From: Escherichia coli
GTDB taxonomy: Bacteria > Pseudomonadota > Gammaproteobacteria > Enterobacterales > Enterobacteriaceae
DNA: 64,000 nt
Reading direction: 5' to 3' (one strand)
Assembly (NCBI RefSeq): GCF_041886205.1
Contig: NZ_CP169029.1
Both the position numbers and the translations under genes were made by a program. How positions within the stretch are numbered: the first letter of the stretch is position 1; the number at the start of each line of letters is the position of its first letter. The notes beneath the pieces were generated by a model. The model worked only from the letters and a program-made list of their open reading frames with translations. It was not told the DNA's origin and did no database searches. This document shows positions 1 to 64,000 of this stretch, piece by piece.

Positions 1-14112: not shown

Positions 14113-16725
14113 TCAAGCCAGTGCTTTAGTTATCTTCTCGTACAGATCGCCAGAGAGATTTTCCAGCCCTTTCAACTGCTCCAGCGCCGCGCGCATTTTC
14201 TCCTGACGTTTGGCATCGTAACGTTTCAGGCGAATCAGCGGTTCAATCAGACGTGAAGCCACCTGCGGGTTACGGCTGTTGAGGTCGGTAAGCATTTCCA
14301 CCAGGAACTGGTAACCACTGCCATCGTCGGCATGGAACGCTGCCGGGTTGCTGCCCGCAAACGCGCCAATCAACGAACGAATACGGTTCGGGTTGCTCAT
14401 GGTAAATGAGCGATGCTGCAACAGACCACGTACCGTCTCCAGCACATTCGCCGCCGGGCTGGTGGCTTGCAGGATAAACCATTTATCCATCACCAGACCA
14501 TCCTGATGCCACTTGTCGTCGTACTCCTGCATCAGCGCGTCACGGCATGGCAGCTGTGCGGCAACCGCCGCAGAAAGCGCCGCCAGCGCATCGGTCATAT
14601 TGTTCGCTTCATGGAACTGCTTGCTCACCAGCACATCAGCCAGATGCGTTTCACCAAAAGCAAGGAAGCGCAGACAGGCATTACGCAGAGTGCGTTTTGC
14701 AATATCTTCATGCTCAACGCGGTACTCGCTCTGGTAATTCGCGTTGTAAATAGCCAGCAGCTCATCCGCCAGTTCAGTCGCCAGAGTACGAGTGAGTGCT
14801 TCGCGTACTTCGGCAATAGCAATCGGGTCGATGATATCGAACAGTTCAGCCATTTCATTGACGGATGGCAGAGTCAGAATTTCTGCCGCCAGTGCCGGGT
14901 CAATCTTCTCATCGAGCAGCACCGCGCGGAAGGCGTCGGCCACATGCACCGGCAGAGACAGCGGCTGCCCTTGCTGATGACGGGCGACGTTCAGCTTGAT
15001 GTAGGTTGCCAGCAAACTTTGCGCCGCATCCCAACGGGAGAAATCATTACGCGCATGACGCATCAGGAAGGTCAGTTGCTGATCGCTCCACTTATATTCC
15101 AGTTTCACTGGCGCAGAGAATTCGCACAGCAGCGCAGGCACCGGCTGGAAGTAGACATTATCAAAGACAAAGGTCTGTTCCGCCTGAGTGACGTTCAGCA
15201 CGGAATTCACCGGATGACCGCCTTTCTGCAACGGGATCACTTTGCCTTCGTTATCATACAGTTCGATGGCAAACGGAATATGCAGCGGCTGTTTTTCTGC
15301 CTGATCCGGCGTGGCTGGCGTGCGCTGGCTGATGGTCAGGGTGTACTGCTCGGTTTCCGGATTGTAGTCGTCTTTGACGGTCACAATCGGTGTACCGGAC
15401 TGGCTGTACCAACGGCGGAAATGGGAGAGATCGACATTCGACGCATCTTCCATCGCCTGCACAAAGTCGTCACAGGTCGCTGCACTACCATCATGACGCT
15501 CGAAATAAAGCTGCATCCCTTTCTGGAAGTTTTCTTCGCCCAATAGGGTATGGATCATGCGAATCACTTCCGCGCCCTTCTCGTAAACGGTCAGGGTGTA
15601 GAAGTTGTTCATCTCAATGACCATATCCGGGCGGATCGGGTGCGCCATCGGGCTGGCGTCTTCTGCAAACTGCAATCCGCGCATGGTGCGCACATTATTG
15701 ATGCGGTTAACTGCGCGGGAACCAAGGTCAGAGCTGAACTCCTGATCGCGGAAGACGGTTAAACCTTCTTTCAGGCTGAGCTGGAACCAGTCGCGGCAGG
15801 TCACTCGGTTACCGGTCCAGTTATGGAAATATTCATGGCCGATAACGCGTTCAATATCGAGGTAATCTTTATCGGTGGCGGTGTCGGTGCGGGCCAGCAC
15901 ATATTTGGAGTTAAAGATATTCAGACCTTTATTCTCCATTGCGCCCATATTAAAGAAGTCCACCGCGACGATCATATAGATGTCGAGGTCATACTCCAGG
16001 CCGAAGCGTTCTTCATCCCATTTCATGGAGTTTTTCAGCGAGGTCATCGCCCACGGCGCGCGGTCGAGGTTGCCGCGATCGACGTACAACTCCAGCGCCA
16101 CTTCGCGACCAGAACGCGTGGTGAAGGTGTCGCGCAGCACGTCGAAGTCGCCTGCAACCAGCGCAAACAGGTAGCACGGTTTAGGGAACGGATCCTGCCA
16201 CTGTACCCAATGGCGTCCGTTTTCCAGTTCGCCTTGCGCAACGCGGTTACCGTTGGAAAGCAGGAAGGGATATTTGGTTTTATCGGCTATAATTTTGGTG
16301 GTAAAACGCGCCAGCACGTCCGGGCGGTCGAGATAATACGTAATGTGGCGGAAACCTTCGGCTTCACACTGGGTGCAAAGCGCATCGCCTGACTGATAAA
16401 GCCCTTCCAGCGCAGTATTCGCCGCCGGGCTAATTTCATTAACGATCTTAAGCGTAAAACGCTCCGGCAAATTACTGATGACCAGTGCGCCCTCTTCTTC
16501 TTTCCAGGCGGTCCACGGCTCATCATTAATATGAACAGAAACCAGTTTAAGATCTTCGCCATCAAGACGAAGCGGAGTATCTGATGCACCATGACGGGCA
16601 GCCTGGCTGACCGCGGTAACGACCGTCTTTTGCGCGTCCAGGTCAAAGGTCAAGTCAATATCAGTAATCTGGTAATCCGGCGCACGATAATCGTGACGGT
16701 ATTTGGCTTGTGGCTGTTGAGTCAT
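14113..16725 (-). CDS. pepN: Aminopeptidase N
   Basis: 870-aa ORF with M1 zinc-peptidase motifs (GAMEN, HEYFHNWTGN...E). Confidence 0.95.
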   Translation of the reverse strand: MTQQPQAKYRHDYRAPDYQITDIDLTFDLDAQKTVVTAVSQAARHGASDTPLRLDGEDLKLVSVHINDEPWTAWKEEEGALVISNLPERFTLKIVNEISPAANTALEGLYQSGDALCTQCEAEGFRHITYYLDRPDVLARFTTKIIADKTKYPFLLSNGNRVAQGELENGRHWVQWQDPFPKPCYLFALVAGDFDVLRDTFTTRSGREVALELYVDRGNLDRAPWAMTSLKNSMKWDEERFGLEYDLDIYMIVAVDFFNMGAMENKGLNIFNSKYVLARTDTATDKDYLDIERVIGHEYFHNWTGNRVTCRDWFQLSLKEGLTVFRDQEFSSDLGSRAVNRINNVRTMRGLQFAEDASPMAHPIRPDMVIEMNNFYTLTVYEKGAEVIRMIHTLLGEENFQKGMQLYFERHDGSAATCDDFVQAMEDASNVDLSHFRRWYSQSGTPIVTVKDDYNPETEQYTLTISQRTPATPDQAEKQPLHIPFAIELYDNEGKVIPLQKGGHPVNSVLNVTQAEQTFVFDNVYFQPVPALLCEFSAPVKLEYKWSDQQLTFLMRHARNDFSRWDAAQSLLATYIKLNVARHQQGQPLSLPVHVADAFRAVLLDEKIDPALAAEILTLPSVNEMAELFDIIDPIAIAEVREALTRTLATELADELLAIYNANYQSEYRVEHEDIAKRTLRNACLRFLAFGETHLADVLVSKQFHEANNMTDALAALSAAVAAQLPCRDALMQEYDDKWHQDGLVMDKWFILQATSPAANVLETVRGLLQHRSFTMSNPNRIRSLIGAFAGSNPAAFHADDGSGYQFLVEMLTDLNSRNPQVASRLIEPLIRLKRYDAKRQEKMRAALEQLKGLENLSGDLYEKITKALA

Positions 16726-16943
16726 AAATAACCTTTAGCATCTTTTATAGAGTCTGGTGTTCAGTCTATTCCTGTTGCGTAAATCGCGCTATGCAGAATC
16801 TTCATCTTTTCAGGTACAAACGCCCTTATTGCTACATTTTTATAACATACACCGCGTAGTGCCATCGACCAGAAAGGTGGCATATGGTGTGATCGGGGTT
16901 CAATAAATTGCGAAACAAGGTATACTCCAGCAGTTCCTGAAGA

Positions 16944-16961
16944 TGTTTATTGTACTAAACG
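16944..16961. promoter_or_regulatory. Putative NadR operator (NAD box) at pncB promoter
   Basis: Palindrome TGTTTA-ttgtac-TAAACg about 30 bp upstream of pncB ATG, just downstream of a TATACT -10-like hexamer (16921-16926). Confidence 0.5.
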
Positions 16962-16990
16962 CTCCTGTACGAGGACGCTACTGCGCACCT

Positions 16991-18193
16991 ATGACACAAT
17001 TCGCTTCTCCTGTTCTGCACTCGTTGCTGGATACAGATGCTTATAAGTTGCATATGCAGCAAGCCGTGTTTCATCACTATTACGATGTGCATGTCGCGGC
17101 GGAGTTTCGTTGCCGAGGTGACGATCTGCTGGGTATTTATGCCGATGCTATTCGTGAACAGGTTCAGGCGATGCAGCACCTGCGCCTGCAGGATGATGAA
17201 TATCAATGGCTCTCAGCCCTGCCTTTCTTTAAGGCCGACTATCTTAACTGGTTACGCGAGTTCCGCTTTAACCCGGAACAAGTCACCGTATCCAACGATA
17301 ATGGCAAGCTGGATATTCGTTTAAGCGGCCCGTGGCGTGAAGTCATCCTCTGGGAAGTTCCTTTGCTGGCGGTTATCAGTGAAATGGTACATCGCTATCG
17401 CTCACCGCAGGCCGACGTTGCGCAAGCCCTCGACACGCTGGAAAGCAAATTAGTCGACTTCTCGGCATTAACCGCCGGTCTTGATATGTCGCGCTTCCAT
17501 CTGATGGATTTTGGCACCCGCCGCCGTTTTTCTCGCGAAGTACAAGAAACCATCGTTAAGCGTCTGCAACAGGAATCCTGGTTCGTGGGCACCAGCAACT
17601 ATGATCTGGCGCGCCGGCTTTCCCTCACGCCGATGGGAACACAGGCACACGAATGGTTCCAGGCGCATCAGCAAATCAGCCCGGATCTAGCCAACAGCCA
17701 GCGAGCTGCACTTGCTGCCTGGCTGGAAGAGTATCCCGACCAACTTGGCATTGCATTAACCGACTGCATCACTATGGATGCTTTCCTGCGTGATTTCGGT
17801 GTCGAGTTCGCTAGTCGGTATCAGGGCCTGCGTCATGACTCTGGCGACCCGGTTGAATGGGGTGAAAAAGCCATTGCACATTATGAAAAGCTGGGAATTG
17901 ATCCACAGAGTAAAACGCTGGTTTTCTCTGACAATCTGGATTTACGCAAAGCGGTTGAGCTATACCGCCACTTCTCTTCCCGCGTGCAATTAAGTTTTGG
18001 TATTGGGACTCGCCTGACCTGCGATATCCCCCAGGTAAAACCCCTGAATATTGTGATTAAGTTGGTAGAGTGTAACGGTAAACCGGTGGCGAAACTTTCT
18101 GACAGCCCTGGCAAAACTATCTGCCACGATAAAGCGTTTGTTCGGGCGCTGCGCAAAGCGTTCGACCTTCCGCATATTAAAAAAGCCAGTTAA
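16991..18193 (+). CDS. pncB: Nicotinate phosphoribosyltransferase
   Basis: ORF 16943..18193; start at ATG 16991 ([22 protein letters not shown]), 400 aa. Confidence 0.95.
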
Positions 18194-18201
18194 TATCATC
18201 A

Positions 18202-18227
18202 GGGAGCTAATCGGCTCCCTTTTTTTA
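18202..18227 (+). terminator. Rho-independent terminator after pncB
   Basis: Stem gggagc/gctccc with 6-nt loop followed by T7 run. Confidence 0.6.
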
Positions 18228-18361
18228 CCTTTAATTCCGAAATCTTTCGCTGCATTTGCGAATTCTGCTTGTCTGATTGCAGATGCCAGGTAACATAGGT
18301 ATCCCCCCATTTACGGGTGGACAAGTGTTTATTTTTTCCGACTATTAACAGAGAGAATATT

Positions 18362-19762
18362 ATGAGCGTTGTGCCTGTAGCCGACGTACTCCAGGGCCGT
18401 GTAGCCGTTGACAGCGAAGTCACCGTGCGCGGATGGGTACGTACCCGCCGAGATTCAAAAGCTGGCATCTCCTTCCTCGCCGTTTATGACGGTTCCTGCT
18501 TTGATCCTGTACAGGCTGTCATCAATAATTCTCTGCCCAATTACAATGAAGACGTCCTGCGTCTGACCACCGGCTGCTCGGTCATTGTGACGGGTAAAGT
18601 CGTGGCGTCGCCGGGCCAGGGGCAACAATTTGAAATTCAGGCCAGCAAGGTTGAAGTTGCTGGTTGGGTTGAAGATCCAGACACTTACCCGATGGCGGCA
18701 AAACGCCACAGCATTGAGTATCTGCGTGAAGTCGCTCACCTGCGTCCGCGCACAAACCTGATTGGTGCCGTCGCGCGCGTTCGCCATACGCTGGCGCAGG
18801 CGCTGCATCGCTTCTTTAACGAGCAGGGATTCTTCTGGGTTTCAACGCCACTGATTACTGCGTCTGATACCGAAGGGGCTGGCGAAATGTTCCGCGTTTC
18901 TACGCTGGATCTGGAAAATCTGCCGCGTAACGATCAGGGCAAAGTGGATTTCGACAAAGACTTCTTTGGTAAAGAGTCTTTCCTGACCGTATCTGGCCAG
19001 TTGAACGGCGAAACCTACGCTTGCGCATTATCCAAAATTTATACCTTCGGCCCGACTTTCCGTGCTGAAAACTCCAACACCAGCCGTCACCTGGCGGAGT
19101 TCTGGATGCTGGAGCCGGAAGTGGCGTTTGCTAACCTGAACGATATCGCGGGTCTGGCTGAAGCCATGCTGAAATATGTCTTCAAAGCGGTTCTCGAAGA
19201 ACGCGCAGACGACATGAAATTCTTCGCTGAACGCGTAGATAAAGATGCCGTTTCACGTCTGGAACGCTTCATTGAGGCCGATTTCGCGCAGGTGGATTAC
19301 ACCGACGCAGTGACCATTCTCGAAAACTGCGGCAGGAAGTTTGAAAACCCGGTTTACTGGGGCGTCGATCTCTCTTCTGAGCATGAGCGTTATCTGGCGG
19401 AAGAACACTTTAAAGCACCGGTAGTGGTTAAAAACTATCCGAAAGATATTAAAGCGTTCTATATGCGCCTCAACGAAGACGGTAAAACCGTTGCGGCTAT
19501 GGACGTTCTGGCTCCGGGCATCGGTGAGATCATTGGTGGCTCCCAGCGTGAAGAACGTCTGGACGTTCTGGACGAGCGTATGCTGGAAATGGGCCTGAAT
19601 AAAGAAGATTACTGGTGGTATCGCGATCTGCGTCGCTACGGTACTGTTCCGCATTCAGGTTTCGGTCTTGGTTTTGAACGCCTGATTGCTTACGTAACTG
19701 GCGTGCAAAACGTGCGTGATGTGATTCCGTTCCCACGTACTCCGCGCAACGCCAGCTTCTGA
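18362..19762 (+). CDS. asnS: Asparagine--tRNA ligase
   Basis: ORF 18317..19762; start at ATG 18362 ([30 protein letters not shown]), 466 aa; class II aaRS motifs. Confidence 0.95.
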
Positions 19763-19775
19763 TTTTCTTCCTCAA

Positions 19776-19803
19776 AGAGCCAGCGCCTGCTGGCTCTTTT
19801 TTA
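19776..19803 (+). terminator. Rho-independent terminator after asnS
   Basis: 9-bp stem agagccagc/gctggctct followed by T-run. Confidence 0.6.
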
Positions 19804-20152
19804 TCCTTTCTGTCAAGTTATCTGTTTGTTAAGTCAAGCAATCTATTTGCAACCCCGCCATAACGATCATCCTGTTACGGAATATTACATTGCAACATTT
19901 ACGCACAAAAAATAACCTGGATTCTTATTGCGGATTAGTTTTTTCTTAGCTGATAGCACAATTTTCATACTATTTTTTGGCATTCTGGATGTCTGAACGA
20001 GGATTTAGTGCCAGGTCGATAAAGTTTCCATCAGAAACAAAATTTCCGTTTAGTTAATTTAAATATAAGGAAATCATATAAATAGATAAAAATTGCTGTA
20101 AATATCATCACGCTTCTATGGAAATATGACGGTGTTCACAAAGTTCCTTAAA

Positions 20153-20363
20153 TTTTACTTTTGGTTACATATTTTTTCTTTTTGAAACCAAATCTTTATC
20201 TTTGTAGCACTTTCACGGTAGCGAAACGTTAGTTTGAATGGAAAGATGCCTGCAGACACATAAAGACACCAAACTCTCATCAATAGTTCCGTAAATTTTT
20301 ATTGACAGAACTTATTGACGGCAGTGGCAGGTGTCATAAAAAAAACCATGAGGGTAATAAATA
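20153..20363 (+). promoter_or_regulatory. ompF promoter with tandem OmpR-binding region and long 5' UTR (MicF target)
   Basis: AT-rich block tttacttttggttacatattttttctttttgaaaccaaatctttatctttgtagcactttcac (20153 onward) resembles the tandem OmpR sites; about 110-nt leader with GAGGG ribosome-binding site before ATG 20364. Confidence 0.55.
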
Positions 20364-21452
20364 ATGATGAAGCGCAATATTCTGGCAGTGATCGTCCCTG
20401 CTCTGTTAGTAGCAGGTACTGCAAACGCTGCAGAAATCTATAACAAAGATGGCAACAAAGTAGATCTGTACGGTAAAGCTGTCGGTCTGCATTATTTTTC
20501 TAAAGACAATGGTGTAAACAGTTACGGCGGAAACGGCGACAAAACTTATGCCCGTCTTGGTTTTAAAGGGGAAACACAAATCAATTCCGATCTGACCGGT
20601 TATGGTCAGTGGGAATATAACTTCCAGGGTAACAACTCTGAAGGCGCTGACGCTCAAACTGGTAACAAAACGCGTCTGGCATTCGCGGGTCTTAAATACG
20701 CTGACATTGGTTCTTTCGATTACGGCCGTAACTACGGTGTGGTTTATGATGCACTGGGTTACACCGATATGCTGCCAGAATTTGGTGGTGATACTGCATA
20801 CAGCGATGACTTCTTCGTTGGTCGTGTTGGCGGCGTTGCTACCTATCGTAACTCCAACTTCTTTGGTCTGGTTGATGGCCTGAACTTCGCTGTTCAGTAC
20901 CTGGGTAAAAACGAGCGTGACACTGCACGCCGCTCTAACGGCGACGGTGTTGGCGGTTCTATCAGCTACGAATACGAAGGCTTTGGTATCGTTGGTGCTT
21001 ATGGTGCAGCTGACCGTACCAACCTGCAAGAAGCTCAACCTCTTGGCAACGGTAAAAAAGCTGAACAGTGGGCTACTGGTCTGAAGTACGACGCGAACAA
21101 CATCTACCTGGCAGCGAACTACGGTGAAACCCGTAACGCTACGCCGATCACTAATAAATTTACAAACACCAGCGGCTTCGCCAACAAAACGCAAGACGTT
21201 CTGTTAGTTGCGCAATACCAGTTCGATTTCGGTCTGCGTCCGTCCATCGCTTACACCAAATCTAAAGCGAAAGACGTAGAAGGTATCGGTGATGTTGATC
21301 TGGTGAACTACTTTGAAGTGGGCGCAACCTACTACTTCAACAAAAACATGTCCACCTATGTTGACTACATCATCAACCAGATCGATTCTGACAACAAACT
21401 GGGCGTAGGTTCAGACGACACCGTTGCTGTGGGTATCGTTTACCAGTTCTAA
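20364..21452 (+). CDS. ompF: Outer membrane porin F
   Basis: 362-aa [41 protein letters not shown]..., C-terminal VYQF. Confidence 0.97.
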
Positions 21453-21477
21453 TAGCACACCTCTTTGTTAAATGCCG

Positions 21478-21508
21478 AAAAAACAGGACTTTGGTCCTGT
21501 TTTTTTTA
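21478..21508 (+). terminator. Rho-independent terminator after ompF
   Basis: Stem acaggac/gtcctgt followed by T8 run. Confidence 0.65.
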
Positions 21509-21636
21509 TACCTTCCAGAGCAATCTCACGTCTTGCAAAAACAGCCTGCGTTTTCATCAGTAATAGTTGGAATTTTGTAAATCTCCCGTTACCCTGATAG
21601 CGGACTTCCCTTCTGTAACCATAATGGAACCTCGTC

Positions 21637-22827
21637 ATGTTTGAGAACATTACCGCCGCTCCTGCCGACCCGATTCTGGGCCTGGCCGATCTGTTTCGTG
21701 CCGATGAACGTCCCGGCAAAATTAACCTCGGGATTGGTGTCTATAAAGATGAGACGGGCAAAACCCCGGTACTGACCAGCGTGAAAAAGGCTGAACAGTA
21801 TCTGCTCGAAAATGAAACCACCAAAAATTACCTCGGCATTGACGGCATCCCTGAATTTGGTCGCTGCACTCAGGAACTGCTGTTTGGTAAAGGTAGCGCC
21901 CTGATCAATGACAAACGTGCTCGCACGGCACAGACTCCGGGGGGCACTGGCGCACTACGCGTGGCTGCCGATTTCCTGGCAAAAAATACCAGCGTTAAGC
22001 GTGTGTGGGTGAGCAACCCAAGCTGGCCGAACCATAAGAGCGTCTTTAACTCTGCAGGTCTGGAAGTTCGTGAATACGCTTATTATGATGCGGAAAATCA
22101 CACTCTTGACTTCGATGCACTGATTAACAGCCTGAATGAAGCTCAGGCTGGCGACGTAGTGCTGTTCCATGGCTGCTGCCATAACCCAACCGGTATCGAC
22201 CCTACGCTGGAACAATGGCAGACACTGGCACAACTCTCCGTTGAGAAAGGCTGGTTACCGCTGTTTGACTTCGCTTACCAGGGTTTTGCCCGTGGTCTGG
22301 AAGAAGATGCTGAAGGACTGCGCGCTTTCGCGGCTATGCATAAAGAGCTGATTGTTGCCAGTTCCTACTCTAAAAACTTTGGCCTGTACAACGAGCGTGT
22401 TGGCGCTTGTACTCTGGTTGCTGCCGACAGTGAAACCGTTGATCGCGCATTCAGCCAAATGAAAGCGGCGATTCGCGCTAACTACTCTAACCCACCAGCA
22501 CACGGCGCTTCTGTTGTTGCCACCATCCTGAGCAACGATGCGTTACGTGCGATTTGGGAACAAGAGCTGACTGATATGCGCCAGCGTATTCAGCGTATGC
22601 GTCAGTTGTTCGTCAATACGCTGCAGGAAAAAGGCGCAAACCGCGACTTCAGCTTTATCATCAAACAGAACGGCATGTTCTCCTTCAGTGGCCTGACAAA
22701 AGAACAAGTGCTGCGTCTGCGCGAAGAGTTTGGCGTATATGCGGTTGCTTCTGGTCGCGTAAATGTGGCCGGGATGACACCAGATAACATGGCTCCGCTG
22801 TGCGAAGCGATTGTGGCAGTGCTGTAA
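21637..22827 (+). CDS. aspC: Aspartate aminotransferase
   Basis: 396-aa [39 protein letters not shown]...; PLP-lysine region [14 protein letters not shown]. Confidence 0.97.
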
Positions 22828-22837
22828 GCGTTAAAAA

Positions 22838-22870
22838 CAATGAAGCCCGCTGAAAAGCGGGCTTTTTTAT
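22838..22870. terminator. Bidirectional rho-independent terminator between convergent aspC and ycbL
   Basis: Stem agcccgc/gcgggct flanked by A-run on one side and T-run on the other. Confidence 0.6.
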
Positions 22871-22875
22871 GCGAC

Positions 22876-23523
22876 TTACCAGACGGGCATTTCGTCTTGC
22901 AGGAAGGGATTGTGCAGGCGCTCATAACCAAGAGTGGATAATGGTCCGTGACCCGGAATAAATGTCACGTCATCCCCCAGTGGCAGCAATTTATCTTTGA
23001 TTGAAGAAATCAGTTGATTATGATCGCCACGCGGGAAGTCACTGCGCCCTACTCCGCCTTTGAAAATAACATCGCCAGAAATCAGCAGCTTTGCCCGATC
23101 ATCAAAAAACACGACATGACCCGGCGTATGCCCAGGGCAATGTAACACCTGTAAAGTCACATTCCCTATGCTGATGGTATCGCCTTCGTTCAGCCAACGA
23201 TCTGGCGTCAGCGGCTGGCACTCTTCCAGACCAAACATACGACTTTGCGCAGGCAAGCCTTGCAGCCAGAACTCATCTTCTTTTTCCGGGCCAAAAACCG
23301 GCACGCCGTAATGTTGCGCCAGTTCCGCCGCTGCGCCAACGTGGTCCAGATGACCATGCGTCAGCAGGATCTGCATCAGTGTCAGGCCGCTGTCATCAAC
23401 TTCCTGTTTGATTTTTTCCGCATCGCCGCCAGGATCGACCAGTGCGGCCAGGCGGGTTTGTTCACACCAGATCAATGAACAGTTCTGGGAGAATGCGGTG
23501 ACCGGAATAATACGATAGTTCAT
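22876..23523 (-). CDS. ycbL: Metallo-beta-lactamase-fold hydrolase (glyoxalase II-like) YcbL
   Basis: 215-aa ORF with HxHxDH motif (THGHLDHVG). Confidence 0.9.
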
Positions 23524-23549
23524 ACTGCCCCTGTTTCGTTAAGCAATTA

Positions 23550-24098
23550 CTACCAGTGCCGTGCTGGCCCGGTATCAATATGCACAAAGTTACTACGTGG
23601 GTAATATCCTACACCACCTGCGCGCATAGATAACGCGGCTTTGCGAATATTGCTTAACGCGATACCTTCAATATGGAAATCCATCGCCTGGCCTTTAGTG
23701 TGATAGCTTTTCTTCGCTACTCCACGGCTGCGGGCGCGTAGTTCATTGTTGGTATCAATGGAACGATAACCGGAAATGAGTTGCACCGGTTTGCGGGTGC
23801 CTAACAACCCTTGCAGGCGATACAACTGGTCGAATAATCCTGGGTCGATGGACTTTATTTTGTTCGCGCGGTAATCGCGGAAAAAATGGTTAAGTTTTGC
23901 CAATTCTTCCTGAATATAGCCTCTGCCATCGAAAAACTCCGCTTTGATTGACTCTCCGGTATGAAGATTATTGAGTGTCAAAATGCGCGGGCGTGGGGTA
24001 GAGAGTGTTGCAAACGCAGGGGTCGGCAGGATGGCGGCACCGAGTGCAACGCCACCAAGCGCCAGCAATTTGCGGCGATTAGCGTCGAATTTGTCCAT
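23550..24098 (-). CDS. mepK: Murein L,D-endopeptidase MepK (YcbK), Tat-exported
   Basis: ORF 23550..24107; start at ATG 24098 (MDKFDANRRKLLALGGVALGAAILPTPAFA with twin-arginine motif), 182 aa. Confidence 0.85.
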   Translation of the reverse strand: MDKFDANRRKLLALGGVALGAAILPTPAFATLSTPRPRILTLNNLHTGESIKAEFFDGRGYIQEELAKLNHFFRDYRANKIKSIDPGLFDQLYRLQGLLGTRKPVQLISGYRSIDTNNELRARSRGVAKKSYHTKGQAMDFHIEGIALSNIRKAALSMRAGGVGYYPRSNFVHIDTGPARHW

Positions 24099-24278
24099 GA
24101 TAATCAAGTCTACAGGTCAATGTTATCGTTTATATGCACTTCTGGCGCACAAGAGGCACCTTAACCGCCCGTAAAGCAGACGTCAAGATGACTAAACCCC
24201 AGCAGTGACGGGGGCTGCAGAGAATCGCCCCCAATCATGCTAATTATTACGACAACTGATTTCCCCGAACTACTTCAT

Positions 24279-26126
24279 TTACCTGATTAATTGTTCCGCT
24301 TTCGATACGATTTGCGAGCTGGATCGCGCAGGCAGATCATAATTGTAAATATCTGTACGATACTGGGTACGACCATCTGCACCAACAAAGGCAGTCAGGT
24401 AGTAGAGATTCACCGGAATCGACTGCCGAATATTGACGTAACGCGTATCACCCTGCTTCAGCGCATCAGAAATACGTTTGTCATTCCAGCCTGCATCCTG
24501 CAACAGCATATTCGCCAGATCGGAAGCTTTATTCACTCGTACACAGCCTGAGCTCAATGCGCGTGTATCACGCTTGAACAGATTGTGGTTCGGCGTGTCA
24601 TGCAAATAAATGGCCTCTGAACTCGGCATATTGAATTTATAGCGCCCCAGCGAGTTCCGTGGGCCTGGAGCCTGCTGGAAGCGGAACGGTAAATTCGAGG
24701 CCGTGATTGTAGACCAGTCAACCTGCCATGGGTCAATCGCTTCTCTGCTGTTCCAGCCGCGCATCACCGTATAGCCATGGCTTTCGAGATATCCCGGATC
24801 GTTGCGCACTTTCGGCAGAATATCTTTGCGTGCCAGAGTTGGTGGTACGTTCCACGGCGGGTTTACCACTACGTTGTTAAGGGCACTGCTCATCATCGGC
24901 GTTTTGCGATCGGGGCGACCGACAATGACTCGGGAATCCAGCACCTGATTGCCGTTCTGATAATAAACCAGCGAATAGGCCGGAATGTTAACCATGATCC
25001 CGGTAGAAAGCTCTGTTGGCAGCAAGCGCAATCGCTGGATGTTGAGTGCCAACACGCCAGCACGCTGGGCGGGCGTTACGTTTAACCAGTCCCGCGTTGC
25101 CGGGCCAATAGCACCATCTGCCCCCAATCCTTGCCATGCCTGAAAACGTTTAACGGCTTCCACCAGTTCATTATCGTAGGCGGCGCGAACGGCAGGCGCA
25201 GGTTTACTACGAGACGTCGTTTGTTTGTCCATCGGCTTAGTTTCTGCTGTTTCAACAGTAACAGCGGATGGGCTGACTACCGCGTCAGTTGGCGTGTCAT
25301 CGCCAGGTAGCGTAATTTTCGGCCCCCCGTCCAACATGCCTGTGCGTTGCAATATTTCGCGCAACGCCGGTACGTCGTTACTCCACTGCCCTGGGCGCAA
25401 CGTTGCTTTGCCGGTCAGTTGGGGCCACGGTTTGGTGTCACTAAGTAAGGCCAGTAACGACTCATGCATCGCCGCATATTGCGGATGCTGCGGTGCCAGT
25501 CCTGCAACAAACGTAGGCAATTGGCCTTTATCCAGCGCCAGCTGCCATTGGTTAATCACCGAAAGCGGCGGCGTTGCAAGCGCATAAGGTTTACTGCTAT
25601 ATAGCCAGCGAGTGCCTTTGACTGGAATATTTGCAATGAAATGGAGATAGCCCATCATCGCATCAGAGAGCACCACGTCGCGTGCCATCCCGTTAACACC
25701 AGGATCGGTCAGTAACTCTACCCATTTATTAAACTGCGGCTGGAAACCGGCAATCGCCACCTCTGCCAGCTGTTGCTGGAAGGCTTTAACAGCATCACGG
25801 TTTTCCCACATGGGTTGCATATCGCGTGCGGCATACAACAATTGAAGCTGGTTAAGATAAACCGGCTTGTAACCTGCGGGTAATTGAGATTCGATTTGCG
25901 TGCGGGCTTTTTCTGCCGCACCTTCAGGCAATGGCTGGATCCCCGCCATTATTGCCGTGGCTTGCGCCTGCGGCAGTGCCTCGCCCTGTTCACTGACAGC
26001 CACCGGGCTGTCGCCAGGGATTACTTCAGGCTCATCGGCCTGCGCATTGAACAGTGGAGCGAATGTTACGGCCAGGCACAAACTGATTGCCGACAGCCGA
26101 CGACCACACATCATATTAAGCAACAT
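24279..26126 (-). CDS. ldtD: L,D-transpeptidase LdtD (YcbB)
   Basis: 615-aa ORF with signal peptide and C-terminal YkuD-type catalytic region (HDTPNHNLF...SSGCVR). Confidence 0.9.
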
Positions 26127-26349
26127 CCCTTGCCCCCTGTTTTTATCATACTCTGAATAGCCAGGCTGTTATTTTACGACTTGCCTGTACAACGCCAATA
26201 CTCACGAAAGTATGACGAGCAAGCCTGTTACTCATCAGGCTTATCTTCAGTATATAAACGCCGATACGTTTTTACATAACCTAATGTAAAGAAGTTTAAA
26301 GAAAAGCGCGCCGTAATGTGCCACTTTTTTAGTGCAGAAACGGAGTTTT

Positions 26350-26382
26350 CGGAAAAAGAAAAGGCGGCATTGCTGCCGCCTT
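26350..26382 (-). terminator. Rho-independent terminator after mukB
   Basis: Stem aaggcggc/gccgcctt followed on minus strand by ttctttttcc. Confidence 0.5.
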
Positions 26383-26386
26383 CATT

Positions 26387-29300
26387 TTAACTCGCCTGGG
26401 AAGGCGCTTCGTCACTTCCTGGAAGCGTTTCAGGGAGTTGCGGCGCAAATCCTCGCAGGCCGACGACGTGAACATGTTCGGTATTCTGGAAGACTTTACG
26501 CACCAGTTTATAGGTGGTGCCTTTCTCCGGGCTGATATTTTCCGGCGCTGCGATGATGAGCTGCATTTGCAAACGTTCACACAATTCAAACAGCGTGGCG
26601 ATAGAACGAGCATCCAGTCGCGCTGCTTCATCGAGGAACAGCAGGCGGCAAGGAGAGATATCTTTACCGCGCAGGCGGCGAGATTCATCTTCCCAGCTTT
26701 GTACCACCATCACCAGAATCGACATACCGGTACCAATCGCCTCACCGGTCGACAGAGCACCAGACTCTGCGCGCAACCAGCCATCGGAACCACGGTTAAC
26801 CTCAACTTCCATTTCCAGATAGTTGCGGTAATCCAGCAGTTCTTCGCCAATGGTCTGCGGCGTGCGCTGCCCCATATCAATCTGCGGATTAAGACGCTGA
26901 TACAATTTCGCCAGCGCTTCCGAGAAGGTCAGACGGTTGCTGTTAAACAGATCCTGATGCTGCTCGTGCTGTTCAGAGAGCACATCCAGCAGCATGGCGT
27001 GCGTTTCACGCACGTTCACGTTCAGACGTACGCTGTTCACCTGACCAAACGATACGTTCTGCAAACCCTGGTTGAGCATACGGATACGGTTCTGTTCGCG
27101 CTGAATGGTTTTGCGAATAATGTTCGCCACGCTGCGGGAACTGATCGCCAGTTTCTGTTCACGGGAGGTTAATTCTTCGGTCAGACGGCTAAGCTCGATC
27201 TCCATCTGTTCGATAGCTTCCACCGGATCATCGGTACGAATAATATCCTGACGAATACGTTCACGCAGATGCTGATAAACCGCCACGAAGAACTGAATTT
27301 TACGTTCCGGACGTTTTGGATCTTCCGACATACGCAGCACGTCGCGCAGATGTTCGTTATCCGCCACCGCCAGACGCAGCGCACCTAACGCCTTATCCGA
27401 CATGGAACGCAAATCATCAGCGGAGAGATAAGCCAGCTCACGACGGTGTAAGCGGCGCTCAACGCCGTTATCTTTCACCATGCGCATCACCGCACACCAG
27501 CCCGCTTTGGCGGTCACTACCTGCTCGCGCATCTCAAAGTAATCCCGCTCCAGCTTGCGCAGTTTGCGGGTCAGGTTGTCCATCTCCGCTTCGCAGAAGG
27601 TAAGCGCTTTTTCCAGTTGATTGCGGCGTGAACGGTTATTGCTCAGTTGCGCATGCAGCTCGTCACGGCGAATACGCGCCCGCTCTTCTGCCCCGCTATC
27701 AGCACGCACGCCGATATCCTGCAATTCACGTTGCAGATCGTTGAGTAGCTCTTTTTTGGTGTCGTAAGAACTTTTCAGCGAAGCCAGCACCTGGTTGTAC
27801 TGACTCAACTGCGCTGCGTGACCGCGCAACGCTTCGCGAGCGCGGGTACGCTCCGCTTCCGCCTGTTCCAGACGTTCACGCAGTTTTTCGTTGAGATCGC
27901 TGTTACCGCTAAGCATTTCTGCCGAGTCAGAATAGCTAAAGTGCGCACGACGCTGCACCACTTCCGTCAGGGCAAACGCCTGCTGACGGGCATCGCGCTG
28001 CATCTGCTGAGAGTACGCGTAATCTTCTTTTAACTGTTCGAACTGTTCCGGGTCGCTCTGCAATACCGAAACGATCGGTTCCAGTTTCGCCAGTTGATTG
28101 CCAAACTGCTGAACAAAACGCGCAGCTTCCTGGGCTTCATCCAGACGTTCGCGGATTTCATCGACGCGATCCGCCAGGCTGTCATCAGCCAACAGGTTGA
28201 GACGCGGCAGAATGCGGTTCAGCGCCGTAACGCCTTCTTTCGCCTGCTCAAACTGAATACGCTGCTGCTGGTTATCATTTTCATGATTACTCAACGCCCG
28301 CTCCAGTTCGACGCGACGGCTGTTCAGTTGACGGATTTCTGCTTCCGGGTCAGACTCAAACGCAACCGCCAGATGACTGCCGATAAAGCGGCTGAACGCC
28401 TGATGCAGACGCTGAGTTTTCTGTACATCAAAGGAGAGCGTGGCGAAGCGTTCGGAAAGCACTTCACGCTCGGCATGGAGGCTTTCAATACGGCTTTCAC
28501 GCGCAGCACGACCAAACAGCGGCACTTCCGGGAAACGTGAATAACGCCACTGACGATCGGCGATTTTCACCACTACCGCTTTTTCCAGCTCATCAACGCT
28601 GAACACGCTGTCATCGAATGACTGCGGATCTCCTTCGATCAGATAGAGATCTTCCGGGCAATCGGTCAAGCCTTCCAGGTGTTCAGTTACCTGTGACAGA
28701 TCTGGCACCACGATGGCGTGGCGTGACGGGCCATACAGCGCTGAGAAGTACGGCGCATCTTCCAGGCTAACGTCGTCATAAATTTCTGACAGCAGCACAC
28801 CACCAAAACGCTCCGCCAGCGCGTTCAGACGCTGATCTTCAGAGCCGCCAGGCTGGCTTAAACGTTCGATCTCTTCATCGACGGCGTTTTTGCGCGCGCC
28901 CACTTCATCGCGTTCAACAATCGCCTCTCGCTCACGCTCCAGCAACTGTTGCAGATATTCGGTGACGTCCTGGCTGGAGGTAAACTCTTCGCCGCACTGT
29001 TCGCTCAACTGGTTGAGACTGTTTTGCGCTGCCAGCCAAACCGGCGCACGCTGCATCAAACTCTGAATGCGAGACTGCAGCTGTTCCTGCTCCTGGCGCA
29101 GTGCCATGCGCTCTTCACGGGCGTTAGACACGCTATCGGAAAGAGAGGCAATGCGTGCTTCCAGTTCCTGATGCAGGGCTTCCAGTTCGTCGATATCAAA
29201 ATTCTTGCCCTGACGTTTGCAGAAATCTGCCAGCAGACGCTCAGCTTCTTGCTGCTCGCGTAGACGCTGTTCCAGTTCGCTTAATCGCATCCGCAGCGGC

Positions 29301-30847
29301 TGAACCTGCTCTGCCAGGTGACGCTGATCGACCCCTTCGCGCAATAGTTCGCGAGCGACATCCCACGCCTCGTTACGCGCCAGTGGGCCGTTGATTGCCA
29401 CCACCAGCTGATAAGCCTGCTCAAACTGGCTGTGCGCGGTTTGCGCCATGCTCATTTTCTGCTCAAGAGAGAGCATTTTTTCAGTCGCTTCCAGCTCTTT
29501 CGCCTGGAAGGTTTCCAGCCATTCGGCGGCGCTGTCGGCGGTTAAGTCCGGCAGATGGCACAGTTCTTTGGCGCGATTAAGCGCAGCAATCGCCTGGTTA
29601 TACTGGATCGCGCGCGTTTGCTGGACGTCCAGCGCCTGCTGGTAGTCAGCAAGCTGGCTTTTCAGCTCGTCCACTTCCAGTTCGGCAGCTTCCGCACGAA
29701 CCTCGTTCTCTTCCTGGCGTTCGATGGCTTCTGCCACCACTTCGTTTTGCTCTTCCAGACGGATCTGCAGCTCATCGAGATCCGCTTCGTAGCGTTCGAT
29801 CTTCTCCTGCTGACGCAGTGCGGTTTGCACCAGGTTCAGGTGATCGCTGGCCGCCTGATAATCCGCTTCCAGATCGCCTTCGGCACCGTTGTGCTCTGCC
29901 AGCTCACGCGCCATATCGACGTGTTTGTACTGCTCAGCCGCCAGTTGCTGACGCGAAGTATGTAGCTCGCGACGAAACTCCAGGGCTTTGTCGAGATGGA
30001 CACGGCGCTCGTTGGCGTGACGCATGTAGTCCGCCGCCACGTAGTTGGTAGCTTCGCTGATCAGATGCTTAAACAGGTCACGGTCCGACTGGGTGACACG
30101 AATCGCTTCCAGCGTCATGCGGTTTTCACGCAGCGCCGCTTCCATGTCCTGGAACGCTTTACGCACGCCGCTGTTTTCCGGCAACAGGTAGTCGCGCAGA
30201 GAACGGGTAATGGCACTGGAGATCCCGCCATACAGCGAAGCTTCGATCAGACGATAGAATTTGCTACGGTCAGATGCGGAGCGCAGACGACGCGCGATGA
30301 TGCCCAGATCGAACATCATCGAGTGGTAATCGGTAATGGAGTTGAACTGTTTAAACTGCACGCCTTCCATCGCCTCGAGCTTGTCTTTCAGCTCGTTAAG
30401 CGGCAGCACGCGCGCCTGGCGTTCGTTCAGGGTTTCGGTCACCAGCTGTGTCGGCTGCACCGACATCGGCAGTCCCTGAATGGCAAATGGTTTGATATCC
30501 ACTTTACGATCGCGTCCGGCAACCTGTTGCAGACGCACACCGACCACCACGCGCTGGTGGCGCGAGTTAATGGTGTCGAGCATCGAATAACAGACACCCG
30601 CTTTCAGCTTACCGTGCAGACCTTTATCGCGCGAACCGCTGGTGGCCCCGGCTTCCGTAGTGTTACGGAAATGCAGCAGGGTCAGGTCGGGGATCAGCGC
30701 CGTAACGAACGCCGCCATCGTGGTGGATTTACCCGCCCCGTTACCGCCGGAAAGCGTCGTGACCAGCTCGTCAAGGTCAAAAGTTCGGGCAAAAAAGCCG
30801 TTCCAGTTAATCAGCGTCAGTGAGCGAAATTTACCGCGTTCAATCAT
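26387..30847 (-). CDS. mukB: Chromosome partition protein MukB (SMC-like condensin)
   Basis: 1486-aa ORF; N-terminal Walker A (GGNGAGKST), long coiled coils, C-terminal ABC signature/Walker B (LLFLDEA). Confidence 0.97.
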
Positions 30848-31551
30848 TATTCTTCCTCTCCGCTATCTGGCTGGCTCTCTTCGGTTTCATCGTTGAGTTG
30901 CAGATGATTTTCAATCGGCATTGCTTCGCCATCACGAATCAGGCGACGCTGTGCTTCACGGGGATCGTCGCCAGCACGCACATCGGCTCCGAAGCGGAAC
31001 ACCGATTCGGTAATGCGGAACTTGCTGCTGTCGTGGCCCATAAACCACACCATGCCTAAACGACGCAGACGGTTGAGCGAAGAACGTACTTTCTCCTGCA
31101 ACTTCTGACGGTCAACGTCTGAACCGGTTGAACGGTTGTTCACCAGTTTCAGCAGTTTTGCTTCATCGGCCAGGGTGAGCAGCTCGTCGTACAGTTCCTG
31201 CTGGGTGAAAATCCCCTCATTCGCCAGCCGTTCCGGGCTGAGATAGAGATAACAGAGGATTTTCCCGACCATCATATCCAGTTCCGACAAGACGGAACGA
31301 GGGATCAGCGTGGTGGAACGTGGGCGTAAATAGAAGAACCCTTCTGGTGCGCGAATAAGCTCAACGTTATAACGCGCGTAAAACTCTTCCAGATATTCCT
31401 GAAAATCCATCAGGAATGCATGATTATCCAGTTCGTCGAGGCCAATATGGCGGCCTGAACGTAAGGCGCTGTCCAGCGCCGGAAATAACGGATTCGCCAG
31501 CGCCTGCGCCAGCTTAACCGGCATCACTTGTTCAATATTTGTCGATGACAT
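30847..31551 (-). CDS. mukE: Chromosome partition protein MukE
   Basis: ORF 30847..31578; start at ATG 31551 ([21 protein letters not shown]), 234 aa; stop overlaps mukB start (TAATG). Confidence 0.9.
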
Positions 31552-32854
31552 GCGCCTGTACCTTGGCTCCGTAATCATTAATCGGCTGCCATTTCGCTGG
31601 CAGTCCGGTGAAATCTGCTTGCGCTACGCCAAGACGTACCGCCTGATCAATAACAATGCGCGCAACGTCAAAGTGACGTGCACGCGGATACTGTGACAGA
31701 TATTCGCGTACCACCAGACCAAGATCCAGCGGCACTTGTCTGGTTTTGTACACGGCAAGTTGTTCTTCGATGATCGCCGCCAGCTGTTCGCGGATCTCGT
31801 TAAACTCTTCGTATTCTAAATCTGGCGGAAGTTCCCCAGTCACTTCTTCATCGCGCAGTGCCATCTCTTCGTCACGCATATCCAGCAGACGATCGGCATT
31901 GGCATAAGTTAGCGCCCACGGCTCATCAAAATAGGTTTGTACCGACTGACGTAACCGCTGAGCAAAGACGCGGTTTTTATCCATATCGATCGCGGTACGA
32001 ATAAATTTGTGTACGTGGCGGTCGTAGCCAATCCACAAGTCGATGGATTGCTGGCCCCAACTGATAATACGATCGAGTTTGCTCTGCAGATCGAACACCA
32101 GACGATCGACGAAATGCAGATCGTCATGGGTCATCGTCGCATCCTGAATGCGCAACAGATTAGCCTGCAATTTGTCGCCTGCCGCTTCCAGCGTATCCTG
32201 CAATTCACGCAGCGTTCCGGAAGTTTCCGAAAGCAACAATTCACAGCTGGAAATCGCCGCCCGCCAGTCTTTGTTCAGCAACTGGGCGATATCGTCCTTC
32301 ACCTGCTGCTGCTGTTCGTCCATCAGACGTTGCGTCAGGTCGATACTGTCGAAAATTTCTGCTACCGAATATTTCAGTGGCGCATAGACATTACGGTGCC
32401 AGTGAAATTCATCACCGCCCTCTTCGGCGGCATCTGCTGCGCGTTTGAGCTCACCCGCCACAATCGACAACTGCATAGAAAGACGCAGCGTAGAAAACTC
32501 GCGCTGACGGATGTAGTAGTCAGTAATGCCGATGCCGAGCGGCGTCAGACGGTAAATTGCGTTCCCTTCCGCCTGCTCGCTGGTAAAGCGGTTCAGCAGA
32601 CGTTGACGCACCATGTCGTTGATCGCGTTATTGGCGCGCACGCCGATGGTTTCGCTGGTTTGCTCAAACGCATCACTCACATGGCGGAATGCATCCACCA
32701 GCTCGCCTTCACTCATCTCACCATCCAGACGCTCGCCGTTCAGCGTGGCAACCGCCAGCAGAAAAGAGAGTCGGTCTACCGGCAGCGAGATGGAGAAGTC
32801 ATTTTTTCTGGCCCAGGCAACCAGTTCGGGGACTGTCTGGGAAAATTCACTCAT
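31532..32854 (-). CDS. mukF: Chromosome partition protein MukF (kleisin)
   Basis: 440-aa [24 protein letters not shown]...; 3' end overlaps mukE start by 20 nt. Confidence 0.95.
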
Positions 32855-33636
32855 ACTTTATCCTTGCTCTGCGGTTTGCGCGCGGTGACATGAATATAAC
32901 GCCCCAGGGTAATATACGGTTCCTGACGGCAATAACGCGTTTCTAATTCAAGTAATGCTTCATAGCAGTCGCGCTGCTGGTGTTTCTCGCGCAGATAATC
33001 ATGAAACACGCGAACGCCTGTCTTACCCATAATTTGCCAACCAGCTTCTTCCAGCCACAGATAAACCTGCGCCGGGTCGCGTGGATAATCTGGCGAAAGC
33101 GTCCGTTTTTTCTTTTTCGGCATTCCCGCCTGCACGTAATCAAAATTCCCGGCGACCATGTTATGCATCAACAAACCATGCGCATTGTAGAACATTAACG
33201 ACAACACGCCGCCTGGACGCAACACTGACCACAGGGTCTGCAATACACTGCGGGGATCGGCCACCCACTCGAGCACCGCATGGAACAATATCAGATCAAC
33301 GGGCGTTTCCAAATGCGAAGCAACATCCTGAGCGGCGCAATGTATAAATTGCATGTTGTCGCTCACACCTTTTGCTTCTGCCGCCTGTTTTGCGCGGTCG
33401 ATCATCTGCGCAGAAAGATCGCATAAAATGACCTGATGCCCACACTCGGCCATTTTGATTGCGGTCTGCCCTTCTCCACCGCCAGCATCCAGCACACGCA
33501 GTTTTTGCGGGCCCATTTCCGCCAGCACGCGATCGAGATCCTGCCACAGAATAGCCTGTCGAAGCTGCCCTTTGGTGGTGCCGTAAATGTTACGGGAAAA
33601 CTTTTCCGCAATATCATCAAAATTGCGATCCTGCAT
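32851..33636 (-). CDS. cmoM: SAM-dependent methyltransferase CmoM (SmtA), tRNA cmo5U methyl ester formation
   Basis: ORF 32851..33648; start at ATG 33636 ([13 protein letters not shown]), 261 aa; SAM-binding motif VLDAGGGEG; stop overlaps mukF start (ATGA). Confidence 0.9.
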
Positions 33637-33771
33637 TGCTTTCTCCACCGGTTGGCTAAGACGTTTTCTGATAAAGACGCTATTTTGTCACAGCCACGGC
33701 GAGAATGAACCCGTCTGGTGTAATATCGCTGGCGATCCCTTGCTATATGGTTAAAAAAGGAACCAGAAAGG

Positions 33772-34551
33772 ATGCTTTTTACACTGAAAAAAGTGATTGG
33801 CAATATGTTGCTGCCACTTCCGCTAATGTTGTTGATTATTGGCGCTGGTCTGGCGCTGCTGTGGTTTAGCCGTTTTCAAAAAACCGGGAAGATTTTTATT
33901 AGCATTGGGTGGCTGGCGCTCTTGTTATTGAGTTTGCAACCGGTAGCCGACCGCCTGCTGCGTCCCATCGAAAGCACCTATCCGACATGGAATAATTCGC
34001 AAAAAGTGGACTATATCGTGGTGCTCGGAGGTGGTTATACCTGGAACCCGCAGTGGGCACCGAGCTCTAATTTAATCAATAACAGTCTGCCACGCCTGAA
34101 TGAAGGTATTCGCTTATGGCGCGAAAATCCGGGATCAAAACTGATCTTCACGGGAGGCGTAGCAAAAACCAATACGGTGAGTACAGCGGAAGTAGGTGCC
34201 AGAGTTGCGCAATCGCTGGGCGTGCCGCGCGAGCAAATTATCACCCTGGATTTGCCAAAAGATACCGAAGAAGAAGCTGCAGCAGTGAAACAGGCGATTG
34301 GTGACGCCCCTTTCCTGCTGGTGACCTCCGCATCACATCTGCCGCGGGCGATGATCTTTTTTCAGCAGGAAGGGTTAAATCCGCTACCAGCCCCGGCGAA
34401 TCAGTTGGCCATCGACTCGCCGCTTAACCCGTGGGAACGGGCAATCCCTTCTCCGGTCTGGTTGATGCATAGCGATCGTGTTGGCTATGAAACGCTTGGC
34501 CGTATCTGGCAGTGGCTAAAAGGTTCGTCAGGCGAGCCACGGCAAGAGTGA
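33772..34551 (+). CDS. elyC: Envelope biogenesis factor ElyC (YcbC), DUF218
   Basis: 259-aa ORF with N-terminal transmembrane segments; divergent from cmoM. Confidence 0.85.
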   Translation: MLFTLKKVIGNMLLPLPLMLLIIGAGLALLWFSRFQKTGKIFISIGWLALLLLSLQPVADRLLRPIESTYPTWNNSQKVDYIVVLGGGYTWNPQWAPSSNLINNSLPRLNEGIRLWRENPGSKLIFTGGVAKTNTVSTAEVGARVAQSLGVPREQIITLDLPKDTEEEAAAVKQAIGDAPFLLVTSASHLPRAMIFFQQEGLNPLPAPANQLAIDSPLNPWERAIPSPVWLMHSDRVGYETLGRIWQWLKGSSGEPRQE

Positions 34552-35421
34552 TTTTGATGCCAGATCGAAGTTGCGCCGACTAAATCGTCCGGTATTAACC
34601 AGTTGCGCAACTTCATCCCATAACACATACAACCAACGCCGCCAGATGAACGACTCCGCCACTGGCGCGCGTTGCAGGTAACTCCAGAGCAAATCTTCCG
34701 CCAGAGAATTATCCATTAGTCGGAACAGTTCGTATTCTCGCGGTGCCCAAAGCATTAGTCCCGGCCCGACCATCGCCAGTAACTGATCGCTGCGCGAATC
34801 TTTCAACATGCTGCGTAAACAGAAGTTACCGTGAATCAGCACACAATTGTCGTTAAAGCCTTCAAATAATGCCGGGAGACATTCGCGAGTGCGAAACAGG
34901 ATCCGCTTATCCTGCATCGTCAGACCGGTGTTATTGAACTGATTGAGCGTGGTCCATAGCACTTCAACATGTTGCCGGTACCATGAGGGCCAGAAATTTT
35001 CCTGAGTATTGTCGACCGCGCCGACGCAACCGCGACTGTCCTGACGGTGCCAGGCCAGTAAGGCTTCAACGATTTGGTCTTTGAGTTGTTCCCAGCGTTC
35101 TGGTGTTCGGGCTGGTGCCTCCACCGAAACACCACGCATCCGCTCCAGTAGCAGGACATCGGGGCCGGGGTGTTCTTCATGCGTCATCACACCATAAATA
35201 GTCGGCATACGGACAGTCCCACTTCTTGCCAGCATGGTGGTTTTCCATGCCAGTTGTCGGGCTTTTCCGGGCGTACTAAAGCTTCTTGCCATTAACGGCA
35301 TTGGGTTTCCCTGGCTGTCATACAAAGCCCACAACGCCGTATCCGCTTTTTCATTGACGCACTCAATACGACTGAGTTTTTCGCCCAGTAAATGGCTTAA
35401 TTCGGCACGCAGCTGTTCCAT
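34528..35421 (-). CDS. ycbJ: Putative phosphotransferase/kinase-like protein YcbJ
   Basis: 297-aa ORF MEQLRAELSHLLGEKLSRIECVNEKADTALWALYDSQG...; synteny. Confidence 0.8.
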   Translation of the reverse strand: MEQLRAELSHLLGEKLSRIECVNEKADTALWALYDSQGNPMPLMARSFSTPGKARQLAWKTTMLARSGTVRMPTIYGVMTHEEHPGPDVLLLERMRGVSVEAPARTPERWEQLKDQIVEALLAWHRQDSRGCVGAVDNTQENFWPSWYRQHVEVLWTTLNQFNNTGLTMQDKRILFRTRECLPALFEGFNDNCVLIHGNFCLRSMLKDSRSDQLLAMVGPGLMLWAPREYELFRLMDNSLAEDLLWSYLQRAPVAESFIWRRWLYVLWDEVAQLVNTGRFSRRNFDLASKSLLPWLA

Positions 35422-35574
35422 TCAGATTACCCTCATAAAAGCTACTGCTTTCATAATGAGCGCCAATATAAAAGATGTCACCTGAATGAGATCAATTGTT
35501 GAAAAGAAAAATTGAGGAAAATCGTAACGGTACGACACTCCTCCCAAAATTGGCTGAAGTGTCGTGAAGTGAAA

Positions 35575-36500
<926 letters not shown>

Positions 36501-36551
36501 AGTTCCTCCAGATGGATCGGGTTATGAATGCATAAATCTTATCATAATCAT

Positions 36552-37784
36552 TTACGCGACGGGGTCTATTTCCCAGCCGGTGCGGCAATCAGTAAAGAGG
36601 CCTTGCGGGCAGCATCCTAATGTCACCCGCGTTGCCTGCTGCCAGTTAGCGAAATCAGTAATCGCCTGACGTAGCCCTTTTTGCAGCGTTGTCGTTGGTT
36701 TAATACCTTCCTGTAACCACAGAGAGATAACTTCAAGGATGCCTGTCTGGCGATGCATTTTGGCATCCATTCGCCCAACTAATTGCCCACGATGTAATAA
36801 TGGCAGAACAAAATAGCCATACTGGCGTTTCGGCGCTGGGGTATAGCACTCCAGCCGGTAGCTAAAATCAAAAAGCTGCTCTGCGCGTTTGCGATCCCAG
36901 ACAACAGGATCAAAAGGCGAAAGTACCGCGCTGTGCGTTGCAGTGAGCTTTCCGGCCAGCGCACGCTCGAGTAGCGGCAGCAAATCAGCATGCAGCCAAA
37001 GATTGCCCAATTTTTCAACATGCACAGCAATGATTTGCTGCTGTTCAGCCCTCGCTTCGCGCCACGCCGCCAGTGCCGGACGTTTCAGCCGATAGTAATC
37101 TGCCAGCCACTGTTCGCGGAATATTCCCAGGCTACGCGCACTGTTATCCAGCATGATGATTTCTGCTTCTGTTTGCGAAACGAGATCGCGCTCATCATCC
37201 CAGTCAGGCATGACACGGTGGGTTAAATCATAAACGCGCTGGAAGTTGCGCCGTTCAATCACCATCACCTTTCCGGCAGTAAATAAACCTTCCAGATGCC
37301 GTTTATGCGGCTTCCATTCCCACCAGCCGCTTGCACCTTTACGAGGATGCTCAAAATCGGCTGAACGTACCGGCCCCTTATCATGAATATGCTGAATTAA
37401 CTGTGCAATTTCCGCCTCATGTTCCTGCATCCAGGCGTCTTTGTATTTCCAGCCCATTTTTTCAGGTGCCAGCATGCGGTGGCGAATAAGACGAAAGTCG
37501 CTACGCGGCATAAAGCAGGCTTCATGCGCCCAGTATTCCATTAATTCGCCACGCGCCAGAGACTCATCCAGCCACTGGGCAGGATAATTTCCCAGACGAC
37601 TGAAAAGCACCAGATATGGACTACGGGCAACAATATTGATGGTATCGATTTGCAACAAGGACATGCGGGAGATCGTTGCCGGAATATCCTCCAACGACGC
37701 TCGACGGCGGGGTTTGTTTAACAGGCCTTGCGCGGCAAGGTGAAGATTACGCGCATCAGCAAGGGAGAGGTGCGGCAGCGACAT
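36552..37784 (-). CDS. ycaQ: Winged-helix DNA glycosylase YcaQ (interstrand cross-link repair, AlkZ-like)
   Basis: 410-aa ORF; synteny between lpxK and ycaR; function from established knowledge of the family. Confidence 0.85.
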   Translation of the reverse strand: MSLPHLSLADARNLHLAAQGLLNKPRRRASLEDIPATISRMSLLQIDTINIVARSPYLVLFSRLGNYPAQWLDESLARGELMEYWAHEACFMPRSDFRLIRHRMLAPEKMGWKYKDAWMQEHEAEIAQLIQHIHDKGPVRSADFEHPRKGASGWWEWKPHKRHLEGLFTAGKVMVIERRNFQRVYDLTHRVMPDWDDERDLVSQTEAEIIMLDNSARSLGIFREQWLADYYRLKRPALAAWREARAEQQQIIAVHVEKLGNLWLHADLLPLLERALAGKLTATHSAVLSPFDPVVWDRKRAEQLFDFSYRLECYTPAPKRQYGYFVLPLLHRGQLVGRMDAKMHRQTGILEVISLWLQEGIKPTTTLQKGLRQAITDFANWQQATRVTLGCCPQGLFTDCRTGWEIDPVA

Positions 37785-37820
37785 TCATGACTCCATCAAT
37801 CGAACGCTGCCGCGGCGTAA

Positions 37821-38807
37821 CTAGTTGCCAGAATCCAGCGAGGTTAGTTGCGCAAGCAGTTTCGCTGGTTCATCACCTGAAAGCTGTGCGTCAACGGGCA
37901 AATACCACCAATTTTCTTCTGCAAAGGCCCGGCATTTCACCGCATCTTTTTCAGTCATTACCAGCGTTTGCCCGGTGCTTACCAACGCGCTGACATCCGC
38001 ATGGTTCAAAGACTGATGATCGGCCAGCGGTACACATTTTTCCGGTTGTACGCCGCACATCTTCAGCGTGGCAAAAAAGCGCGGCGGATGCCCAATCCCT
38101 GCCATCGCCACCACATGTTCAAGCTGAGCAACGTCACAACGCGTACCGGTACGTAAATTCACCGCCTGACCCGGCAGCAGATGCATGGGGATTTCACCGC
38201 TGCGGGGGACACCGCCGTTGACGATTACCGCATCAACCGACTTTAAGCGCCCCGCTCGCTCACGCATTGGCCCCGCCGGCAACCACCAGCCATTGCCAAA
38301 GCGACGCACACCATCAATAACGACAATTTCCACATCACGCGCCAGACGGTAATGCTGTAAACCGTCGTCGGTTACGATGATCTGCACATCAGGGTGTTGC
38401 GCCAGAATGGCTTTTACCGCATCAGAACGAACGGGAGAAACCGCAACAGGCGCATCAGTGCGTTGATAAATCAACACAGGTTCATCACCCGCCTGTGCTG
38501 TTGTGGTATCTGCCGACAATAACAGCGGATAAGATTCAGCCTTACCACCATATCCCCGCGATACGACCCCCACGCGAATACCGCGCTGTTGCAACTGTTC
38601 CACCAGCCAGACAACGACCGGGGTTTTTCCGTTGCCGCCTGCGGTGAGATTACCAACCACGACAACCGGTACGGGGGCACGCCAGGCGCGCTTCAGTTTT
38701 AGTTTATAGCAAAGACGGATCGCGCCACTCACCAGGCCATACAACCAGGAGAGTGGCAGCAATAGCCGCCACAAAGGGGATTCACCAGACCAGATTTTTT
38801 CGATCAT
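37821..38807 (-). CDS. lpxK: Tetraacyldisaccharide 4'-kinase
   Basis: 328-aa ORF with P-loop ([12 protein letters not shown]); start overlaps msbA stop (ATGA). Confidence 0.95.
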
Positions 38808-40552
38808 TGGCCAAACTGCATTTTGTGAAGTTGCGCGTAAACGCCACGGTGCTCAAGCAAATCGTTATGCGTACCGCGTTCCACAATGACACCATCCTCG
38901 ACGACCACGATTTCGTCTGCCTTTTCAATGGTAGACAAGCGGTGGGCAATCACCAGAGAGGTACGGTTTTTCTGCAACTCATCCAGTGCCGCCTGAATCG
39001 CACGTTCGGATTCGGTATCCAGAGCCGAGGTAGCTTCGTCCAGAATCAGAATCGGGCTATCACGCAACAAGGCTCGAGCGATAGCAATACGCTGACGCTG
39101 ACCGCCAGAGAGCAGCACGCCGTTTTCACCAATCACTGTATCGAGACCGTTATCCATCTTATTGATGAAGTCCATGGCGTAGGCCATACGCGCCGCTTCT
39201 TCAATTTGCTCACGGCTGTACTGTTCAGTCCGTGCGTAAGCAATGTTGTTAGCAACCGTATCGTTAAACAGATGGACATTCTGCGACACCAGAGCAACCT
39301 GGTTACGTAACGACGCCAGTGTATACTCGCGCAGATCGTGACCATCCATCAGGATTTCGCCTTCATCAATATCGTAAAAACGCGTGATCAGGCTGGCGAT
39401 GGTTGATTTACCCGAACCAGAGCGTCCAACCAGAGCAACCGTCTTCCCTGCCGGAATTTTCAGGTTGATGTTACGCAATGCTGGTACGTCACGTCCCGGA
39501 TAAGTAAAGGTGACATTGCGGAATTCCACGTCGCCAGTCGCACGCTCGATCACGCGCTTACCTTCGTCTTTCTCCTGCTCACTGTCCAGAATGGTAAACA
39601 GCGTCTGACAAGCCGCCATACCGCGCTGGAACTGGGCGTTAACGTTGGTCAGCGATTTCAGCGGACGCATCAGTGCAATCATTGAAGAGAAAACAACGGT
39701 AATCGTACCGGCAGTCAGGCTATCCATGACACTTGGGAAGCTCGCCGCATACAGAACAAACGCCAGCGCCAAAGAGGCGATCAGCTGAATGATCGGATCA
39801 GAGATGGAAGAGGCTGAAACCATTTTCATCCCCTGAAGACGCATTCGGTTGCTGACTTTATCGAAGCGTTTCGTTTCCACTTCCTGACCACCGAAAATCA
39901 ATACTTCTTTATGGCCTTTCAGCATTTGTTCAGCGCTGGTGGTCACCTGTCCCATGGTGTTCTGCATGTTTTTACTGATGTTGCGAAAACGCTTCGATAC
40001 AACGCGAATCGCAATCGAAACAATCGGTGCCAGCACAATCAAAATGATCGACAGTTGCCAACTGTAATAGAACATCATGATGAACAGGCCGATGATTGAC
40101 GCACCTTCACGCACAACCGTTATCAGTGCGCCGGAAGAAGAAGAAGCAACCTGTTCGGAATCGTAGGTGATACGTGACAACAGCGTCCCCGTTGACTGTT
40201 TGTCAAAAAATGAAACCGGCATTCCCATCATGTGACCAAACAGGCGGCGACGCATGGTCATTACCACCTTTCCTGATACCCAGGAGATACAGTAGCTGGA
40301 GACATAGCTGGTGATACCACGTAAAATCATCAGCCCGATCACCACCAGCGGCATCCACACCAGCACGGAGCGATCTGTTTTACCAAAGCCATCATCAAGA
40401 AGTGGCTTAAGGAGCGATAACATGAAGGTATCGCTGGCTGCGTTGAGGATTAACGCTACGCCCGCCACGATCAGACCCGCTTTAAAAGGCGCAATGGTTG
40501 GCCACAGTCGGCGGAACGTCTGCCACGTAGAGAGATCTTTGTCGTTATGCAT
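38804..40552 (-). CDS. msbA: Lipid A / lipopolysaccharide flippase MsbA (ABC exporter)
   Basis: 582-aa ORF; six-TM domain plus NBD with Walker A (GRSGSGKST), signature (LSGGQRQR), Walker B (ILILDEATS). Confidence 0.97.
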
Positions 40553-40588
40553 TCAAAAAACCAGCATTTGTTGAAATAGCCGCATATT

Positions 40589-42853
40589 CTACCCGTTATC
40601 CACTGGCACGCCAAACCACTGATGATACCAACGAGGTAAAATTTGCTCCCTGAGGCTGCTAATCCGCCAGCCTTGCGCTGAAAAATTGACCGTTGTTTGA
40701 CCTTGATGTGGAGTATCAATCCATTGATATCCTTGCAGTTGATAGCGATGCTTAACTTTGTTAGAGGGCAGTCGCCATGCGTTATAGCGCGATGCCGATG
40801 CGAGTGCCACTTTTCCATTCACTCGCTGAATTAATGGCAACGATGATGAGGTATTACTGCCATGGTGAGGTACCTGAAGCAATGTTGCCTGCACTTGCTG
40901 CCAGTAACGGCTTAGCATCTTTTGTTCAGCTGGGGCTTCAATATCACCGGTTAGAAGAATGCTATTCGTCCCGTCATCAACCTTAACCACACAGGAATGG
41001 TTATTTCCTTTATCGTTGCTACCTTGTAAAGGCCAGTGCGCGCTGAAACGCAATCCTTGCCATTGCCACGCTTCGCCACGCACACAGGGCTGATGATGTT
41101 CCCAGTTTAACGGACTTCTGATCCATAACATCGGCCATATATGCAATATTGAATCCAGCCCTCCCCGGTGATCCAGATGTTCATGGCTCAGAATAACGCC
41201 TTCCGGTTCAAGATTATGCCAGTGGAGCCAGGGGATAATCAGTTGTTGCCCACTATCCCCTTCAGGCCAGGCCAGTCCTGTGTCATAGAGAATCGCTTTG
41301 CCGTTTCTGGCTATCACCATTGCCAGCCCTTGCCCGACATCAAGCATGTACAGCTGCCACTCGTCAGGTCGAGGTTTTTGCCACAGCGGCCAGCACATCA
41401 GCAAGCCTCCAGCCACACACATTGCTGGCAACGTTCGCCAGGCGTTTAATCGCCATACCACCAGTAAGAACCATGGGGAAAATGATAGCCATTGCCAACA
41501 TTCAGCAATGTTGATCCACCCTTCCGGCAAACTCTTTAACCCCCAGAAAAGTAAAGCCAAAGACCGGTCGGCAAGAAACCATAACCCTTGCTCCAGGATT
41601 AACGGCCCGCTTAAATGCACAACCATCGCGGCGAGGATCAACGGAACCGTGATAAATGTCACCAAGGGAATTGCTAATAGATTTGCAATAAACGAGGTCA
41701 GACTAATGCCATGAAATATGACGATTTGCACGGGCATAAGCAGAAGTGTGATTCCCAGTTGCAGATGGATGAGGGAAACAACTGCACGCAATACCGGCGG
41801 CAGTTGCCACTCAGGACAGGGAAACCACTGATACCAAAATATCAATGCCGCGACCGCAGCGGCAGAGAGCCATAAACTTTGCGAGAGAATGGCAACAGGA
41901 TCCATCAGCAAAATTGCCGCCAGACAACATATCCATACATCCCAGCCACTCCACTGTCGCCCACTTAACTTAAGCATTCCCCACGTAGCAAGCGCCACCA
42001 TGGTACGCAATGCAGGAGGTTGCATTCCCGTCAACCAGGCATAAAAAGCAGCACAGCAGATTCCGCCAATTAATGGTATTTGCCAGTGGATCCAGCGCCC
42101 AGGCAGAAAAATTTGTCCACTGCGAATGAGTCCGGCAGCCAGCAACGCCGCAAAAGCGATGTGCAATCCCGATATCGCCATTAAATGCGCCGTTCCAGTA
42201 TCGCGCATGATATTTTTGATTTCTTTGGGGACGGATAACCGTTCCCCCATACCTAAACCAAGAATAACCGCATTCCACGGATAGGGTTGCAGCGTTGTTT
42301 GTAGTGACGCCAGATACTGTGCACGCAGGCTACAATTCGGTTCAATGACACTTGCCTGCAGAAAACGGCCGGTGAGCGGCTGATGCTGGGCAATGGCATA
42401 ACGCTGGCTATCAAAGCCGCCATCATTAAGTTGGCCATGAACTGCACGAACTTTGAGTTTCATTGACCATTGTTGTCCAGCACAAACCGCTTGCGGAAGA
42501 TATTCGCCATACATCACGAGACCTGACGCAGGGAATATACGTCGACCTTGTAGATGAGTAATTTGACCGTAATGAGTGGTCATGCCGTCAGTTGCAGTGA
42601 TCTCAACAATTGCATCCTGCGTCGCGCCAGTTAAGGTTTCTCCTGCCCACAAAATTTGCTTTGCTGATAATATGCCCCAAACGAAAAACAGCAACGTCAG
42701 CGCGATATAACGGACGGTTTTAACAGGGATAAATGCCAGTACGCAGGCGAAGAGAGTCAGAAACGCAAGGGTTAATGTCCCAGGCAATTGGGGCAAAATC
42801 AGCAACGGAAAAATTCCGCTAATTATGCATACACCGACTGTCGTTATTTTCAT
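40589..42853 (-). CDS. ycaI: ComEC/Rec2-family inner-membrane protein YcaI (competence channel homolog with C-terminal metallo-beta-lactamase domain)
   Basis: ORF 40589..42931; start at ATG 42853 (MKITTVGVCIISGIFPLLIL) preceded by GGGAGG; polytopic; C-terminal HxHxDH-like motif (SHEHLDHRGG). Confidence 0.85.
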   Translation of the reverse strand: MKITTVGVCIISGIFPLLILPQLPGTLTLAFLTLFACVLAFIPVKTVRYIALTLLFFVWGILSAKQILWAGETLTGATQDAIVEITATDGMTTHYGQITHLQGRRIFPASGLVMYGEYLPQAVCAGQQWSMKLKVRAVHGQLNDGGFDSQRYAIAQHQPLTGRFLQASVIEPNCSLRAQYLASLQTTLQPYPWNAVILGLGMGERLSVPKEIKNIMRDTGTAHLMAISGLHIAFAALLAAGLIRSGQIFLPGRWIHWQIPLIGGICCAAFYAWLTGMQPPALRTMVALATWGMLKLSGRQWSGWDVWICCLAAILLMDPVAILSQSLWLSAAAVAALIFWYQWFPCPEWQLPPVLRAVVSLIHLQLGITLLLMPVQIVIFHGISLTSFIANLLAIPLVTFITVPLILAAMVVHLSGPLILEQGLWFLADRSLALLFWGLKSLPEGWINIAECWQWLSFSPWFLLVVWRLNAWRTLPAMCVAGGLLMCWPLWQKPRPDEWQLYMLDVGQGLAMVIARNGKAILYDTGLAWPEGDSGQQLIIPWLHWHNLEPEGVILSHEHLDHRGGLDSILHIWPMLWIRSPLNWEHHQPCVRGEAWQWQGLRFSAHWPLQGSNDKGNNHSCVVKVDDGTNSILLTGDIEAPAEQKMLSRYWQQVQATLLQVPHHGSNTSSSLPLIQRVNGKVALASASRYNAWRLPSNKVKHRYQLQGYQWIDTPHQGQTTVNFSAQGWRISSLREQILPRWYHQWFGVPVDNG

Positions 42854-43060
42854 GCACCCCTCCCTGTTTATGGAAAGTGTGCAACTTTGTTGAGCGGTTG
42901 TCTGGTGGGAATTTTGCGTTCCCCGAGGCATATTCAGAAGAATTTAACGAAAGGGTGAAAACTGTTCAAAACTCTGCGAGGCAGCTTCCAGTTCCAGATT
43001 AGAGAAATGAAAAAAGCACCCGACAGGTGCTTTTCTCTCGTTCAAGTTTGAGTAAAAAAC

Positions 43061-43345
43061 TTAACCGTAAATATTGGCGCGATCGCGCAGTTCTTTACCA
43101 GGTTTAAAGTGAGGAACGTATTTTCCTTCCAGTTCTACTTTATCGCCAGTCTTCGGATTACGTCCGGTACGTGGTGCGCGGTAGTGCAAAGAGAAACTGC
43201 CGAAACCGCGGATTTCAATACGCTCGCCCTGCGCAAGAGTCGAGGCCATATGCTCCAGCATCTCTTTTACTGCATCTTCAACCGTCTTGGCGGGAATGTG
43301 CGATTGCTGGGTGGCAAGTCTTTCTATCAATTCTGACTTGGTCAT
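43061..43345 (-). CDS. ihfB: Integration host factor beta subunit
   Basis: 94-aa [36 protein letters not shown]... Confidence 0.97.
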
Positions 43346-43504
43346 GATTCCTCCGGTTCCTTAAAGGCAAATTAAGCGGCTGCTGTTGCTGCATTGATTA
43401 AGGGCGGCCGTAGCCGCCCTTAGTGCTTGATTACAGGACGAAACCTGCAATCTGTCAAGTAAACTCAACAAACTTCGGAATAAAAATCCCGAAGAGTCAG
43501 AGAA

Positions 43505-45178
43505 TTACTCGCCTTTAGCTGCTTTGAAAGCTTCAGCCATTGCGTTGTTGGAGAAGTTTGCATCTTCCTGTTTGTTAACAGTTGCGATTGCATCTTTCTC
43601 GTCAGCTTCGTCTTTCGCACGAACAGACAGGCTGATTGCGCGGTTTTTACGATCAACGCCGGTGAATTTAGCTTCAACTTCGTCGCCAACGCTCAGAACC
43701 AGGGTAGCGTCTTCAACGCGGTCACGGGATGCTTCAGAAGCACGCAGGTAACCTTCAACGCCGTCAGCCAGTTCTACGGTTGCGCCTTTAGCGTCAACTG
43801 CAGTTACTTTACCGGTTACGATAGCGCCTTTCTTGTTCAGAGCAACCCAGTTGTTGAACGGATCTTCTGCGAGCTGTTTAACGCCCAGGGAGATACGTTC
43901 ACGTTCTGCGTCAACCTGCAGAACAACTGCAGCGATTTCGTCGCCTTTTTTGTATTCACGAACTGCTTCTTCGCCTGCAACGTTCCAGGAGATGTCAGAC
44001 AGGTGAACCAGGCCGTCGATGCCGCCGTCCAGGCCGATGAAGATACCGAAGTCAGTGATAGACTTGATTTTACCTTCAACACGGTCGCCCTTGTTGTGGG
44101 TTTCCGCGAACTGCTGCCACGGGTTAGCTTTGCACTGTTTCAGACCCAGGGAGATACGACGACGTTCTTCGTCGATATCCAGAACCATAACTTCCACTAC
44201 ATCGCCAACGTTAACAACTTTGGACGGGTGGATGTTTTTGTTGGTCCAATCCATTTCGGAAACGTGTACCAGGCCTTCAACGCCTTCTTCGATTTCAACG
44301 AAGCAGCCGTAGTCGGTCAGGTTGGTCACGCGACCAGTCAGTTTGGTACCTTCCGGATAACGTTTAGCGATAGCTACCCACGGATCTTCGCCCAGCTGTT
44401 TCAGGCCCAGGGATACACGGGTACGTTCGCGGTCGAACTTCAGCACTTTAACAGTGATTTCGTCGCCCACGTTGACGATTTCGCTCGGATGCTTAACGCG
44501 TTTCCAGGCCATGTCAGTGATGTGCAGCAGGCCGTCAACGCCGCCCAGATCAACGAATGCACCGTAGTCAGTGAGGTTCTTAACGATACCTTTAACTTCC
44601 ATGCCTTCCTGCAGGTTTTCCAGCAGCTGATCGCGCTCTGCGCTGTTTTCGGATTCGATAACGGCACGACGAGAAACAACAACGTTGTTGCGCTTCTGAT
44701 CCAGCTTGATTACTTTAAATTCAAGCTCTTTGCCTTCCAGGTGCAGAGTGTCACGCACCGGACGAACGTCTACCAGAGAACCTGGCAGGAACGCACGAAT
44801 ACCGTTCAGCTCAACAGTGAAGCCGCCCTTAACTTTGCCGTTGATAACACCGGTAACAGTTTCAGCATCTTCGTAAGCTTTTTCCAGCGTGATCCAGGCT
44901 TCGTGACGTTTAGCTTTCTCACGGGACAGCAGAGTTTCACCGAAGCCGTCTTCTACTGCGTCCAGAGCAACGTCAACTTCGTCACCTACCTGGATTTCCA
45001 GCTCGCCCTGGGCGTTTTTGAACTGCTCAGCCGGGATGGCGGACTCAGATTTCAGACCAGCGTCAACCAGTACTACGTCTTTGTCGATAGCAACAACAAC
45101 GCCACGAACGATAGAACCCGGGCGGGTTTCGATTTCTTTTAAGGACTCTTCAAAGAGTTGAGCAAAAGATTCAGTCAT
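43505..45178 (-). CDS. rpsA: 30S ribosomal protein S1
   Basis: 557-aa ORF with six S1 repeats; [26 protein letters not shown]... Confidence 0.98.
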
Positions 45179-45288
45179 GTTTAATCTTCAGGTTTATATT
45201 TAACGTCCACCTGGCTCCATGCCGGATGGGGTTGTTTAACATACCCGCTGTCATTCCATTGCAACGGGGGTACTGCAAATTCGGTCGC

Positions 45289-45972
45289 TTATGCGAGAGC
45301 CAATTTCTGGCGCGCGTATTGTAGCGCTTTTTCAATCACTTGCTCAATGCTTAAGGTGGTGGAATCCAACACTAAAGCATCGGCTGCCGGAACCAGTGGC
45401 GCTACCGCTCGGTTACGATCGCGGTCGTCGCGTTCTTTGATCTCGGCCAAAAGGCGCTCAAAGTTAACACTAAAGCCCTTCTCCTGCAACTGTAGCATGC
45501 GGCGATGCGCACGTTCTTCCGAGGAGGCGTCAAGGAAAATTTTCACTGGCGCATCAGGGAATACCACCGTTCCCATGTCGCGGCCATCGGCAATCAGGCC
45601 TGGTAATTCGCGAAACGCGCGTTGGCGACGCAATAATGCTTCACGAACGCGTGGGAATGCCGCGACTTGTGAAGCTGCATTCGCCACTTCCTGAGTACGA
45701 ATTTCGCCGCTGACATCTTCCCCTTCGAGGATCACTTCCAGATTGCCATTGGTCGACACAAAACGTACATCCAGATGGGATGCCAGCGGCACCAGCGCAT
45801 CTTCCGATGCAACATCAACATGGTGATGTAAAGCCGCCAGTGCCAGTACGCGATAAATTGCACCCGAGTCCAGCAGATGCCATTGCAACGCTTCCGCCAT
45901 AGCCTTACACAAGGTGCCTTTCCCTGCACCGCTTGGGCCATCAATGGTAATAACCGGGGCAATTGCCGTCAT
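45289..45972 (-). CDS. cmk: Cytidylate kinase
   Basis: 227-aa ORF with P-loop (GPSGAGKGT). Confidence 0.95.
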
Positions 45973-46144
45973 CTTTATCTCCTTAAAACAGGCGTACCGT
46001 TAACATAACCGCGCGCATTATACGCGCCGACGCCACAAATCGTTAACGTTGTGTGCAAAAACCAGTTTTGTCTGTATTCAGATGGGGATTTATTGCGCAA
46101 TTATAGCGGGCTGGCAGAAGACCAGCCCGAAAGATGACAATGAT

Positions 46145-46909
46145 TTACTTACCAGAGGCGATACGATCACGGATGTGTTGCGCACGCTCTGTTGATGGTG
46201 GGTGAGAATCAAACATGGACTGGGTACGACCGCCATCCAGGCTGGCCAGTTTTTCAAAGCTGCCAACCAGCCCCTGGGTGCTGATGCCACGTTTCTTCAA
46301 CAGATCAAAGGAGAAATCATCTGCTTCGGACTCTTTATCGCGGGAGTATTTAGCATTGATAGCGCCTTCTGCGATATCACCCAATTGTGAGCGGGAAAGC
46401 TGGGAAGCCACACCACTGGTAGCTGAAATGGCATCGCGTGCGGCAACGATCGCATAAGAAGCTTTCATTTCAGCCAGCGAGTGACCCAACGCGACGTGGC
46501 CCAGTTCATGGCCCAGAACACCTTCAATTTCGTTGTCATTCATCATGTCCATCAGGCCACTGTAGACACGAACACAGCCGTTCGCCATCGCCCATGCGTT
46601 GACGTCGCTGGTCATATAAACCTTATAGTTGACCGGCGTGCCATTAATATTGTTACCCAATGCTTTGGCGATTTTTGCCAGACGTTTACCGTACTTGCTG
46701 GATTTACTTGCGACTTGATTGCCGCTGTCCATTTCGGCACAGCCCTGATTGGCAATCGCTTTTGCATCGGCATCGCTTAATGTTGCTGCTTTATAGGCAT
46801 TTAAACCGGAGCTGATAGCCATATTGGTATCAATACCGTGGGTATTTTGACACCCTGTCAGTAATGCTGCAGAGGTCGCAATCGCCAGCAGTAATTTAGT
46901 ATTCTTCAT
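46145..46909 (-). CDS. ycaL: M48-family metallopeptidase lipoprotein YcaL
   Basis: ORF 46145..46933; start at ATG 46909 (MKNTKLLLAIATSAALLTGC lipobox), 254 aa; HEXXH motif (HELGHVALGH). Confidence 0.85.
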   Translation of the reverse strand: MKNTKLLLAIATSAALLTGCQNTHGIDTNMAISSGLNAYKAATLSDADAKAIANQGCAEMDSGNQVASKSSKYGKRLAKIAKALGNNINGTPVNYKVYMTSDVNAWAMANGCVRVYSGLMDMMNDNEIEGVLGHELGHVALGHSLAEMKASYAIVAARDAISATSGVASQLSRSQLGDIAEGAINAKYSRDKESEADDFSFDLLKKRGISTQGLVGSFEKLASLDGGRTQSMFDSHPPSTERAQHIRDRIASGK

Positions 46910-47077
46910 GTGAATCATCCGTTGATTAATCATATATAAATATTATGTATCAACAACTTACATTGACAAGCGACGCTACCATTAATCAAAATGACTCACA
47001 AGGTCCGAAAAAAAACGCCGACAATGTGCCGACGTTTTGATAAAGAAAGATTTGGCTATTTATTGCCCGTTGTTCAT

Positions 47078-48361
47078 TCAGGCTGCCTGGCTAATCCGCG
47101 CCAGCTGCTCGAAATAATCCGGAAATGTTTTGGCCGTGCATTTGGGATCAAGAATCGTCACTGGTGTATCTGACAACGCCACCAGCGAGAAACACATCGC
47201 CATCCGGTGATCATTGTATGTCGCGATCTCGGCAAAGTTCAGTTTTTCCGGTGGAGTGATACGAATGTAATCGTGCCCCTCTTCTACTTCCGCACCGACT
47301 TTACGCAGTTCTGTTGCCATCGCAAACAGGCGATCGGTTTCTTTAACACGCCAGTTATAGATATTGCGCAGCGTGGTGGTGCCTTTTGCAAATAACGCCG
47401 CCGTGGCAATGGTCATCGCCGCATCGGGAATATGGTTCATATCCATATCAATAGCGTTCAGTTCACCACGCGTGCAGGAAATATAATCATCGCCCCAGCA
47501 AATGGTCGCGCCCATTTTTTCCAGCACATCAGCAAAGCGAATATCACCCTGCATACTGTTACGTCCAATACCGGTCACTTTTACAGTGCCGCCTTTGATT
47601 GCTGCTGCTGCCAGAAAGTAAGAAGCCGAAGATGCATCGCCTTCGACCAAATAAGTACCCGGAGACTGATAAGACTGCCCGCCTTTTACGACAAATTGTT
47701 GATAGTGCTGATTTTCAATTTCAACACCAAACGTCTTCATCAGATTGAGTGTGATGTCGATATAAGGTTTAGAAACCAGATCGCCTTTAATACGAATCAC
47801 CGTATCTTCCGGCGCAAGAGGCGCAGTCATTAACAGTGCGGTGAGGAATTGGCTGGAAACGGAGCCATCAACGTCAACGTTGCCGCCGGTAAAGCCGCCC
47901 TGTAAACGCAACGGCGGATAATTTTCTTGTTCCAGGTAAGTGATCTTCGCCCCGCCCAGGCGCAGAGCATCCACCAGATGACCAATCGGGCGTTCTTTCA
48001 TACGCGGCTCACCGGTCAGCACAATATCATTGCTACCCAGACAAAGAGCTGCCGCCAGCGGACGCATTGCCGTTCCGGCGTTACCGAGGAACAACTCCAG
48101 GGCACCTTCTGCGTGTAATGGACCGCCGTTACCGATAATTTCGCAACGCGTACGATCGGCTGAAAGCGTATAGCTTACCCCTAACGCTGTTAATGCATTC
48201 AGCATATGGCGCACGTCATCGCTATCCAGCAGATTGGTTAATACTGTTTTGCCGTGTGCTAATGCCGCCAGCAATAAAGCGCGGTTAGAAACGCTCTTGG
48301 AACCGGGCAGATTAATAGTGCCATCGACACGAGCGATGGGTTGTAACGTCAGGGATTCCAT
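47078..48361 (-). CDS. aroA: 3-phosphoshikimate 1-carboxyvinyltransferase (EPSP synthase)
   Basis: 427-aa [38 protein letters not shown]... Confidence 0.97.
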
Positions 48362-48382
48362 GAACTCAACTCTCTACAACAG

Positions 48383-48412
48383 AAATAAAAACCCCACAGG
48401 CTGGCTGTGGGG
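48383..48412 (-). terminator. Intercistronic hairpin/partial terminator between serC and aroA
   Basis: Stem ccccacag/ctgtgggg with 5-nt loop followed on minus strand by T-rich run; sits 20-50 nt upstream of aroA ATG. Confidence 0.5.
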
Positions 48413-48431
48413 ATTAAGCAAAATTTCGGCA

Positions 48432-49520
48432 TTAGCCGTGACGGCGTTCGAACTCAACCATGAAGTCTGTCAGCGCTTTAACGCCTTCCAGCGGCATGGC
48501 GTTATAAATAGACGCGCGCATTCCGCCGACCACACGGTGACCTTTCAGTGCATGAAGGCCAGCAGCAAAAGACTCTTCAAGGAACAATTTGTCAAGCGCA
48601 CTGTCCGCCAACTGGAACGGCACGTTCATCCGCGAACGGTTAGCTTTCGCCACGTCATTGCGGTAGAAATCGCTGTTATCAATCACCCCATATAGCAGTT
48701 CTGCTTTTTGCTGATTGATTTTATCCATTTCAGCTACACCGCCGTTCGCTTTCAGCCATTTAAAGACCAGACCAGATAGATACCAGGCAAATGTCGGCGG
48801 CGTGTTAAACATGGAGCCGTTATCGTTGAGGATGGAATAATCCAGAATCGACGGACACGCGATATTCGCTTTGCCCAGCAAATCTTCACGAACGATGACG
48901 ATTGTCAGGCCAGCCGGGCCGATATTTTTCTGCGCGCCAGCGTAAATTACACCATAACGGCTGACGTCAATCGGACGGGAAAGAATGGTTGAAGAGAAGT
49001 CGGCGGCGACCACCACATCTTTGCCGAAGTCTGGCGTCTCGTCGATGGCGATACCGTCGATGGTTTCATTCGGGCAGTAATGCATATAAGCCGCATTATC
49101 AGAGAGTTGCCATTCACGCATTGGCTTAACCGCGCGCAGACCATCAACAGTCACTTTGGCGTCAAAGACATTAGGCGTGCAGTATTTTTTCGCTTCTTTA
49201 ATGGCACTTGCCGCCCAGTAACCGGCATCAACATAATCTGCGGTGGTTTTATCACCGAGAATATTCAGCGGTACCGCAGCAAACTGACCGCGACCACCGC
49301 CATGGCAGAATAATACCTTGTAGTTGGAGGGGACATTAAGAAGATCGCGAAAATCCTTCTCGGCTTCCTCTGCAACCTGAATGAACTCTTTGCCACGGTG
49401 ACTCACTTCCATCACCGACGTACCAAGACCGTTCCAGTCGCGCAGTTCCTGTTGAGCCTGTTTAAGCACCTCTGCCGGTAGCATTGCCGGACCAGAACTA
49501 AAATTGAAGATTTGAGCCAT
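48432..49520 (-). CDS. serC: Phosphoserine aminotransferase
   Basis: 362-aa [36 protein letters not shown]... Confidence 0.97.
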
Positions 49521-49718
49521 TTCCCCTCACCACGTTGCGTTGCTATTAACCCGCGGTCAATCGATTGCGACCACAGGTAATACATTATTCCTGTGGCTAT
49601 CGGTTTTATCATTCAGTGACACACATCGCAATGAGTAAAACCGTTGAGGGCAAAAATGTGGCTTGCATCACACAAAAGAATCTCTCGGATTATTAGCAAA
49701 AAGCCGATGTTTTTACTG

Positions 49719-50411
49719 TCAGGTCACTCGTTTTGCCCGACTTGCCTTCGTCCATTCTGGATTTGCACAGCGCGGACATAATTGTTTTTCCCCCGCTTTC
49801 ATATGAATGATTTCACTACAACGAATACAGGCATAGTCCGCCGACTCCGGCACCACTTTGTAACGCTGCGTACAATCACTGGGTAAAATAAGTAAACCCG
49901 GTTTCACCTTGTCATCTTCAAAGAAATAGACACTGATTTGCCCGTTGGTTTCGAGAATCGCCAGACGTACCTGCCCCAGCTGCTCCACGCCACGCAATCG
50001 TAGCTCCATAAAGAACTCAAATTCCGTCATGTTGGAGTTATTGAGTTTCGACCAGGCCAGCTCGCCATCTTCAATAATAACAACCGGCTTACCTTCCAGT
50101 AGATCTTCCAGTTTTTCACTGTGCGCCATCAACCACATTACCAGGCGGTATAACAACGCCAGAGTGATAAAGACGATAAGTACCGGCACCATCGGCACAT
50201 CATCATAAAACGCCACATCTCCCGCCGCTGAACCCAGCGTGAGAATGATTAACACTTCAAACAGCGACATCTGTCGCACACCGCGTCTTCCGGTCATTTT
50301 GAGGAACAAAAAAACCAGTACAAAGGTATAAAGACTACGTAGTGCAACTTCGCCAAGGAAATCAAAAGGCACTTTATCAAATGCCATACGGTGGAGATCG
50401 AACGCCTTCAT
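49719..50411 (-). CDS. ycaP: DUF421-family inner-membrane protein YcaP
   Basis: 230-aa ORF with N-terminal TM helices; divergent from ycaO. Confidence 0.8.
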   Translation of the reverse strand: MKAFDLHRMAFDKVPFDFLGEVALRSLYTFVLVFLFLKMTGRRGVRQMSLFEVLIILTLGSAAGDVAFYDDVPMVPVLIVFITLALLYRLVMWLMAHSEKLEDLLEGKPVVIIEDGELAWSKLNNSNMTEFEFFMELRLRGVEQLGQVRLAILETNGQISVYFFEDDKVKPGLLILPSDCTQRYKVVPESADYACIRCSEIIHMKAGEKQLCPRCANPEWTKASRAKRVT

Positions 50412-50540
50412 TTTTATGCTCTTATCGTGGTTTATCCGCTAAAAGCATAGTCAACAGTTCATCGGCATGGCGGCGGTGATAGCGCCTTTGAGATAAAACC
50501 CGTATTATTGCGCGCTTTCCGTACGACTAAAGTGATTTTC

Positions 50541-52301
50541 ATGACGCAAACATTTATCCCCGGCAAAGATGCCGCTCTGGAAGATTCCATCGCTCGCTTC
50601 CAGCAAAAACTTTCAGACCTCGGCTTTCAGATTGAAGAGGCCTCCTGGCTGAATCCTGTGCCTAACGTCTGGTCTGTACATATTCGCGACAAAGAGTGCG
50701 CACTGTGTTTTACCAACGGTAAAGGCGCAACCAAAAAAGCGGCGCTGGCTTCTGCACTTGGTGAATATTTCGAGCGTCTCTCAACCAACTACTTTTTTGC
50801 TGATTTCTGGCTGGGCGAAACCATCGCCAACGGTCCGTTCGTGCATTATCCCAACGAAAAATGGTTCCCACTGACCGAAAATGACGATGTGCCAGAAGGA
50901 CTACTCGATGACCGTCTGCGCGCGTTTTATGATCCGGAGAATGAACTGACCGGCAGCATGCTGATTGACCTACAATCCGGTAACGAAGATCGTGGTATTT
51001 GCGGCCTGCCGTTTACGCGTCAGTCCGACAATCAGACCGTTTATATTCCGATGAATATCATTGGTAACCTGTACGTCTCCAACGGTATGTCCGCAGGTAA
51101 TACCCGCAACGAAGCACGCGTTCAGGGATTGTCTGAAGTTTTCGAACGCTACGTGAAAAACCGCATTATTGCTGAAAGCATCAGCCTGCCAGAGATCCCG
51201 GCAGACGTGCTGGCGCGTTACCCAGCGGTGGTTGAAGCGATCGAAACACTGGAAGCAGAAGGTTTCCCGATCTTCGCATATGATGGTTCCCTTGGCGGCC
51301 AGTATCCGGTGATTTGCGTGGTACTGTTTAATCCTGCAAACGGCACCTGCTTTGCCTCTTTCGGTGCGCATCCTGATTTTGGCGTAGCACTGGAACGTAC
51401 CGTGACCGAGCTGCTGCAAGGTCGTGGCCTGAAAGATTTGGATGTGTTTACTCCGCCAACCTTCGATGATGAAGAAGTCGCTGAACATACCAACCTCGAA
51501 ACGCACTTTATCGATTCCAGCGGTTTAATCTCCTGGGACCTGTTCAAGCAGGATGCCGATTATCCGTTTGTGGACTGGAATTTCTCCGGCACCACGGAAG
51601 AAGAGTTTGCTACGCTGATGGCTATCTTCAACAAAGAAGATAAAGAAGTTTATATTGCCGATTACGATCATCTGGGCGTTTATGCTTGCCGTATTATCGT
51701 GCCTGGCATGTCCGATATTTATCCGGCTGAAGATCTGTGGCTCGCGAATAACAGTATGGGCAGCCATTTACGTGAAACGGTTCTTTCGCTACCAGGCAGC
51801 GAGTGGGAAAAAGAAGATTACCTGAACCTCATCGAGCAACTGGATGAAGAAGGTTTTGATGACTTTACCCGCGTGCGTGAGCTGTTGGGTCTGGCGACCG
51901 GGTCGGATAACGGTTGGTACACCCTGCGTATCGGTGAATTAAAAGCCATGCTGGCGCTGGCTGGTGGCGATCTGGAACAGGCTCTGGTCTGGACCGAATG
52001 GACGATGGAGTTTAACTCATCGGTATTCAGCCCGGAACGCGCCAACTATTATCGCTGCCTGCAAACGTTGTTATTACTGGCGCAGGAAGAAGATCGCCAG
52101 CCGCTGCAATATCTGAATGCGTTTGTTCGCATGTACGGCGCAGATGCCGTGGAAGCCGCCAGTGCGGCAATGAGCGGCGAAGCGGCGTTTTATGGCTTGC
52201 AACCAGTAGATAGCGATCTGCACGCGTTTGCTGCACATCAGTCGTTGTTGAAGGCCTACGAAAAGCTGCAGCGCGCCAAAGCAGCATTCTGGGCAAAATA
52301 A
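50541..52301 (+). CDS. ycaO: YcaO-domain protein (ATP-dependent; linked to RimO-dependent beta-methylthiolation of ribosomal protein S12)
   Basis: ORF 50508..52301; start at ATG 50541 (MTQTFIPGKDAALEDSIARFQQKL), 586 aa. Confidence 0.9.
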   Translation: MTQTFIPGKDAALEDSIARFQQKLSDLGFQIEEASWLNPVPNVWSVHIRDKECALCFTNGKGATKKAALASALGEYFERLSTNYFFADFWLGETIANGPFVHYPNEKWFPLTENDDVPEGLLDDRLRAFYDPENELTGSMLIDLQSGNEDRGICGLPFTRQSDNQTVYIPMNIIGNLYVSNGMSAGNTRNEARVQGLSEVFERYVKNRIIAESISLPEIPADVLARYPAVVEAIETLEAEGFPIFAYDGSLGGQYPVICVVLFNPANGTCFASFGAHPDFGVALERTVTELLQGRGLKDLDVFTPPTFDDEEVAEHTNLETHFIDSSGLISWDLFKQDADYPFVDWNFSGTTEEEFATLMAIFNKEDKEVYIADYDHLGVYACRIIVPGMSDIYPAEDLWLANNSMGSHLRETVLSLPGSEWEKEDYLNLIEQLDEEGFDDFTRVRELLGLATGSDNGWYTLRIGELKAMLALAGGDLEQALVWTEWTMEFNSSVFSPERANYYRCLQTLLLLAQEEDRQPLQYLNAFVRMYGADAVEAASAAMSGEAAFYGLQPVDSDLHAFAAHQSLLKAYEKLQRAKAAFWAK

Positions 52302-52632
52302 AATCAAATAGCCTACGCAATGTAGGCTTAATGATTAGTCTGAGTTATATTACGGGGCGTTTTTTTAATGCCCCGCTTTACATATATTTGCATTAATAAA
52401 ATAATTGTAATTATAAAGTTAAATATCGGTAATTTATATTTAATAAATACGATCTATATTGTTACTTTATTCGCCTGATGCTCCCTTTTAATTAACTGTT
52501 TTAGCGGAGGATGCGGAAAAAATTCAACTCATTTGTTAATTTTTAAAATTTATTTTTATTTGGATAATCAAATATTTACTCCGTAATTGCATAAAAACCA
52601 TGCGAGTTACGGGCCTATAAGCCAGGCGAGAT

Positions 52633-52646
52633 ATGATCTATATCAA
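52633..52646. promoter_or_regulatory. FNR-binding site of an anaerobic focA-pflB promoter
   Basis: atGATctatATCAA matches TTGAT-N4-ATCAA with one mismatch; TAGTAT -10-like hexamer about 23-28 bp downstream (52669-52674), consistent with a class II FNR promoter. Confidence 0.5.
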
Positions 52647-52706
52647 TTTCTCATCTATAATGCTTTGTTAGTATCTCGTCGCCGACTTAATAAAGAGAGA
52701 GTTAGT

Positions 52707-53564
52707 GTGAAAGCTGACAACCCTTTTGATCTTTTACTTCCTGCTGCAATGGCCAAAGTGGCCGAAGAGGCGGGTGTCTATAAAGCAACGAAACATCCGC
52801 TTAAGACTTTCTATCTGGCGATTACCGCCGGTGTTTTCATCTCAATCGCATTCGTCTTCTATATCACAGCAACCACTGGCACAGGCACAATGCCCTTCGG
52901 CATGGCAAAACTGGTTGGCGGCATTTGCTTCTCTCTGGGGCTGATTCTTTGTGTTGTCTGCGGAGCCGATCTCTTTACTTCCACAGTGTTGATTGTTGTT
53001 GCTAAGGCGAGTGGGCGCATCACCTGGGGTCAGTTGGCTAAAAACTGGCTAAATGTCTATTTTGGCAACCTGGTCGGCGCACTGCTGTTTGTACTTTTAA
53101 TGTGGCTTTCCGGCGAGTATATGACCGCAAATGGTCAATGGGGACTAAACGTCCTACAAACCGCCGACCACAAAGTGCACCATACTTTTATTGAGGCCGT
53201 CTGTCTTGGTATCCTGGCAAACCTGATGGTATGTCTGGCAGTATGGATGAGTTATTCTGGCCGCAGCCTGATGGACAAAGCGTTCATTATGGTGCTGCCG
53301 GTCGCGATGTTTGTTGCCAGCGGTTTTGAGCACAGTATCGCAAACATGTTTATGATCCCGATGGGTATTGTAATCCGCGACTTCGCATCTCCGGAATTCT
53401 GGACCGCTGTCGGTTCTGCACCGGAAAATTTTTCTCACCTGACCGTGATGAACTTCATCACTGATAACCTGATCCCGGTTACGATCGGTAATATTATCGG
53501 CGGTGGTTTGTTGGTTGGGTTGACATACTGGGTCATTTACCTGCGTGAAAACGATCACCATTAA
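52707..53564 (+). CDS. focA: Formate channel FocA
   Basis: ORF 52587..53564; translation assigned to GTG 52707 (VKADNPFDLLLPAAMAKVAEEAG...) preceded by GAGAGAG; 285 aa; FNT-family polytopic protein. Confidence 0.9.
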   Translation: MKADNPFDLLLPAAMAKVAEEAGVYKATKHPLKTFYLAITAGVFISIAFVFYITATTGTGTMPFGMAKLVGGICFSLGLILCVVCGADLFTSTVLIVVAKASGRITWGQLAKNWLNVYFGNLVGALLFVLLMWLSGEYMTANGQWGLNVLQTADHKVHHTFIEAVCLGILANLMVCLAVWMSYSGRSLMDKAFIMVLPVAMFVASGFEHSIANMFMIPMGIVIRDFASPEFWTAVGSAPENFSHLTVMNFITDNLIPVTIGNIIGGGLLVGLTYWVIYLRENDHH

Positions 53565-53618
53565 TGGTTGTCGAAGTACGCAGTAAATAAAAAATCCACT
53601 TAAGAAGGTAGGTGTTAC

Positions 53619-55901
<2,283 letters not shown>

Positions 55902-55943
55902 TTAGATTTGACTGAAATCGTACAGTAAAAAGCGTACAATAAA

Positions 55944-55970
55944 GGCTCCACGAAAGTGGGGCCTTTTTTA
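55944..55970 (+). terminator. Rho-independent terminator after pflB
   Basis: Stem ggctccac/gtggggcc with gaaa loop followed by T6. Confidence 0.6.
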
Positions 55971-56092
55971 GCACGAGAGCCTTTTTTGTCAGCTATCTAT
56001 ACTTTAAGGTGACTGCCAAAACAGACTCGACGTAGCCTTCGAGCTGCGCACCAACACGGCCTCAGATGGGCCACATCTGGAGAAACACCGCA

Positions 56093-56833
56093 ATGTCAGT
56101 TATTGGTCGCATTCACTCCTTTGAATCCTGTGGAACCGTAGACGGCCCGGGTATTCGCTTTATCACCTTTTTCCAGGGCTGCCTGATGCGCTGCCTGTAT
56201 TGTCATAACCGCGACACCTGGGACACGCATGGCGGTAAAGAAGTTACCGTTGAAGATTTGATGAAGGAAGTGGTGACCTATCGCCACTTTATGAACGCTT
56301 CCGGCGGCGGCGTTACCGCATCCGGCGGTGAAGCAATCCTGCAAGCTGAGTTTGTTCGTGACTGGTTCCGCGCCTGCAAAAAAGAAGGTATTCATACCTG
56401 TCTGGACACCAACGGTTTTGTTCGTCGTTACGATCCGGTGATTGATGAACTGCTGGAAGTAACCGACCTGGTAATGCTCGATCTCAAACAGATGAACGAC
56501 GAGATCCACCAAAATCTGGTTGGAGTTTCCAATCACCGCACGCTGGAGTTCGCCAAATATCTGGCGAACAAAAATGTGAAGGTGTGGATCCGCTACGTTG
56601 TTGTCCCAGGCTGGTCTGACGATGACGATTCAGCGCATCGCCTCGGTGAATTTACCCGTGATATGGGCAACGTTGAGAAAATCGAACTCCTCCCCTACCA
56701 CGAGCTGGGCAAACACAAATGGGTGGCAATGGGTGAAGAGTACAAACTCGACGGTGTTAAACCACCTAAGAAAGAGACCATGGAACGCGTGAAAGGCATT
56801 CTTGAGCAGTACGGTCATAAGGTAATGTTCTAA
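56093..56833 (+). CDS. pflA: Pyruvate formate-lyase activating enzyme (radical SAM)
   Basis: ORF 56066..56833; start at ATG 56093 ([23 protein letters not shown]), 246 aa; CxxxCxxC motif ([10 protein letters not shown]). Confidence 0.95.
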
Positions 56834-56844
56834 TTTCCCCGTAA

Positions 56845-56877
56845 AGCGGCAACTTTATTGAGTTGCCGCTTTTTTAT
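56845..56877 (+). terminator. Rho-independent terminator after pflA
   Basis: 10-bp stem agcggcaact/agttgccgct followed by T6. Confidence 0.65.
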
Positions 56878-56914
56878 TCCGCGCTTCATTCTGCTACAGC
56901 GTTTTTAACACATT

Positions 56915-57505
56915 TTATAGTGCATCTACCATATCCCGTACCTGAGATAATAACGACTGATAATAGCTCGCATGAAGTTCTTGCCCATCGAATACCACTG
57001 TATTACACAAGAAAGTGACATCGGCATCTTCAATACCAAGATAACTGCACATATTTATCAAATAATCGCTTATATTTTTTTCCCAGCCCATCTGGACAAA
57101 TGATTCTTTGTCTCCTCCAACCAGCGCCACCCAACGAACTTTATTGAATGGTAATTTGTGCCCATCTCCATAAGCCAGCCCATTATTCCATACTCTGTCA
57201 ATATATCCTTTTAGCATTGCCGGAAAGCTGTACCACCAGAGAGGAAAAACCACCACTAACGTGTCATGTTCAAGCAGCTCTGAATAAAGCTGATGAACCT
57301 CTGGAGAATAACGTTTATCCATATTCTTCCAGTCTGGTTCATCTTCCGGCGTCATCACTGGGTTGAAATTACGCCGATATAAATCGAGTTCCGTCACCTG
57401 TATTTTCCGCTCCATTGCCCGCTGATGGATCGCATCAGCAATATTTGCGGTCAATGAATCATGACGAGGATGAGCCCATACCAAATAAATACGTTCAGAC
57501 TGCAT
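56915..57505 (-). CDS. ycaK: Flavodoxin-like NAD(P)H:quinone oxidoreductase family protein YcaK
   Basis: 196-aa ORF MQSERIYLVWAHPRHDSLTANIADAI...; divergent from LysR regulator ycaN. Confidence 0.85.
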   Translation of the reverse strand: MQSERIYLVWAHPRHDSLTANIADAIHQRAMERKIQVTELDLYRRNFNPVMTPEDEPDWKNMDKRYSPEVHQLYSELLEHDTLVVVFPLWWYSFPAMLKGYIDRVWNNGLAYGDGHKLPFNKVRWVALVGGDKESFVQMGWEKNISDYLINMCSYLGIEDADVTFLCNTVVFDGQELHASYYQSLLSQVRDMVDAL

Positions 57506-57604
57506 AATTTTACCTCCACGTTAAGTTCTGGAGCGCACTTTACGCAGGCGGCATAATCCTGTAAACGTGATGATTCAGGATGAGTTAATGAAGGATTTTC
57601 ACTA

Positions 57605-58513
57605 ATGCGGATGAATATGTCTGACTTTGCCACTTTCTTTGCCGTCGCCCGTAATCAAAGCTTTCGTGCAGCGGGTGATGAGTTAGGCTTATCCTCGTCC
57701 GCCATTAGCCATAGTATTAAAACACTGGAACAACGTCTTAAAATTCGCTTATTCAATCGGACAACCCGAAGCGTATCGTTAACGGAAGCGGGTTCTAATC
57801 TCTATGAACGATTGCGCCCAGCTTTCGACGAAATTCAGATCATGTTAGATGAGATGAATGATTTTCGTCTGACACCGACAGGAACGCTCAAAATCAATGC
57901 CGCCCGGGTAGCTGCACGTATATTTTTAATGCCTTTACTGGTTGGTTTCACACGTGAATATCCTGATATTAAAGTCGAGCTCACAACTGACGATTCTCTT
58001 GTCGATATCGTCCAACAGGGCTTTGACGCTGGCGTTCGACTTAGTGGCATCGTCGAAAAAGATATGATCAGCGTGGCGATCGGCCCGCCAGTGAAATTAT
58101 GTGTAGCAGCAACGCCAGAGTACTTTGCAAGATATGGCAAACCCCTCCATCCTCATGATCTGCTTAATCATCAATGTGTTGTTTTTCGTTATCCCAGCGG
58201 CAAACCTTTCCACTGGCAATTTGCAAAGGAGCTGGATATTGCTGTCGCAGGGAATATCATTCTGGATGATGTTGATGCTGAACTGGATGCCGTTTTGATG
58301 GGTGCTGGTATCGGGTATCTGCTCTATGAACAGATCAAGGAGTACCTTGATACCGGTCGTTTAGAATGTGTACTGGAAGACTGGATCACCGAGCGTCCAG
58401 GCTTCCAGATCTATTACCCAAACCGCCAGTATATGTCCTGCGGCTTGCGCGCATTTCTCGATTATGTAAAAACGGGTCAGATTTGCCAGAGTCAGCGTCA
58501 CCGACCACAATAA
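57605..58513 (+). CDS. ycaN: LysR-family transcriptional regulator YcaN
   Basis: 302-aa ORF with N-terminal helix-turn-helix (FRAAGDELGLSSSAISHSIKTLEQRL) and LysR substrate-binding domain. Confidence 0.9.
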   Translation: MRMNMSDFATFFAVARNQSFRAAGDELGLSSSAISHSIKTLEQRLKIRLFNRTTRSVSLTEAGSNLYERLRPAFDEIQIMLDEMNDFRLTPTGTLKINAARVAARIFLMPLLVGFTREYPDIKVELTTDDSLVDIVQQGFDAGVRLSGIVEKDMISVAIGPPVKLCVAATPEYFARYGKPLHPHDLLNHQCVVFRYPSGKPFHWQFAKELDIAVAGNIILDDVDAELDAVLMGAGIGYLLYEQIKEYLDTGRLECVLEDWITERPGFQIYYPNRQYMSCGLRAFLDYVKTGQICQSQRHRPQ

Positions 58514-59944
58514 TTATTTACTATTCGCTTTACGCGCCAGCAGCGGGAATATCAGTCCTAATCCAACCAGCACAAACGGCGTTGCAACATTCAGCGCCAA
58601 CTGGAAGGTCCACTCTGCGGTGAAGGCTTCCATTTTCGGGAAAATCCCCGTCAGGCAGGCAAAAGCGGTAAAGGCAAAACACCAAATCCCGACGGTCATT
58701 GCCAGAGACTTATTACGAATAAAGACATATTCCGGCTTATATTTCTGCGCCAGGCGAACGACTGCAATAAATGCAACAAATACCCATAAATAACGCAGCG
58801 GCATCACTACCGAGTTAAGATTCAACAGCCATTTATAGAGATTGTTCATATCACCGATGCCGAGAGTCGGCAGCATAATCAGAATTGCCACCAGCACCAG
58901 GGTCAGAAAATAGCCATTAACGGGCGTACCAGAAGCGTTGGTACGACATAAACTGGCTGGAATATATTTGCTGTCAGCATCACCTAATAGCACTTTAAGC
59001 GGGGCATCAATCGAGAATACCAGCGCAGCTACTTGTCCCAGGGTATTCGCAATGGCGTAAATCACCATTAAAGTATTACCCATGTTGTAATACTCGCCCA
59101 GCTTCTGAAAGGCGTAATACTGACCGTTGGTCATTAAGTCATCCGGGATATTACGCGAATCAAACATCATCCCCATCGCCAGCGAGCCCAGAATGGCACA
59201 AACCGCAACCATCACCGCCAGGCATAACATCCCTTTTGGAAATTCTTTTCCTGGGTTGCGCGTTTGATTAACGTAAGGAGAAATCTTCTCTGCTCCGCCA
59301 ACCGCGAAAACCAGCATTGAAATAGTGGTAATGTAGGTAAAGTCGATATGAGGAATGAACGTTTCCCAGGTAATGTTTGTGGTCGCAATATGCACTTCAG
59401 TAATTGCAGGCGCGGTTACCGCCATCGCCACATACAGGAGCGACATAACAAACATAGCAATCCCTGCCACAGAACCGACGATTTTCAGCGATTTCATACC
59501 GCGTGAAGCAACCCACATAAAGAAGATAAACAGCACCAGCGTTAACCCCTGTAACGCTACGACTGAATATTCTTTGATTAACGAACCGTCGCCTTTCATC
59601 GCCCAACCGAGCGCAATCAGTATTGCCTGGGGTTTTTGTGCCAGATAGGGAATATGCACTACCCAGTAGGTCCACGCGGCGAGGTAAGCCAGTCCGGGTC
59701 CCATCGTGTGTTTAATCCAGGTACTGACCCCGCCCTTCCCATCTTTGAAGGTCGAGCCTAACTGACCAACAATTAGCGCATAAGGTGTGAAATAGAGCGC
59801 AAAGATAAACACCCATGAAAAAACAACCACCAGCCCCTGGTTGGCGTAGTTATTAACAACGTTGCCAAAACCCCAGACAGTGATAAAAGACATCAGCGCA
59901 ATGTTGTACCATCGCAGCTGTTTTTCCTGAACATTCCCAGCCAT
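58514..59944 (-). CDS. ycaM: APC-superfamily amino acid/polyamine transporter YcaM
   Basis: ORF 58514..60136; start at ATG 59944 (MAGNVQEKQLRWYNIALMSF) with AAGGA 8 nt upstream; 476 aa; about 12 TM segments. Confidence 0.85.
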   Translation of the reverse strand: MAGNVQEKQLRWYNIALMSFITVWGFGNVVNNYANQGLVVVFSWVFIFALYFTPYALIVGQLGSTFKDGKGGVSTWIKHTMGPGLAYLAAWTYWVVHIPYLAQKPQAILIALGWAMKGDGSLIKEYSVVALQGLTLVLFIFFMWVASRGMKSLKIVGSVAGIAMFVMSLLYVAMAVTAPAITEVHIATTNITWETFIPHIDFTYITTISMLVFAVGGAEKISPYVNQTRNPGKEFPKGMLCLAVMVAVCAILGSLAMGMMFDSRNIPDDLMTNGQYYAFQKLGEYYNMGNTLMVIYAIANTLGQVAALVFSIDAPLKVLLGDADSKYIPASLCRTNASGTPVNGYFLTLVLVAILIMLPTLGIGDMNNLYKWLLNLNSVVMPLRYLWVFVAFIAVVRLAQKYKPEYVFIRNKSLAMTVGIWCFAFTAFACLTGIFPKMEAFTAEWTFQLALNVATPFVLVGLGLIFPLLARKANSK

Positions 59945-60153
59945 AGACAAATCCTTCGCCAAAATTAAAGGGGCATCTGTAAAACGAGGGATTATGCGCG
60001 GCAAATAAGAAGTGCGGAAATAGCGAAATGCAAAATTATAACCTGCTGCACATTTTATTTTTAAACGAATAAAATTTGGAATAAAGCAAGTCAGATAGAA
60101 GAAACAAAAAAGCAGAGTGTGAAACAGTAAGTTCACACTCTGCTTGAATTCAT

Positions 60154-61302
60154 TTACACGTGAGCAACGGGTTTCGGCGTATGACCGGCGTTGCGCAGCA
60201 GCATCAGCAAATAGATAAACGATACGCTGGCGATCATGATAAACAATAAATTATCGGAGAAATTCTGCATTAGCATAGCGGTAAATGACGGGCCAAGCAG
60301 ACTTCCCACAGTATAGCTCAACAGTAAGGCCTGGTTCATCGCCACCAGTTGATGATGTTCAACTTTCTCGCAAGCCCATGCCATCGCCACCGGATATAGC
60401 GTAAAGCCAGCGGCACCGAGGATGAATAACGCTGGGGCCATCGCCGCCTGGCTAAGCATCGCGATACTGCCGAGAATGACGACAAAGACCTGAACACGCA
60501 ACACCAGCAGTCGACCAAACTTATCCGCCAGACGTCCAATCGGCCATTGTCCAAGGATACCCGCACTGACCAGTACCGCCATCCAGAAACCAATGCTGGC
60601 ATTGCTCACCCCTTTGTGATTGAGGTACAGCGGCATCAGGCCATATAGAGATCCCAGAACGATTCCTGAGATAATGCAGCCATTCACGCCAAGCCGCGCC
60701 TGACGGAGTTTTAGCATTGACGTAATTGACGTCGAATCATGGTTTTCAGCCTGCTGATTCAGCACACGCGTAAACAACAGCGGTAAGATCCCTGCCAACG
60801 TCAAACCTGTAACCCACGGCAATACGGACATCAGCTCGGTTGAAACTTTGCTGACCAGTAACTGGCCTAAAAACGTTCCCACGTAATAAACCATCATATA
60901 CGCAGCAAGCAAACGCCCACGGTTACGTGACGTCCCACTGCACATCAGCGCGCTCTCAACAACCACCCAAATCATGGCACAGCCGACGCCCGCGACAAAA
61001 CGCCAAGCCAACCAGCTCCAGAAACCAATCATCAGGCCAAGGCCGGCACAGCCAGCGGCAAAAATGAAGGAGGCCAGATAATAGCTGCGGTTAAAGCCAA
61101 TGCGCTTAATGACATACCCTGTCAGCAATGTACCGACAAGGTTGCCGGTAAAATAGGATGAGCTGACAACGCCTACCTGCCATGTGGACATGTGTTCCTG
61201 GGCGAGCCAAAGCGGCACGAGTGTATTTAACACCGCAATCGCCAGAGTCAACAAAAGCAGGCCAGACAGCAAAAGCATGACAGGCCGGGTATACGTGGAC
61301 AT
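60154..61302 (-). CDS. ycaD: Major facilitator superfamily transporter YcaD
   Basis: 382-aa polytopic [40 protein letters not shown]... Confidence 0.9.
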
Positions 61303-61615
61303 GAATTAAAACCGTGAGGAAGTTCAAATTTCATGCGCATCATGCCACCGCCAAAAACATTGTCAATGGGTGAAAATACGCGATATCCCAGCGGCGGTAT
61401 TATCGATTTATATTACTCATTCATAACGCTAATGCTGAAGAGATGATTAGTCTCATCTGATTGTTTTTATTGAACTAACACAAATTTCATACGCTTCGTT
61501 CAGTCGAAAAATTTCATGGTCACAGCAAACTCATATTTCCCGTCTATGCTTTCAGAGCAATGCATCGCGTCTGATCGATTTCAGACGTACCACTGACTCT
61601 CGAAAGGAGAAGAGG

Positions 61616-62242
61616 ATGACCAAACCGTATGTTCGTCATGATAAAAATGATGCTGCCGTTTTGCTTGTTGATCACCAGGCTGGTTTACTTTCCCTTGTAC
61701 GGGATATCGAACCCGATAAGTTTAAAAATAACGTGCTGGCGCTGGGTGACCTGGCTAAGTATTTCAACTTACCAACTATTCTTACCACCAGTTTTGAAAC
61801 CGGTCCTAACGGCCCATTAGTTCCAGAACTGAAAGCACAATTCCCCGATGCACCTTACATTGCTCGCCCGGGCAATATTAACGCCTGGGATAACGAAGAT
61901 TTTGTAAAAGCGGTCAAAGCGACAGGTAAAAAACAGTTAATTATTGCCGGTGTGGTAACCGAAGTTTGCGTGGCATTCCCAGCGCTTTCAGCCATTGAAG
62001 AAGGGTTTGATGTCTTTGTTGTGACTGACGCGTCAGGGACCTTTAATGAAATTACCCGGCAGTCGGCATGGGATCGCATGTCGCAGGCAGGAGCACAGTT
62101 GATGACGTGGTTCGGCGTGGCTTGCGAGCTGCACCGTGACTGGCGTAATGATATTGAAGGACTGGCGACGTTGTTCTCTAACCATATTCCTGATTATCGT
62201 AATTTGATGACCAGTTATGACACGTTAACGAAGCAGAAATAA
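61616..62242 (+). CDS. ycaC: Isochorismatase-family hydrolase YcaC
   Basis: 208-aa ORF MTKPYVRHDKNDAAVLLVDHQAGLL...; catalytic Cys region (VAGVVTEVCVAF). Confidence 0.9.
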   Translation: MTKPYVRHDKNDAAVLLVDHQAGLLSLVRDIEPDKFKNNVLALGDLAKYFNLPTILTTSFETGPNGPLVPELKAQFPDAPYIARPGNINAWDNEDFVKAVKATGKKQLIIAGVVTEVCVAFPALSAIEEGFDVFVVTDASGTFNEITRQSAWDRMSQAGAQLMTWFGVACELHRDWRNDIEGLATLFSNHIPDYRNLMTSYDTLTKQK

Positions 62243-62247
62243 AAGAG

Positions 62248-62269
62248 AACCGGGGCCGAAACCCCGGTT
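62248..62269. terminator. Bidirectional terminator hairpin between convergent ycaC and dmsC
   Basis: Stem aaccgggg/ccccggtt with A-rich left flank and T-containing right flank. Confidence 0.5.
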
Positions 62270-62277
62270 GTTACTGA

Positions 62278-63141
62278 TTAGCTTGCGACGGCCATCCCCA
62301 CGGTCATATGCAAACCATAGAATACGCCGCGACCGATTAATTCCCCTGCCAGAAGCAGAATGAATGAGACGGATAGTAGCGGAACCGCAGGCTGATAACC
62401 TTTTAGCTGTGGTGCAATCCACAAGCACAGGGCAACGGCCAAAAGCACGATCCGCCAGGACATCAGCGCACCATAGTCCGGCACCAGCGCTGCGGCCTGC
62501 TGCACAGAACTATGAATAGTTGCCAGCTCTGTGCCCTGCATCACTGACATCACGCCACTCACCACCAGTGCCAGTACAGAAATGGCTGGCAGCAGACGCA
62601 TCGCCCAGCCATCGACGCCAGCCAGACTCAGCAACAGGTACCCCAGTAACGGGCCGCCCATGAACATCGTCAGGAAGAAGCCCATCGGCGTCCAGATGCT
62701 GTACCAGGTCGGAACGGTATCAATGCTGTTATACACACGCACCATCATCCAGACAAAGACGACGCCAAGAACCATCGTCACTACCAGCCACAGCGTACGC
62801 AATGCCGGTGACAGCTTTTTCAGCATTGCCAGCAACCAGCCGATGCCGCCTACGGCAAAAAAGATGGAACCGCTGGCGATTTCGTTACTGAGTGCTGAAG
62901 CCCCTACCCGGTTGAGCGAGTTAAAGGCGCGCATCGGTGAACCAAGATGGAGCATAGAGGCGATAAAGCCAATGCCCATCAGCACCCATAAGCCAAACAT
63001 GCAGGCGATAACACGCTGCTGGGCTTCTGCTCTCAGGTCGCCTTTGAGCAGCGCCAAAGCCAGAACGATAAAACCACCCGCTACACATTGCCCGAAGACC
63101 GTGAAGATCATCAGCGGCCATTCATGCCATCCACTTCCCAT
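62278..63141 (-). CDS. dmsC: DMSO reductase membrane anchor subunit DmsC
   Basis: ORF 62278..63204; start at ATG 63141 (MGSGWHEWPLMIFTVFGQCVAGGF), 287 aa; polytopic. Confidence 0.9.
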   Translation of the reverse strand: MGSGWHEWPLMIFTVFGQCVAGGFIVLALALLKGDLRAEAQQRVIACMFGLWVLMGIGFIASMLHLGSPMRAFNSLNRVGASALSNEIASGSIFFAVGGIGWLLAMLKKLSPALRTLWLVVTMVLGVVFVWMMVRVYNSIDTVPTWYSIWTPMGFFLTMFMGGPLLGYLLLSLAGVDGWAMRLLPAISVLALVVSGVMSVMQGTELATIHSSVQQAAALVPDYGALMSWRIVLLAVALCLWIAPQLKGYQPAVPLLSVSFILLLAGELIGRGVFYGLHMTVGMAVAS

Positions 63142-63142
63142 C

Positions 63143-64000: not shown

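Follow-up and report, generated by a model that had tools for sequence, protein, structure and literature searches.

Introduction

The operators recognized by the NAD repressor NadR share an 18-bp palindromic consensus, TGTTTA-N6-TAAACA, as described in two papers from 2008 (NAR; PMC2330245, PMC2330246). In Salmonella and Escherichia coli, NadR represses nadB, nadA, pnuC, and pncB, according to a 2025 study in mBio (PMC12421817). The repression of pncB is also listed in PMC5343134, which places the gene in the NadR regulon "in several enterobacterial genomes", and the nadR-pncB pair is entered as a "known regulatory interaction" in Supplementary Data 7 of PMC10505187. NadR proteins with a helix-turn-helix domain are confined to Enterobacterales (PMC12421817, PMC2330246). 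Genes of NAD synthesis and salvage, including pncB in some lineages, are also repressed by NiaR in Bacillus/Clostridium, by NrtR in many phyla, and by NadQ (PMC2330245, PMC2330246, PMC5343134). However, these proteins and their operator motifs are unrelated to those of NadR.

The operators of nadB and nadA-pnuC of E. coli and Salmonella are the closest described counterparts of the pncB site. They share with it the 18-bp palindrome, the repressor, and the NAD pathway, and their boxes are located, like that of pncB, at or just past the core promoter. The nadB gene of strain K-12 has a perfect box, TGTTTAGTAAATTAAACA, at positions -24 to -7 from the ATG, and a second box with two mismatches at -98, 74 bp upstream of the first, whereas the region upstream of the pncB box contains only a weak pseudo-box or half-site. 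The box of K-12 nadA, TGTTTAGCATATAAAACA, contains one mismatch and spans positions -90 to -73 from the ATG. The pncB box differs from the nadB and nadA-pnuC boxes in its conserved non-consensus final G, and the distance from the -10 hexamer to the box, as read from the sequence, is 17 nt at pncB versus about 10 nt at nadB. In its position alone, the pncB box is also similar to the lac operator O1, which is centred downstream of +1 within the polymerase footprint and at which repression blocks initiation or escape; the protein family and the ligand logic differ.

The NadR protein of K-12 contains HTH_3, CTP_transf_like (adenylyltransferase), and AAA_28 domains, as assigned by Pfam. Its gene lies outside the DNA analysed here; at the species level, it is carried by 5424 of 5426 complete E. 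coli genomes. The binding of NadR to DNA is reportedly the subject of a primary paper by Penfound and Foster from 1999. In the 2025 Salmonella study, gel shifts and qRT-PCR were performed on the nadB and nadA-pnuC promoters only (PMC12421817). In the literature searched in full text, nothing useful was found on the exact operator sequence, on the promoter of pncB, or on ChIP-exo, DAP-seq, or SELEX experiments with NadR. The control of pncB by NadR through a NAD box is already known and belongs to textbook regulation; it is not a discovery of this analysis. Here we determine the position of the pncB box relative to the promoter and its conservation, and evaluate other explanations for the palindrome.

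Organization of the pncB-pepN intergenic region

The window, by which we mean the whole 64,000-nucleotide stretch of E. coli DNA that was analysed, contains the pncB gene (positions 16991-18193, plus strand), which encodes a nicotinate phosphoribosyltransferase of 400 amino acids (RefSeq annotation; Pfam NAPRTase, 5.7e-94). The divergently oriented pepN gene (14113-16725, minus strand) was identified by its Pfam aminopeptidase M1 domain. The two genes are separated by 265 bp (16726-16990), in agreement with the first-pass annotation of this DNA, the gap being delimited by the pepN ATG at 16725 on the minus strand and the pncB ATG at 16991. A 1-kb stretch of the window has a match in all but one of the 5426 complete E. 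coli genomes (5425), where it is annotated as pncB/pepN. The list of open reading frames has pncB begin at an in-frame ATG further upstream, at 16943, which gives a frame of 416 residues. This codon was rejected as the start of pncB because it is located only 10 nt from the 5' end of the transcript, because most other genera have TTG at this position, and because the frame is not kept between genera owing to a 1-nt indel just in front of the true ATG, which is reflected in the location of the box at -46 or -47.

The intergenic region differs from that of K-12 MG1655 by two substitutions, at 16825 and 16859, and by no indels; the promoter and the box are unchanged. Since the only two substitutions are distant from these elements, data obtained for K-12 can be transferred to the window. 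Positions in NC_000913.3 are equal to 1007347 minus the window position, and those in version 2 (NC_000913.2) are 777 lower. The local order of elements upstream of pncB is ...GGTTCAATAAATTGCGAAACAAGG TATACT CCAGCAG TTCCTGAAGA TGTTTA TTGTAC TAAACG CTCC...CACCT ATG.

Position of the NAD box relative to the pncB promoter

The NAD box TGTTTATTGTACTAAACG (TGTTTA-TTGTAC-TAAACG) spans positions 16944-16961 and was assigned as an 18-bp NadR operator based on its match to the consensus and its conservation. Its half-sites, TGTTTA (16944-16949) and TAAACG (16956-16961), are separated by the spacer TTGTAC (16950-16955). Eleven of the twelve positions specified by the NadR consensus match, and the single mismatch is the final G. 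The palindrome, which was also reported by a pattern search, and the TATACT hexamer are located at the positions given previously. The pncB ATG at 16991 stands 30 nt after the end of the box, as had been estimated.

The table of K-12 transcription starts by Kim et al. (2012) contains one start of pncB, at position 989637 of NC_000913.2 on the minus strand, which is supported by 180 reads and followed by a 58-nt 5' UTR; the upstream sequence listed for it ends with GGTATACTCCAGCAG (PMC3415461, Table S1). This start corresponds to the G at position 16933 on the plus strand of the window. Counted from it, TATACT (16921-16926, plus strand) occupies positions -12 to -7 and is thereby identified as the -10 hexamer, and the box extends from +12 to +29 with its centre at +20.5. 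The comparison with mapped starts, which the first-pass annotation had proposed as a check, revealed that the palindrome is close to the promoter: the start is located 7 nt past TATACT, and the box begins 11 nt after it, inside the 58-nt leader (16933-16990, plus strand) defined by the mapped start. The palindrome had been described as overlapping the pncB promoter. This holds for the footprint of RNA polymerase, which in the open complex extends to about +20, but not for the -35 and -10 hexamers, as the box is located in the initial transcribed region.

The hexamer TATACT is present in all 81 loci compared (see below) and is invariant in the aligned promoters. The -35 element of pncB, selected by its spacing to the -10 hexamer, is probably TTCAAT (16899-16904, plus strand) with a 16-bp spacer, or else GTTCAA (16898-16903) with a 17-bp spacer. 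The candidate is a weak match to TTGACA, and the block from -35 to -28 has a conservation of 0.99. A scan of positions 16650-17060 for consensus promoters and terminators did not call any element. The -35 element is too weak for the rule of the scan, so that the mapped start and conservation were used to define the promoter. A conserved sequence, TGTGATCGGGGTTCAA (16888-16903), contains a perfect CRP-type left half, TGTGA, which overlaps the pncB -35 element and is centred at about -37.5. CRP is entered as a repressor of pncB among the known interactions in PMC10505187, and no response was measured by PPTP-seq (PMC10505187).

Conservation of the box across Enterobacteriaceae

The conservation set consists of 80 Enterobacteriaceae loci obtained from a genome scan with PncB, which together with the window makes 81. 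The NAD box is present at position -47 or -46 from the pncB ATG in 55 of them. The half-sites TGTTTA and TAAACG, with the non-consensus G, are the same in all 55 boxes, and variation is limited to three positions of the spacer. In contrast, the DNA between the -10 hexamer and the box is freely variable in its sequence, and its length ranges from 7 to 20 nt among the loci. Column conservation, calculated as the per-column frequency of the most common base, averaged, in the 22 distinct promoters that share the 17-nt distance between the -10 hexamer and the box, is 1.00 for both half-sites and 1.00 for the -10 hexamer, compared to 0.75 for the adjacent positions -6 to +11. Within the species, 5425 of 5426 complete E. 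coli genomes share the 121-bp promoter and operator stretch (16880-17000) at an identity of 99% or more, whereas for the surrounding 1 kb only 668 genomes reach this level.

The box is absent from Klebsiella/Raoultella, Trabulsiella, Atlantibacter, Franconibacter/Siccibacter, Mangrovibacter, Superficieibacter, and a few others, such as Pseudescherichia vulneris. Its absence from some genera is consistent with the statement in PMC5343134 that pncB belongs to the regulon only in several enterobacterial genomes. The UPGMA clustering used here, based on a single gene, is too coarse to tell how many times the box was independently gained or lost. Four loci of the Enterobacter group (L023, L024, L025, and L027) carry a 10-bp deletion, which shortens the spacer between the -10 hexamer and the box from 17 to 7 nt; the deletion corresponds to one helical turn and would shift the box to about +2 to +19. 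The locus of Enterobacter sp. Ag1 (L074) has no box in the leader and differs in its upstream DNA, where a perfect NAD box, TGTTTAGTACTCTAAACA, is located about 197 nt upstream of the pncB ATG (at about 1304-1321 of the locus).

The 3' part of the leader, AAACGCTCC..GAGGAyGCTACTGCGCACC (16958-16990), is conserved throughout the 81 loci, with or without the box. The right half-site is embedded in this block, as GGAAACGC-CC-GT-AGAGGAyGC, which is kept even where the box is missing. The retention of the block in box-less taxa may be the reason why the last base of the box stays G. The only sequence in the leader that is similar to a Shine-Dalgarno element, GAGGA (16971-16975), is located 15 nt before the pncB ATG, which is an unusually long spacing.

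Taken together, the match to the consensus, the mapped start, the conservation, and the literature indicate that the palindrome at 16944-16961 is very probably the NadR operator that mediates repression of the sigma-70 promoter of pncB. The site has the features of a NAD box: it matches the consensus, is located in the promoter region of a NAD salvage gene, and is conserved at orthologous loci.

Transcription of the divergent pepN gene

The 265-bp region was expected to hold the promoter of pepN as well, and starts of pepN have indeed been mapped inside it. Four weak starts are listed, which correspond to window positions 16832 (12 reads), 16756 (7), 16725 (7), and 16941 (5) (PMC3415461, Table S1). 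The minor start at 16941 on the minus strand has a 216-nt leader and is located 3 nt from the edge of the NAD box, on its outer side. TACAAT, the hexamer that probably serves as its -10 element, is the reverse complement of positions 16949-16954 and lies across the left half-site and the spacer of the box. NadR could silence the divergent transcript from 16941 as well. The pepN leader (16696-16823, minus strand) contains a sub-threshold match to the Rfam family RF02779, the PepN 5' UTR thermometer, with 21.3 bits versus a gathering threshold of 83 and E = 0.22.

An alternative explanation is that the element serves pepN, with TACAAT as the -10 hexamer of the start at 16941, and that the conservation originates from that promoter or from another regulator and not from the control of pncB by NadR. 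The start, with its 216-nt leader, is listed in a published table, and TACAAT would occupy positions -13 to -8 relative to it. Nevertheless, the start is represented by 5 reads versus 180 for pncB, and direct reading of the sequence upstream of it did not identify an acceptable -35 element. Moreover, the spacer that carries TACAAT varies among the loci (TTGTAC, ATGTAC, TTTTAC, ATCTAC, and CTGTAC), whereas the invariant parts of the box are the NadR half-sites. We consider it very unlikely that the element belongs to pepN.

Potential for RNA structure in the pncB leader

As the box is transcribed within the 58-nt leader of pncB, the palindrome might act as RNA, by forming a small hairpin of UGUUUA with UAAACG, closed by a U-G wobble at the final G, that would affect the stability or translation of the mRNA. 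The single-sequence minimum-free-energy fold of the leader pairs both arms, and the non-consensus G allows the pairing in RNA. However, the stem of the hairpin contains six weak pairs, and the leader does not fold better than shuffled sequences (z = 0.34), of which 124 of 200 have folds that are equally good or better. An alignment of 24 leaders gave a consensus fold that did not predict the hairpin and contained no compensatory changes, and no conserved structure or covariation was found in the 3' block of the leader in the same alignment. The rest of the leader is unchanged in taxa without the box, and a scan of positions 16600-17150 against Rfam did not identify any family over the box. A function of the palindrome in RNA is very unlikely.

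Occurrence of NAD-box matches by chance

The motif scan proposed in the first-pass annotation, performed with TGTTTA-N6-TAAACA and allowing at most one mismatch, found a single site in the 64-kb window, which is the pncB box. The number of such matches expected from shuffled sequences is 0.19, and 17 of 100 shuffled windows contain at least one; the box is therefore not significant across the whole window on sequence alone. When two mismatches are allowed, the window contains 10 matches versus 2.2 expected from shuffles. The nine matches other than the pncB box are found in coding or AT-rich sequence and were dismissed as a probable effect of base composition. The excess of these mostly coding or AT-rich matches shows that the shuffle null is optimistic and too generous to the motif. 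Within the 265-bp intergenic region, the expected number of matches with at most one mismatch is about 8e-4 (0.19 scaled by 265/64000). Position and conservation lift the pncB box above chance. The box escaped an inverted-repeat finder that used a 6-nt seed, as its arms share only five consecutive complementary bases and a mismatch.

That the box is a functionless AT-rich near-palindrome is extremely unlikely: shuffled windows with an equal or better match, the excess of two-mismatch matches in the real sequence, and the absence of a NadR response at pncB in the PPTP-seq screen would agree with it, but the box begins 11 nt past the start of a gene of a NadR-controlled pathway, its half-sites are invariant over 55 species while the flanks drift, and the same motif occurs at nadA and nadB.

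Possible second half-site and possible lineage-specific shifts

In addition to the NadR operator downstream of the start, the promoter contains a hexamer with the appearance of a NadR half-site. The sequence GAAACA (16912-16917) is located at -21 to -16, 3 nt upstream of the -10 hexamer, and forms the right end of a weak pseudo-box (16900-16917), the left part of which is provided by the -35 block. Among the 55 loci with the box, the hexamer at -21 to -16 is TAAACA in 50, GAAACA in four (Escherichia, including the window), and TAAACG in one. None of the 26 loci without the box has (T/G)AAAC(A/G) at this position, which is occupied by TAATCA and other sequences. The conservation of the hexamer is 0.96, compared to 0.80 for the neighbouring positions -27 to -22. 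The hexamer may be an auxiliary NadR half-site within the core-promoter spacer, or it may simply reflect a phylogenetic signal.

In Klebsiella, Raoultella, and Trabulsiella, an insertion of about 65 bp separates the -35 block from TATACT, and the downstream box is gone. In the loci concerned (L056, L061, L059, L048, L052, L055, L053, L034, and L037), these features are located at about -160 to -70 from the pncB ATG, which mostly corresponds to positions 1340-1430 of the locus. In the same three genera, the homologue of the pseudo-box is TGTTCAATATATTAAACT, which has two mismatches to the NadR consensus and is closer to it than the weak pseudo-box of E. coli. From these sequence comparisons, it is conceivable, although doubtful, that the pncB operator is bipartite and evolutionarily mobile, with two NadR contacts about 44 bp apart and a dominant site that differs by lineage. 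Such an arrangement would resemble the two boxes of nadB, which are 74 bp apart.

Proposed mechanism of pncB repression by NadR

Based on the structure of the promoter and the literature, the following mechanism of repression can be proposed. According to the literature, plentiful NAD leads to the binding of NAD-bound NadR to the TGTTTA-N6-TAAACA operators of nadB, nadA-pnuC, and pncB. At low levels of NAD, the ATP-bound protein leaves the DNA, in accordance with the ATP/NAD switch described for NadR (PMC12421817). A NadR dimer bound at +12 to +29 of pncB would overlap the downstream edge of the polymerase open-complex footprint. Such a dimer probably does not compete for the -35 and -10 hexamers but may hinder the binding of the polymerase, its isomerisation, or its escape from the promoter. 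Judging from the sequence, the downstream position and the final G of the pncB box would fit weaker repression than that of nadB, which has a perfect box. The arrangement had been interpreted as the one expected for the repression of NAD salvage by NadR, and this interpretation is supported by the match to the consensus, the identity of PncB, the published regulon, and the mapped start.

The dependence of pncB expression on nadR, which had been named as a further check, was addressed in a published CRISPRi screen, in which the knock-down of nadR was scored as giving no response of a plasmid-borne pncB promoter-GFP fusion; no nadA or nadB control is listed and the efficiency of the knock-down is unrated (PMC10505187). 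With M9 glucose as the medium, the fold-change value for pncB-GFP was 0.14; the values for LB and M9 glycerol were 0.10 and -0.13, respectively (PMC10505187, Supplementary Data 7). The position of nadR as the last gene of serB-radA-nadR is a further limitation of this screen.

Significance for the regulation of NAD salvage

The site itself adds nothing new to biology, since regulatory databases carry the control of pncB by NadR as a known interaction. The analysis contributes the precise placement of the box relative to the mapped start (+12 to +29) and a map of its conservation over 81 species. The pncB box serves as a calibration point, as it is a real regulatory element that was recognized from raw sequence and placed correctly. 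For NAD homeostasis, two aspects of the locus may be of interest: the lack of a response of pncB to the CRISPRi of nadR, and the possible auxiliary half-site together with a possible relocation of the operator in particular lineages.

Follow-up and report, generated by a model that had tools for sequence, protein, structure and literature searches.

The window analysed here is a stretch of 64,000 nucleotides of Escherichia coli DNA in which pncB, asnS, ompF and aspC follow one another, all on the plus strand. On the ORF map, asnS ends at 19762 and the OmpF-type porin gene begins at 20364 on the same strand. The earlier note had described an unusually long non-coding stretch of about 600 bp before ompF, and this proved accurate, as the gap of 601 bp (Table 1) ranks second in length among the ~50 gaps between long ORFs in the 64 kb, whose median is 110 bp. 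The longest gap in the window, 830 bp at 9325-10154, lies between divergent ORFs on a rough ORF map. Close behind asnS stands an intrinsic terminator, whose hairpin (19774-19799) leads into a stretch of T, and 19804, where the earlier note started its region, is the first base past this terminator. That note had also called the distal part AT-rich and without ORF: GC content is 0.26-0.37 across 19800-20250 versus ~0.5 in asnS, and the ORFs within the gap are all at most 42 aa long, with lengths and positions that vary between genera.

Table 1. Features of the asnS-ompF region. Positions are those of the window; offsets are relative to the presumed ompF transcription start site (TSS), and identity is to the window sequence in the long-gap alignment.
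Feature	Position	Strand	Offset from TSS	Basis or description	Identity
asnS-ompF intergenic region	19763-20363	+		ORF map; 601 bp	
asnS intrinsic terminator	19774-19803	+		Terminator scan; 11-bp stem, 6 GC pairs, T run	
Distal OmpR site F4, GTTACGGAATATTACATTGC	19874-19893	+	-380 to -361	Consensus, 12/17	
Conserved island CGCACAAAAAATAA	19902-19915			Long-gap alignment	
Conserved island ATTCTTATTGCGG	19921-19933			Long-gap alignment	
Conserved island ATAGCACAATTTT	19953-19965			Long-gap alignment	
Conserved island GGCAnTCnGGA	~19980-19992			Fourth island, read off invariant alignment columns	
Block X, TTAAATATAAGGAAATCATATAAATAGAT	20059-20087		-195 to -167	29 bp	0.80
CRP-type site AAATATGACGGTGTTCACAAAG	20122-20143		Centred at -121.5	Core 9/10	
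Direct repeat AGTTCC(T/G)TAAATTTT, copy 1	20142-20156	+		Repeat search, family D1	
Direct repeat, copy 2	20285-20299	+	+32 to +46	Repeat search, family D1	
OmpR sites F1 (20154-20173), F2 (20174-20193), F3 (20194-20213)	20154-20213	+	-100 to -41	Consensus, conservation	
Putative weak core promoter, -35 TAGCGA (20219-20224), -10 AAAGAT (20242-20247)	20219-20247	+		Published F-site numbering	
ompF 5' UTR, ~110 nt	20254-20363	+		Inferred TSS	0.89
RybB seed target GGCAGUGGC	20320-20328	+	+67 to +75	Duplex energy, conservation	
MicF target over Shine-Dalgarno GAGGG and AUG	20347-20374	+		Duplex with MicF nt 1-33	
Distal part, mean					0.51
F1-F3 and promoter					0.79
asnS four-fold degenerate sites (comparator)					0.58

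OmpR sites were sought with the tandem consensus GTTACATTTTGTTACAT, which comes from a ChIP-exo study (PMC5438342) and is independent of the window; matches were scored out of 17. The best match in the 64 kb is at 20154 (F1, 14/17), 20164 scores 13/17, and the third match in the gap falls at 19874-19890 (F4, 12/17), so that three of the 17 matches of at least 12/17 in the 64 kb lie in the gap, compared with 0.57 in shuffles. The three tandem 20-bp sites F1-F3 are conserved across Enterobacterales and correspond to the OmpR block that the earlier note had placed at 20153-20215. The distal OmpR site suspected at the same time was likewise recovered as F4, with 260 bp between 19893 and 20154, the spacing given in the published model, in which F4 is a weak, loop-forming site 260 bp upstream of F1-F3 (PMC3050692). 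Of 13 Enterobacteriaceae genera, about 10 retain the F4 half-sites GTTAC-N5-(A/G)TTTC. The published numbering of F1 and F4, which we take to be -100 and -380, fits 20154 and 19874 if the TSS is at 20254; from this numbering and its agreement with the box numbering in Y. pestis, we infer that ompF transcription starts there. The core promoter was placed by the same published F-site numbering. A sigma-70 scan of the gap did not pick up this promoter, as expected for a weak, activator-dependent one. The two copies of the direct repeat in Table 1 are identical at 14 of 15 positions, lie 143 bp apart and are both within conserved blocks, the first abutting F1 and the second in the leader; the repeat also shares TTACGGAA, in reverse complement, with F4. 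Elsewhere in the window, a 13/17 match to the OmpR consensus was found at 40200-40216 on the minus strand (GTTTCATTTTTTGACAA), within a long minus-strand ORF.

Upstream of F1, a conserved box at 20120-20154 holds a CRP-type site, whose core TATGA-N6-TCACA (20125-20140) agrees with TGTGA-N6-TCACA at 9 of 10 positions and is one of three such positions in the 64 kb. Its TCACAAAGTTCC is invariant in Enterobacteriaceae, and the site has a homologue in Y. pestis, the CRP box at -131 to -109, which lies in a CRP-footprinted region (Gao et al. 2011, PMC3050692, PMC3050693). E. coli ompF is itself a listed CRP target recovered by genomic SELEX and is strongly cAMP-dependent, and the location of the predicted site upstream of the promoter is that of a CRP-activated promoter of the distal, class I-like type. 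The other two positions with a 9/10 core are at 49654-49675 (AAATGTGGCTTGCATCACACAA), intergenic between two minus-strand ORFs, and at 19717-19738, inside the 3' end of asnS.

Block X is the most conserved distal element in the long-gap alignment, and it is found 285-305 bp upstream of the porin ATG in families with long and with short asnS-porin gaps (described below). Read on the minus strand (TATGAATTnCTTA), it matches the IHF core with one mismatch in most genera and two in E. coli, the mismatch hitting the usually conserved C. Its position agrees with that of the IHF footprint at ompF, which we take to be at about -180. IHF binding in the ompF regulatory region and inhibition of ompF transcription by IHF have been reported in the literature, and block X is likely an architectural (IHF) site. 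Of the two motif scans that the earlier note had proposed, the one for OmpR gave the excess described above, whereas the one for IHF stayed at chance: the gap contains no exact copy of the core WATCARNNNNTTR, and two sites, at 19819 and 20186 (-68 to -56), come within one mismatch of it, against 2.4 expected. Because of this result, the assignment to IHF draws on published work and on the conserved block near -180 rather than on a motif above chance. Over the whole window, the IHF core has 15 matches against 4.67 ± 2.0 in shuffles, no shuffle reaching 15; none of the 15 falls in the ompF gap. Phased A/T tracts, also noted earlier in the distal part, found modest support, as AA/TT periodicity at 10.5 bp in 19804-20150 exceeds that of 99.7% of shuffles, with 13 periods tested. 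A static bend at the ompF promoter has been described in the literature.

Conservation in the gap is highest in the 5' UTR, and the leader's own folding is not significant (z -1.16). As micF is absent from the window, the MicF sequence was taken from K-12. MicF nt 1-33 are complementary to the ribosome-binding site and start codon of ompF, with a duplex energy of -27.1 kcal/mol (z -5.8, the best of 2556 tiles), and the target is invariant at 20348-20366 in 13 genera. This is the pairing between leader and MicF that had been anticipated from the sequence, and it fits the published finding that MicF sequesters the ompF ribosome-binding site. The idea that the 110-nt UTR as a whole is the MicF target needs narrowing, since the paired segment includes the ribosome-binding site and the AUG but only the last ~17 nt of the UTR, together with 11 coding nt. 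Conservation of the remaining UTR has causes other than MicF, one of them being a match to the RybB 5' seed GCCACUGC. This match is near-invariant across Enterobacterales, and its duplex with RybB nt 1-10 has an energy of -18.4 kcal/mol, a value reached by 0.2% of shuffles. A sequence in the ompC leader, GCAGUGGC, is presumably a RybB site as well. Repression of ompF mRNA by RybB has been reported in Salmonella, the only organism in which this regulation is shown. The energy of the MicF duplex is not unique in the window, as the G·U-rich stretch 13256-13287 gives -26.4 kcal/mol; this second candidate lies inside an ORF and was judged to be a chance match.

The corresponding K-12 region, at 986,983-987,584 of that genome, has the same locus and architecture. 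Its gap is 602 bp long, as against 601 bp here, and the 22 differences between the two all lie upstream of 20115; from 20115 to the ATG the sequences are identical, and F1-F3, the F4 spacing, the MicF target and the promoter are present. We are highly confident that the gap is the E. coli ompF control region and that it operates in the manner that has been described for K-12. Under that description, a weak sigma-70 promoter would depend on phosphorylated OmpR (OmpR-P) at F1-F3, and the CRP-type site would add cAMP-dependent activation. At high osmolarity, high OmpR-P would also fill the weak distal site F4, from which a loop to F1-F3 is predicted, formed by the mildly phased, AT-rich DNA between them. 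An architectural protein, IHF according to the literature, would probably assist at the conserved block near -180, and the resulting F4-F1-F3 loop would repress ompF transcription. The 110-nt leader serves in this reading as a post-transcriptional hub, where MicF would occlude the Shine-Dalgarno sequence and AUG and the RybB seed match offers a second putative target. The region is a classic model of two-component and antisense-RNA control, so its confirmation here adds nothing new; the residual novelty is modest and consists of a family-level modularity and a few conserved islands. A relative by description is the ompC-micF region (OmpR sites C1-C3), where tandem 20-bp OmpR sites likewise precede a weak promoter but, unlike at ompF, no distal repression site is known.

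The gap was compared by an AsnS scan of species genomes, with footprinting over 25 other Enterobacterales genera, a set without Salmonella and Klebsiella. A porin gene follows asnS throughout Enterobacterales, with synteny in all 25 genera. Two groups can be told apart by gap length. In 12 other Enterobacteriaceae genera the gap measures 544-786 bp (591-618 bp in 10 of them), whereas in 13 genera of Erwiniaceae, Pectobacteriaceae, Yersiniaceae and Morganellaceae it measures 245-324 bp. The upper extreme, 786 bp in Superficieibacter electus, is due to ~190 bp of extra sequence after the asnS stop (L026:4402-4600), which includes, besides GC-rich palindromic sequence, another hairpin that resembles a terminator. 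The order of elements differs between the groups. In short gaps, most clearly in Erwiniaceae and Pectobacteriaceae, the stop codon is followed by block X, the terminator, the CRP box and F1-F3, and block X stands between the asnS stop and the asnS terminator in most of the 13 genera. In Enterobacteriaceae, the stop codon is followed by the same terminator, whose hairpin GGCCAGC-N4-GCTGGCC is kept in long-gap and short-gap families alike, then by ~270 bp with F4, block X, 35 bp and the CRP box. Judged from these alignments, the F4-bearing ~300 bp is present only in Enterobacteriaceae; the other Enterobacterales families share with them block X, the CRP site, F1-F3, the promoter and the UTR. Block X has the same distance to the ATG in both groups, and the F4 module is therefore specific to Enterobacteriaceae. 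The Y. pestis ompF upstream region (Gao et al. 2011, PMC3050692, PMC3050693) has homologous F1-F3 sites, CRP box, promoter, leader and MicF and RybB targets, but Yersinia and 12 other non-Enterobacteriaceae genera differ from E. coli in having a ~300-bp gap without F4. These short gaps agree with and extend a published statement that F4 is missing from Yersinia and that ompF is not repressed there when osmolarity is high (PMC3050692). Within the distal part of the long gaps, three of the four islands in 19902-19992 reach identities of 0.73-0.78 against the distal mean (Table 1), and published regulators do not obviously explain them. That the distal module arose long ago by duplication of the proximal region was considered and rejected, as local alignments were at shuffle level in E. 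coli and seven other genera.

Variation within E. coli is concentrated in the distal part. The gap sequence was found in 5424 of 5426 complete E. coli genomes, and in only 258 of these is it at least 99% identical to that of the window. Eight E. coli alleles have 39 variable columns, densest in 19863-20012 and with none in 20213-20262; F4 is polymorphic at 19880, 19889 and 19890, and block X at one position. The asnS-ompF gap is, according to the literature, a known polymorphic marker for source tracking. One difference lies in 19907-19943, where K-12 carries a perfect 15-bp inverted repeat, AAAAACTAATCCGCA-N7-TGCGGATTAGTTTTT, which is also present in ~25% of E. coli genomes. This K-12-type palindrome folds at -20.2 kcal/mol and is terminator-like in both directions, and the 51-mer containing it (19900-19950) occurs exactly in 1381 of the 5426 genomes. 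Four SNPs in the left arm set the window allele apart, and it folds at -3.0 kcal/mol; its version of 19900-19950 is exact in 248 genomes, including ATCC 8739, and intermediate haplotypes exist. A conserved RNA hairpin at 19900-19950 was therefore rejected, as the structure is strong only in K-12-type alleles and there is no consensus structure across genera.

Taken together, the comparison allows a tentative reading in which the region evolved in modules, a reading we regard as plausible, if rather short of an even chance. An ancestral core of block X at about -180, the CRP site, F1-F3 and the sRNA-targeted leader would have gained a ~300-bp module with F4 and the islands on the Enterobacteriaceae stem, turning an osmolarity-activated porin gene into an osmolarity-repressed one. 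If so, the function of block X would be older than, and independent of, looping by F4, and the islands at 19902-19992 would bind additional factors or extend the OmpR-F4 complex. The same data can also be read with the distal ~350 bp as a mostly inert AT-rich spacer, perhaps coated by H-NS, whose length is a historical accident and which beyond F4 has no sequence-specific function. Since the mean identity of the distal part is below that of the asnS four-fold degenerate sites, most of it may indeed be spacer, and the peak of SNP density in E. coli, the use of the gap as a polymorphic marker and the presence of IS1 at 20088-20095 in isolated strains point the same way. However, discrete distal islands reach identities of 0.73-0.82, gap length is stable in 10 of the 12 other Enterobacteriaceae genera, and the distance from block X to the ATG is preserved across families, and we consider a mostly inert spacer unlikely, with roughly one chance in four. 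The identity of block X raises a related question. Rather than an IHF site, it might bind another factor or be a UP-like or curved element of ompF unconnected with F4 looping. Its match to the IHF core is imperfect, and it predates F4, as short-gap families without this site have it equally far from the promoter; a sequence resembling an ArcA site (AGTTAATTTA), read by eye just upstream of block X in E. coli, could be a further hint, but it is not conserved. Against this stand the reported binding and inhibition by IHF and the agreement with the footprint position that we assume, so that we lean towards IHF and rate the alternative as somewhat improbable, slightly less so than the spacer.

That the distal region instead encodes an unannotated small transcript or small protein is very improbable. 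A promoter-like site on the minus strand (TTTACA-18-TATGAT, 20102 to 20073), with the bidirectional terminator-like palindrome of K-12-type alleles ~150 nt downstream of it, would suit such a transcript. The sigma-70 scan, however, found fewer promoter-like matches in the gap than expected by chance (1 versus 2.2), the -35 element of this site is not conserved outside Escherichia, and the palindrome is degenerate in the window. An Rfam scan of 19600-20500 at E up to 10 returned three chance-level matches and nothing more, no conserved small ORF was found in the gap across genera in either length or position, and the K-12 RefSeq annotation has no feature within the gap. The comparison across genera has a modest value of its own: it provides a dated, family-level origin for the distal repression module, shows F4 to be younger than the most conserved of the distal elements, and singles out short conserved islands not obviously covered by published regulators.

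Natural insertions and deletions at the locus were also observed, and these bear on antibiotic resistance through porin loss. In strain CAVP773, IS1 is inserted at the equivalent of 20088-20095 with an 8-bp duplication (AAAAATTG), just past block X, so that F4 and block X lie on one side of it and the CRP site and promoter on the other. In the urine isolate 366_BP0076, IS200C replaces ompF and the gap except for its first ~185 bp, and in strain LS45 ompF is annotated as frameshifted.

Follow-up and report, generated by a model that had tools for sequence, protein, structure and literature searches.

Gene content of the locus

We analyzed a 64,000-nt stretch of the Escherichia coli chromosome (hereafter the window), in which mukB, ldtD (ycbB), mepK (ycbK) and gloC (ycbL) all lie on the minus strand. 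ldtD spans positions 24279–26126 (615 aa; identified from the open reading frame list, Pfam, RefSeq, PDB 6NTW and NCBIfam), mepK spans 23550–24098 from its ATG, or 23550–24107 from an in-frame TTG (open reading frame list, Pfam, RefSeq, NCBIfam), and gloC spans 22876–23523 (open reading frame list, Pfam, RefSeq, and its place in the ycbK;ycbL unit of Cho et al., 2014). In this region RefSeq annotates ldtD, gloC and an ATG-initiated mepK of 549 nt (182 aa), whose product has the same sequence as the MepK encoded here. The identities given to the three genes in an earlier note on this DNA were confirmed by RefSeq and Pfam, and for LdtD and MepK by NCBIfam equivalog models as well, and the open reading frame list agreed with its description of ldtD and mepK as same-strand neighbours. 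The note had also reported a 171-bp gap between these two genes; the gap exists, but that length counts from the TTG at 24107, while from the annotated ATG at 24098 it measures 180 bp. Its remark that ycbL follows directly was accurate, with 26 bp between mepK and gloC.

Several complete E. coli chromosomes match the region at 100% identity, and of 5426 complete E. coli genomes 5421 carry the locus (95–100% identity). In K-12, ldtD (b0925), mepK (b0926) and gloC (b0927) have the same gene order, strand relation and gap as here, so that the functions, Tat export, Cpx/sigma-S versus sigma-E regulation and transcription unit maps published for that strain apply directly to the window. One SNP in the ldtD-mepK gap distinguishes the window strain from MG1655, with otherwise no difference of substance, and the window strain lacks a 173-bp REP (BIME) insertion between gloC and aspC that is carried by MG1655 and PT62. 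This is the canonical, well-studied and already known ldtD-mepK-gloC locus of E. coli.

LdtD, MepK and GloC proteins

LdtD is known from the literature as a Sec-exported, periplasmic YkuD-type L,D-transpeptidase that forms 3-3 (mDAP3-mDAP3) cross-links, which allow E. coli to bypass its penicillin-binding proteins and to survive outer-membrane assembly stress. The protein in the window contains YkuD, Scaffold and PG_binding_1 domains, with the YkuD catalytic domain scoring 92.6 bits in Pfam (cutoff 23.4) and the N-terminal portion showing the scaffold plus peptidoglycan-binding architecture of E. coli YcbB. Its catalytic Cys528 lies within SSGCVRV, in agreement with the S-x-G-C-h-R motif, residues 31–615 are matched by the E. 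coli YcbB structure (PDB 6NTW), and the NCBIfam equivalog NF007891 is passed at 1201 bits (cutoff 425). Given this literature, the RefSeq name and the 95–100% chromosome identity, the window LdtD is the predicted maker of 3-3 cross-links.

MepK matched Pfam Peptidase_M15_2 (DUF882, PF05951) at 206 bits and passed the NCBIfam equivalog NF053624 at 274.9 bits (cutoff 185). The metal ligands H133, D140 and H173 (H-x6-D … H, LAS-type) were invariant in 49 diverse homologues. The signal peptide comprises residues 1–30 (24009–24098, minus strand), in which N-R-R-K-L-L at residues 7–12 precedes a hydrophobic segment and AFA; in the homologue alignment R8 was nearly invariant and R9 invariant. Together with the experimental demonstration of Tat dependence for MepK in Salmonella, conservation of the arginine pair at residues 8–9 bears out the twin-arginine signal proposed in the earlier note. 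In the literature, MepK is described as a zinc endopeptidase of the LAS/M15 type with 3-3 cross-links as its substrate. When YcbB makes 3-3 cross-links, MepM and MepK are the minimal set of endopeptidases that growth requires, and purified Mep enzymes have dual 4-3 and 3-3 activity (Voedts et al.). The window MepK is predicted to cleave 3-3 cross-links by virtue of this cited work, with which the suggested functional pairing, LdtD making and MepK cutting the same bond, agrees.

We also searched for fusions of MepK with LdtD, and found 10 long MepK-domain proteins that had no Pfam match outside the M15 domain and whose tails were of low complexity. Paralogues of the same Pfam family with a LAS-type metal site like that of MepK occur on conjugative plasmids of Neisseria gonorrhoeae and on Pseudomonas megaplasmids, but these are plasmid-borne and only 30–36% identical to MepK, and from their location they are probably transfer-associated wall hydrolases.

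GloC has the metallo-beta-lactamase fold (Pfam Lactamase_B, 140 bits), and its translation contains THGHLDH, an H-x-H-x-D-H metal motif. It did not reach the cutoffs of the curated hydroxyacylglutathione hydrolase models (GSH_gloB, 111 bits against 200.8; PRK10241, 72 against 421). GloC belongs to a subfamily distinct from GloB, with a putative glyoxalase II function taken from the RefSeq name. The terminator scan placed a bidirectional hairpin, common to gloC and the convergent aspC, at 22843–22864 (both strands), and the aspC RNA 3′ end maps to it (Adams, 2021).

Features upstream of ldtD

Between mukB and ldtD, the scan identified an intrinsic terminator of mukB at 26360–26383 (minus strand), a hairpin with a 10-bp stem and 6 GC pairs followed by a T run (tail TCTTTTTCC), which is predicted to insulate ldtD from mukFEB. 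A search of 23400–26500 with Rfam returned only a chance match, at this terminator. The ldtD promoter region lies at 26133–26254 (minus strand), with a -10-like TATACT at 26254–26249 and start sites at approximately 26242 (distal) and 26133 (proximal). These correspond to start sites 980154 and 980263 (U00096.2), which are bound by sigma-70/sigma-S and assigned to a unit consisting of ycbB alone (Cho et al., 2014, Supplementary Table S6); their positions on the window are inferred ones, obtained through coordinate arithmetic. A pattern search also yielded a candidate CpxR-box-like motif, GTAAAGAAGTTTAAA, at 26286–26300 (plus strand), with one mismatch to GTAAA-N5-GTAAA. This motif is centred at about -51 relative to the distal ldtD start site and recurs in 36 of 50 mukB-ldtD gaps from Enterobacterales, essentially those of Enterobacteriaceae.

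Anatomy of the ldtD-mepK gap

The gap measures 167–189 bp in most of 77 Enterobacterales species, and all of the features described in this section are on the minus strand. Alignment of 67 gaps revealed a conserved block directly after the ldtD stop (24241–24278), which we designate P1 and regard as a candidate sigma-E-type promoter. P1 combines a -10-like GTCGTAA (TCGTA at 24252–24248) with a weak -35, and its minor start site, 24241, is reported as position 982155 with 15 reads and an "E" motif (Cho et al., 2014), and its gGTCnnAA is conserved across the alignment. The -10 and the 6-nt discriminator fit the description of sigma-E promoters by Rhodius (2006), while the -35 fits poorly; a crude scan of the gap and the 3′ end of ldtD with the sigma-E consensus (GGAACTT-N15–17-TCnnA) gave no convincing match in the gap and no convincing GGAACTT -35. 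A consensus match inside ldtD (24658) was rejected, as it lies in a conserved coding stretch and has no mapped start site.

Approximately 45 nt past the ldtD stop lies a terminator-like hairpin, HP1 (GGGGGC-N11-GCCCCC; 24210–24232), which in E. coli has no U tract. The scan detected no canonical terminator between ldtD and mepK, and Term-seq reported no RNA 3′ end right after HP1 (Adams, 2021). A stable hairpin was nevertheless present at this position in all 64 Enterobacterales gaps folded (median dG -21 kcal/mol, median start +39), differing in sequence among species and flanked in some by A and T tracts.

Further downstream is the main mepK-gloC promoter, P2 (24150–24186), with a -35 TTGACG at 24186–24181, a 17-nt spacer and a -10 TAAGGT at 24163–24158. 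Its start site, 24150, lies 8 nt past the -10 and at -52 relative to the mepK ATG. The element TTGAC-N17-TAnnGT did not vary among 67 species, and it agrees with the position of the major start site, 982246, which has 367 reads, is bound by sigma-70/sigma-S and is assigned to the unit ycbK;ycbL (Cho et al., 2014). The E. coli gap has a stable predicted fold (z = -4.4), but RNAalifold on 67 species gave no consensus pairs for the promoter-proximal 110 nt. We therefore rejected a conserved RNA structure for this segment, where what is conserved is the promoter sequence.

An RNA 3′ end was mapped within the gap at 24147, which is 131 nt past the stop codon of ldtD and leaves 49 nt to the ATG of mepK; it is position 983026 in Term-seq Supplementary File 1 of Adams (2021), was placed on the window via the flanking sequence printed there, and was seen in one of three conditions, stationary phase (LB, OD 2.0). 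Additional 3′ ends occur at +46 and +50 of the mepK open reading frame (24048–24052; 983121 and 983125 in Supplementary Files 1–3), within a significant Rho termination region (983123, score 2.01, p = 6e-5; Adams, 2021).

Transcription of ldtD and mepK in E. coli

Published transcription units, which come from a few laboratory conditions, show ycbB as monocistronic and place ycbK;ycbL in a unit of its own, whose start sites, -143 and -52, lie inside the gap (Cho et al., 2014, Table S6). In the same study, an rpoS knockout lowered the log2 signal of ycbB from 12.5 to 7.1 (a fall of ~40-fold) and raised those of ycbK from 8.8 to 12.2 (~10-fold) and ycbL from 8.4 to 11 (~6-fold), and the wild-type ycbB signal was ~14-fold higher than that of ycbK. 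The sigma-E regulon includes ycbK-ycbL (induced 9.7-fold and 6.6-fold, respectively) but not ycbB, a sigma-E ChIP-seq peak is present at ycbK in Salmonella, and ldtD is a member of the Cpx regulon. The SMRT-Cappable-seq supplements contained no entry for ldtD, mepK or gloC. Read-through from ldtD into mepK may still take place under strong Cpx induction.

Conservation of the ldtD-mepK pair

The mukB-ldtD-mepK-gloC block is intact in approximately 77 species of Enterobacterales, and every Enterobacterales locus that we examined retains all of mukB-ldtD-mepK-gloC-aspC-ompF, so that within this order the pair is inseparable from general synteny. A locus search with 12 MepK sequences returned only Enterobacterales, and the more distant context came from an encoding-contig search and a plasmid collection. 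In this small sample of 10 MepK-equivalog loci outside Enterobacterales, counted without phylogenetic correction, a Scaffold + PG_binding_1 + YkuD gene was immediately upstream in 7, representing 5 distinct contexts with unrelated flanking genes, while the other 3, along with several Rhizobiales records, had no adjacent ldtD. Aeromonas, Cupriavidus and Ideonella also have ldtD directly upstream of mepK, and in Sphingobium the two genes are paired on opposite strands. ldtD-mepK is a conserved, functionally linked pair that recurs as neighbours across distant taxa, and the co-conservation that the earlier note proposed to test extends beyond local synteny.

The spacing of the pair differs among lineages. 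In Ideonella dechloratans, Cupriavidus metallidurans CH34 and four metagenomic loci (L087, L090, L092 and L093), a YcbB-type gene immediately precedes the gene for the MepK equivalog, both on one strand as here; the gap, however, is 44–65 nt in Ideonella and the metagenomic loci, compared with 180 bp in E. coli, and is unannotated and estimated at ~90 nt in CH34. No terminator-like hairpin was found in the four metagenomic gaps that we folded. Unlike in E. coli, these distant pairs (beta-Proteobacteria and metagenomic loci) have no gloC downstream and have unrelated flanks. The short gaps and the absence of such hairpins in those folded suggest that ldtD-mepK may be a true operon in these lineages.

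Discussion

The earlier note had suggested linked control of ldtD and mepK, with a transcript spanning ldtD, mepK and ycbL as a check. Read in this way, ldtD-mepK-gloC would be one operon in which mepK and gloC are expressed mainly via read-through from the ldtD promoter, such that maker and cleaver rise and fall together. The adjacency of the genes on one strand, the lack of a called canonical terminator in the gap, where HP1 has no U tract, and the plausibility of such an operon in the lineages with 44–65-nt gaps and no terminator-like hairpin in the four folded all speak for this arrangement. In E. coli, however, rather than one promoter, one transcript and co-regulation, we found separate published units, with transcription of the second starting inside the gap, an RNA 3′ end in the gap and a gap promoter invariant across 67 species. 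The rpoS knockout moves ycbB down ~40-fold and ycbK/ycbL up ~10-fold/6-fold, the wild-type ycbB signal stands ~14-fold above that of ycbK, and ldtD and mepK-gloC belong to different regulons. Linked control through a single transcript is thus unsupported in E. coli, and we consider the one-operon arrangement very unlikely there.

At the opposite extreme, the adjacency could have no functional meaning and merely reflect the mukB-ompF block synteny of enteric bacteria, as would fit both the retention of that block entire in all Enterobacterales loci and the independent regulation of ldtD and mepK in E. coli. Against this, 7 of the 10 loci outside the order keep the pair in 5 distinct contexts in which all flanks differ, the pair is also found in Aeromonas, Cupriavidus and Ideonella, and in Sphingobium in other orientations, and published genetics tie the activities of LdtD and MepK together. 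We therefore regard mere synteny as extremely improbable. The note had named independent transcription combined with a lack of co-conservation as the outcome that would speak against its proposal; independent transcription does hold, but the pair is co-conserved.

The explanation that we favour, with considerable confidence, is that ldtD and mepK are an ancient pair of neighbours, maker and cleaver, that are transcribed as separate units in E. coli and Enterobacterales and not as one operon. The synthase and hydrolase genes have stayed together in gamma-, beta- and some alpha-Proteobacteria, in keeping with published work in which MepK is required once most cross-links are made by LdtD. ldtD is transcribed alone from the mukB-ldtD gap, under the control of sigma-S and Cpx, and most of its transcripts stop inside the 180-bp gap or in the first part of mepK. 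mepK-gloC is a separate two-gene unit expressed from the invariant sigma-70-type promoter that lies 52 nt upstream of the ATG, and probably also from a sigma-E-dependent one. Gene identities, motifs, adjacency, conservation, start sites, 3′ ends and regulon membership come from our analysis or the cited data, while we infer both the element that stops ldtD transcripts and the sequence that serves as the sigma-E promoter.

A broader version of this explanation, which we put forward tentatively and would judge slightly more doubtful than secure, is that the pair forms an ancient two-state module of Proteobacteria. It would exist in a tight, probably co-transcribed form with 44–65-nt gaps in beta-Proteobacteria and some others, versus an insulated form with ~170–240-nt gaps, a positionally conserved hairpin and the invariant TTGAC-N17-TAnnGT promoter; the insulated form would be that of Enterobacterales and Vibrionaceae-like genomes, along with one or more other lineages. 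Our literature search found no paper describing such an architecture or the breadth of the pairing. For E. coli itself our analysis holds nothing new, and its modest addition is the breadth of pair retention and the conservation of the gap anatomy. If the two-state module is real, the hydrolase would be constitutive and boosted by sigma-E, while sigma-S and Cpx would switch the synthase, even reciprocally. Growth of a 3-3 cross-linked wall requires MepK to open it, and the placing of the two genes as insulated neighbours under different stress regulons helps to explain how the cell avoids producing this type of cross-link without the matching hydrolase.

Organization of the ldtD-mepK locus in E. 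coli

ORFs, RefSeq, Pfam and NCBIfam bore out the coordinates, strand relation and identities given in the earlier note. The genes ldtD (ycbB; 24279-26126, 615 aa), mepK (ycbK; 23550-24098, 182 aa) and gloC (ycbL; 22876-23523, 215 aa) lie on the minus strand with mukB (26387-30847); aspC and ompF are on the plus strand beyond gloC. As claimed, gloC directly follows mepK, starting 26 bp beyond it. The claimed 171-bp ldtD-mepK gap holds if the first in-frame TTG (24107) is used, but becomes 180 bp with the RefSeq MepK ATG (24098). The 64-kb window is E. coli chromosomal DNA: several complete E. coli genomes match 22800-26400 at 100% identity, and the region occurs in 5421 of 5426.

Pfam domains were YkuD, Scaffold and PG_binding_1 for LdtD, Peptidase_M15_2 (DUF882) for MepK and Lactamase_B for GloC. 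The NCBIfam equivalog models for LdtD and "peptidoglycan L,D-endopeptidase MepK" were both exceeded by wide margins, and GloC passed none of the hydroxyacylglutathione hydrolase equivalog models. LdtD residues 31-615 matched the solved YcbB structure 6NTW, with catalytic Cys528 within SSGCVRV, and a sequence search for a solved relative of MepK found none. The metal ligands of MepK are H133, D140 and H173, and it has an N-R-R-K-L-L motif; across 49 diverse homologues the three ligands and R9 are invariant and R8 nearly so. The functions, Tat export, regulons and transcription units of the E. coli genes are all published; this is a textbook locus, and the ldtD-mepK finding is already known.

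We also observed that the convergent gloC-aspC gap (48 bp, 22828-22875) holds one common bidirectional terminator. E. coli PT62 (L098, 229-449) and, by coordinate arithmetic, MG1655 carry a 173-bp insertion there, consisting of two inverted REP elements (BIME) and a second hairpin copy.

Published transcription of ldtD and mepK

The earlier note had suggested linked control of the pair, to be checked by looking for a transcript spanning ldtD-mepK-ycbL. In E. coli, the published data contradict this: the genes form separate units, respond oppositely to rpoS knockout and belong to different regulons, and an RNA 3′ end lies in the gap between them. Start sites 980154 and 980263 lead a unit of ycbB alone, apart from a ycbK;ycbL unit with start sites 982155 (15 reads) and 982246 (367 reads, sigma-70/sigma-S bound) (Cho et al., 2014; PMC3923258, table S6). 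In the rpoS knockout, ycbB fell from 12.5 to 7.1 (log2), while ycbK rose from 8.8 to 12.2 and ycbL from 8.4 to 11; wild-type ycbB signal was ~14-fold that of ycbK (Cho et al., 2014; figure S4 and expression table). Both ycbK (9.7-fold) and ycbL (6.6-fold) were listed as sigma-E induced, as they had been in two earlier studies, in a report whose text nowhere mentions ycbB (Bury-Moné et al., 2009). A Salmonella sigma-E ChIP-seq peak has been assigned to ycbK, and the Cpx regulon includes ldtD. Term-seq (LB, OD 2.0) placed an RNA 3′ end at 983026, and further 3′ ends lie at +46 and +50 of the mepK ORF within a significant Rho termination region (Adams et al., 2021; PMC7815308). We transferred published positions to the window by means of the printed sequences, applying an offset of 777 between the two MG1655 versions that was checked with aspC; the flanking sequence printed for 983026 puts it 49 nt ahead of the mepK ATG.

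Upstream of ldtD, a CpxR-box-like sequence, GTAAAGAAGTTTAAA (26286-26300), lies ~51 nt ahead of the distal start site; 36 of 50 Enterobacterales gaps have it, in essence those of the Enterobacteriaceae. The stronger published ldtD start site (980263, 263 reads) maps to ~26133, 7 nt before the annotated ATG (26126), so close that the RNA would lack the upstream GGGGG/AAGGG ribosome-binding region. This raises the question of whether the true start codon lies further in (Met5 and Met6 follow) or the 5′ end is processed.

Conserved features of the ldtD-mepK gap

The gap is notably constant in length, at 167-189 bp in most of 77 species (median 183), unlike the mepK-gloC spacing, which ranges between 13 and 181 bp. 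Aligning 67 distinct gaps revealed four conserved features, given here on the minus strand. The first, a block following the ldtD stop, has gGTCnnAA at its end (E. coli TCGTA, 24252-24248) and is similar to the -10 element of sigma-E promoters in Rhodius (2006), with a 6-nt discriminator before the minor start site at 24241; because its -35 is poor, we call it only a candidate sigma-E promoter. Next comes the hairpin HP1 (24210-24232), at whose position all 64 species tested have a stable hairpin (median -21 kcal/mol, starting ~39 nt past the ldtD stop). The stems differ in sequence, and in several species A and T tracts flank the hairpin much as in intrinsic terminators; E. coli HP1 has no U tract. 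The third feature, TTGAC-N17-G-TA--GT, is invariant in 67 of 67 species (E. coli -35 24186-24181, -10 24163-24158), and with the major start site (24150) 8 nt past the -10, it is the main mepK-gloC promoter. RNAalifold gave no consensus structure for the promoter-proximal 110 nt of the gap, which are therefore conserved at the sequence level.

The fourth feature, a block around the mepK start codon, contained no obvious Shine-Dalgarno sequence. In Enterobacteriaceae mepK likewise lacks an obvious one (24048-24120), and the block TGTAGACCTGATTATCATG is nearly invariant. Taken with the 3′ ends and Rho region in the Term-seq and bicyclomycin data, this suggests, tentatively, that mepK is controlled translationally or by attenuation. 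Separately, a small hairpin, GUGCGCC-AGAAG-UGCAU, occupies the extreme 5′ terminus of the main mepK RNA (24125-24150). Most Enterobacterales share it, and some of the changes in it are compensatory, but the fold is weak (median MFE -6.4 kcal/mol, median z -1.3).

Co-conservation of the pair

Scanning GTDB with one genome per species yielded 80 loci, all Enterobacterales (MepK 73-98% identical). In all 77 with enough upstream DNA, ldtD is directly upstream and gloC directly downstream of mepK. Since mukB, aspC and ompF also keep the E. coli order at nearly all of them, the pair is indistinguishable from block synteny within this order. We therefore turn to ten distant MepK relatives (43-55% identity, all above the MepK equivalog cutoff): a same-strand Scaffold+PG_binding_1+YkuD gene lies immediately upstream in seven (L082, L086, L087, L088, L090, L092, L093) and is absent there in three (L085, L089, L091). 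Neighbours at the distant loci are unrelated to those in E. coli, with five different contexts among the seven. Reading coordinates of tblastn hits to LdtD and MepK in a plasmid/chromid collection, we found the two genes adjacent on one strand in Proteus, Aeromonas caviae, three Cupriavidus records and Ideonella dechloratans. Three Sphingobium records had them side by side in other orientations, and in Shinella, Sinorhizobium and Microvirga the best hits were not neighbours. Beyond Enterobacterales, gloC directly follows mepK at one Vibrio locus only. Adjacency amid unrelated flanks thus indicates, from gene order in a small sample whose counts ignore kinship, that the pairing is much older than enterobacterial synteny, yet not universal, and the co-conservation expected by the earlier note is upheld to that extent. 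The literature searched, with the original MepK paper left out, nowhere discusses the adjacency or its breadth; the pairing would be visible in neighbourhood databases.

Several further observations arose here. In Vibrio olivae (L086, 3430-4816), the ldtD homologue consists of two overlapping ORFs (3430-3897, 3860-4816) with no gene called; it is a pseudogene disrupted by a frameshift, or else the sequence contains an error. Several plasmid-filed PLSDB records, including NZ_OL790696.1, NZ_OL790811.1 and NZ_AP026896.1, are whole 4-5 Mb chromosomes (E. coli, Proteus mirabilis, Aeromonas caviae "pKAM479_3"), which is why chromosomal ldtD-mepK loci turn up in a plasmid search. P0148, P0165 and ~30 other proteins of 490-730 aa have the MepK (DUF882) domain at the N terminus, those two with ~450-aa tails rich in Ala, Pro, Ser, Thr and Gln; we rejected L,D-transpeptidase fusion, as ten scanned had no Pfam match outside DUF882. 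On Neisseria gonorrhoeae conjugative plasmids and Pseudomonas megaplasmids, DUF882 paralogues with 30-36% identity to MepK are frequent (matches H17-H47) and seem to form a distinct subfamily, probably associated with transfer.

Two possible states of the pair

LdtD and MepK both work on one bond type, and cells depend on MepK once LdtD makes most of the cross-links, which would account for the persistence of the gene pair. In E. coli the pair is most likely insulated: sigma-S and Cpx activate ldtD at its own promoter past the mukB terminator, most ldtD transcripts end before productive mepK expression, and mepK-gloC is driven from its own conserved promoter, boosted by sigma-E. The ldtD transcripts might be stopped by HP1, by a hairpin that the promoter region forms immediately ahead of the 3′ end at -49, or by Rho early in mepK with subsequent trimming.

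Vibrio-like loci and L088 resemble E. coli, having a hairpin and then a TTGAC-type promoter-like match, the hairpin overlapping the -35 in L088. The gap is only 44-65 nt in Ideonella (44 nt as annotated in I. dechloratans) and the metagenomic loci L087, L090, L092 and L093, and folding the four metagenomic gaps gave no terminator-like hairpin; ldtD and mepK may therefore form a true operon in these lineages. We consider the chances about even that the two states, the invariant promoter and the positional hairpin are both right and undescribed, and this two-state comparative view adds modestly to what is known of the E. coli locus.

Follow-up and report, generated by a model that had tools for sequence, protein, structure and literature searches.

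The genes cmoM, mukF, mukE and mukB of this locus very probably constitute the Escherichia coli cmoM(smtA)-mukFEB operon, in which one mRNA is translated with an efficiency specific to each cistron and CmoM is carried along as a passenger. The window, by which we mean the whole stretch of 64,000 nucleotides analysed here, is a piece of the E. coli chromosome reaching from dmsA to ycbX. Over the full 64 kb, its length and gene order match the dmsA-ycbX region of one E. coli record, and the segment 30700-33900 was found at an identity of at least 95% (95-100%) in 5425 of 5426 complete E. coli genomes. The genes concerned are given below; the RefSeq annotation of a 100%-identical E. coli record carries identical coordinates, overlaps and gene names.

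32851..33636, minus strand: cmoM (formerly smtA), tRNA cmo5U34 methyltransferase of 261 aa; ATG at 33636, TGA at 32853..32851
31532..32854, minus strand: mukF (kleisin), 440 aa; ATG at 32854..32852, TGA at 31534..31532
30847..31551, minus strand: mukE, 234 aa; ATG at 31551, TAA at 30849..30847
26387..30847, minus strand: mukB (SMC-like ATPase), 1486 aa; ATG at 30847..30845
33772..34551, plus strand: elyC (DUF218), the neighbour diverging from cmoM

The identities proposed for the four products by the first-pass annotation were confirmed by NCBIfam equivalogs and, for CmoM, by a solved structure. CmoM matches NF008264 with 502.1 bits against a cut-off of 366, residues 1-261 falling on profile positions 1-261, and across the same residues it matches the crystallised E. 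coli protein (PDB 4HTF / 8JOZ) with an E value of ~1e-178. MukF (NF003615, 845 bits), MukE (NF003602, 412 bits) and MukB (NF003422, 2647 bits) each match their equivalog full-length and above the cut-off; with three equivalogs matched and the genes in the required order mukF, mukE, mukB, the set belongs to the MukBEF condensins. Mutagenesis identified R26, D73, W124, Y150, R209, D213 and R246 as essential residues of CmoM, with Y247 partially so (Sakai et al., PMC4737166), and all eight catalytic residues are found in the CmoM of the window as well as in the homologues of Vibrio cholerae and of a contig with 64% GC. Two plus-strand open reading frames antisense to cmoM (33081..33347 and 33436..33708) were rejected as chance frames, since they oppose a conserved annotated gene and are without independent support. 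Among the papers searched, the tRNA literature, which speaks of CmoM, and the condensin literature, which speaks of ‘SmtA’, make no cross-reference to each other, while databases already combine the annotation.

All four genes are read from the minus strand, a point that the first-pass annotation had left out. The three overlaps that it described could be read from the sequence and are the same in RefSeq. The cmoM stop and the mukF start share ATGA at 32854-32851 (a 4-nt overlap), the 3' end of mukF overlaps the start of mukE by 20 nt at 31551-31532 (ATGTCATCGACAAATATTGA), and the TAA of mukE shares one base with the ATG of mukB in the sequence TAATG (a 1-nt overlap). Stop/start overlap or abutment, by which translationally coupled cistrons are recognised, is found at all three junctions. 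At the same time, a separate Shine-Dalgarno sequence precedes each of the four cistrons at normal spacing to the start:

33643..33646, minus strand: Shine-Dalgarno sequence of cmoM, GGAG, 6 nt before the ATG, read from the sequence
32861..32865, minus strand: Shine-Dalgarno sequence of mukF, AAGGA, within the 3' end of cmoM and 6 nt before the ATG
31564-31560, minus strand: Shine-Dalgarno sequence of mukE, AAGG(T), with an 8-nt spacer to the ATG
30858-30855, minus strand: Shine-Dalgarno sequence of mukB, GAGG, with a 7-nt spacer to the ATG

The overlaps of cmoM-mukFEB are ordinary and no more than is usual for operons. Within the window, 10 of the 40 co-directional neighbour pairs overlap, and a 4-nt overlap occurs in five pairs, namely msbA/lpxK, ycaR/kdsB, cmoM/mukF, ssuB/ssuC and ssuD/ssuA. 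Fold energies of the RNA at the four start sites and junctions were no better than those of shuffles (z of 0.6, -1.1, 1.0 and 0.0), and coupling gated by structure at the junctions was rejected because folding is not stronger there than in shuffled sequence. A hidden RNA element was also rejected, an Rfam search of 26000-34600 having returned zero matches at E<=1.

That cmoM is the first cistron of the muk operon, as claimed in the first pass, agrees with the operon literature, with a promoter swap and with equal smtA and mukF mRNA. As related in later papers (PMC4255302, PMC3871593, PMC9239193), smtA-mukFEB has counted as a single operon since Yamanaka 1995/96, and it is treated as one operon in the review of Nolivos and Sherratt and by She et al. 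(PMC3871593, PMC4255302). Chen et al. (PMC4332155) described smtA-mukFEB as one transcript with a single lifetime over all segments and co-transcriptional decay, and in Dickeya, Nanopore long reads span the orthologous unit (PMC9239193). When Mäkelä and Sherratt put Para in place of the native promoter upstream of smtA, MukB (as MukB-mYpet) increased 6.3-fold (PMC7163298), which shows transcription from in front of cmoM running through the whole of mukB and not the internal promoter, with no read-through, that the first-pass annotation had named as the contrary outcome. The mRNA levels of smtA and mukF are equal (162.3 vs 161.2; Burkhardt et al., PMC5318159), as expected if the two genes are co-transcribed and cmoM contains no significant promoter. 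The operon has been known for a long time, and the statement about it is correct and contains nothing new.

Consensus scans between the four cistrons gave no strong promoter-like and no terminator-like site, and inside cmoM, mukF and mukE they detected nothing sigma-70-like on the minus strand. The genes have the sequence marks of an operon: one strand, overlaps of 4, 20 and 1 nt, no internal signals and a terminator-like hairpin after mukB. The 135-bp spacer between elyC and cmoM gave no minus-strand site above threshold in a consensus promoter scan. An alignment of 78 Enterobacteriaceae upstream regions revealed a conserved block, TTCATT-16 nt-TGaCAAAAT, at 33709-33682, which is the most conserved part of this intergenic region. 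From its conservation we infer that the TTCATT/CAAAAT block may be an extended -10 promoter, well below consensus. The hairpin at the other end is likely the end of the operon and would serve as its terminator.

33682..33709, minus strand: candidate operon promoter, with TTCATT at 33709-33704, a 16-nt spacer, then TGa and CAAAAT (extended -10-like), the hexamer lying at 33687-33682
26360..26383, minus strand: strong intrinsic-terminator-like hairpin and T-run, with 10 pairs, 6 of them G-C, 4 nt after the mukB stop

The first-pass annotation had further implied stoichiometric co-expression from these overlaps, and here the published measurements disagree. Ribosome profiling by Burkhardt et al. 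(PMC5318159, supplementary file 1) gives the values below, in which ribosome density stands in for the rate of synthesis, on the assumption of similar elongation speeds.

smtA (cmoM): mRNA 162.3, ribosome density 44.7, translation efficiency 0.276
mukF: mRNA 161.2, ribosome density 78.5, translation efficiency 0.487
mukE: mRNA 220.9, ribosome density 130.3, translation efficiency 0.59
mukB: mRNA 223.1, ribosome density 116.5, translation efficiency 0.522

Ribosome densities of 44.7 : 78.5 : 130.3 : 116.5 (CmoM : F : E : B) are not those of equal synthesis. By this measure (PMC5318159), CmoM is made at ~0.57x the rate of MukF and at ~0.35-0.4x, or about one third, of the rate of MukE and MukB, and at equal mRNA mukF has 1.76x the ribosome density of cmoM. 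Since a downstream cistron fed by re-initiation alone cannot exceed the upstream one, most initiation at mukF is independent, and it must occur mostly de novo at the gene's own AAGGA and not through re-initiation by ribosomes ending cmoM. Of the proposed translational coupling, the stop/start overlaps stand; that downstream translation depends on and is limited by upstream translation does not, as density rises downstream at equal or near-equal mRNA and no occluding structure was found. A stop/start overlap is no proof of equal expression, the downstream cistrons here being translated 2-3x as much as the first one.

Among the Muk subunits, the same data (PMC5318159) give a ratio MukF:MukE:MukB of 1:1.66:1.48 by ribosome density. 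The complex contains 2 MukF and 4 MukE per MukB dimer, with one MukF fewer in the presence of ATP (PMC4255302), and the synthesis ratio is roughly consistent with these subunit ratios. CmoM is not a subunit of the complex, and the concept of proportional synthesis is therefore inapplicable to it; if present, proportional synthesis is limited to the Muk subunits and set by translation efficiency. A proteome table (PMC6544118) has MukF at ~142, MukB at ~506 and one MukE peptide, and its values were left out of the ratios because CmoM (as SmtA) is missing among the entries listed. The mRNA of mukE and mukB is ~1.37x that of cmoM and mukF (PMC5318159), an excess that could stem from a weak promoter within mukF or from unequal decay of the transcript.

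Relatives were scanned with a 6-sequence MukF alignment, taking one genome per species; the best 80 loci are all from Enterobacteriaceae, and more distant contexts were taken from single look-ups. Among these best 80 loci, all 79 with upstream DNA have a CmoM homologue (72-97% identity) directly upstream of mukF. The cmoM/mukF junction of these 79 loci takes three forms:

8-nt overlap: 36 loci
3-nt gap, TAA-NNN-ATG: 32 loci
ATGA, 4-nt overlap: 11 loci

Over the relatives, the spacing varies between -8, -4, +3, +11 and +36 nt, and the exact ATGA overlap is not conserved. The AAGGA (or AGGA) of mukF is retained in the Enterobacteriaceae loci of this best-80 set whatever the frame of cmoM at the junction. 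The mukF gene opens with ATG AGT GA., which contains a TGA stop for each of the two alternative frames, and the remaining frame closes at the TAA within the AAGGATAA motif. With stops in every frame, the non-conserved C-terminal tail of CmoM is free to shift frame, and the mukF Shine-Dalgarno sequence stays. The two downstream junctions are more stable than cmoM/mukF: the 20-nt mukF/mukE overlap is strongly conserved, being present in 78 of the best 80 Enterobacteriaceae loci, in V. cholerae and in the 64%-GC contig, and the mukE/mukB junction is -1 in 67, -8 in 6 and -4 in 5 of the best 80 loci. What relatives retain is the mukF Shine-Dalgarno sequence and the 20-nt overlap, while the cmoM/mukF junction drifts.

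The 20-nt overlap exists because the 234-aa start of mukE was adopted. An older annotation, also used by Burkhardt et al. (PMC5318159), gives a product of 225 aa from an ATG 8 nt past the mukF stop. Of the best 80 Enterobacteriaceae loci, 78 retain the upstream ATG and the N-terminal MSST(N/D)I, as do V. cholerae and the 64%-GC contig, and the old start, Met10 of MukE, is Leu in the latter contig, whose MukF identity is only 50%. Conservation thus supports the 234-aa start as the probable one over the 225-aa start, which some expression datasets still keep.

Outside the Enterobacteriaceae, the order cmoM-mukF with divergent elyC was encountered in V. variabilis/maritimus and one more contig, with an 11-nt spacer, and in the 64%-GC contig, with a 36-nt spacer; in V. 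fischeri, VF_A0430-0432 form a predicted smtA-mukFEB operon (PMC3948606). The two genes are also found apart. Candidatus Regiella insecticola, with its reduced genome, shows kdsB-181 nt-mukF and no cmoM at that place, an AT-rich contig has mukF without cmoM upstream and its own promoter-like TGTATAAT motif instead, and MukF lineages of <=46% identity likewise have no cmoM in front of mukF. To our knowledge, Pseudomonas aeruginosa has no MukBEF. Homologues of cmoM are present in this species and in Pseudoalteromonas (Sakai et al., PMC4737166), and Haemophilus somnus is without smtA (PMC2912659). The linkage of cmoM and mukF is old in the Enterobacterales-Vibrionales branch, and either partner can do without the other. 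Its persistence from E. coli to Vibrio exceeds what one would expect of neighbours by pure accident, and some selective reason for co-transcription is possible.

It is very unlikely that ribosomes ending cmoM re-initiate at mukF and onward, so that CmoM and the condensin subunits would be produced in fixed, equal amounts. The ATGA, 20-nt and TAATG overlaps which such a chain would use are real, and the cmoM/mukF junction is tight (a gap of <=3 nt or an overlap) in 79 of 79 Enterobacteriaceae species from the best 80 loci. However, the 1.76x higher ribosome density on mukF at equal mRNA, with mukE and mukB higher still, does not fit such a chain, nor does a Shine-Dalgarno sequence in front of every cistron; the exact overlap shifts among relatives (from -8 to +36 nt), folding against shuffles found no structure masking the start sites, and in Regiella and other lineages mukF is expressed without cmoM in front of it. 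We likewise see only a slim chance that mukFEB is transcribed mainly from a promoter inside cmoM or mukF, which would make cmoM in effect a separate gene. Equal mRNA for cmoM and mukF speaks against this, as do the 6.3-fold MukB response to the Para swap upstream of smtA (PMC7163298), the single lifetime of all smtA-mukFEB segments (PMC4332155), the operon-spanning Nanopore reads in Dickeya (PMC9239193) and the lack of a sigma-70-like minus-strand site within cmoM, mukF and mukE, and the 4-nt overlap leaves no room for a promoter. What would agree with it is the ~1.37x level of mukE/mukB mRNA relative to cmoM/mukF and the promoter-like TGTATAAT upstream of mukF in AT-rich lineages lacking cmoM. 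A weak promoter in mukF that adds to transcription could still be reconciled with a single mRNA translated cistron by cistron.

Co-transcription could also tie wobble-uridine methylation, and with it the decoding by tRNA Ala1, Ser1, Pro3 and Thr4, to chromosome condensation, a proposal that we hold to be highly improbable. The link could be a control by growth rate or cell cycle (Dam/SeqA) that the genes share, or muk mRNA could be decoded in a CmoM-dependent way. The proposal would accommodate the order elyC<->cmoM-mukFEB, preserved between E. coli and Vibrio despite a CmoM identity of only ~50%, the GATC density of 8.9 per kb in cmoM and 8.3 in mukF vs 4.3 for the window, the report of cmoM and mukF as SeqA-binding targets (PMC2912659) and the change of terminal methylation of tRNAPro3 with growth phase (PMC4737166). 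The Muk literature, however, regards smtA as unrelated (PMC3871593, PMC4255302), each gene is found without the other in some lineages, and mukF, mukE and mukB show no enrichment of codons read only by mcmo5U tRNAs (z of -0.3 to +0.1 per codon). The route by CmoM-dependent decoding was rejected on this lack of enrichment of GCA, GCG, UCA, CCA and ACA codons, and our literature search found no paper linking cmoM function with muk function. If the tie were true, decoding capacity and condensin supply could, for instance, stand under one cell-cycle signal, with transcription timed to replication via the GATC-dense 5' region. We would be surprised if the linkage between Escherichia and Vibrio, elyC included, reflected a real regulatory tie of this kind between wobble methylation and condensation, for example by Dam/SeqA, and nothing among the present findings supports a functional tie.

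Under the reading that we prefer, a single mRNA with cistron-specific translation, one promoter in the 135-bp elyC-cmoM spacer would give rise to a polycistronic mRNA of ~7.3 kb, ending at the hairpin after mukB. The amount of each protein would be set by the translation efficiency of its cistron, each with its own Shine-Dalgarno sequence, so that MukF:MukE:MukB would come to roughly 1:1.7:1.5, near the ratios in the complex, and CmoM would be made about half as fast as MukF. The overlaps may aid downstream initiation by terminating ribosomes, without fixing a 1:1 ratio. The cmoM gene, which encodes a functionally unrelated tRNA wobble-base methyltransferase, would be an old, conserved and dispensable passenger on the shared promoter of the muk locus of Enterobacterales and Vibrionales. 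For a standard, well-studied E. coli operon with routine overlaps, this means little beyond bookkeeping.

The smtA(cmoM)-mukF-mukE-mukB operon of E. coli K-12 (b0921-b0924) is the same locus, alike in order, overlaps and products, and in comparison with other E. coli the strain of the window carries point substitutions only, with otherwise no substantive difference. The locus of V. cholerae, elyC(DUF218)<->cmoM-mukF-mukE-mukB, resembles that of E. coli in the 20-nt mukF/mukE overlap and in having all CmoM catalytic residues, but differs by an 11-nt cmoM/mukF spacer (TAACAGGAnnAnCnATG) with no overlap and by a CmoM identity of 50%; its mukE and mukB overlap by 4 nt. Within the window, the compact operons msbA-lpxK, ycaR-kdsB and ssuEADCB share with cmoM-mukFEB the types of junction and the position of the downstream Shine-Dalgarno sequence inside the upstream coding sequence. 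Unlike in these three, cmoM has no known functional tie to the other cistrons of its operon, and cmoM-mukFEB can be set against them as one whose cistrons differ 2- to 3-fold in measured translation.

At the cmoM/mukF junction of the Escherichia coli operon, the sequence AAGGATAAnnnATGAGTGA (window 32851-32866) supplies each of the three frames with a stop codon no more than 8 nt from the mukF ATG, and the same holds for the Enterobacteriaceae loci compared here (L002-L081, the best 80 loci of the MukF-alignment genome scan). Among the 79 species with upstream DNA in this set, the reading frame of the 3' end of cmoM varies at the mukF start, with three different outcomes: the two genes overlap by 8 nt, overlap by 4 nt, or are separated by 3 nt. 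Since every frame is stopped near the mukF ATG, the tail of CmoM tolerates frameshifts and the junction stays in place. The two proteins also meet in a 90%-identity protein cluster, whose representative is the MukF of Vibrio cholerae (445 aa) and which includes many CmoM members with a length of 259-260 aa. This mixed composition suggests either that some gene call in which cmoM and mukF are fused or chimeric bridges both families, or an artefact of the clustering.

Further downstream, published mRNA abundances (PMC5318159) amount to 161 for mukF (window 31532-33636 holds cmoM and mukF) versus 221-223 for mukE (30847-31551) and mukB, a rise of about 1.37-fold, hinting that mukF contains a weak promoter or that the 5' part of the transcript decays at a different rate. 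The start of mukE itself is annotated in two ways, with two rival sites on the minus strand at window 31524-31551; the product comprises 234 aa in the current RefSeq and 225 aa according to an older annotation, which is still in use in the table of Burkhardt et al. (PMC5318159). A distant mukF locus with cmoM upstream, located on a contig with a GC content of 64%, carries Leu at the position of MukE Met10, and this replacement, together with conservation in Vibrio, favours the start of the 234-aa product.

Elsewhere in the window, GATC density peaks at 1001-3000 and 10001-12500, with 14-16 sites per 1.5 kb; these stretches cover pyrD, a published SeqA target, with its leader, and ssuD-ssuA. 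Rfam matches were counted when above the gathering score:
2407-2480, minus strand, PyrD leader, upstream of pyrD (97.9 bits)
13953-14031, minus strand, naRNA4/CssrE, a REP-derived nucleoid-associated RNA (82.2 bits)
The convergent genes elyC (plus strand, end 34551) and ycbJ (minus strand, end 34528) have the last 24 nt of each in common (34528-34551).

Two more distant loci display other arrangements. On the metagenomic contig L085, where MukF identity is 46% and no cmoM lies upstream, all three Muk proteins are oversized (MukF 503 aa, MukE 457 aa, MukB 1599 aa), and the muk genes are separated by gaps of 56 and 138 nt. In Candidatus Regiella insecticola (L094, GL379590.1), mukF is broken into at least two ORFs (228 aa and 150 aa). 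The locus lacks cmoM, elyC, and ycbJ, so that kdsB adjoins mukF, and it looks like a case of decay through genome reduction.

Follow-up and report, generated by a model that had tools for sequence, protein, structure and literature searches.

Why does a hairpin with the outward form of a transcription terminator stand between two genes that appear to share one operon? The gap between serC and aroA raises this question in the stretch of DNA analysed here (referred to as the window, 64,000 nucleotides long). A sequence-only reading of the window had proposed that a terminator-like hairpin in this gap gives partial termination, and hence differential expression of a serine and an aromatic pathway gene from one promoter. 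The anatomy of the element, its conservation and the transcription of aroA are discussed in turn here, together with the other functions that such a hairpin might have.

Anatomy of the serC-aroA hairpin

The window is part of the E. coli chromosome, and the 2.7 kb around the site are 100% identical to many E. coli genomes. Matches to annotated E. coli genes placed ycaO and ycaP upstream of the two genes of interest, and ycaL, cmk and rpsA downstream of them. The order serC > aroA > cmk > rpsA is what is left of an ancient proteobacterial ‘supraoperon’, serC > hisHb > aroF[=aroA] > cmk > rpsA, from which the enterics have lost hisHb (PMC1173090). The two genes were identified as follows:

48432-49520, minus strand: serC, first gene of the operon, coding for 3-phosphoserine/phosphohydroxythreonine aminotransferase, 362 aa (open reading frame list and 100% match to annotated E. 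coli serC)
47078-48361, minus strand: aroA, second gene of the operon, coding for EPSP synthase, 427 aa (open reading frame list and match to annotated E. coli aroA)

The stop codon of serC (TAA, 48434-48432) and the aroA ATG at 48361, both on the minus strand, enclose a gap of 70 nt (48362-48431). An 8-bp GC-rich stem followed by a U-run had been placed in this gap by the sequence-only reading, and its coordinates, stem length and gap length all proved right. Specifically, 48383-48412 covers exactly the hairpin and its U tract, which lie 21-50 nt upstream of the aroA ATG, where 20-50 nt had been claimed. In the direction of transcription the gap contains:

48413-48431, minus strand: spacer of 19 nt from the serC stop codon to the stem, unconserved in sequence (entropy of 1.54 bits per column)
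48392-48412, minus strand: terminator hairpin, with the 5′ arm CCCCACAG (48412-48405), the loop CCAGC (48404-48400) and the 3′ arm CTGTGGGG / CUGUGGGG (48399-48392)
48383-48391, minus strand: U tract UUUUUAUUU (TTTTTATTT), beginning at the first base 3′ of the stem
48370-48374, minus strand: aroA Shine-Dalgarno sequence GAGAG, 8 nt before the ATG and within the conserved block TGAGAGTT (from sequence and alignment, entropy of 0.43 bits)

The stem consists of 8 perfect pairs, 6 of which are G-C, closed by a 5-nt loop, and a base C and then a short spacer separate the U tract from the Shine-Dalgarno sequence. Folding of 48380-48415 on the minus strand, a check suggested together with the original proposal, gave −14.1 kcal/mol with a z-score of −3.3, and none of 200 shuffled sequences was equally stable; the hairpin by itself has a folding energy of −13.4 kcal/mol. 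Read on the plus strand, the hairpin precedes AUUAAGCA, and the U tract is absent from this opposite strand. Overall, the element has the components of an intrinsic terminator, with a G+C-rich stem-loop, an abutting U tract, a position on the transcribed strand and a location downstream of a stop codon. By analogy with the general mechanism of intrinsic termination, RNA 3′ ends would be expected approximately 7-9 nt past the stem, roughly at 48383-48385.

The serC-aroA hairpin was the top site in a loose terminator scan of 45000-52000, a scan which returned 16 sites in 7 kb versus 8.0 ± 3.4 in shuffled sequences and is weak evidence by itself. A strict scan was also run over both strands of the 64-kb window, with a perfect 8-bp stem, at least 6 G-C pairs, a loop of 3-8 nt and at least 7 T in the next 9 bases as requirements. 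It yielded 4 distinct sites (5 overlapping matches) versus 0.025 expected per dinucleotide shuffle. The serC-aroA hairpin is not a chance match.

The three other sites found by the strict scan, at 19777-19796 (plus strand), 56846-56869 (plus strand) and 26361-26382 (minus strand), are presumably gene-end intrinsic terminators. A repeated palindrome of the REP/BIME type was considered and rejected, as a search tolerating up to 3 mismatches found the hairpin only once in the 64-kb window. A 130-nt query including the serC and aroA flanks gave a median of 1 match per E. coli genome.

Conservation of the hairpin and U tract

A scan for SerC using one genome per species provided the 80 closest species, all of them Enterobacteriaceae, with SerC identities of 84-99%. 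The genera sampled include Escherichia, Salmonella, Citrobacter, Enterobacter, Klebsiella-group Raoultella, Kosakonia, Kluyvera, Buttiauxella, Cedecea and Siccibacter. In every sampled locus aroA follows serC at a distance of 64-82 nt, and a hairpin followed by a U-rich tract was present in the gap of all 81 Enterobacteriaceae loci. A strict hairpin script scored 78 of the 81, and in the other three (L032, L045 and L072) the hairpin was visible on inspection, with one inner bulge, one mismatch and one weaker U tract among them. In the 78 scored loci the stem measures 7-11 bp and the loop 3-7 nt, the folding energy ranges from −11.7 to −20.9 kcal/mol, the next 9 bases include 5-8 U and the stem ends 29-39 nt before the aroA ATG. 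The distance from the serC stop codon to the stem is 14-21 nt in these loci, with a sequence that is free to vary.

An alignment of the 80 distinct gaps contained 20 variants of the stem and 57 of the loop, and standard pairs nevertheless occupied 99.1% of the stem cells. Compensatory double changes were found in 5 of the 8 stem pairs; for instance, pair 28/43 changes from G-C to A-U in 23 sequences and pair 30/41 from A-U to G-C in 12 sequences. The covariation score was reached by none of 500 shuffles. As a control, the 3′ arm was slid by 1-3 columns, upon which pairing fell to 43-59%, and RNAalifold, unprompted, predicted the identical 8-pair helix. Column entropy was 0.3-0.5 bits in both arms, the U tract and the Shine-Dalgarno block (where gap positions G60 and A61 are invariant), whereas loop and 5′ spacer columns reached approximately 1.5 bits. 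Such a pattern is the mark of selection on a hairpin with its U tract, that is on a terminator, and not on a primary-sequence motif. The description of the element as terminator-like is thus borne out by its canonical anatomy on the transcribed strand and by strong selection on both structure and U tract across 80 species; the comparative data confirm strong purifying selection on the terminator across Enterobacteriaceae.

The two genes serve different pathways, for which independent control would be sensible, and other genes of the aromatic pathway, pheA and trpE among them, are under attenuator control (PMC11878033). The hairpin could accordingly be imagined as the terminator arm of a regulated attenuator, with serine or aromatic amino acids setting the level of read-through by means of an antiterminator RNA, a riboswitch, a T-box, or protein or sRNA control. 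We consider such a switch extremely improbable at this locus. Searching 46500-50500 for Rfam families returned none, even at E ≤ 1, and no leader ORF is present between serC and aroA. The 19 nt that precede the stem are unconserved, and with the serC stop codon a mere 14-21 nt away a sensor would not fit in between. The possibility of an antiterminator, or of another alternative fold, was likewise rejected: when the last 90 nt of serC were included in the folding, the stem retained a median pair probability of 0.99 over 81 loci, with only 2 loci below 0.8, and no competing structure was evident. The element resembles the trpL and pheL leader-peptide attenuators in that an intrinsic terminator precedes a biosynthetic gene, with a ribosome halting at a codon a short way before the terminator. 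Unlike trpL and pheL, it comes without a leader peptide, an antiterminator or regulatory codons, and its upstream ORF is a full-length enzyme gene. The serC-aroA element works like a fixed valve rather than a switch.

Stable 3′ hairpins block exonucleases, and on this basis the element might instead mark a stabilised or processed 3′ end. RNA polymerase would then mostly read through, the bicistronic transcript would undergo cleavage in the gap or within aroA and be trimmed by 3′ exonucleases as far as the hairpin, and an excess of serC-only message would arise from differential decay. RNase protection or Northern data alone cannot tell termination from processing, and the decay of serC-aroA mRNA induced by GcvB is partly RNase E-dependent (PMC11878033). 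However, the abutting U tract, with a major-allele frequency of 0.92 across species, is as conserved as the stem, and a U tract is needed for termination but not for an exonuclease barrier; the overall anatomy is also that of an efficient intrinsic terminator. Although the roles of terminator and stabiliser are not mutually exclusive, we regard processing in place of termination as very unlikely.

Within E. coli, 5425 of the 5426 complete genomes carried the element, every match being at least 95% identical over 130 nt. The 70-nt gap of K-12 MG1655 is identical to that of the window, and one base differs in the 130 nt, within the last serC codons. At window positions 47000-49700, 838 records have a serC-aroA region with an identity of only 90-95%, whereas their 130 nt around the gap match at 95% or more. 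This points to diverged coding alleles, through phylogroup divergence or recombination, next to a terminator region that is nearly invariant. Five of the 5435 serC-aroA matches were found on records labelled as plasmid and some genomes carried two copies; the plasmid-labelled or double matches may be mislabelled contigs, chromids or duplications.

An IS200C element was found in the serC-aroA gap of a single genome among the 5426, that of E. coli P31_YH1_02.21 (NZ_CP085063.1, locus L082, 2578-3290). The element has the orientation of the operon and is inserted directly after the U tract, at window position ~48384 (...GGGGTTTTTATT|gtgcacagaaaaccccc...), and the strain carries another IS200C copy shortly past aroA. 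The left end of IS200 has a strong hairpin of its own, so that aroA expression may be altered in this strain.

Transcription of aroA through the hairpin

Two further features bear on how aroA is transcribed:

49584-49612, minus strand: candidate promoter of the serC-aroA operon, ATGATA-17 nt-AATAAT, approximately 64-92 nt upstream of the serC ATG (from a consensus scan alone, 9 of 12 matches)
47008-47038, minus strand: operon-distal intrinsic terminator, AAAACGUCGGCA-CAU-UGUCGGCGUUUU followed by UUUU, starting approximately 40 nt past the aroA stop codon

In a scan for the sigma-70 consensus, the candidate at 49612-49584 was the sole promoter-like site on the minus strand from ycaP to the interior of aroA. 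On this strand the same scan found no promoter-like site for aroA, either within serC or in the gap; being limited to the sigma-70 consensus, it would not detect weak or alternative-sigma promoters located in serC. Without a promoter-like site between the start of serC and aroA, the latter must be transcribed through the hairpin. As aroA must be expressed, termination would be less than 100% efficient, and expression of aroA would result from read-through past the hairpin. The earlier proposal of a single promoter for both genes agrees with this layout. Transcription of aroA through the hairpin is also indicated by the conserved aroA ribosome-binding site immediately past it, and by the second terminator, which closes the operon after aroA. 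The latter folds with −14.0 kcal/mol and a z-score of −2.4. It is a good A-tract/U-tract hairpin, yet it was missed by the simple terminator scan.

The serC-aroA hairpin looks strong, and a weak or non-sigma-70 promoter in the 3′ part of serC would not have been picked up by the consensus scan; one could thus suppose that the hairpin is the complete terminator of a monocistronic serC unit and that aroA is transcribed from a promoter of its own. This is almost certainly not the case. Only 30 nt separate the end of the stem from the aroA ATG, and neither the gap nor serC has a promoter-like site on the minus strand. Duncan and Coggins (1986) and Hoiseth and Stocker (1985, in Salmonella) reportedly found that aroA needs the serC promoter for its expression and that serC insertions are polar on aroA. 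According to a 2025 paper on GcvB, serC and aroA are cotranscribed (PMC11878033, refs 30-32), and aroA mRNA follows serC mRNA when GcvB targets serC (PMC11878033).

We conclude that the element is very probably a Rho-independent, constitutive and leaky terminator inside the serC-aroA operon, which sets the ratio of serC to aroA transcripts. In the mechanism that we propose, RNA polymerase would start upstream of serC, transcribe serC and then make the G+C-rich hairpin and the U tract. Most complexes would be released at the U tract to leave a monocistronic serC mRNA, whose 3′ hairpin would also shield it from exonucleases. A minority would read through, reaching the aroA ribosome-binding site after another 9-22 nt and continuing into aroA, and these read-through transcripts would stop at the second intrinsic terminator approximately 40 nt past aroA. 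The combination of one promoter and a leaky stop would lead to much more serC than aroA message. A crude codon-adaptation index, with rpsA in the window as the reference, did not separate the genes (0.342 for serC versus 0.324 for aroA), and values this close give no independent sign of different expression.

The serC-aroA operon was reportedly described by Duncan and Coggins in 1986 (Biochem J 234:49). The abstract of Man, Pease and Winkler (1997, J Bacteriol 179:3458) is said to report two major transcripts from the serC promoter, as seen by RNase T2 protection, with 80-90% of the serC transcripts being single-gene, likely as a result of Rho-independent termination between serC and aroA. The cotranscripts reportedly stop close to the 3′ limit of aroA, at a further Rho-independent terminator. 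The two terminators located in the window agree with this description. Actual termination at the site, its partial extent (80-90%) and its Rho independence are taken here from such literature or inferred; the interpretation of the hairpin as a partial terminator with unequal serC and aroA expression is supported.

The terminator is already known, having been described in 1986 and 1997. It is the serC(pdxF)-aroA intercistronic terminator of E. coli K-12, at the same locus and with the same sequence, gene order and proposed role, without any difference; the addition made here is the covariation evidence across 80 Enterobacteriaceae species. A literature search (serC-aroA combined with terminator, attenuator or read-through, and the hairpin sequence) found no paper discussing the element. 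No serC or aroA entry was found in the parts consulted of the 3′-end-map supplements of Adams et al. 2021 and of TERMITe, and although serC is named in papers on Hfq/SdsR and on Buchnera antisense sRNAs, the hairpin is not.

The arrangement is akin to the known case of an intercistronic stem-loop and U tract between cotranscribed genes, in which the upstream product is made in excess and the downstream one by read-through. That system differs in its genes and organisms, and its genes code for subunits of one complex, whereas serC and aroA belong to unrelated pathways (serine and pyridoxal phosphate versus chorismate). In textbook fashion, the leaky terminator would let a single promoter supply two enzymes at different levels, with SerC serving serine and vitamin B6 synthesis and AroA that of aromatic compounds. 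It is of practical relevance to strains engineered in serine, pyridoxine or shikimate-pathway metabolism and to attenuated vaccine strains based on aroA, since the output of aroA responds to changes in or near serC.

Possible coupling of read-through to serC translation

Read-through into aroA could further be tuned by the translation of serC, an idea that we put forward tentatively and hold to be rather unlikely. It arises from the spacing between the serC stop codon and the hairpin, which is held at 14-21 nt (78 species scored) despite the drift in sequence. In the reporter system of Li et al., the ribosome that follows the polymerase partly suppressed a terminator located less than ~27 nt from a stop codon; at 17-18 nt, termination efficiency varied between ~0.12 and ~0.8 in a sequence-dependent manner (PMC4824070). 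If the same were true of serC-aroA, the leakiness of an otherwise strong terminator would be due, at least partly, to ribosome occlusion, and aroA transcription would be coupled to serC translation. Lower serC translation, for example upon pairing of GcvB at the serC 5′ UTR, would then bring about more termination and less aroA. A discussion of such coupling at the serC-aroA locus was not found in the literature search.

The published data on GcvB bear on this idea. An aroA translational fusion was not repressed (124%), while aroA mRNA went down to 40-46%, in parallel with serC (PMC11878033). Coupling to serC translation could explain this drop in aroA mRNA without repression of the aroA translational fusion. 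The explanation given by the authors of that study, decay of the bicistronic mRNA (PMC11878033), fits the GcvB data equally well.

Follow-up and report, generated by a model that had tools for sequence, protein, structure and literature searches.

Escherichia coli ycaO encodes a YcaO-domain protein, and an earlier sequence-only reading of its locus had presented it as an orphan, divergently arranged with ycaP, possibly coupled to ycaP or rimO and lacking any adjacent precursor peptide or partner protein. This raises the question of which substrate the enzyme acts on and whether anything encoded beside it takes part. The locus was examined within a stretch of 64,000 nucleotides (the window; NCBI RefSeq assembly GCF_041886205.1, contig NZ_CP169029.1), in which the neighbours of ycaO are serC, ycaP, focA, pflB and pflA. 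The features discussed below are listed by window position.

49719-50411, minus strand: ycaP, encoding a 230-aa inner-membrane protein of the DUF421/YetF type (ORF list of the window, Pfam and PDB 3C6F)
50412-50540, no strand: divergent ycaP/ycaO spacer of exactly 129 bp, without a conserved small ORF or Rfam match
50496-50527, plus strand: conserved block AAAACCCGTATTATTGCGCGCTTTCCGTACGA, near-invariant in 16 Enterobacteriaceae, putative ycaO promoter/discriminator
50541-52301, plus strand: ycaO (ATG at 50541, stop codon ending at 52301), encoding a 586-aa ATP-dependent amide-activating enzyme (Pfam, NCBIfam and PDB identity)
52310-52328, plus strand: hairpin 1, 7-bp stem and 5-nt loop, lineage-specific
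52353-52375, plus strand: hairpin 2, predicted stem of a conserved ycaO intrinsic terminator (fold and covariation)
52377-52405, plus strand: sigma-70 promoter-like site TTTACA-17-AATAAT (promoter scan and SELEX list)

Coordinates, Pfam and RefSeq all agreed with the gene identities and the divergent layout over 129 bp that had been proposed earlier. Gene models and spacer lengths matched the RefSeq annotation of an identical strain and of K-12, in which the spacers flanking ycaO measure 129 and 405 bp as they do here. The focA control region expected after ycaO was likewise recovered in sequence and annotation, the GTG start of focA at 52707 lying on its 3′ side. Identity of the DNA with E. 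coli chromosomes was 100%, and with the locus recovered from 5421 of 5426 complete genomes the region belongs to the E. coli core genome. PADLOC, consulted for defence-system membership, gave no matches for YcaO or YcaP, and an Rfam scan of 49400-52900 with E values up to 1 yielded no structured RNA match. The explanation that we consider, as a whole, very probable is that ycaO and ycaP are two independent, unrelated core genes, and that ycaO of the window is the gene of the published enzyme forming the thioamide at Met82 of ribosomal protein uL16.

The encoded YcaO protein is identical at 584 of 586 positions to the crystallised K-12 protein (PDB 4Q84/4Q85/4Q86). In comparison to K-12 YcaO (b0905, UniProt P75838), gene, length, domains, flanking genes and spacer lengths are the same, and the sole differences are two conservative substitutions (D376 here, E in K-12; V414 here, I in K-12). 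The Pfam YcaO model (PF02624) was matched over profile positions 1-325 of 325 with 254.3 bits (cutoff 25.7), and TIGR00702 gave 573.9 bits (cutoff 75.65). The YcaO domain covers aa 59-391 (nt 50715-51713) and is followed by the C-terminal TPR-like dimerisation domain YcaO_C (PF18381; aa 407-581, nt 51759-52283; 218.5 bits). The equivalog model NF040716 ('YcaO_for_S12') was matched over profile positions 1-570 of 571 with 915.6 bits, well above its cutoff of 700. As nucleotide-binding residues of EcYcaO we take those that we attribute to Dunbar et al. 2014, namely S71, E75, E78, E199, E202, R203, R286 and E290; all of them are found in the window protein, and none varies among 12 aligned sequences whose identity goes down to 43%. 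The full-length PF02624 match and these conserved residues bear out the ATP-dependent YcaO domain of the sequence-only reading, and the need for ATP is published for the K-12 protein. The E202A variant of EcYcaO impairs thioamidation (PMC13063428). YcaO is strongly acidic, with 92 Asp and Glu versus 42 Lys and Arg residues and a pI of 4.37 (4.33-4.89 across 80 orthologues), matching the signature by which the 2026 uL16 paper (PMC13063428) marks out an acidic group in its sequence-similarity network. An N-terminal extension starting from TTG 50508 was rejected: conservation in this stretch is at the nucleotide level, an in-frame TGA lies just upstream in some genera, the frame is shifted in Pseudocitrobacter, and the crystallised protein begins at the annotated ATG.

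By genetics and in vitro assays, Rice et al. (Biochemistry 2026, PMC13063428) established that EcYcaO thioamidates Met82 of uL16. The thioamide was demonstrated in the E. coli strains BW25113 and BL21 and was lost upon deletion of ycaO, and co-expression led to complete modification. The reaction in vitro required full-length uL16, ATP, MgCl2 and Na2S, sulfide being a non-physiological donor; short peptides were rejected and the tertiary structure of uL16 was needed. A Kd of 9.8 nM was reported for YcaO and uL16 and an AlphaFold3 ipTM of 0.8-0.87, Klebsiella and Pseudomonas orthologues likewise thioamidate uL16, and the E. coli genome encodes no TfuA (all PMC13063428). With a published substrate the orphan framing fails: since uL16 is modified in trans, no local precursor is expected, and the missing neighbour is explained by action on a ribosomal protein. 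In the proposed course of events, YcaO acts on full-length folded uL16, whose gene rplP lies elsewhere. The large acidic surface of YcaO would bind uL16 (pI about 4.4 versus 11.2) and a uL16 loop would enter the active site. A sulfide equivalent would then attack the Met82 backbone carbonyl, followed by phosphorylation from ATP and elimination of phosphate, leaving a thioamide beside the peptidyl-transferase centre. The ycaO deletion strain grows normally in LB and M9, so that any physiological role of this thioamide is putative. The genes and the EcYcaO structure were already known and substrate and chemistry were published in March 2026; catalytic function, substrate and the requirement for ATP and sulfide are experimentally published for EcYcaO, and the identity of the window gene, the lack of cis partners and the terminator covariation were computed here.

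The earlier reading had pointed to both flanks of ycaO as places to look for small ORFs. All ORFs of at least 20 aa, and then of at least 8 aa, were collected from both spacers and projected on alignments of 15 other enterobacterial loci, across which no small ORF of at least 8 aa adjoining ycaO was conserved. The three E. coli small ORFs of at least 8 aa in 50412-50540 were intact in at most three of the 15 loci. The sole conserved candidate was a 12-aa ORF at 52633-52671, about 330 bp downstream of ycaO, which was intact in 15/15 loci because it lies on the near-invariant focA promoter region; an FNR-type box and a TATAAT -10, as in the focA-pfl promoter literature, are recognisable in this stretch. 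A hidden precursor peptide beside ycaO was rejected on these grounds, which is one half of what the earlier reading had named as its refutation. The K-12 annotation contains no additional feature or precursor in either ycaO spacer. Using tblastn and all-against-all neighbour clustering, no recurrent partner gene beside ycaO was detected in 80 loci, which showed housekeeping synteny only, and representatives 67%, 53% and 51% identical to YcaO lay in unrelated gene contexts. Genes for E1-like/RRE, dehydrogenase or TfuA proteins were absent near ycaO in the window, the K-12 annotation and the 80 loci. The claim that no precursor or partner adjoins ycaO was thus upheld by small-ORF alignments, neighbour clustering and K-12 annotation, and the 2026 paper likewise reports no adjacent precursor for EcYcaO (PMC13063428).

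These searches bear directly on the idea of ycaO as the centre of a cryptic RiPP cluster (thiopeptide or azoline) with an unannotated precursor in a flanking spacer. For E. coli C91, antiSMASH and BAGEL4 predict a low-similarity 'thiopeptide BGC', and ycaO was then deleted in this strain, resulting in lower siderophore output. The passages on this cluster do not say that it is centred on ycaO, and the siderophore data are described there by the authors themselves as indirect expression phenotypes (PMC12837419). ORFs of 21-36 aa do exist in the E. coli ycaO-focA spacer, but they are intact in only 0-1 of 15 other genera, the TOMM cyclodehydratase model TIGR03604 gave YcaO 43.3 bits where 219.25 are required, and none of the partner genes named above is present. 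We regard a RiPP cluster as extremely improbable, and 'thiopeptide cluster' calls made at the ycaO locus by genome mining as false positives. Unlikely, too, is a main role of YcaO as accessory factor for RimO in the methylthiolation of S12 Asp88, even though RefSeq, NCBIfam and PDB all use the name S12 methylthiotransferase accessory factor. Tagged S12 co-purified YcaO, and S12 modification fell from 99% to 84% in the ycaO deletion (both recounted in PMC13063428). This effect is weak, RimO needs no helper to modify an S12 peptide in vitro, and deletion of rimO abolishes the mark (PMC13063428). AlphaFold3 ipTM values of 0.31 for YcaO-uS12 and 0.16 for YcaO-RimO compare with 0.8-0.87 for uL16, on which direct ATP-dependent catalysis has been reconstituted (PMC13063428). 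Moreover, rimO was unlinked to ycaO in 80/80 loci. The suggested coupling to rimO did not hold up, and the database name is misleading for YcaO.

A functional link to ycaP deserves closer attention, as this gene adjoins ycaO in the window. YcaP contains the DUF421/YetF C-terminal domain (PF04239; aa 97-170; 61.8 bits, cutoff 23.6) and matches PDB 3C6F YetF with E = 4.7e-6; YetF_N (PF20730) scored 23.3 bits, under its cutoff of 26.5, and hydropathy placed hydrophobic stretches within about aa 18-98. Its C-terminus carries a CxxC-13-CxxC zinc ribbon (aa 195-215, nt 49767-49829) whose four cysteines are invariant in nine orthologues of 55-88% identity and which weakly matches the RpoP zinc ribbon (E = 0.003). 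This predicted ribbon is a minor new observation. If ycaO and ycaP were a functional divergent pair co-regulated via the 129-bp region, YcaP might serve as a partner, for instance in sulfur delivery or enzyme tethering. In 16 Enterobacteriaceae loci the two genes are indeed adjacent and divergent with a spacer of 127-139 bp, the published work leaves room for a sulfur donor of EcYcaO, YcaP offers four invariant cysteines, and the Klebsiella and Pseudomonas enzymes were tested in an E. coli host, which has ycaP (PMC13063428). Nevertheless, of 80 genomes carrying a YcaO of 54-99% identity, only 21 have ycaP beside ycaO. It was not found at the ycaO locus of Citrobacter youngae, Cedecea, Erwiniaceae, Pectobacteriaceae, Yersinia, Aeromonas, Pasteurellaceae, Shewanella and others, and loci without it have serC or an asparaginase gene in its place. 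For YcaO-YcaP an AlphaFold3 ipTM of 0.11 has been published, thioamidation proceeds in vitro without YcaP (PMC13063428), the cysteine spacing is that of a zinc ribbon and not of a persulfide-carrier motif, and ycaP is a listed YciT ChIP-exo target without ycaO. A functional pair is accordingly very unlikely, and we give equally little credence to YcaP as a lineage-specific accessory, expressed from the shared 129-bp region, that affects how or where sulfur reaches uL16; were it true, it would bear on the sulfur donor of ribosomal thioamidation. The coupling of ycaO and ycaP considered earlier found no support in the 21/80 adjacency or the low ipTM. In the preferred explanation of two independent genes, the interval between serC and ycaO varies in content, and ycaP would simply be what fills it in some Enterobacterales. 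The physiological source of sulfur and what the thioamide does beside the peptidyl-transferase centre are matters beyond what the locus encodes.

How ycaO may be expressed is indicated by its flanks. The block AAAACCCGTATTATTGCGCGCTTTCCGTACGA contains a -10-like TATTAT (50503-50508) followed by the G+C-rich TGCGCGC. A TATNAT motif recurs 31-46 nt upstream of the ycaO start in most Enterobacterales, Aeromonas and many Pasteurellaceae, and at least five of the seven nucleotides after it are G or C in 49 of 62 loci. In the -35 region the consensus is poorly matched, and the site escaped a simple promoter scan. From the conservation we infer that the block is probably the ycaO promoter, its -10 lying some 32 nt before the ATG and followed by a G+C-rich discriminator; the conserved putative -10 with its GC-rich discriminator is a further minor new observation. 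A leader RNA structure in the block was also considered and rejected; its 4-bp CGTA/TACG pairing is not kept in Erwinia and others, and the promoter reading is preferred for this reason. Under carbon limitation, ycaO groups with ribosomal-protein genes in a growth-rate-dependent set (PMC6390033), which suggests growth-rate coupling of ycaO.

The two hairpins noticed earlier after ycaO are real, with slight corrections to their limits: hairpin 1 is shifted by one base (52310-52328 instead of 52309-52327) and hairpin 2 ends at 52375 instead of 52376. Hairpin 1, with the stem AGCCTAC/GTAGGCT, folds with -12.8 kcal/mol including short flanking pairs (z = -5.1), and hairpin 2 with -15.7 kcal/mol (z = -3.9). 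For each of them 0/200 shuffles were as stable, so both exceed chance. Only Escherichia and Citrobacter preserve both arms of hairpin 1; elsewhere GTAGGC alone is retained and pairs differently. A reading of hairpin 1 as a REP-like repeat was rejected because the window contains a single copy. Hairpin 2 was recovered in 16 genera with seven consensus pairs, three of which show compensatory double changes, and a run of 5-8 T follows it in almost all relatives, while the E. coli tail, CTTTACATATATTT, is degenerate. Since neither hairpin is followed by an uninterrupted T run in E. coli, a simple terminator scan missed both on the plus strand. Fold and covariation identify hairpin 2 as a predicted, conserved intrinsic terminator of ycaO. 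Within its tail begins TTTACA-17-AATAAT, a sigma-70 scan match of 10/12 with which the focA-pflB control region opens on its upstream side; a genomic SELEX list of constitutive RpoD promoters includes these hexamers for the focA/ycaO spacer (PMC3946193). Thus arranged, ycaO would be transcribed alone from its own conserved promoter, ending at hairpin 2 before the focA-pflB promoters.

Among known systems, YcaP resembles Bacillus subtilis YetF/YdfS and the '2Duf' DUF421 spore inner-membrane proteins (PDB 3C6F) in its YetF C-terminal domain and a putative N-terminal transmembrane region. It differs from them in that E. coli is non-sporulating, the N-terminal model match lies below cutoff and an extra, invariant C-terminal zinc ribbon is predicted. 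For YcaO, the OsmC-YcaO fusions (TIGR03549) are close relatives: EcYcaO scored 680.7 bits over profile positions 148-722, the whole YcaO and YcaO_C region, but lacks the ~147-residue N-terminal OsmC domain and remains below the 900-bit equivalog cutoff. The 53% identical representative mentioned above (P0243, 729 aa) is of this fused type. The RiPP azoline cyclodehydratases (TOMM SagD/BalhD/McbD/LynD, TIGR03604) have the YcaO fold and amide O-phosphorylation in common with EcYcaO. These enzymes depend on a precursor peptide encoded beside them together with an E1-like/RRE partner or fusion, both lacking at the ycaO locus, and EcYcaO, unlike them, rejects short peptides and depends on the tertiary structure of uL16 (PMC13063428). 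The methanogen enzymes acting on a glycine of McrA (TIGR03266; Methanosarcina/Methanocaldococcus MJ1094, PDB 6PE3) usually work with TfuA, whereas no TfuA or ThiS-like gene lies near ycaO or in its genome (PMC13063428). EcYcaO reached 38.8 bits with TIGR03266 against a cutoff of 365, and it carries an extra C-terminal TPR-like domain of 150-175 residues and a very acidic surface. What it has in common with the McrA-type enzymes is the ATP-binding core, seen in a weak sequence match to PDB 6PE3 (E = 5e-4), and the ATP-dependent exchange of backbone oxygen for sulfur on a folded protein.

The genes and sequence elements of the locus are arranged as follows.

49719-50411, minus strand: ycaP, DUF421/YetF membrane protein, 230 aa
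Between ycaP and ycaO: divergent spacer of exactly 129 bp
50541-52301, plus strand: ycaO, YcaO-domain enzyme, 586 aa
52310-52328: hairpin 1
52353-52375: hairpin 2
52377-52405: promoter scan match, TTTACA-17-AATAAT
52633-52671: 12-aa ORF, MIYINFSSIMLC
52707: GTG start of focA, 405 bp after ycaO

The window is E. coli chromosome, and several complete genomes match its 3.1-kb part 49600-52700 at 100% identity. Of 5426 complete E. coli genomes, 5421 contain 80% or more of this part. In the RefSeq annotations of an identical strain and K-12 MG1655, the genes follow in the order aroA, serC, ycaP, ycaO, focA, pflB, pflA, with no annotated RNA genes, small proteins or repeats in the ycaP-ycaO and ycaO-focA spacers. 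Further downstream, a 750-aa ORF (53640-55892, minus strand) runs antisense to nearly the whole of pflB, and shorter antisense ORFs recur across genomes in pflB and focA; these look like codon-composition by-products of highly expressed genes, not real genes. The ORFs, the spacer and the RefSeq order bore out the gene calls and coordinates of the sequence-only reading, including its divergent layout of ycaP and ycaO over 129 bp. Its anatomy therefore stood, whereas the framing of YcaO as an orphan is outdated and the links it suggested are outdated or unsupported.

The two hairpins reported 3′ of ycaO are real, as both fold far beyond shuffled sequence (z = -5.1 for hairpin 1 and -3.9 for hairpin 2, with 0 of 200 shuffles as stable for either). 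Hairpin 2 is kept across 16 enterobacterial genera, with compensatory changes in three of seven consensus pairs, such as G-C to A-U in Superficieibacter, and is followed by a T run in nearly all 16. In most of the more distant loci, the ycaO stop is soon followed by a G+C-rich hairpin of unrelated sequence that has a T run. Hairpin 2 is thus the predicted intrinsic terminator of ycaO, in agreement with the statement in the literature that transcription of focA-pfl is independent of ycaO. A simple terminator scan misses it because the T tail is degenerate in E. coli (CTTTACATATATTT). The TTTACA-17-AATAAT match immediately after hairpin 2 begins where this tail would be expected and where relatives have a plain T run; a genomic SELEX study lists the same hexamers as a constitutive sigma-70 (RpoD) promoter for focA-pflB, located in the focA/ycaO spacer (PMC3946193). 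In E. coli, a -35 element seems to have replaced the terminator tail. Both arms of hairpin 1, which is single-copy within the window, are kept only in Escherichia and Citrobacter.

Upstream of ycaO, the 45 bp before the ATG, AAAACCCGTAT(T/C/G)ATTGCGCGCTTTCCGTACGA, show much stronger conservation than the remainder of the spacer. Within them a block at 50496-50527, nearly invariant across Enterobacteriaceae, carries a TATNAT hexamer followed by TGCGCGC. The hexamer recurs 31-46 nt upstream of the ycaO start in most Enterobacterales, Aeromonas and many Pasteurellaceae, and at least five of the seven bases after it are G or C in 49 of 62 loci. This conservation suggests a putative sigma-70 -10 element with a G+C-rich discriminator, as is characteristic of promoters under stringent control; the -35 region is poor. 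Such a stringent-type promoter would fit the report that ycaO is among the growth-rate-dependent genes and falls with the ribosomal-protein genes (PMC6390033). A TTG start at 50508, where the frame is open to 50540 (33 nt, an 11-aa extension), was considered for ycaO and rejected, as an in-frame TGA just precedes the TTG in some genera, the frame is shifted in one, and the crystallised protein has 586 aa.

The surroundings of ycaO were searched for a precursor or partner gene in 80 genomic loci whose encoded YcaO is 54-99% identical to that of the window, spanning Enterobacterales, Aeromonas, Pasteurellaceae, Orbales, Vibrionaceae, Shewanella, Pseudoalteromonas, Methylophaga and Bacteriovoracaceae. 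Every E. coli ORF of at least 8 aa in both spacers was followed through alignments to 15 further enterobacterial loci, one from a second E. coli strain and 14 from other taxa. No conserved small ORF was found beside ycaO: the ORFs adjoining it are intact in at most one to three of the 15 loci, solely in E. coli or Citrobacter. The only ORF intact in all 15 is the 12-aa one, which lies shortly before focA, in DNA that hardly varies and presumably contains an FNR-type box and a TATAAT -10 of the focA-pfl promoter. Its few substitutions are a mixture of synonymous and non-synonymous changes, and in view of the nearly invariant promoter DNA its preservation is probably due to constraint at the DNA level. 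In a clustering of all ORFs of at least 70 aa within 4 kb of ycaO, the top clusters were housekeeping synteny only: FocA (48 of 80 loci), PflB (47), SerC (45), AroA (40), PflA (39), YcaP and Cmk (21 each) and an AnsB-like asparaginase (10). In the non-enterobacterial orders, the only families common to three lineage groups are PflB, which is joined by FocA in two of the groups, and a family of three members whose N-terminus resembles a signal peptide; no recurrent sulfur-transfer gene was among the shared families. More distant YcaO representatives are flanked by RNase G and a methyltransferase (67% identity), a ClC channel and YkuD (53%) or unannotated genes (51%). The statement that ycaO has no adjacent precursor or partner gene accordingly holds.

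YcaP matches the YetF/DUF421 C-terminal domain (61.8 bits) and PDB 3C6F; its match to the N-terminal transmembrane model is under the cutoff. A C-terminal CxxC-13-CxxC motif (aa 195-215; nt 49767-49829, minus strand), whose four Cys never vary among orthologues of 55% identity or more, weakly resembles RpoP zinc-ribbon models (E = 0.003) and lies outside both Pfam matches (aa 22-92 and 97-170); it therefore looks like an appended zinc ribbon. In core Enterobacteriaceae ycaP lies between serC and ycaO, and Hafnia, Rahnella and one Serratia also have it at this locus, in Hafnia and that Serratia at 1.2 kb from ycaO. Among the 80 loci it is missing from one Citrobacter, Cedecea, Mangrovibacter, Yersinia, Photorhabdus, Edwardsiella and Budvicia, from all sampled Erwiniaceae and Pectobacteriaceae, and from everything more distant. 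In loci lacking ycaP, ycaO either directly adjoins serC or has an L-asparaginase-like gene in the divergent position. The latter, of asparaginase-II type with a signal peptide, occurs in Hafnia, Yersinia, Serratia silvae, Photorhabdus, Edwardsiella and Budvicia (fetched loci L037, 4810-5883; L040, 4815-5852; also L035, L042 and L044-L049), so that the slot upstream of ycaO is variable. Citrobacter youngae (L010, 3090-3534) has only a 446-bp gap where relatives have ycaP, which looks like a loss, and the ycaP copy of an Enterobacteriaceae MAG (L032, 2248-2937) contains an internal stop codon.

A functional divergent pair of ycaO and ycaP is improbable, being contradicted by this distribution, with ycaP adjacent in only 21 loci, and by a published AlphaFold3 interaction screen with E. 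coli YcaO as bait (YcaP ipTM = 0.11). The literature mentions ycaP as a co-transduction marker for focA and among ChIP-exo targets of YciT, never together with ycaO. Because of the patchy distribution, the low ipTM and the lack of joint mention, we treat the pairing as incidental. The puzzle of a YcaO without precursor or partner has been resolved elsewhere. Watson et al. (2020) saw a backbone thioamide at uL16 Met82 by cryo-EM at 2 Å and put YcaO forward as candidate enzyme (PMC7550191). Rice et al. (2026) picked out uL16 by a proteome-wide AlphaFold3 screen and found that ribosomes of a ycaO deletion lack the thioamide, that modification is complete on co-expression and impaired by ATP-site variants, and that purified MBP-YcaO forms the thioamide on full-length uL16 only with ATP, MgCl2 and Na2S (PMC13063428). 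YcaO binds uL16 with a Kd of 9.8 nM but neither binds nor modifies peptides of 11-21 residues, and the orthologues from Klebsiella and Pseudomonas each modify the uL16 of their own organism. The substrate is a ribosomal protein whose gene lies elsewhere, and it is recognised in its folded form. The same study reports no small ORF near ycaO, the absence of TfuA from E. coli and an unknown sulfur donor; nothing encoded at the ycaO locus bears on this donor or on the role of the thioamide.

The role implied by the name "S12 methylthiotransferase accessory factor", a name whose weakness is explained in PMC13063428, would at most be a minor or indirect effect: S12 modification drops no further than from 99% to 84% in a ycaO mutant, RimO alone suffices in vitro, and YcaO reaches ipTM values of 0.31 with uS12 and 0.16 with RimO. 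A cryptic RiPP cluster, a reading that derives from genome mining and from indirect phenotypes in siderophore output (PMC12837419), lacks each of the defining features that were tested. Besides Pfam YcaO (254 bits) and YcaO_C (218 bits), the protein (pI 4.37) matches the equivalog NF040716 with 915.6 bits against a cutoff of 700, whereas it stays far below the cutoffs of the RiPP cyclodehydratase (43 vs 219 bits) and McrA-thioamidation (39 vs 365 bits) models, and below that of the OsmC-YcaO fusion (681 vs 900 bits) because the N-terminal OsmC part is missing. Its nucleotide-binding residues are intact and do not vary across 12 aligned sequences, which reach down to 43% identity. With 584 of 586 residues identical to the crystallised K-12 protein (PDB 4Q84/4Q85/4Q86; D376 for E, V414 for I), this YcaO is an ordinary gene product of already known function, whose enzymatic role is published.

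Follow-up and report, generated by a model that had tools for sequence, protein, structure and literature searches.

The spacer between ycaO and focA analysed here, from the chromosome of Escherichia coli (GCF_041886205.1, NZ_CP169029.1), is almost certainly the known oxygen-responsive focA-pflB regulatory region of this species together with its leader, and the channel gene downstream of it begins at a GTG codon. We refer to the whole stretch of DNA that was analysed, 64,000 nucleotides of one strand written 5' to 3', as "the window"; positions are counted from its first letter unless a K-12 accession is named. The region itself is the K-12 focA-pflB control region in another strain, and as such is already known and opens no new question. 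It shares with its K-12 counterpart the FNR 14-mer, the ArcA array, the IHF site, the -10 hexamers and the GTG start (Sawers and co-workers; EcoCyc; Myers 2013; Park 2013). Every testable defining feature is present except a canonical Shine-Dalgarno, whose absence at focA is already known. A tool-free, sequence-only reading of the window had recovered this textbook regulatory region along with its correct non-ATG start. It had overlooked the distal promoter, the ArcA repeats, the conserved IHF site and the published GGAGG that binds 30S subunits upstream.

Identity and Composition of the Region

The annotated neighbours give the gene order ycaO-focA-pflB-pflA, with all four genes on the + strand. 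Of 5426 complete E. coli genomes, 5425 are matched by a 551-nt query that spans the focA control region, and the match in strain 6EVA is 100% identical. The location between ycaO and focA, the presence of pflB and pflA downstream and the near-identity to E. coli genomes identify the region as the orthologue of the E. coli focA-pflB control region. Its alignment to K-12 MG1655 is gapless, with 4 substitutions in 431 nt (Table 1), and since there are no indels, published K-12 coordinates convert directly; GTG 52707 equals 953689 in U00096.2 and 954466 in U00096.3. Two of the substitutions, at 52417 and 52436, fall within the published four-repeat ArcA site, the window allele at 52417 being the commoner one in other genera.

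The stop codon of ycaO occupies 52299-52301, and the spacer extends from 52302 to 52706. Its description as an AT-rich stretch of 405 bp is accurate on both counts: the length is exact, and the G+C content is 0.30, compared with 0.503 for the window on average, which places the spacer second for AT-richness among the 405-bp stretches of the window. Other strongly AT-rich islands, comparable to the focA spacer, are found at 9269-9673 (G+C 0.29) and 19799-20203 (G+C 0.31).

For conservation, the FocA protein was used to retrieve 76 enterobacterial loci (approximately 23 genera, FocA identity 89-100%), all of them from Enterobacteriaceae and thus close relatives; start codons were compared in 79 enterobacterial loci. 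An Rfam scan of 52200-53700 returned only a chance-level match to a eukaryotic snoRNA (E = 0.49).

Table 1. Features of the ycaO-focA spacer and the focA start region, in window coordinates.
Feature	Position	Strand	Details and basis
Hairpin 1 (AGCCTAC-GCAAT-GTAGGCT)	52310..52328	+	Just 3' of the ycaO stop; -10.6 kcal/mol, z = -4.1
Distal focA promoter	52323..52359	+	-35-like TAGGCT 52323-28; 17-bp spacer; -10 TATATT 52346-51; start 52359; 348-nt 5' UTR
Hairpin 2, ycaO intrinsic terminator (CGGGGCGTT...AATGCCCCG)	52353..52376	+	-15.7 kcal/mol, z = -3.8
ArcA array	52394..52447	+	Four direct repeats about 11 bp apart; Park 2013 prediction and ChIP
Differences from K-12 MG1655 (window/K-12)	52417 A/G; 52436 A/G; 52455 T/G; 52586 A/T
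Classic ArcA box AGTTAATTAA	52488..52497	-	Exact WGTTAATTAW match
30S-binding site within the long leader	52494..52513	+	Upstream Shine-Dalgarno GGAGG 52506-52510 (-201); 5' end -213
IHF site AATCAAATATTTA	52566..52578	+	Perfect WATCAA-N4-TTR; conserved A/T tract before it
FNR site ATGATCTATATCAA	52633..52646	+	Centre 52639.5; ChIP and conservation
Proximal promoter A	52656..52670	+	-10 TATAAT 52656-61; mapped start 52670; 37-nt leader; FNR site at -30.5, over the -35 position
Proximal FNR-dependent promoter ('P6')	52669..52681	+	-10 TAGTAT 52669-74; start ~52680/1; 26-27-nt leader; FNR site at -40.5/-41.5
Translation initiation region	52695..52710	+	GAGAGAG 52695-52701; out-of-frame GTG 52705 followed at once by TGA; focA GTG 52707
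focA CDS, 285 aa, GTG start	52707..53564	+	RefSeq CDS; PDB 3KCU, 9G49

The FNR Site

The near-consensus FNR site that had been picked out upstream of focA stands. The 14-mer has a single mismatch to TTGAT-N4-ATCAA, as expected of the FNR box of a class II promoter, and exactly this 14-mer is bound in vivo: the published site TTGATATAGATCAT at 953750 reads as its reverse complement and occupies the same coordinates, the FNR ChIP-seq summit (953741/6) is 15 bp away, and focA-pflB is classed as directly FNR-activated (Myers 2013). The motif match alone is unremarkable. Seven one-mismatch sites occur in the 64-kb window, sites with at most two mismatches number 43 against 35.7 +/- 5.8 in shuffled sequence, and such an FNR site is present in 3% of simulated 405-bp stretches of spacer composition; the reality of the site rests on its conservation and on the published ChIP data. 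In 74 of the 76 loci it is situated at -74 to -76 from the GTG, and in these 74 both pentamers are invariant, including the mismatched A of ATGAT, while the four spacer bases vary. Invariant half-sites around a variable spacer are the footprint of a protein-binding site. Elsewhere in the window, TTGAT-N4-ATCAA is matched with one mismatch at 6957, 7535, 8084, 10104, 17193 (ATGATGAATATCAA) and 60349 (TTGATGATGTTCAA), a number such as chance predicts.

The additional FNR half-sites of the sequence-only reading did not survive scrutiny, as the spacer holds three exact half-site pentamers against 1.3 expected (P = 0.14), no more than chance provides, and one of them falls within the IHF site. Two FNR motifs have been described within the ChIP peak (Myers 2013). 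A search of the spacer for a second FNR site yielded no convincing one, the best candidates having at least three mismatches: those at 52383, 52433, 52533 and 52555 were rejected with three mismatches each, and ACGATCTATATTGT at 52449-62 with five mismatches and a poorly conserved left half.

The Proximal Promoters

The view of the spacer as a multi-promoter region agrees with the record, which comprises focA starts at 52359, 52670 and ~52680/1, coming from separate datasets, and sigma70 ChIP summits at 52364 (954032 in U00096.2) and 52701, both of them higher anaerobically. Among the focA starts, only 52670 was detected in M9-glucose cultures (953726; upstream sequence ending ...CATCTATAATGCTTTGTTA / ...TATAATGCTTTGTTA) (Kim 2012), and only 52359 is included in the table of a recent preprint (Jagodnik et al. 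2025). When set against these mapped starts, the FNR site is placed at -40.5 from the EcoCyc start (Myers 2013, Table 1), the starts at 52670 and 52359 being also on record.

A suitably spaced -10 hexamer had been claimed for the FNR site, and this is true of one hexamer but not of the other. TAGTAT spans -12 to -7 of the ~52680/1 start, a start that is taken from the literature, and so has the geometry of class II FNR promoters; for the consensus-looking TATAAT, the spacing from the FNR site does not fit (Table 1). Both hexamers are 100% conserved in the 76-locus comparison. Without oxygen, FNR binds ATGATCTATATCAA, which for the 52681 start corresponds to the class II activation position (about -41.5), and the bound site also covers the -35 position of the TATAAT promoter, so that a switch between the two promoters is to be expected. 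From this geometry we infer that, when FNR is bound, initiation shifts from the 52670 start to that at 52681. The names historically given to the proximal focA promoters are 'P6' and 'P6A', for which Kaiser and Sawers are said to have found in 1997 that FNR favours the 52681 start over the 52670 start and represses the 52670 promoter.

Like the class II FNR promoters of dmsA, narG and yfiD, that of focA lacks a good -35; its -10 hexamer spans -12 to -7, and a TTGAT-N4-ATCAA-type site is centred 40.5-41.5 bp before the start. It differs from them in an extra consensus -10, the TATAAT 13 bp upstream, which has its own start, and in its left half-site, which is ATGAT in all 74 site-bearing loci, the imperfection itself being conserved.

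More 5' ends are situated inside focA, at 53263 and 53361, and are of the kind historically called pfl promoters 1-5; they may represent either true starts or products of processing. They are recorded as 953131 and 953033 (U00096.2), 354 and 256 nt upstream of pflB, respectively (Kim 2012).

ArcA and IHF Sites

FNR, ArcA and IHF are published as activators of the operon and NarL as its repressor, and a scan for FNR, ArcA and IHF motifs, which the sequence-only reading had put forward as a check, finds the FNR site, an ArcA array and box and an IHF site. An ArcA site was predicted at 953949-954002 of K-12, with a ChIP peak centred at 953965, that is, at 52431 (Park 2013), and the conversion of these coordinates gives the array of Table 1. 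TGTAA, GTTAA and GGTAA are conserved in it at 11-bp spacing, in keeping with the direct-repeat organization of ArcA sites. A second ArcA element, a classic box on the opposite strand, is matched by a published ArcA motif at 953895-909, corresponding to 52487-52501 (Federowicz 2014); its sequence, as TTAATTAAC, is present in 66 of the 76 loci, and an exact box is found in 3.9% of composition-matched simulations. The conserved block at 52484-98 had been considered as a -10 element, and is better explained as this ArcA box.

The IHF consensus match occurs in 6% of composition-matched simulations, and the consensus is found at -141/-142 in 55 of 76 loci; WATCAA and TTR are conserved and the N4 between them is variable, a pattern that agrees with the consensus. 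Dependence of pfl expression on IHF has been published. Situated between the distal and the proximal promoters, the ArcA repeats, the ArcA box and the IHF bend site would supply the reported ArcA and IHF input.

The composition of the spacer has to be weighed at this point, as AT-rich DNA coated by nucleoid proteins or horizontally acquired could display such motifs as mere by-products. Each motif alone is found in 3-6% of composition-matched simulations, the FNR half-sites are not enriched, and a consensus promoter scan returned 2 sites versus 3.8 in shuffles, missing all three real promoters, all of which is what such a by-product would look like. Nonetheless, the spacer belongs to 5425 of 5426 E. 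coli genomes, conservation over approximately 23 genera footprints the motifs, the contact positions being invariant and the spacers variable, and occupancy by FNR, ArcA and sigma70 has been published at these very positions. For the main sites the by-product reading is already refuted, and for the spacer as a whole we give it next to no probability.

The Distal Promoter and the Conserved Blocks

The distal start corresponds to position 954814 of U00096.3 in EcoCyc, the coordinate used by Jagodnik et al. (2025, preprint). The sequence (C/T)TATATTAC-GGGGC is conserved in most genera. We infer that this promoter is probably the historical 'P7'. Other positions for the distal start were dropped: ~52412 and 52467, both from the consensus promoter scan, in favour of 52359, which is backed by the sigma70 summit and the conserved TATATT; and ~52497, derived from a presumed second FNR site, in favour of the EcoCyc start at 52359.

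Two predicted hairpins downstream of ycaO are interleaved with this promoter. The 3' arm of hairpin 1 overlaps the -35-like TAGGCT, and GTAGGC is conserved across genera, its 5' arm not always. Hairpin 2 is considered the terminator of ycaO because in other genera compensatory changes preserve its stem and a T-run comes after it. The 5' arm of hairpin 2 contains a G+C-rich CGGGGC, and the distal start lies directly 3' of it. The layout TATATTAC-GGGGC-stem-T-run is kept in most of the enterobacterial genera examined, and is replaced in Klebsiella and Raoultella.

A further observation concerns the other end of the spacer, where a block of 80 nt (~52647-52727) shows little or no variation among 75 species, including all synonymous sites of focA codons 1-7; third positions vary freely from codon 8 on. 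A structured initiation region was considered and rejected, as both short leaders are less stable than shuffles (z = +1.1 and +1.4), and only a weak hairpin at 52701-18, with the GUG in its loop, is predicted.

From these sequence patterns a two-part proposal can be drawn, which we hold only tentatively and consider rather doubtful as a whole. In its first part, the distal promoter, nested as it is in the ycaO terminator, would be so placed that read-through from ycaO is terminated, and transcripts of focA, being devoid of most of the 5' arm, could escape. In its second part, the invariance of ~52647-52727 would hint at a constraint acting on the RNA, such as a site of pairing or processing, in addition to the known signals of promoter and start.

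The Start Codon of focA

The GTG at 52707-52709 is in frame with an open reading frame of 325 aa that begins at TTG 52587, 120 nt upstream, and is followed by KADNPF... The claim that focA starts at this GTG is supported by several lines of evidence. It is the start of the RefSeq CDS; the PDB chains 3KCU, 3KCV, 9G49 and 9I3K, each 285 aa long, correspond to residues 41-325 of the longer frame, their first residue being that encoded by GTG 52707, and the N-terminus is thus that of the characterised FocA. GTG is found in 79 of 79 loci, preceded by the invariant AGAGAGAGTTAGT and with AGAGAGAGTTAGTGTG invariant in all 79, and toeprinting and mutagenesis have been published for it. Coding constraint begins at the GTG and not before. 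Codons 8-22 vary at their third positions; for codons 8-14, the minor-allele fraction is 0.07, 0.02 and 0.36 at the first, second and third position, and synonymous codon differences outnumber nonsynonymous ones by 184 to 39. The 42 "codons" upstream of the GTG have no such periodicity; codons 1-7 are invariant and therefore uninformative.

The 325-aa frame had been called an artefact, and this judgement was right: since annotation, structures, conservation and the position of the proximal starts downstream of the upstream start codons all support the GTG, the frame is 40 codons too long. A FocA of up to 325 aa from TTG 52587, or of 299 aa from TTG 52665, could in principle be made from the long distal transcript, whose 348-nt leader contains both TTGs, in a frame that stays open for 40 codons in this strain. 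Against it, in 20 of 79 loci the frame is closed by a stop 4-12 codons before the GTG, without an intervening start codon, the upstream "codons" are devoid of periodicity, a Shine-Dalgarno is missing at both TTGs (+0.6 and +1.8 kcal/mol), transcripts from the proximal starts (52670 and ~52681), which are both downstream of the TTGs, lack them altogether, and the stretch is taken up by the FNR site and the -10 hexamers. In our estimation a longer FocA has hardly any chance of being real. With the start at the GTG, the 40 codons before it represent untranslated leader and promoter DNA.

A shorter protein of 271 aa, starting at the ATG of Met15 (52749) and leaving the GTG and codons 1-14 as leader, is also very improbable. 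ATG is a better start codon than GTG, and the orthologue of Klebsiella pneumoniae MGH78578 was in an old annotation 42 nt shorter (816 vs 858 nt; table in Kim 2012). However, codons 8-14 bear the coding signature described above, with differences mostly at third positions, tblastn matches reach residue 1 in all loci, no anti-Shine-Dalgarno pairing precedes 52749 (+2.2 kcal/mol), and toeprinting and mutagenesis point to the GUG region. The N-terminal domain of residues K2-P31 is moreover needed for function, its deletion having been described to impair the channel. All these data favour the GTG at 52707 over Met15.

Open reading frame calls for neighbouring genes also begin upstream of their RefSeq starts: the pflA call (255 aa, ATG 56066; 56066-56833) begins 27 nt before the RefSeq start at 56093 (MSVIGRIH...), and the ycaO call (597 aa, TTG 50508; 50508-52301) begins 33 nt before that at 50541 (MTQTFIPGK...).

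Translation Initiation and the Upstream 30S Site

The GAGAGAG that had been proposed as the Shine-Dalgarno of focA does precede the GTG and is needed, as mutation of the start Shine-Dalgarno abolishes expression and a toeprint dependent on tRNAi is seen at the focA start region (Jagodnik et al. 2025, preprint), but it is weak. Anti-Shine-Dalgarno pairing amounts to -4.9 kcal/mol for the GTG versus -9.2 kcal/mol for pflB, the other in-frame candidates giving +0.6, +1.8 and +2.2 kcal/mol; among the candidate focA starts, only GTG 52707 has complementarity to the 16S 3' end. A canonical Shine-Dalgarno, defined as at least four consecutive bases complementary to the 16S 3' end located 5-10 nt before the start, is absent, and in a survey of 2022, too, the gtGTG start of focA is entered without a Shine-Dalgarno of at least 4 nt.

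The long 5' UTR contains in addition the 'focA-213 uRBS', to which 30S subunits bind in the absence of initiator tRNA, both in vivo and in vitro; mutation of its upstream Shine-Dalgarno lowers the expression of focA-lacZ by approximately 10-fold (Jagodnik et al. 2025, preprint). An ATG follows the GGAGG directly, with zero spacing, and is thus unusable as a start. GGAGG or AGGAG is found near -201 to -210 in 34 of the 76 loci. The closest known counterparts are upstream ribosome-binding or standby 30S sites, among them that of tisB; focA, with its GGAGG some 200 nt upstream of the start, is itself the model case of Jagodnik et al. (2025, preprint).

Biological Significance

Translation of FocA proceeds from GTG 52707 by means of its poor GAG-repeat Shine-Dalgarno, with the long transcript being helped by the upstream GGAGG that binds 30S subunits. 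With so weak an initiation region, FocA should be made in smaller amounts than PflB, which has a strong Shine-Dalgarno of its own. Insertions of IS elements in the regulatory region upstream of focA were selected repeatedly as E. coli colonised the mouse gut, and these insertions raised anaerobic focA transcription (PMC5094792). The region sets the level of the formate channel and of pyruvate formate-lyase made by E. coli when oxygen runs out.

Follow-up and report, generated by a model that had tools for sequence, protein, structure and literature searches.

The ycaN–ycaK pair of Escherichia coli: a probable self-contained LysR unit with a predicted conserved operator

Introduction

The question here is which of the surrounding genes a LysR-type regulator controls. 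At the locus studied, ycaN stands back to back with the oxidoreductase gene ycaK, and two transporter genes, ycaM and ycaD, lie nearby. We analysed the locus within a 64,000-nucleotide stretch of the E. coli chromosome (the window), which has a 100% identical match in RefSeq with the same four genes annotated. Our preferred reading, with a probability of roughly 0.7, is that ycaN and ycaK together make up a self-contained LysR unit of two genes with a predicted conserved operator, and that ycaM and ycaD are independent neighbours.

Results

Layout of the locus

The genes at this locus are already known and annotated, and their arrangement is the textbook LysR layout. The main features are as follows.

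56843-56872, (+) strand: terminator of pflA, between the convergent genes pflA and ycaK
56915-57505, (-) strand: ycaK, 196 amino acids (ORF list)
57506-57604, no strand: control region common to ycaK and ycaN, 99 bp
57605-58513, (+) strand: ycaN, 302 amino acids (ORF list)
58514-59944, (-) strand: ycaM, 476 amino acids counted from the annotated ATG (ORF list)
60154-61302, (-) strand: ycaD, 382 amino acids (ORF list)

The four genes lie exactly where the original prediction had placed them, with ycaK and ycaN divergent across a 99-bp gap, in full agreement with the ORF list. The gap does not differ from that of K-12. The prediction had also placed the divergent pair between the two transporter genes. 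This arrangement is not the one found, with both ycaM and ycaD on the ycaN side and pflA on the other. Moreover, ycaM is convergent with ycaN, and the stop codons of the two genes abut at 58513/58514.

Protein families of YcaN and YcaK

YcaN is a LysR-type transcriptional regulator, with a HTH_1 domain (PF00126) at residues 7-63 (9e-21) and a LysR_substrate domain (PF03466) at residues 91-290 (3e-33). No NCBIfam equivalog cut-off is reached by YcaN, the top model being YafC (158 bits against 470). The start ATG of ycaN and the start codon of ycaK are unchanged in 11/11 taxa aligned.

YcaK matches Flavodoxin_2 (PF02525) with 5.5e-39 and 134.4 bits, against a cut-off of 27, and also exceeds the cut-off of the NCBIfam equivalog NF007280 (351.3 bits against 162). 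Its motifs AHPxxxS and FPLWWxSxPAxLKGxIDRV align with quinone reductases of solved structure (4r81, 3lcm, 4gi5 and NQO2). By analogy with NQO1, the residues of AHPxxxS and PLWWxxxPAxLKGxIDRV are presumably flavin-contacting. The fold family and the N-terminal motifs are thus common to YcaK, NQO1/NQO2-type enzymes and bacterial Flavodoxin_2 quinone oxidoreductases (4r81, 3lcm/4f8y, 4gi5, 1qr2), although the alignment is limited to YcaK residues 2-117 and the C-terminal third is distinct. We class YcaK as a putative NAD(P)H oxidoreductase of the NQO-type Flavodoxin_2 family; it is also the putative target regulated by YcaN. The passages on oxidoreductase libraries that included YcaK report no specific activity for it.

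The control region between ycaK and ycaN

Sequence features predicted in and around the gap are listed below.

57537-57542, (-) strand: predicted ycaK -10 hexamer TAAAGT (promoter scan)
57552-57557, (+) strand: candidate ycaN -10, CATAAT, proposed from a conserved nATAnT pattern
57560-57565, (-) strand: predicted ycaK -35 hexamer TTTACA (promoter scan; 17-bp spacer to the -10)
57585-57605, no strand: predicted YcaN recognition site, palindrome TTAATGAAGGATTTTCACTAA (dyad symmetry, conservation and position weight matrix, PWM)
57589-57601: T-N11-A core TGAAGGATTTTCA of this palindrome, a TGA-N7-TCA dyad

The bare T-N11-A pattern is uninformative here, because many copies occur, mostly with poor dyad symmetry: seven start within the 99-bp gap, and 12 within the scanned interval 57480-57640. 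The palindrome TTAATGAAGGATTTTCACTAA is symmetric at 7/10 positions checked. In the alignment, the TGA and TCA of TGAAGGATTTTCA are invariant in 11/11 taxa, while the middle 7 bp vary. With a PWM trained without the E. coli sequence, the site at 57585-57605 scores 33.4 bits. The second-best score in the 64-kb window is 18.5 and the shuffle maximum 19.9, which leaves this site as the only match in the window above the shuffle null. A T-N11-A LysR box in the gap, which had been proposed as a check of the pairing, is therefore present as an invariant and unique dyad. The predicted operator overlaps both the Shine-Dalgarno sequence and the start codon of ycaN, so that part of its conservation could come from these elements.

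The predicted ycaK promoter, TTTACA-17-TAAAGT, is a 9/12 match to consensus and was found by a consensus scan that is independent of the dyad. Within its -10, three positions never vary (A57537, T57541 and A57542), and two more, C57538 and T57540, are found in 10/11 taxa. The block CTGTAAA at its -35 is kept across the taxa aligned. The ycaK transcription start would accordingly lie near 57530. Provided that TTTACA-17-TAAAGT is the ycaK promoter, the dyad centre (57595) falls at about -65 from this start, inside the ycaN leader. For the candidate ycaN -10, A57553 and T57554 of the nATAnT pattern are invariant, and no conserved -35 for ycaN was found in the 11-taxon alignment. Since this candidate and the ycaK -10 stand back to back, the promoters of the two genes would overlap.

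This picture resembles the classical systems of a LysR regulator with a divergent target, such as BenM/benA, DntR/dntA, CbbR/cbb and IlvY/ilvC. These share with ycaN–ycaK a regulator of about 300 amino acids composed of a wHTH and a LysR_substrate domain, and a gap of about 100 bp to the divergent target. According to a review (PMC11495319), the T-N11-A dyad, the divergent bidirectional promoter and autorepression are standard architecture of LysR-type transcriptional regulators (LTTRs). The classical dyad (TNA-N7-TNA) lies 5' of the target -35 and within the regulator's leader, with bidirectional, overlapping promoters (PMC11495319), and the same arrangement is predicted for ycaN–ycaK from its sequence. 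Unlike in the classical systems, activation sites are not recognisable from the ycaK/ycaN sequence, and YcaN lacks an NCBIfam equivalog match.

The neighbouring transporter genes

YcaM matches AA_permease_2 (PF13520, APC) with 101 bits. It is YjeM/GadC-like, yet remains under the equivalog cut-offs (162 bits against 400 for YjeM, 102 against 640 for GadC). YcaD matches MFS_1 (PF07690, 138.8 bits) and the equivalog NF002962 (730 bits, cut-off 361). Two further features lie between these genes.

60064-60035, (-) strand: promoter-like site for ycaM, beyond the ycaD terminator (promoter scan)
60110-60145, (-) strand: strong intrinsic terminator 3' of ycaD, with a 14-bp stem and a T run, separating ycaD from ycaM

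By PWM, there is no operator box at the transporter genes, with best scores of -2.0 bits upstream of ycaM and 5.6 bits in the ycaD/ycaC gap. We conclude that ycaM and ycaD are each transcribed as a unit of their own and are bystanders outside the unit of the pair.

Distribution in E. coli and beyond

Within E. coli, the ycaK–ycaN pair is found in 3316 of 5426 complete genomes (61%), counted as present at 80% or more of its length. Only 24 further genomes have any fragment, and the two genes are gained or lost together. For ycaM the count is 4356/5426 (80%). The flanks are present in 5425/5426 genomes and ycaD in essentially all, including strains that lack ycaK, ycaN and ycaM. The pair, ycaM and ycaD thus constitute three independent presence/absence classes.

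Orthologous loci were examined in nine Enterobacterales and one Pseudomonas (Pseudocitrobacter, Shimwellia, Limnobaculum, Rahnella, Hafnia, Serratia, Leminorella, Pantoea, AP025685 and a Pseudomonas). In all ten, a YcaN orthologue (56-79% identity) and a full-length YcaK orthologue (47-66% identity) are encoded divergently across a spacer of 97-101 bp. The genomic flanks of the pair are otherwise unrelated among these loci. A Cedecea homologue of YcaN, at 53% identity, has a different partner, which indicates that the pairing is specific to the YcaN orthogroup. As for the other neighbours, ycaM occurs in 0/10 loci, ycaD is next to the pair in 2/10 (Shimwellia and Pseudocitrobacter only), and ycaC is missing beside it in other genera. 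The constant divergent pairing and spacer, with the conserved and unique box, support in silico the proposal that YcaN probably regulates ycaK.

Discussion

Alternative readings

It is improbable, in our judgement, that the true targets of YcaN lie elsewhere (ycaC, ycaD, focA or a broad regulon), with the adjacency of ycaK incidental or the box only autoregulatory. Published work does point that way and counts against our preferred reading. In RNA-seq of a ΔycaN mutant, ycaC is down and ycaD and focA are up, with ycaK not named; the mutant has a formate phenotype, and the authors give ycaC and ycaD as predicted targets. A published ChIP-exo experiment, with myc-tagged YcaN and glucose M9 as medium, gave six sites, none of them at ycaK/ycaN. 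However, these six sites are weak and near noise (S/N 1.06-4.45), and two of them adjoin sites listed for the preceding transcription factor in the same file. The mutant has 702 differentially expressed genes in late-exponential phase, which suggests indirect effects. Both experiments are weakly informative on this point, because neither included an inducer and because so many genes changed in the mutant. Furthermore, the ycaD/ycaC gap and the region upstream of ycaM carry no box-like site, and in other genera ycaK is always beside ycaN, whereas ycaC is absent and ycaD usually so. Fainter still is the chance that YcaN governs ycaK, ycaN, ycaM and ycaD as a single small module for detoxification or uptake, as originally suggested. 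Physical adjacency speaks for such a module, and one paper describes ycaN-ycaK-ycaM as a cluster conserved in both E. coli and Shigella boydii. The convergent orientation of ycaM, the terminator and promoter-like site between ycaD and ycaM, and the lack of a box at either transporter gene speak against it. So do the absence of ycaM from all ten orthologous loci and the independent variation of the genes in E. coli.

Two other readings concern the parts of the pair itself. Instead of a YcaN operator, the conserved 21-bp block could be an element of the ycaN leader or of its translation initiation, or else a site for another factor such as Nac. An AAGGA Shine-Dalgarno sequence lies inside the block, with the ATG adjoining, and Nac control of ycaK is predicted by EcoCyc, as cited in a ΔycaN paper. 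We regard this as quite unlikely, since what is invariant is a pair of reverse-complementary triplets, while the Shine-Dalgarno sequence varies (GAGAGAA, GATATTT, GGAAAAT, ATAAAAT). The block also stays with the pair in a Pseudomonas and in genomic settings that are unrelated, and whatever factor binds it would thus be expected to move along with it. Lastly, we find it scarcely credible that YcaK is a KefF/KefG-like ancillary subunit gating a neighbouring transporter and not a free-standing reductase. The ancillary flavoproteins KefF and KefG of Kef K+ efflux systems belong to the same Pfam family and are partially similar to YcaK, and YcaK residues 77-184 align with the KefC-KefF fusion structure 3eyw. 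On the other hand, YcaK scores far under the equivalog cut-offs of KefF (58.7 bits against 210) and KefG (51.3 against 240). Among the window ORFs there is no Kef channel gene in its neighbourhood, its partner is a regulator instead of a channel, and at the orthologous loci ycaK does not keep the same transporter neighbours.

Proposed mechanism and meaning

Returning to the self-contained ycaN–ycaK unit, we propose that YcaN, presumably a tetramer like other LTTRs, would bind the dyad TTAATGA-N7-TCACTAA at 57585-57605. A second, weaker contact, with an activation region at about 57566-57584, may fall between this dyad and the -35 hexamer of ycaK. So placed, YcaN would control the ycaK promoter, most likely by activation with a co-inducer bound. 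Because these two sites fall within the ycaN leader, and because the promoters would overlap back to back, ycaN itself should be repressed by the same binding.

YcaK would probably carry out a two-electron reduction, with a quinone-like or otherwise electrophilic compound as substrate, and such compounds are also the most plausible class of inducer for YcaN. YhaJ of E. coli and other regulators of quinone/electrophile detoxifying reductases adjoin and control small oxidoreductases responsive to quinone-like compounds. To YcaN these regulators are functional analogues only. Tentatively, and with more doubt than confidence, ycaN–ycaK may be seen as a compact, horizontally shuffled sensor-plus-reductase cassette for a specific quinone-like or electrophilic compound of particular niches. 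Its control region of about 100 bp, with the invariant TGA-N7-TCA operator and overlapping promoters, would then be kept intact from Escherichia to Pseudomonas, with the cassette carried by about 61% of E. coli genomes. If so, the pair could serve as a ready-made biosensor.

The finding is ordinary and of little importance past annotation. YcaN, among the E. coli LysR regulators still uncharacterised, would gain its first concrete target and operator; the one published study had left its role as “unknown”. A further lesson is that neither the adjacent transporters nor the pleiotropic ΔycaN transcriptome should be taken for the YcaN regulon. The presence or absence of the pair from strain to strain may find a minor use in the population genomics of E. 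coli.

Gene organisation of the locus

The flavodoxin-like oxidoreductase gene ycaK and the divergent LysR regulator gene ycaN are already known and annotated, and their layout is the textbook one for LysR regulators. Only the conserved putative operator with its promoter map, and a polymorphism of three haplotypes, are modestly new. The window is E. coli chromosome: a 4.9-kb query over the locus has matches in 5425 of 5426 complete genomes, in some of them with 100% identity. RefSeq annotation gives the order pflA, ycaK, ycaN, ycaM, ycaD, ycaC. The main features are as follows, the ORF coordinates of the four central genes being equal to those of the original prediction.

Features of the locus (window positions)
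56843-56872: terminator hairpin shared by convergent pflA and ycaK, within 56834-56914
56915-57505, minus strand: ycaK ORF; Flavodoxin_2; above the cut-off of the NF007280 "NAD(P)H oxidoreductase" equivalog
57506-57604: ycaK/ycaN gap, 99 bp
57605-58513, plus strand: ycaN ORF; HTH_1 and LysR_substrate domains; no named equivalog reached
58514-59944, minus strand: ycaM ORF; APC permease, YjeM/GadC-like but under both cut-offs
60064-60035, minus strand: ycaM promoter-like site, TTAAAA-18-TATAAT, 10/12 match, after the ycaD terminator
60145-60110, minus strand: ycaD terminator, perfect 14-bp-stem hairpin and T run, between ycaD and ycaM
60154-61302, minus strand: ycaD ORF; MFS transporter; its equivalog passed

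Contrary to the original proposal, the two transporter genes do not flank the pair: both ycaM and ycaD lie beyond ycaN, and the neighbour on the ycaK side is pflA. ycaM is convergent with ycaN, their stop codons abut, and no terminator was found between them (58401-58514). The hairpin between ycaD and ycaM was scored as a terminator in either orientation, with a good T run on the minus strand only. Given this convergence, the ycaD terminator and the ycaM promoter-like site, the four genes are separate transcription units. The divergent ycaD/ycaC gap (61303-61615, 313 bp) holds a promoter-like site for ycaD, TTGACA-16-CATGAT with a TG (10/12).

In published ChIP-exo of K-12, YcjW has a strong peak (S/N 47.8) that was attributed to ycaC, and a weak FliA ChIP site lies within the 3' end of ycaD, upstream of ycaM (PMC4183435). 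RIL-seq (PMC8175672) lists a candidate sRNA as interacting with a 'ycaK.3UTR' RNA. An Rfam scan at E <= 1 gave two matches, both about 20 bits under their gathering thresholds and neither credible, and a tRNA scan of 56000-62500 gave nothing credible.

Conservation of the ycaK/ycaN pair

Orthologous loci were collected from contigs of YcaN homologues in a protein database, two further ones coming from a genome scan with YcaK. The ten loci are from Pseudocitrobacter, Shimwellia, Limnobaculum, Rahnella, Hafnia, Serratia, Leminorella, Pantoea, record AP025685 and a Pseudomonas. All ten carry divergent orthologues of YcaN (56-79% identity) and full-length YcaK (47-66% identity), separated by 97-101 bp. 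The surrounding genes vary in nearly every genus and include a two-component system, OpuAC, EamA, MFS, OYE, ADH, CBAH and catalase/ankyrin; beside the pair, these genera have no third gene in common. Divergence and spacer length kept amid changing flanks argue that the two genes behave as a single conserved unit whose control region is constrained in length. The Cedecea YcaN homologue (53% identity) has another gene as its divergent partner.

The YcaK scan of species-representative genomes (L003-L082), which required exact 8-residue words, returned mostly Paenibacillus proteins of about 40% identity and no close Escherichia match; the E. coli representative genome presumably lacks the pair. 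The exact-word search accounts for this outcome as much as biology does. A foreign origin of ycaK, considered from the abundance of Paenibacillus, was dropped, as the scan had missed real orthologues later found via YcaN. These distant homologues have no YcaN-like or LysR neighbour and are therefore uninformative on the pair.

A conserved putative operator and promoter map

A LysR box of the T-N11-A type had been expected in 57506-57604. Bare T-N11-A pairs are frequent, with seven in the 99-bp gap and twelve over the 161 bp scanned; the dyad symmetry of most is poor, and their count was discarded as evidence. In an alignment of the gap from E. coli and the ten loci (11 taxa, mean majority-base fraction 0.67), four conserved blocks were found.

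Conserved blocks of the gap in the 11-taxon alignment
57537-57543: ACTTTAC
57552-57557: nATAAT, plausible ycaN -10 (plus strand)
57559-57565: CTGTAAA
57585-57605: TTAATGA-N7-TCACTAA, predicted YcaN box

The expected box is present in the last block, where TGA (57589-57591) and TCA (57599-57601) are invariant in 11/11 taxa around a variable 7-bp centre. Just two T-N11-A pairs are common to all taxa: this dyad, of the TNA-N7-TNA form, and a second pair (57541/57553), which has no dyad symmetry and was read as a chance juxtaposition of the two -10 elements. Two inverted repeats of the gap, ATCCTG-N14-CAGGAT and AATCCT...AGGATT, were set aside, being only partially conserved across taxa.

With a PWM built from the ten sites outside E. 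coli, the E. coli box scores 33.4 bits; the next best match in 64 kb reaches 18.5 and the maximum of 20 shuffles 19.9. That next match, within pflB (55371), is at chance level. The near-palindrome TTAATGACCAACGGTCAGTAT (59117-59137) in the ycaM coding region is box-like, with 2 mismatches to the pattern, but is expected by chance at that stringency.

On the minus strand, the first and third blocks form TTTACA-17-TAAAGT, the predicted ycaK promoter, which a promoter scan found independently. From this we infer a ycaK start site near 57530, which would put the dyad, centred on 57595, at about -65, where the recognition site of LysR-type regulators canonically lies (architecture reviewed in PMC11495319). 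If nATAAT is the ycaN -10, the two promoters would overlap back-to-back, the predicted ycaN start site being at about 57564 on the plus strand, and the YcaN sites would fall in the ycaN leader. Operator sites within the regulator's own leader, together with overlapping promoters, are the usual basis of autorepression in this family. Start sites, binding by YcaN and direction of control are inferences from the DNA. A separate paper notes a failure to predict any promoter for ycaN.

The transporters had been included in a candidate detoxification or uptake module, a grouping we do not retain. Besides being transcribed separately, they lack a box, both upstream of ycaM (best PWM score -2.0) and in the ycaD/ycaC gap (best 5.6). 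ycaM is absent from 10/10 orthologous loci, and ycaD adjoins the pair in just two of them, Shimwellia and Pseudocitrobacter, both with the order pflA-ycaK-ycaN-ycaD-dmsC. Both genes vary independently of the pair.

YcaK function and published YcaN data

The N-terminal 117 residues of YcaK align with the solved NAD(P)H:quinone reductases 4r81, 3lcm/4f8y, 4gi5 and NQO2, sharing with them the motifs AHPxxxS and PLWWxxxPAxLKGxIDRV. Similarity to KefF/KefG is far under their cut-offs and there is no Kef channel nearby. Our best guess is that YcaK would act on its own as a two-electron reductase of quinones or electrophiles. In the literature surveyed, it appears only as a member of oxidoreductase libraries and in broad stress or knockout screens. 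For YcaM there is a published link to colistin killing.

The 99-bp gap has the same sequence in a K-12 strain, so K-12 experiments are directly applicable. YcaN is one of seven LysR-type regulators in PMC9068703. That paper gives 702 differentially expressed genes in ΔycaN (M9 with threonine, late-exponential), with ycaC down, ycaD and focA up and a formate phenotype highlighted; it describes the role of YcaN as "unknown" and does not have ycaK among the changes listed in its text. The ChIP-exo behind it, in glucose M9 (PMC8464067), reports six YcaN sites (cspE, ynjB, yobF, ung, rho and yihQ; S/N 1.06-4.45), none at ycaK/ycaN. Two of them adjoin sites also given for the preceding transcription factor in the file (yfiD/ung and yihP/yihQ).

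The two data sets thus give no positive support for control of ycaK. Both are weak tests of a ligand-dependent activator, since no inducer was supplied. The proposal that YcaK is the YcaN target therefore stands on the comparative side, where the conserved pairing and operator make control of ycaK by YcaN well supported, but goes unseen in these experiments.

Distribution among E. coli genomes

Three common forms of the locus were found among complete E. coli genomes (window 56876-60103; L001, 1591-1630; L002, 1577-1580).

Forms of the locus
Full: ycaK, ycaN, ycaM and ycaD all present
Pair lost: ~40 bp of filler in place of ycaK and all of ycaN but its last 113 bp, which are kept beside ycaM
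Three genes lost: ycaK-ycaN-ycaM absent; pflA and ycaD terminators joined with almost nothing between them

Of the 5426 genomes, 3316 carry the pair, 4356 carry ycaM and 5425 the flanks. Partial matches to the pair are confined to 24 genomes, so the two genes are retained or lost jointly. The retained ycaN end (58401-58514) may serve as the 3' end of ycaM. In pair-lost strains, this 113-bp remnant is annotated as a hypothetical-protein fragment.

The G+C content of the pair (window 56750-58250) is 41-46%, against 50-53% in the flanks (pflB/pflA and ycaD), which fits an accessory islet. Truncated YcaN clusters (P0006, P0017, P0021 and P0045) contain proteins of 187-258 aa, 97-99% identical, with hundreds of members, including Shigella flexneri, which suggests either frequent ycaN pseudogenisation or contig-end fragments.
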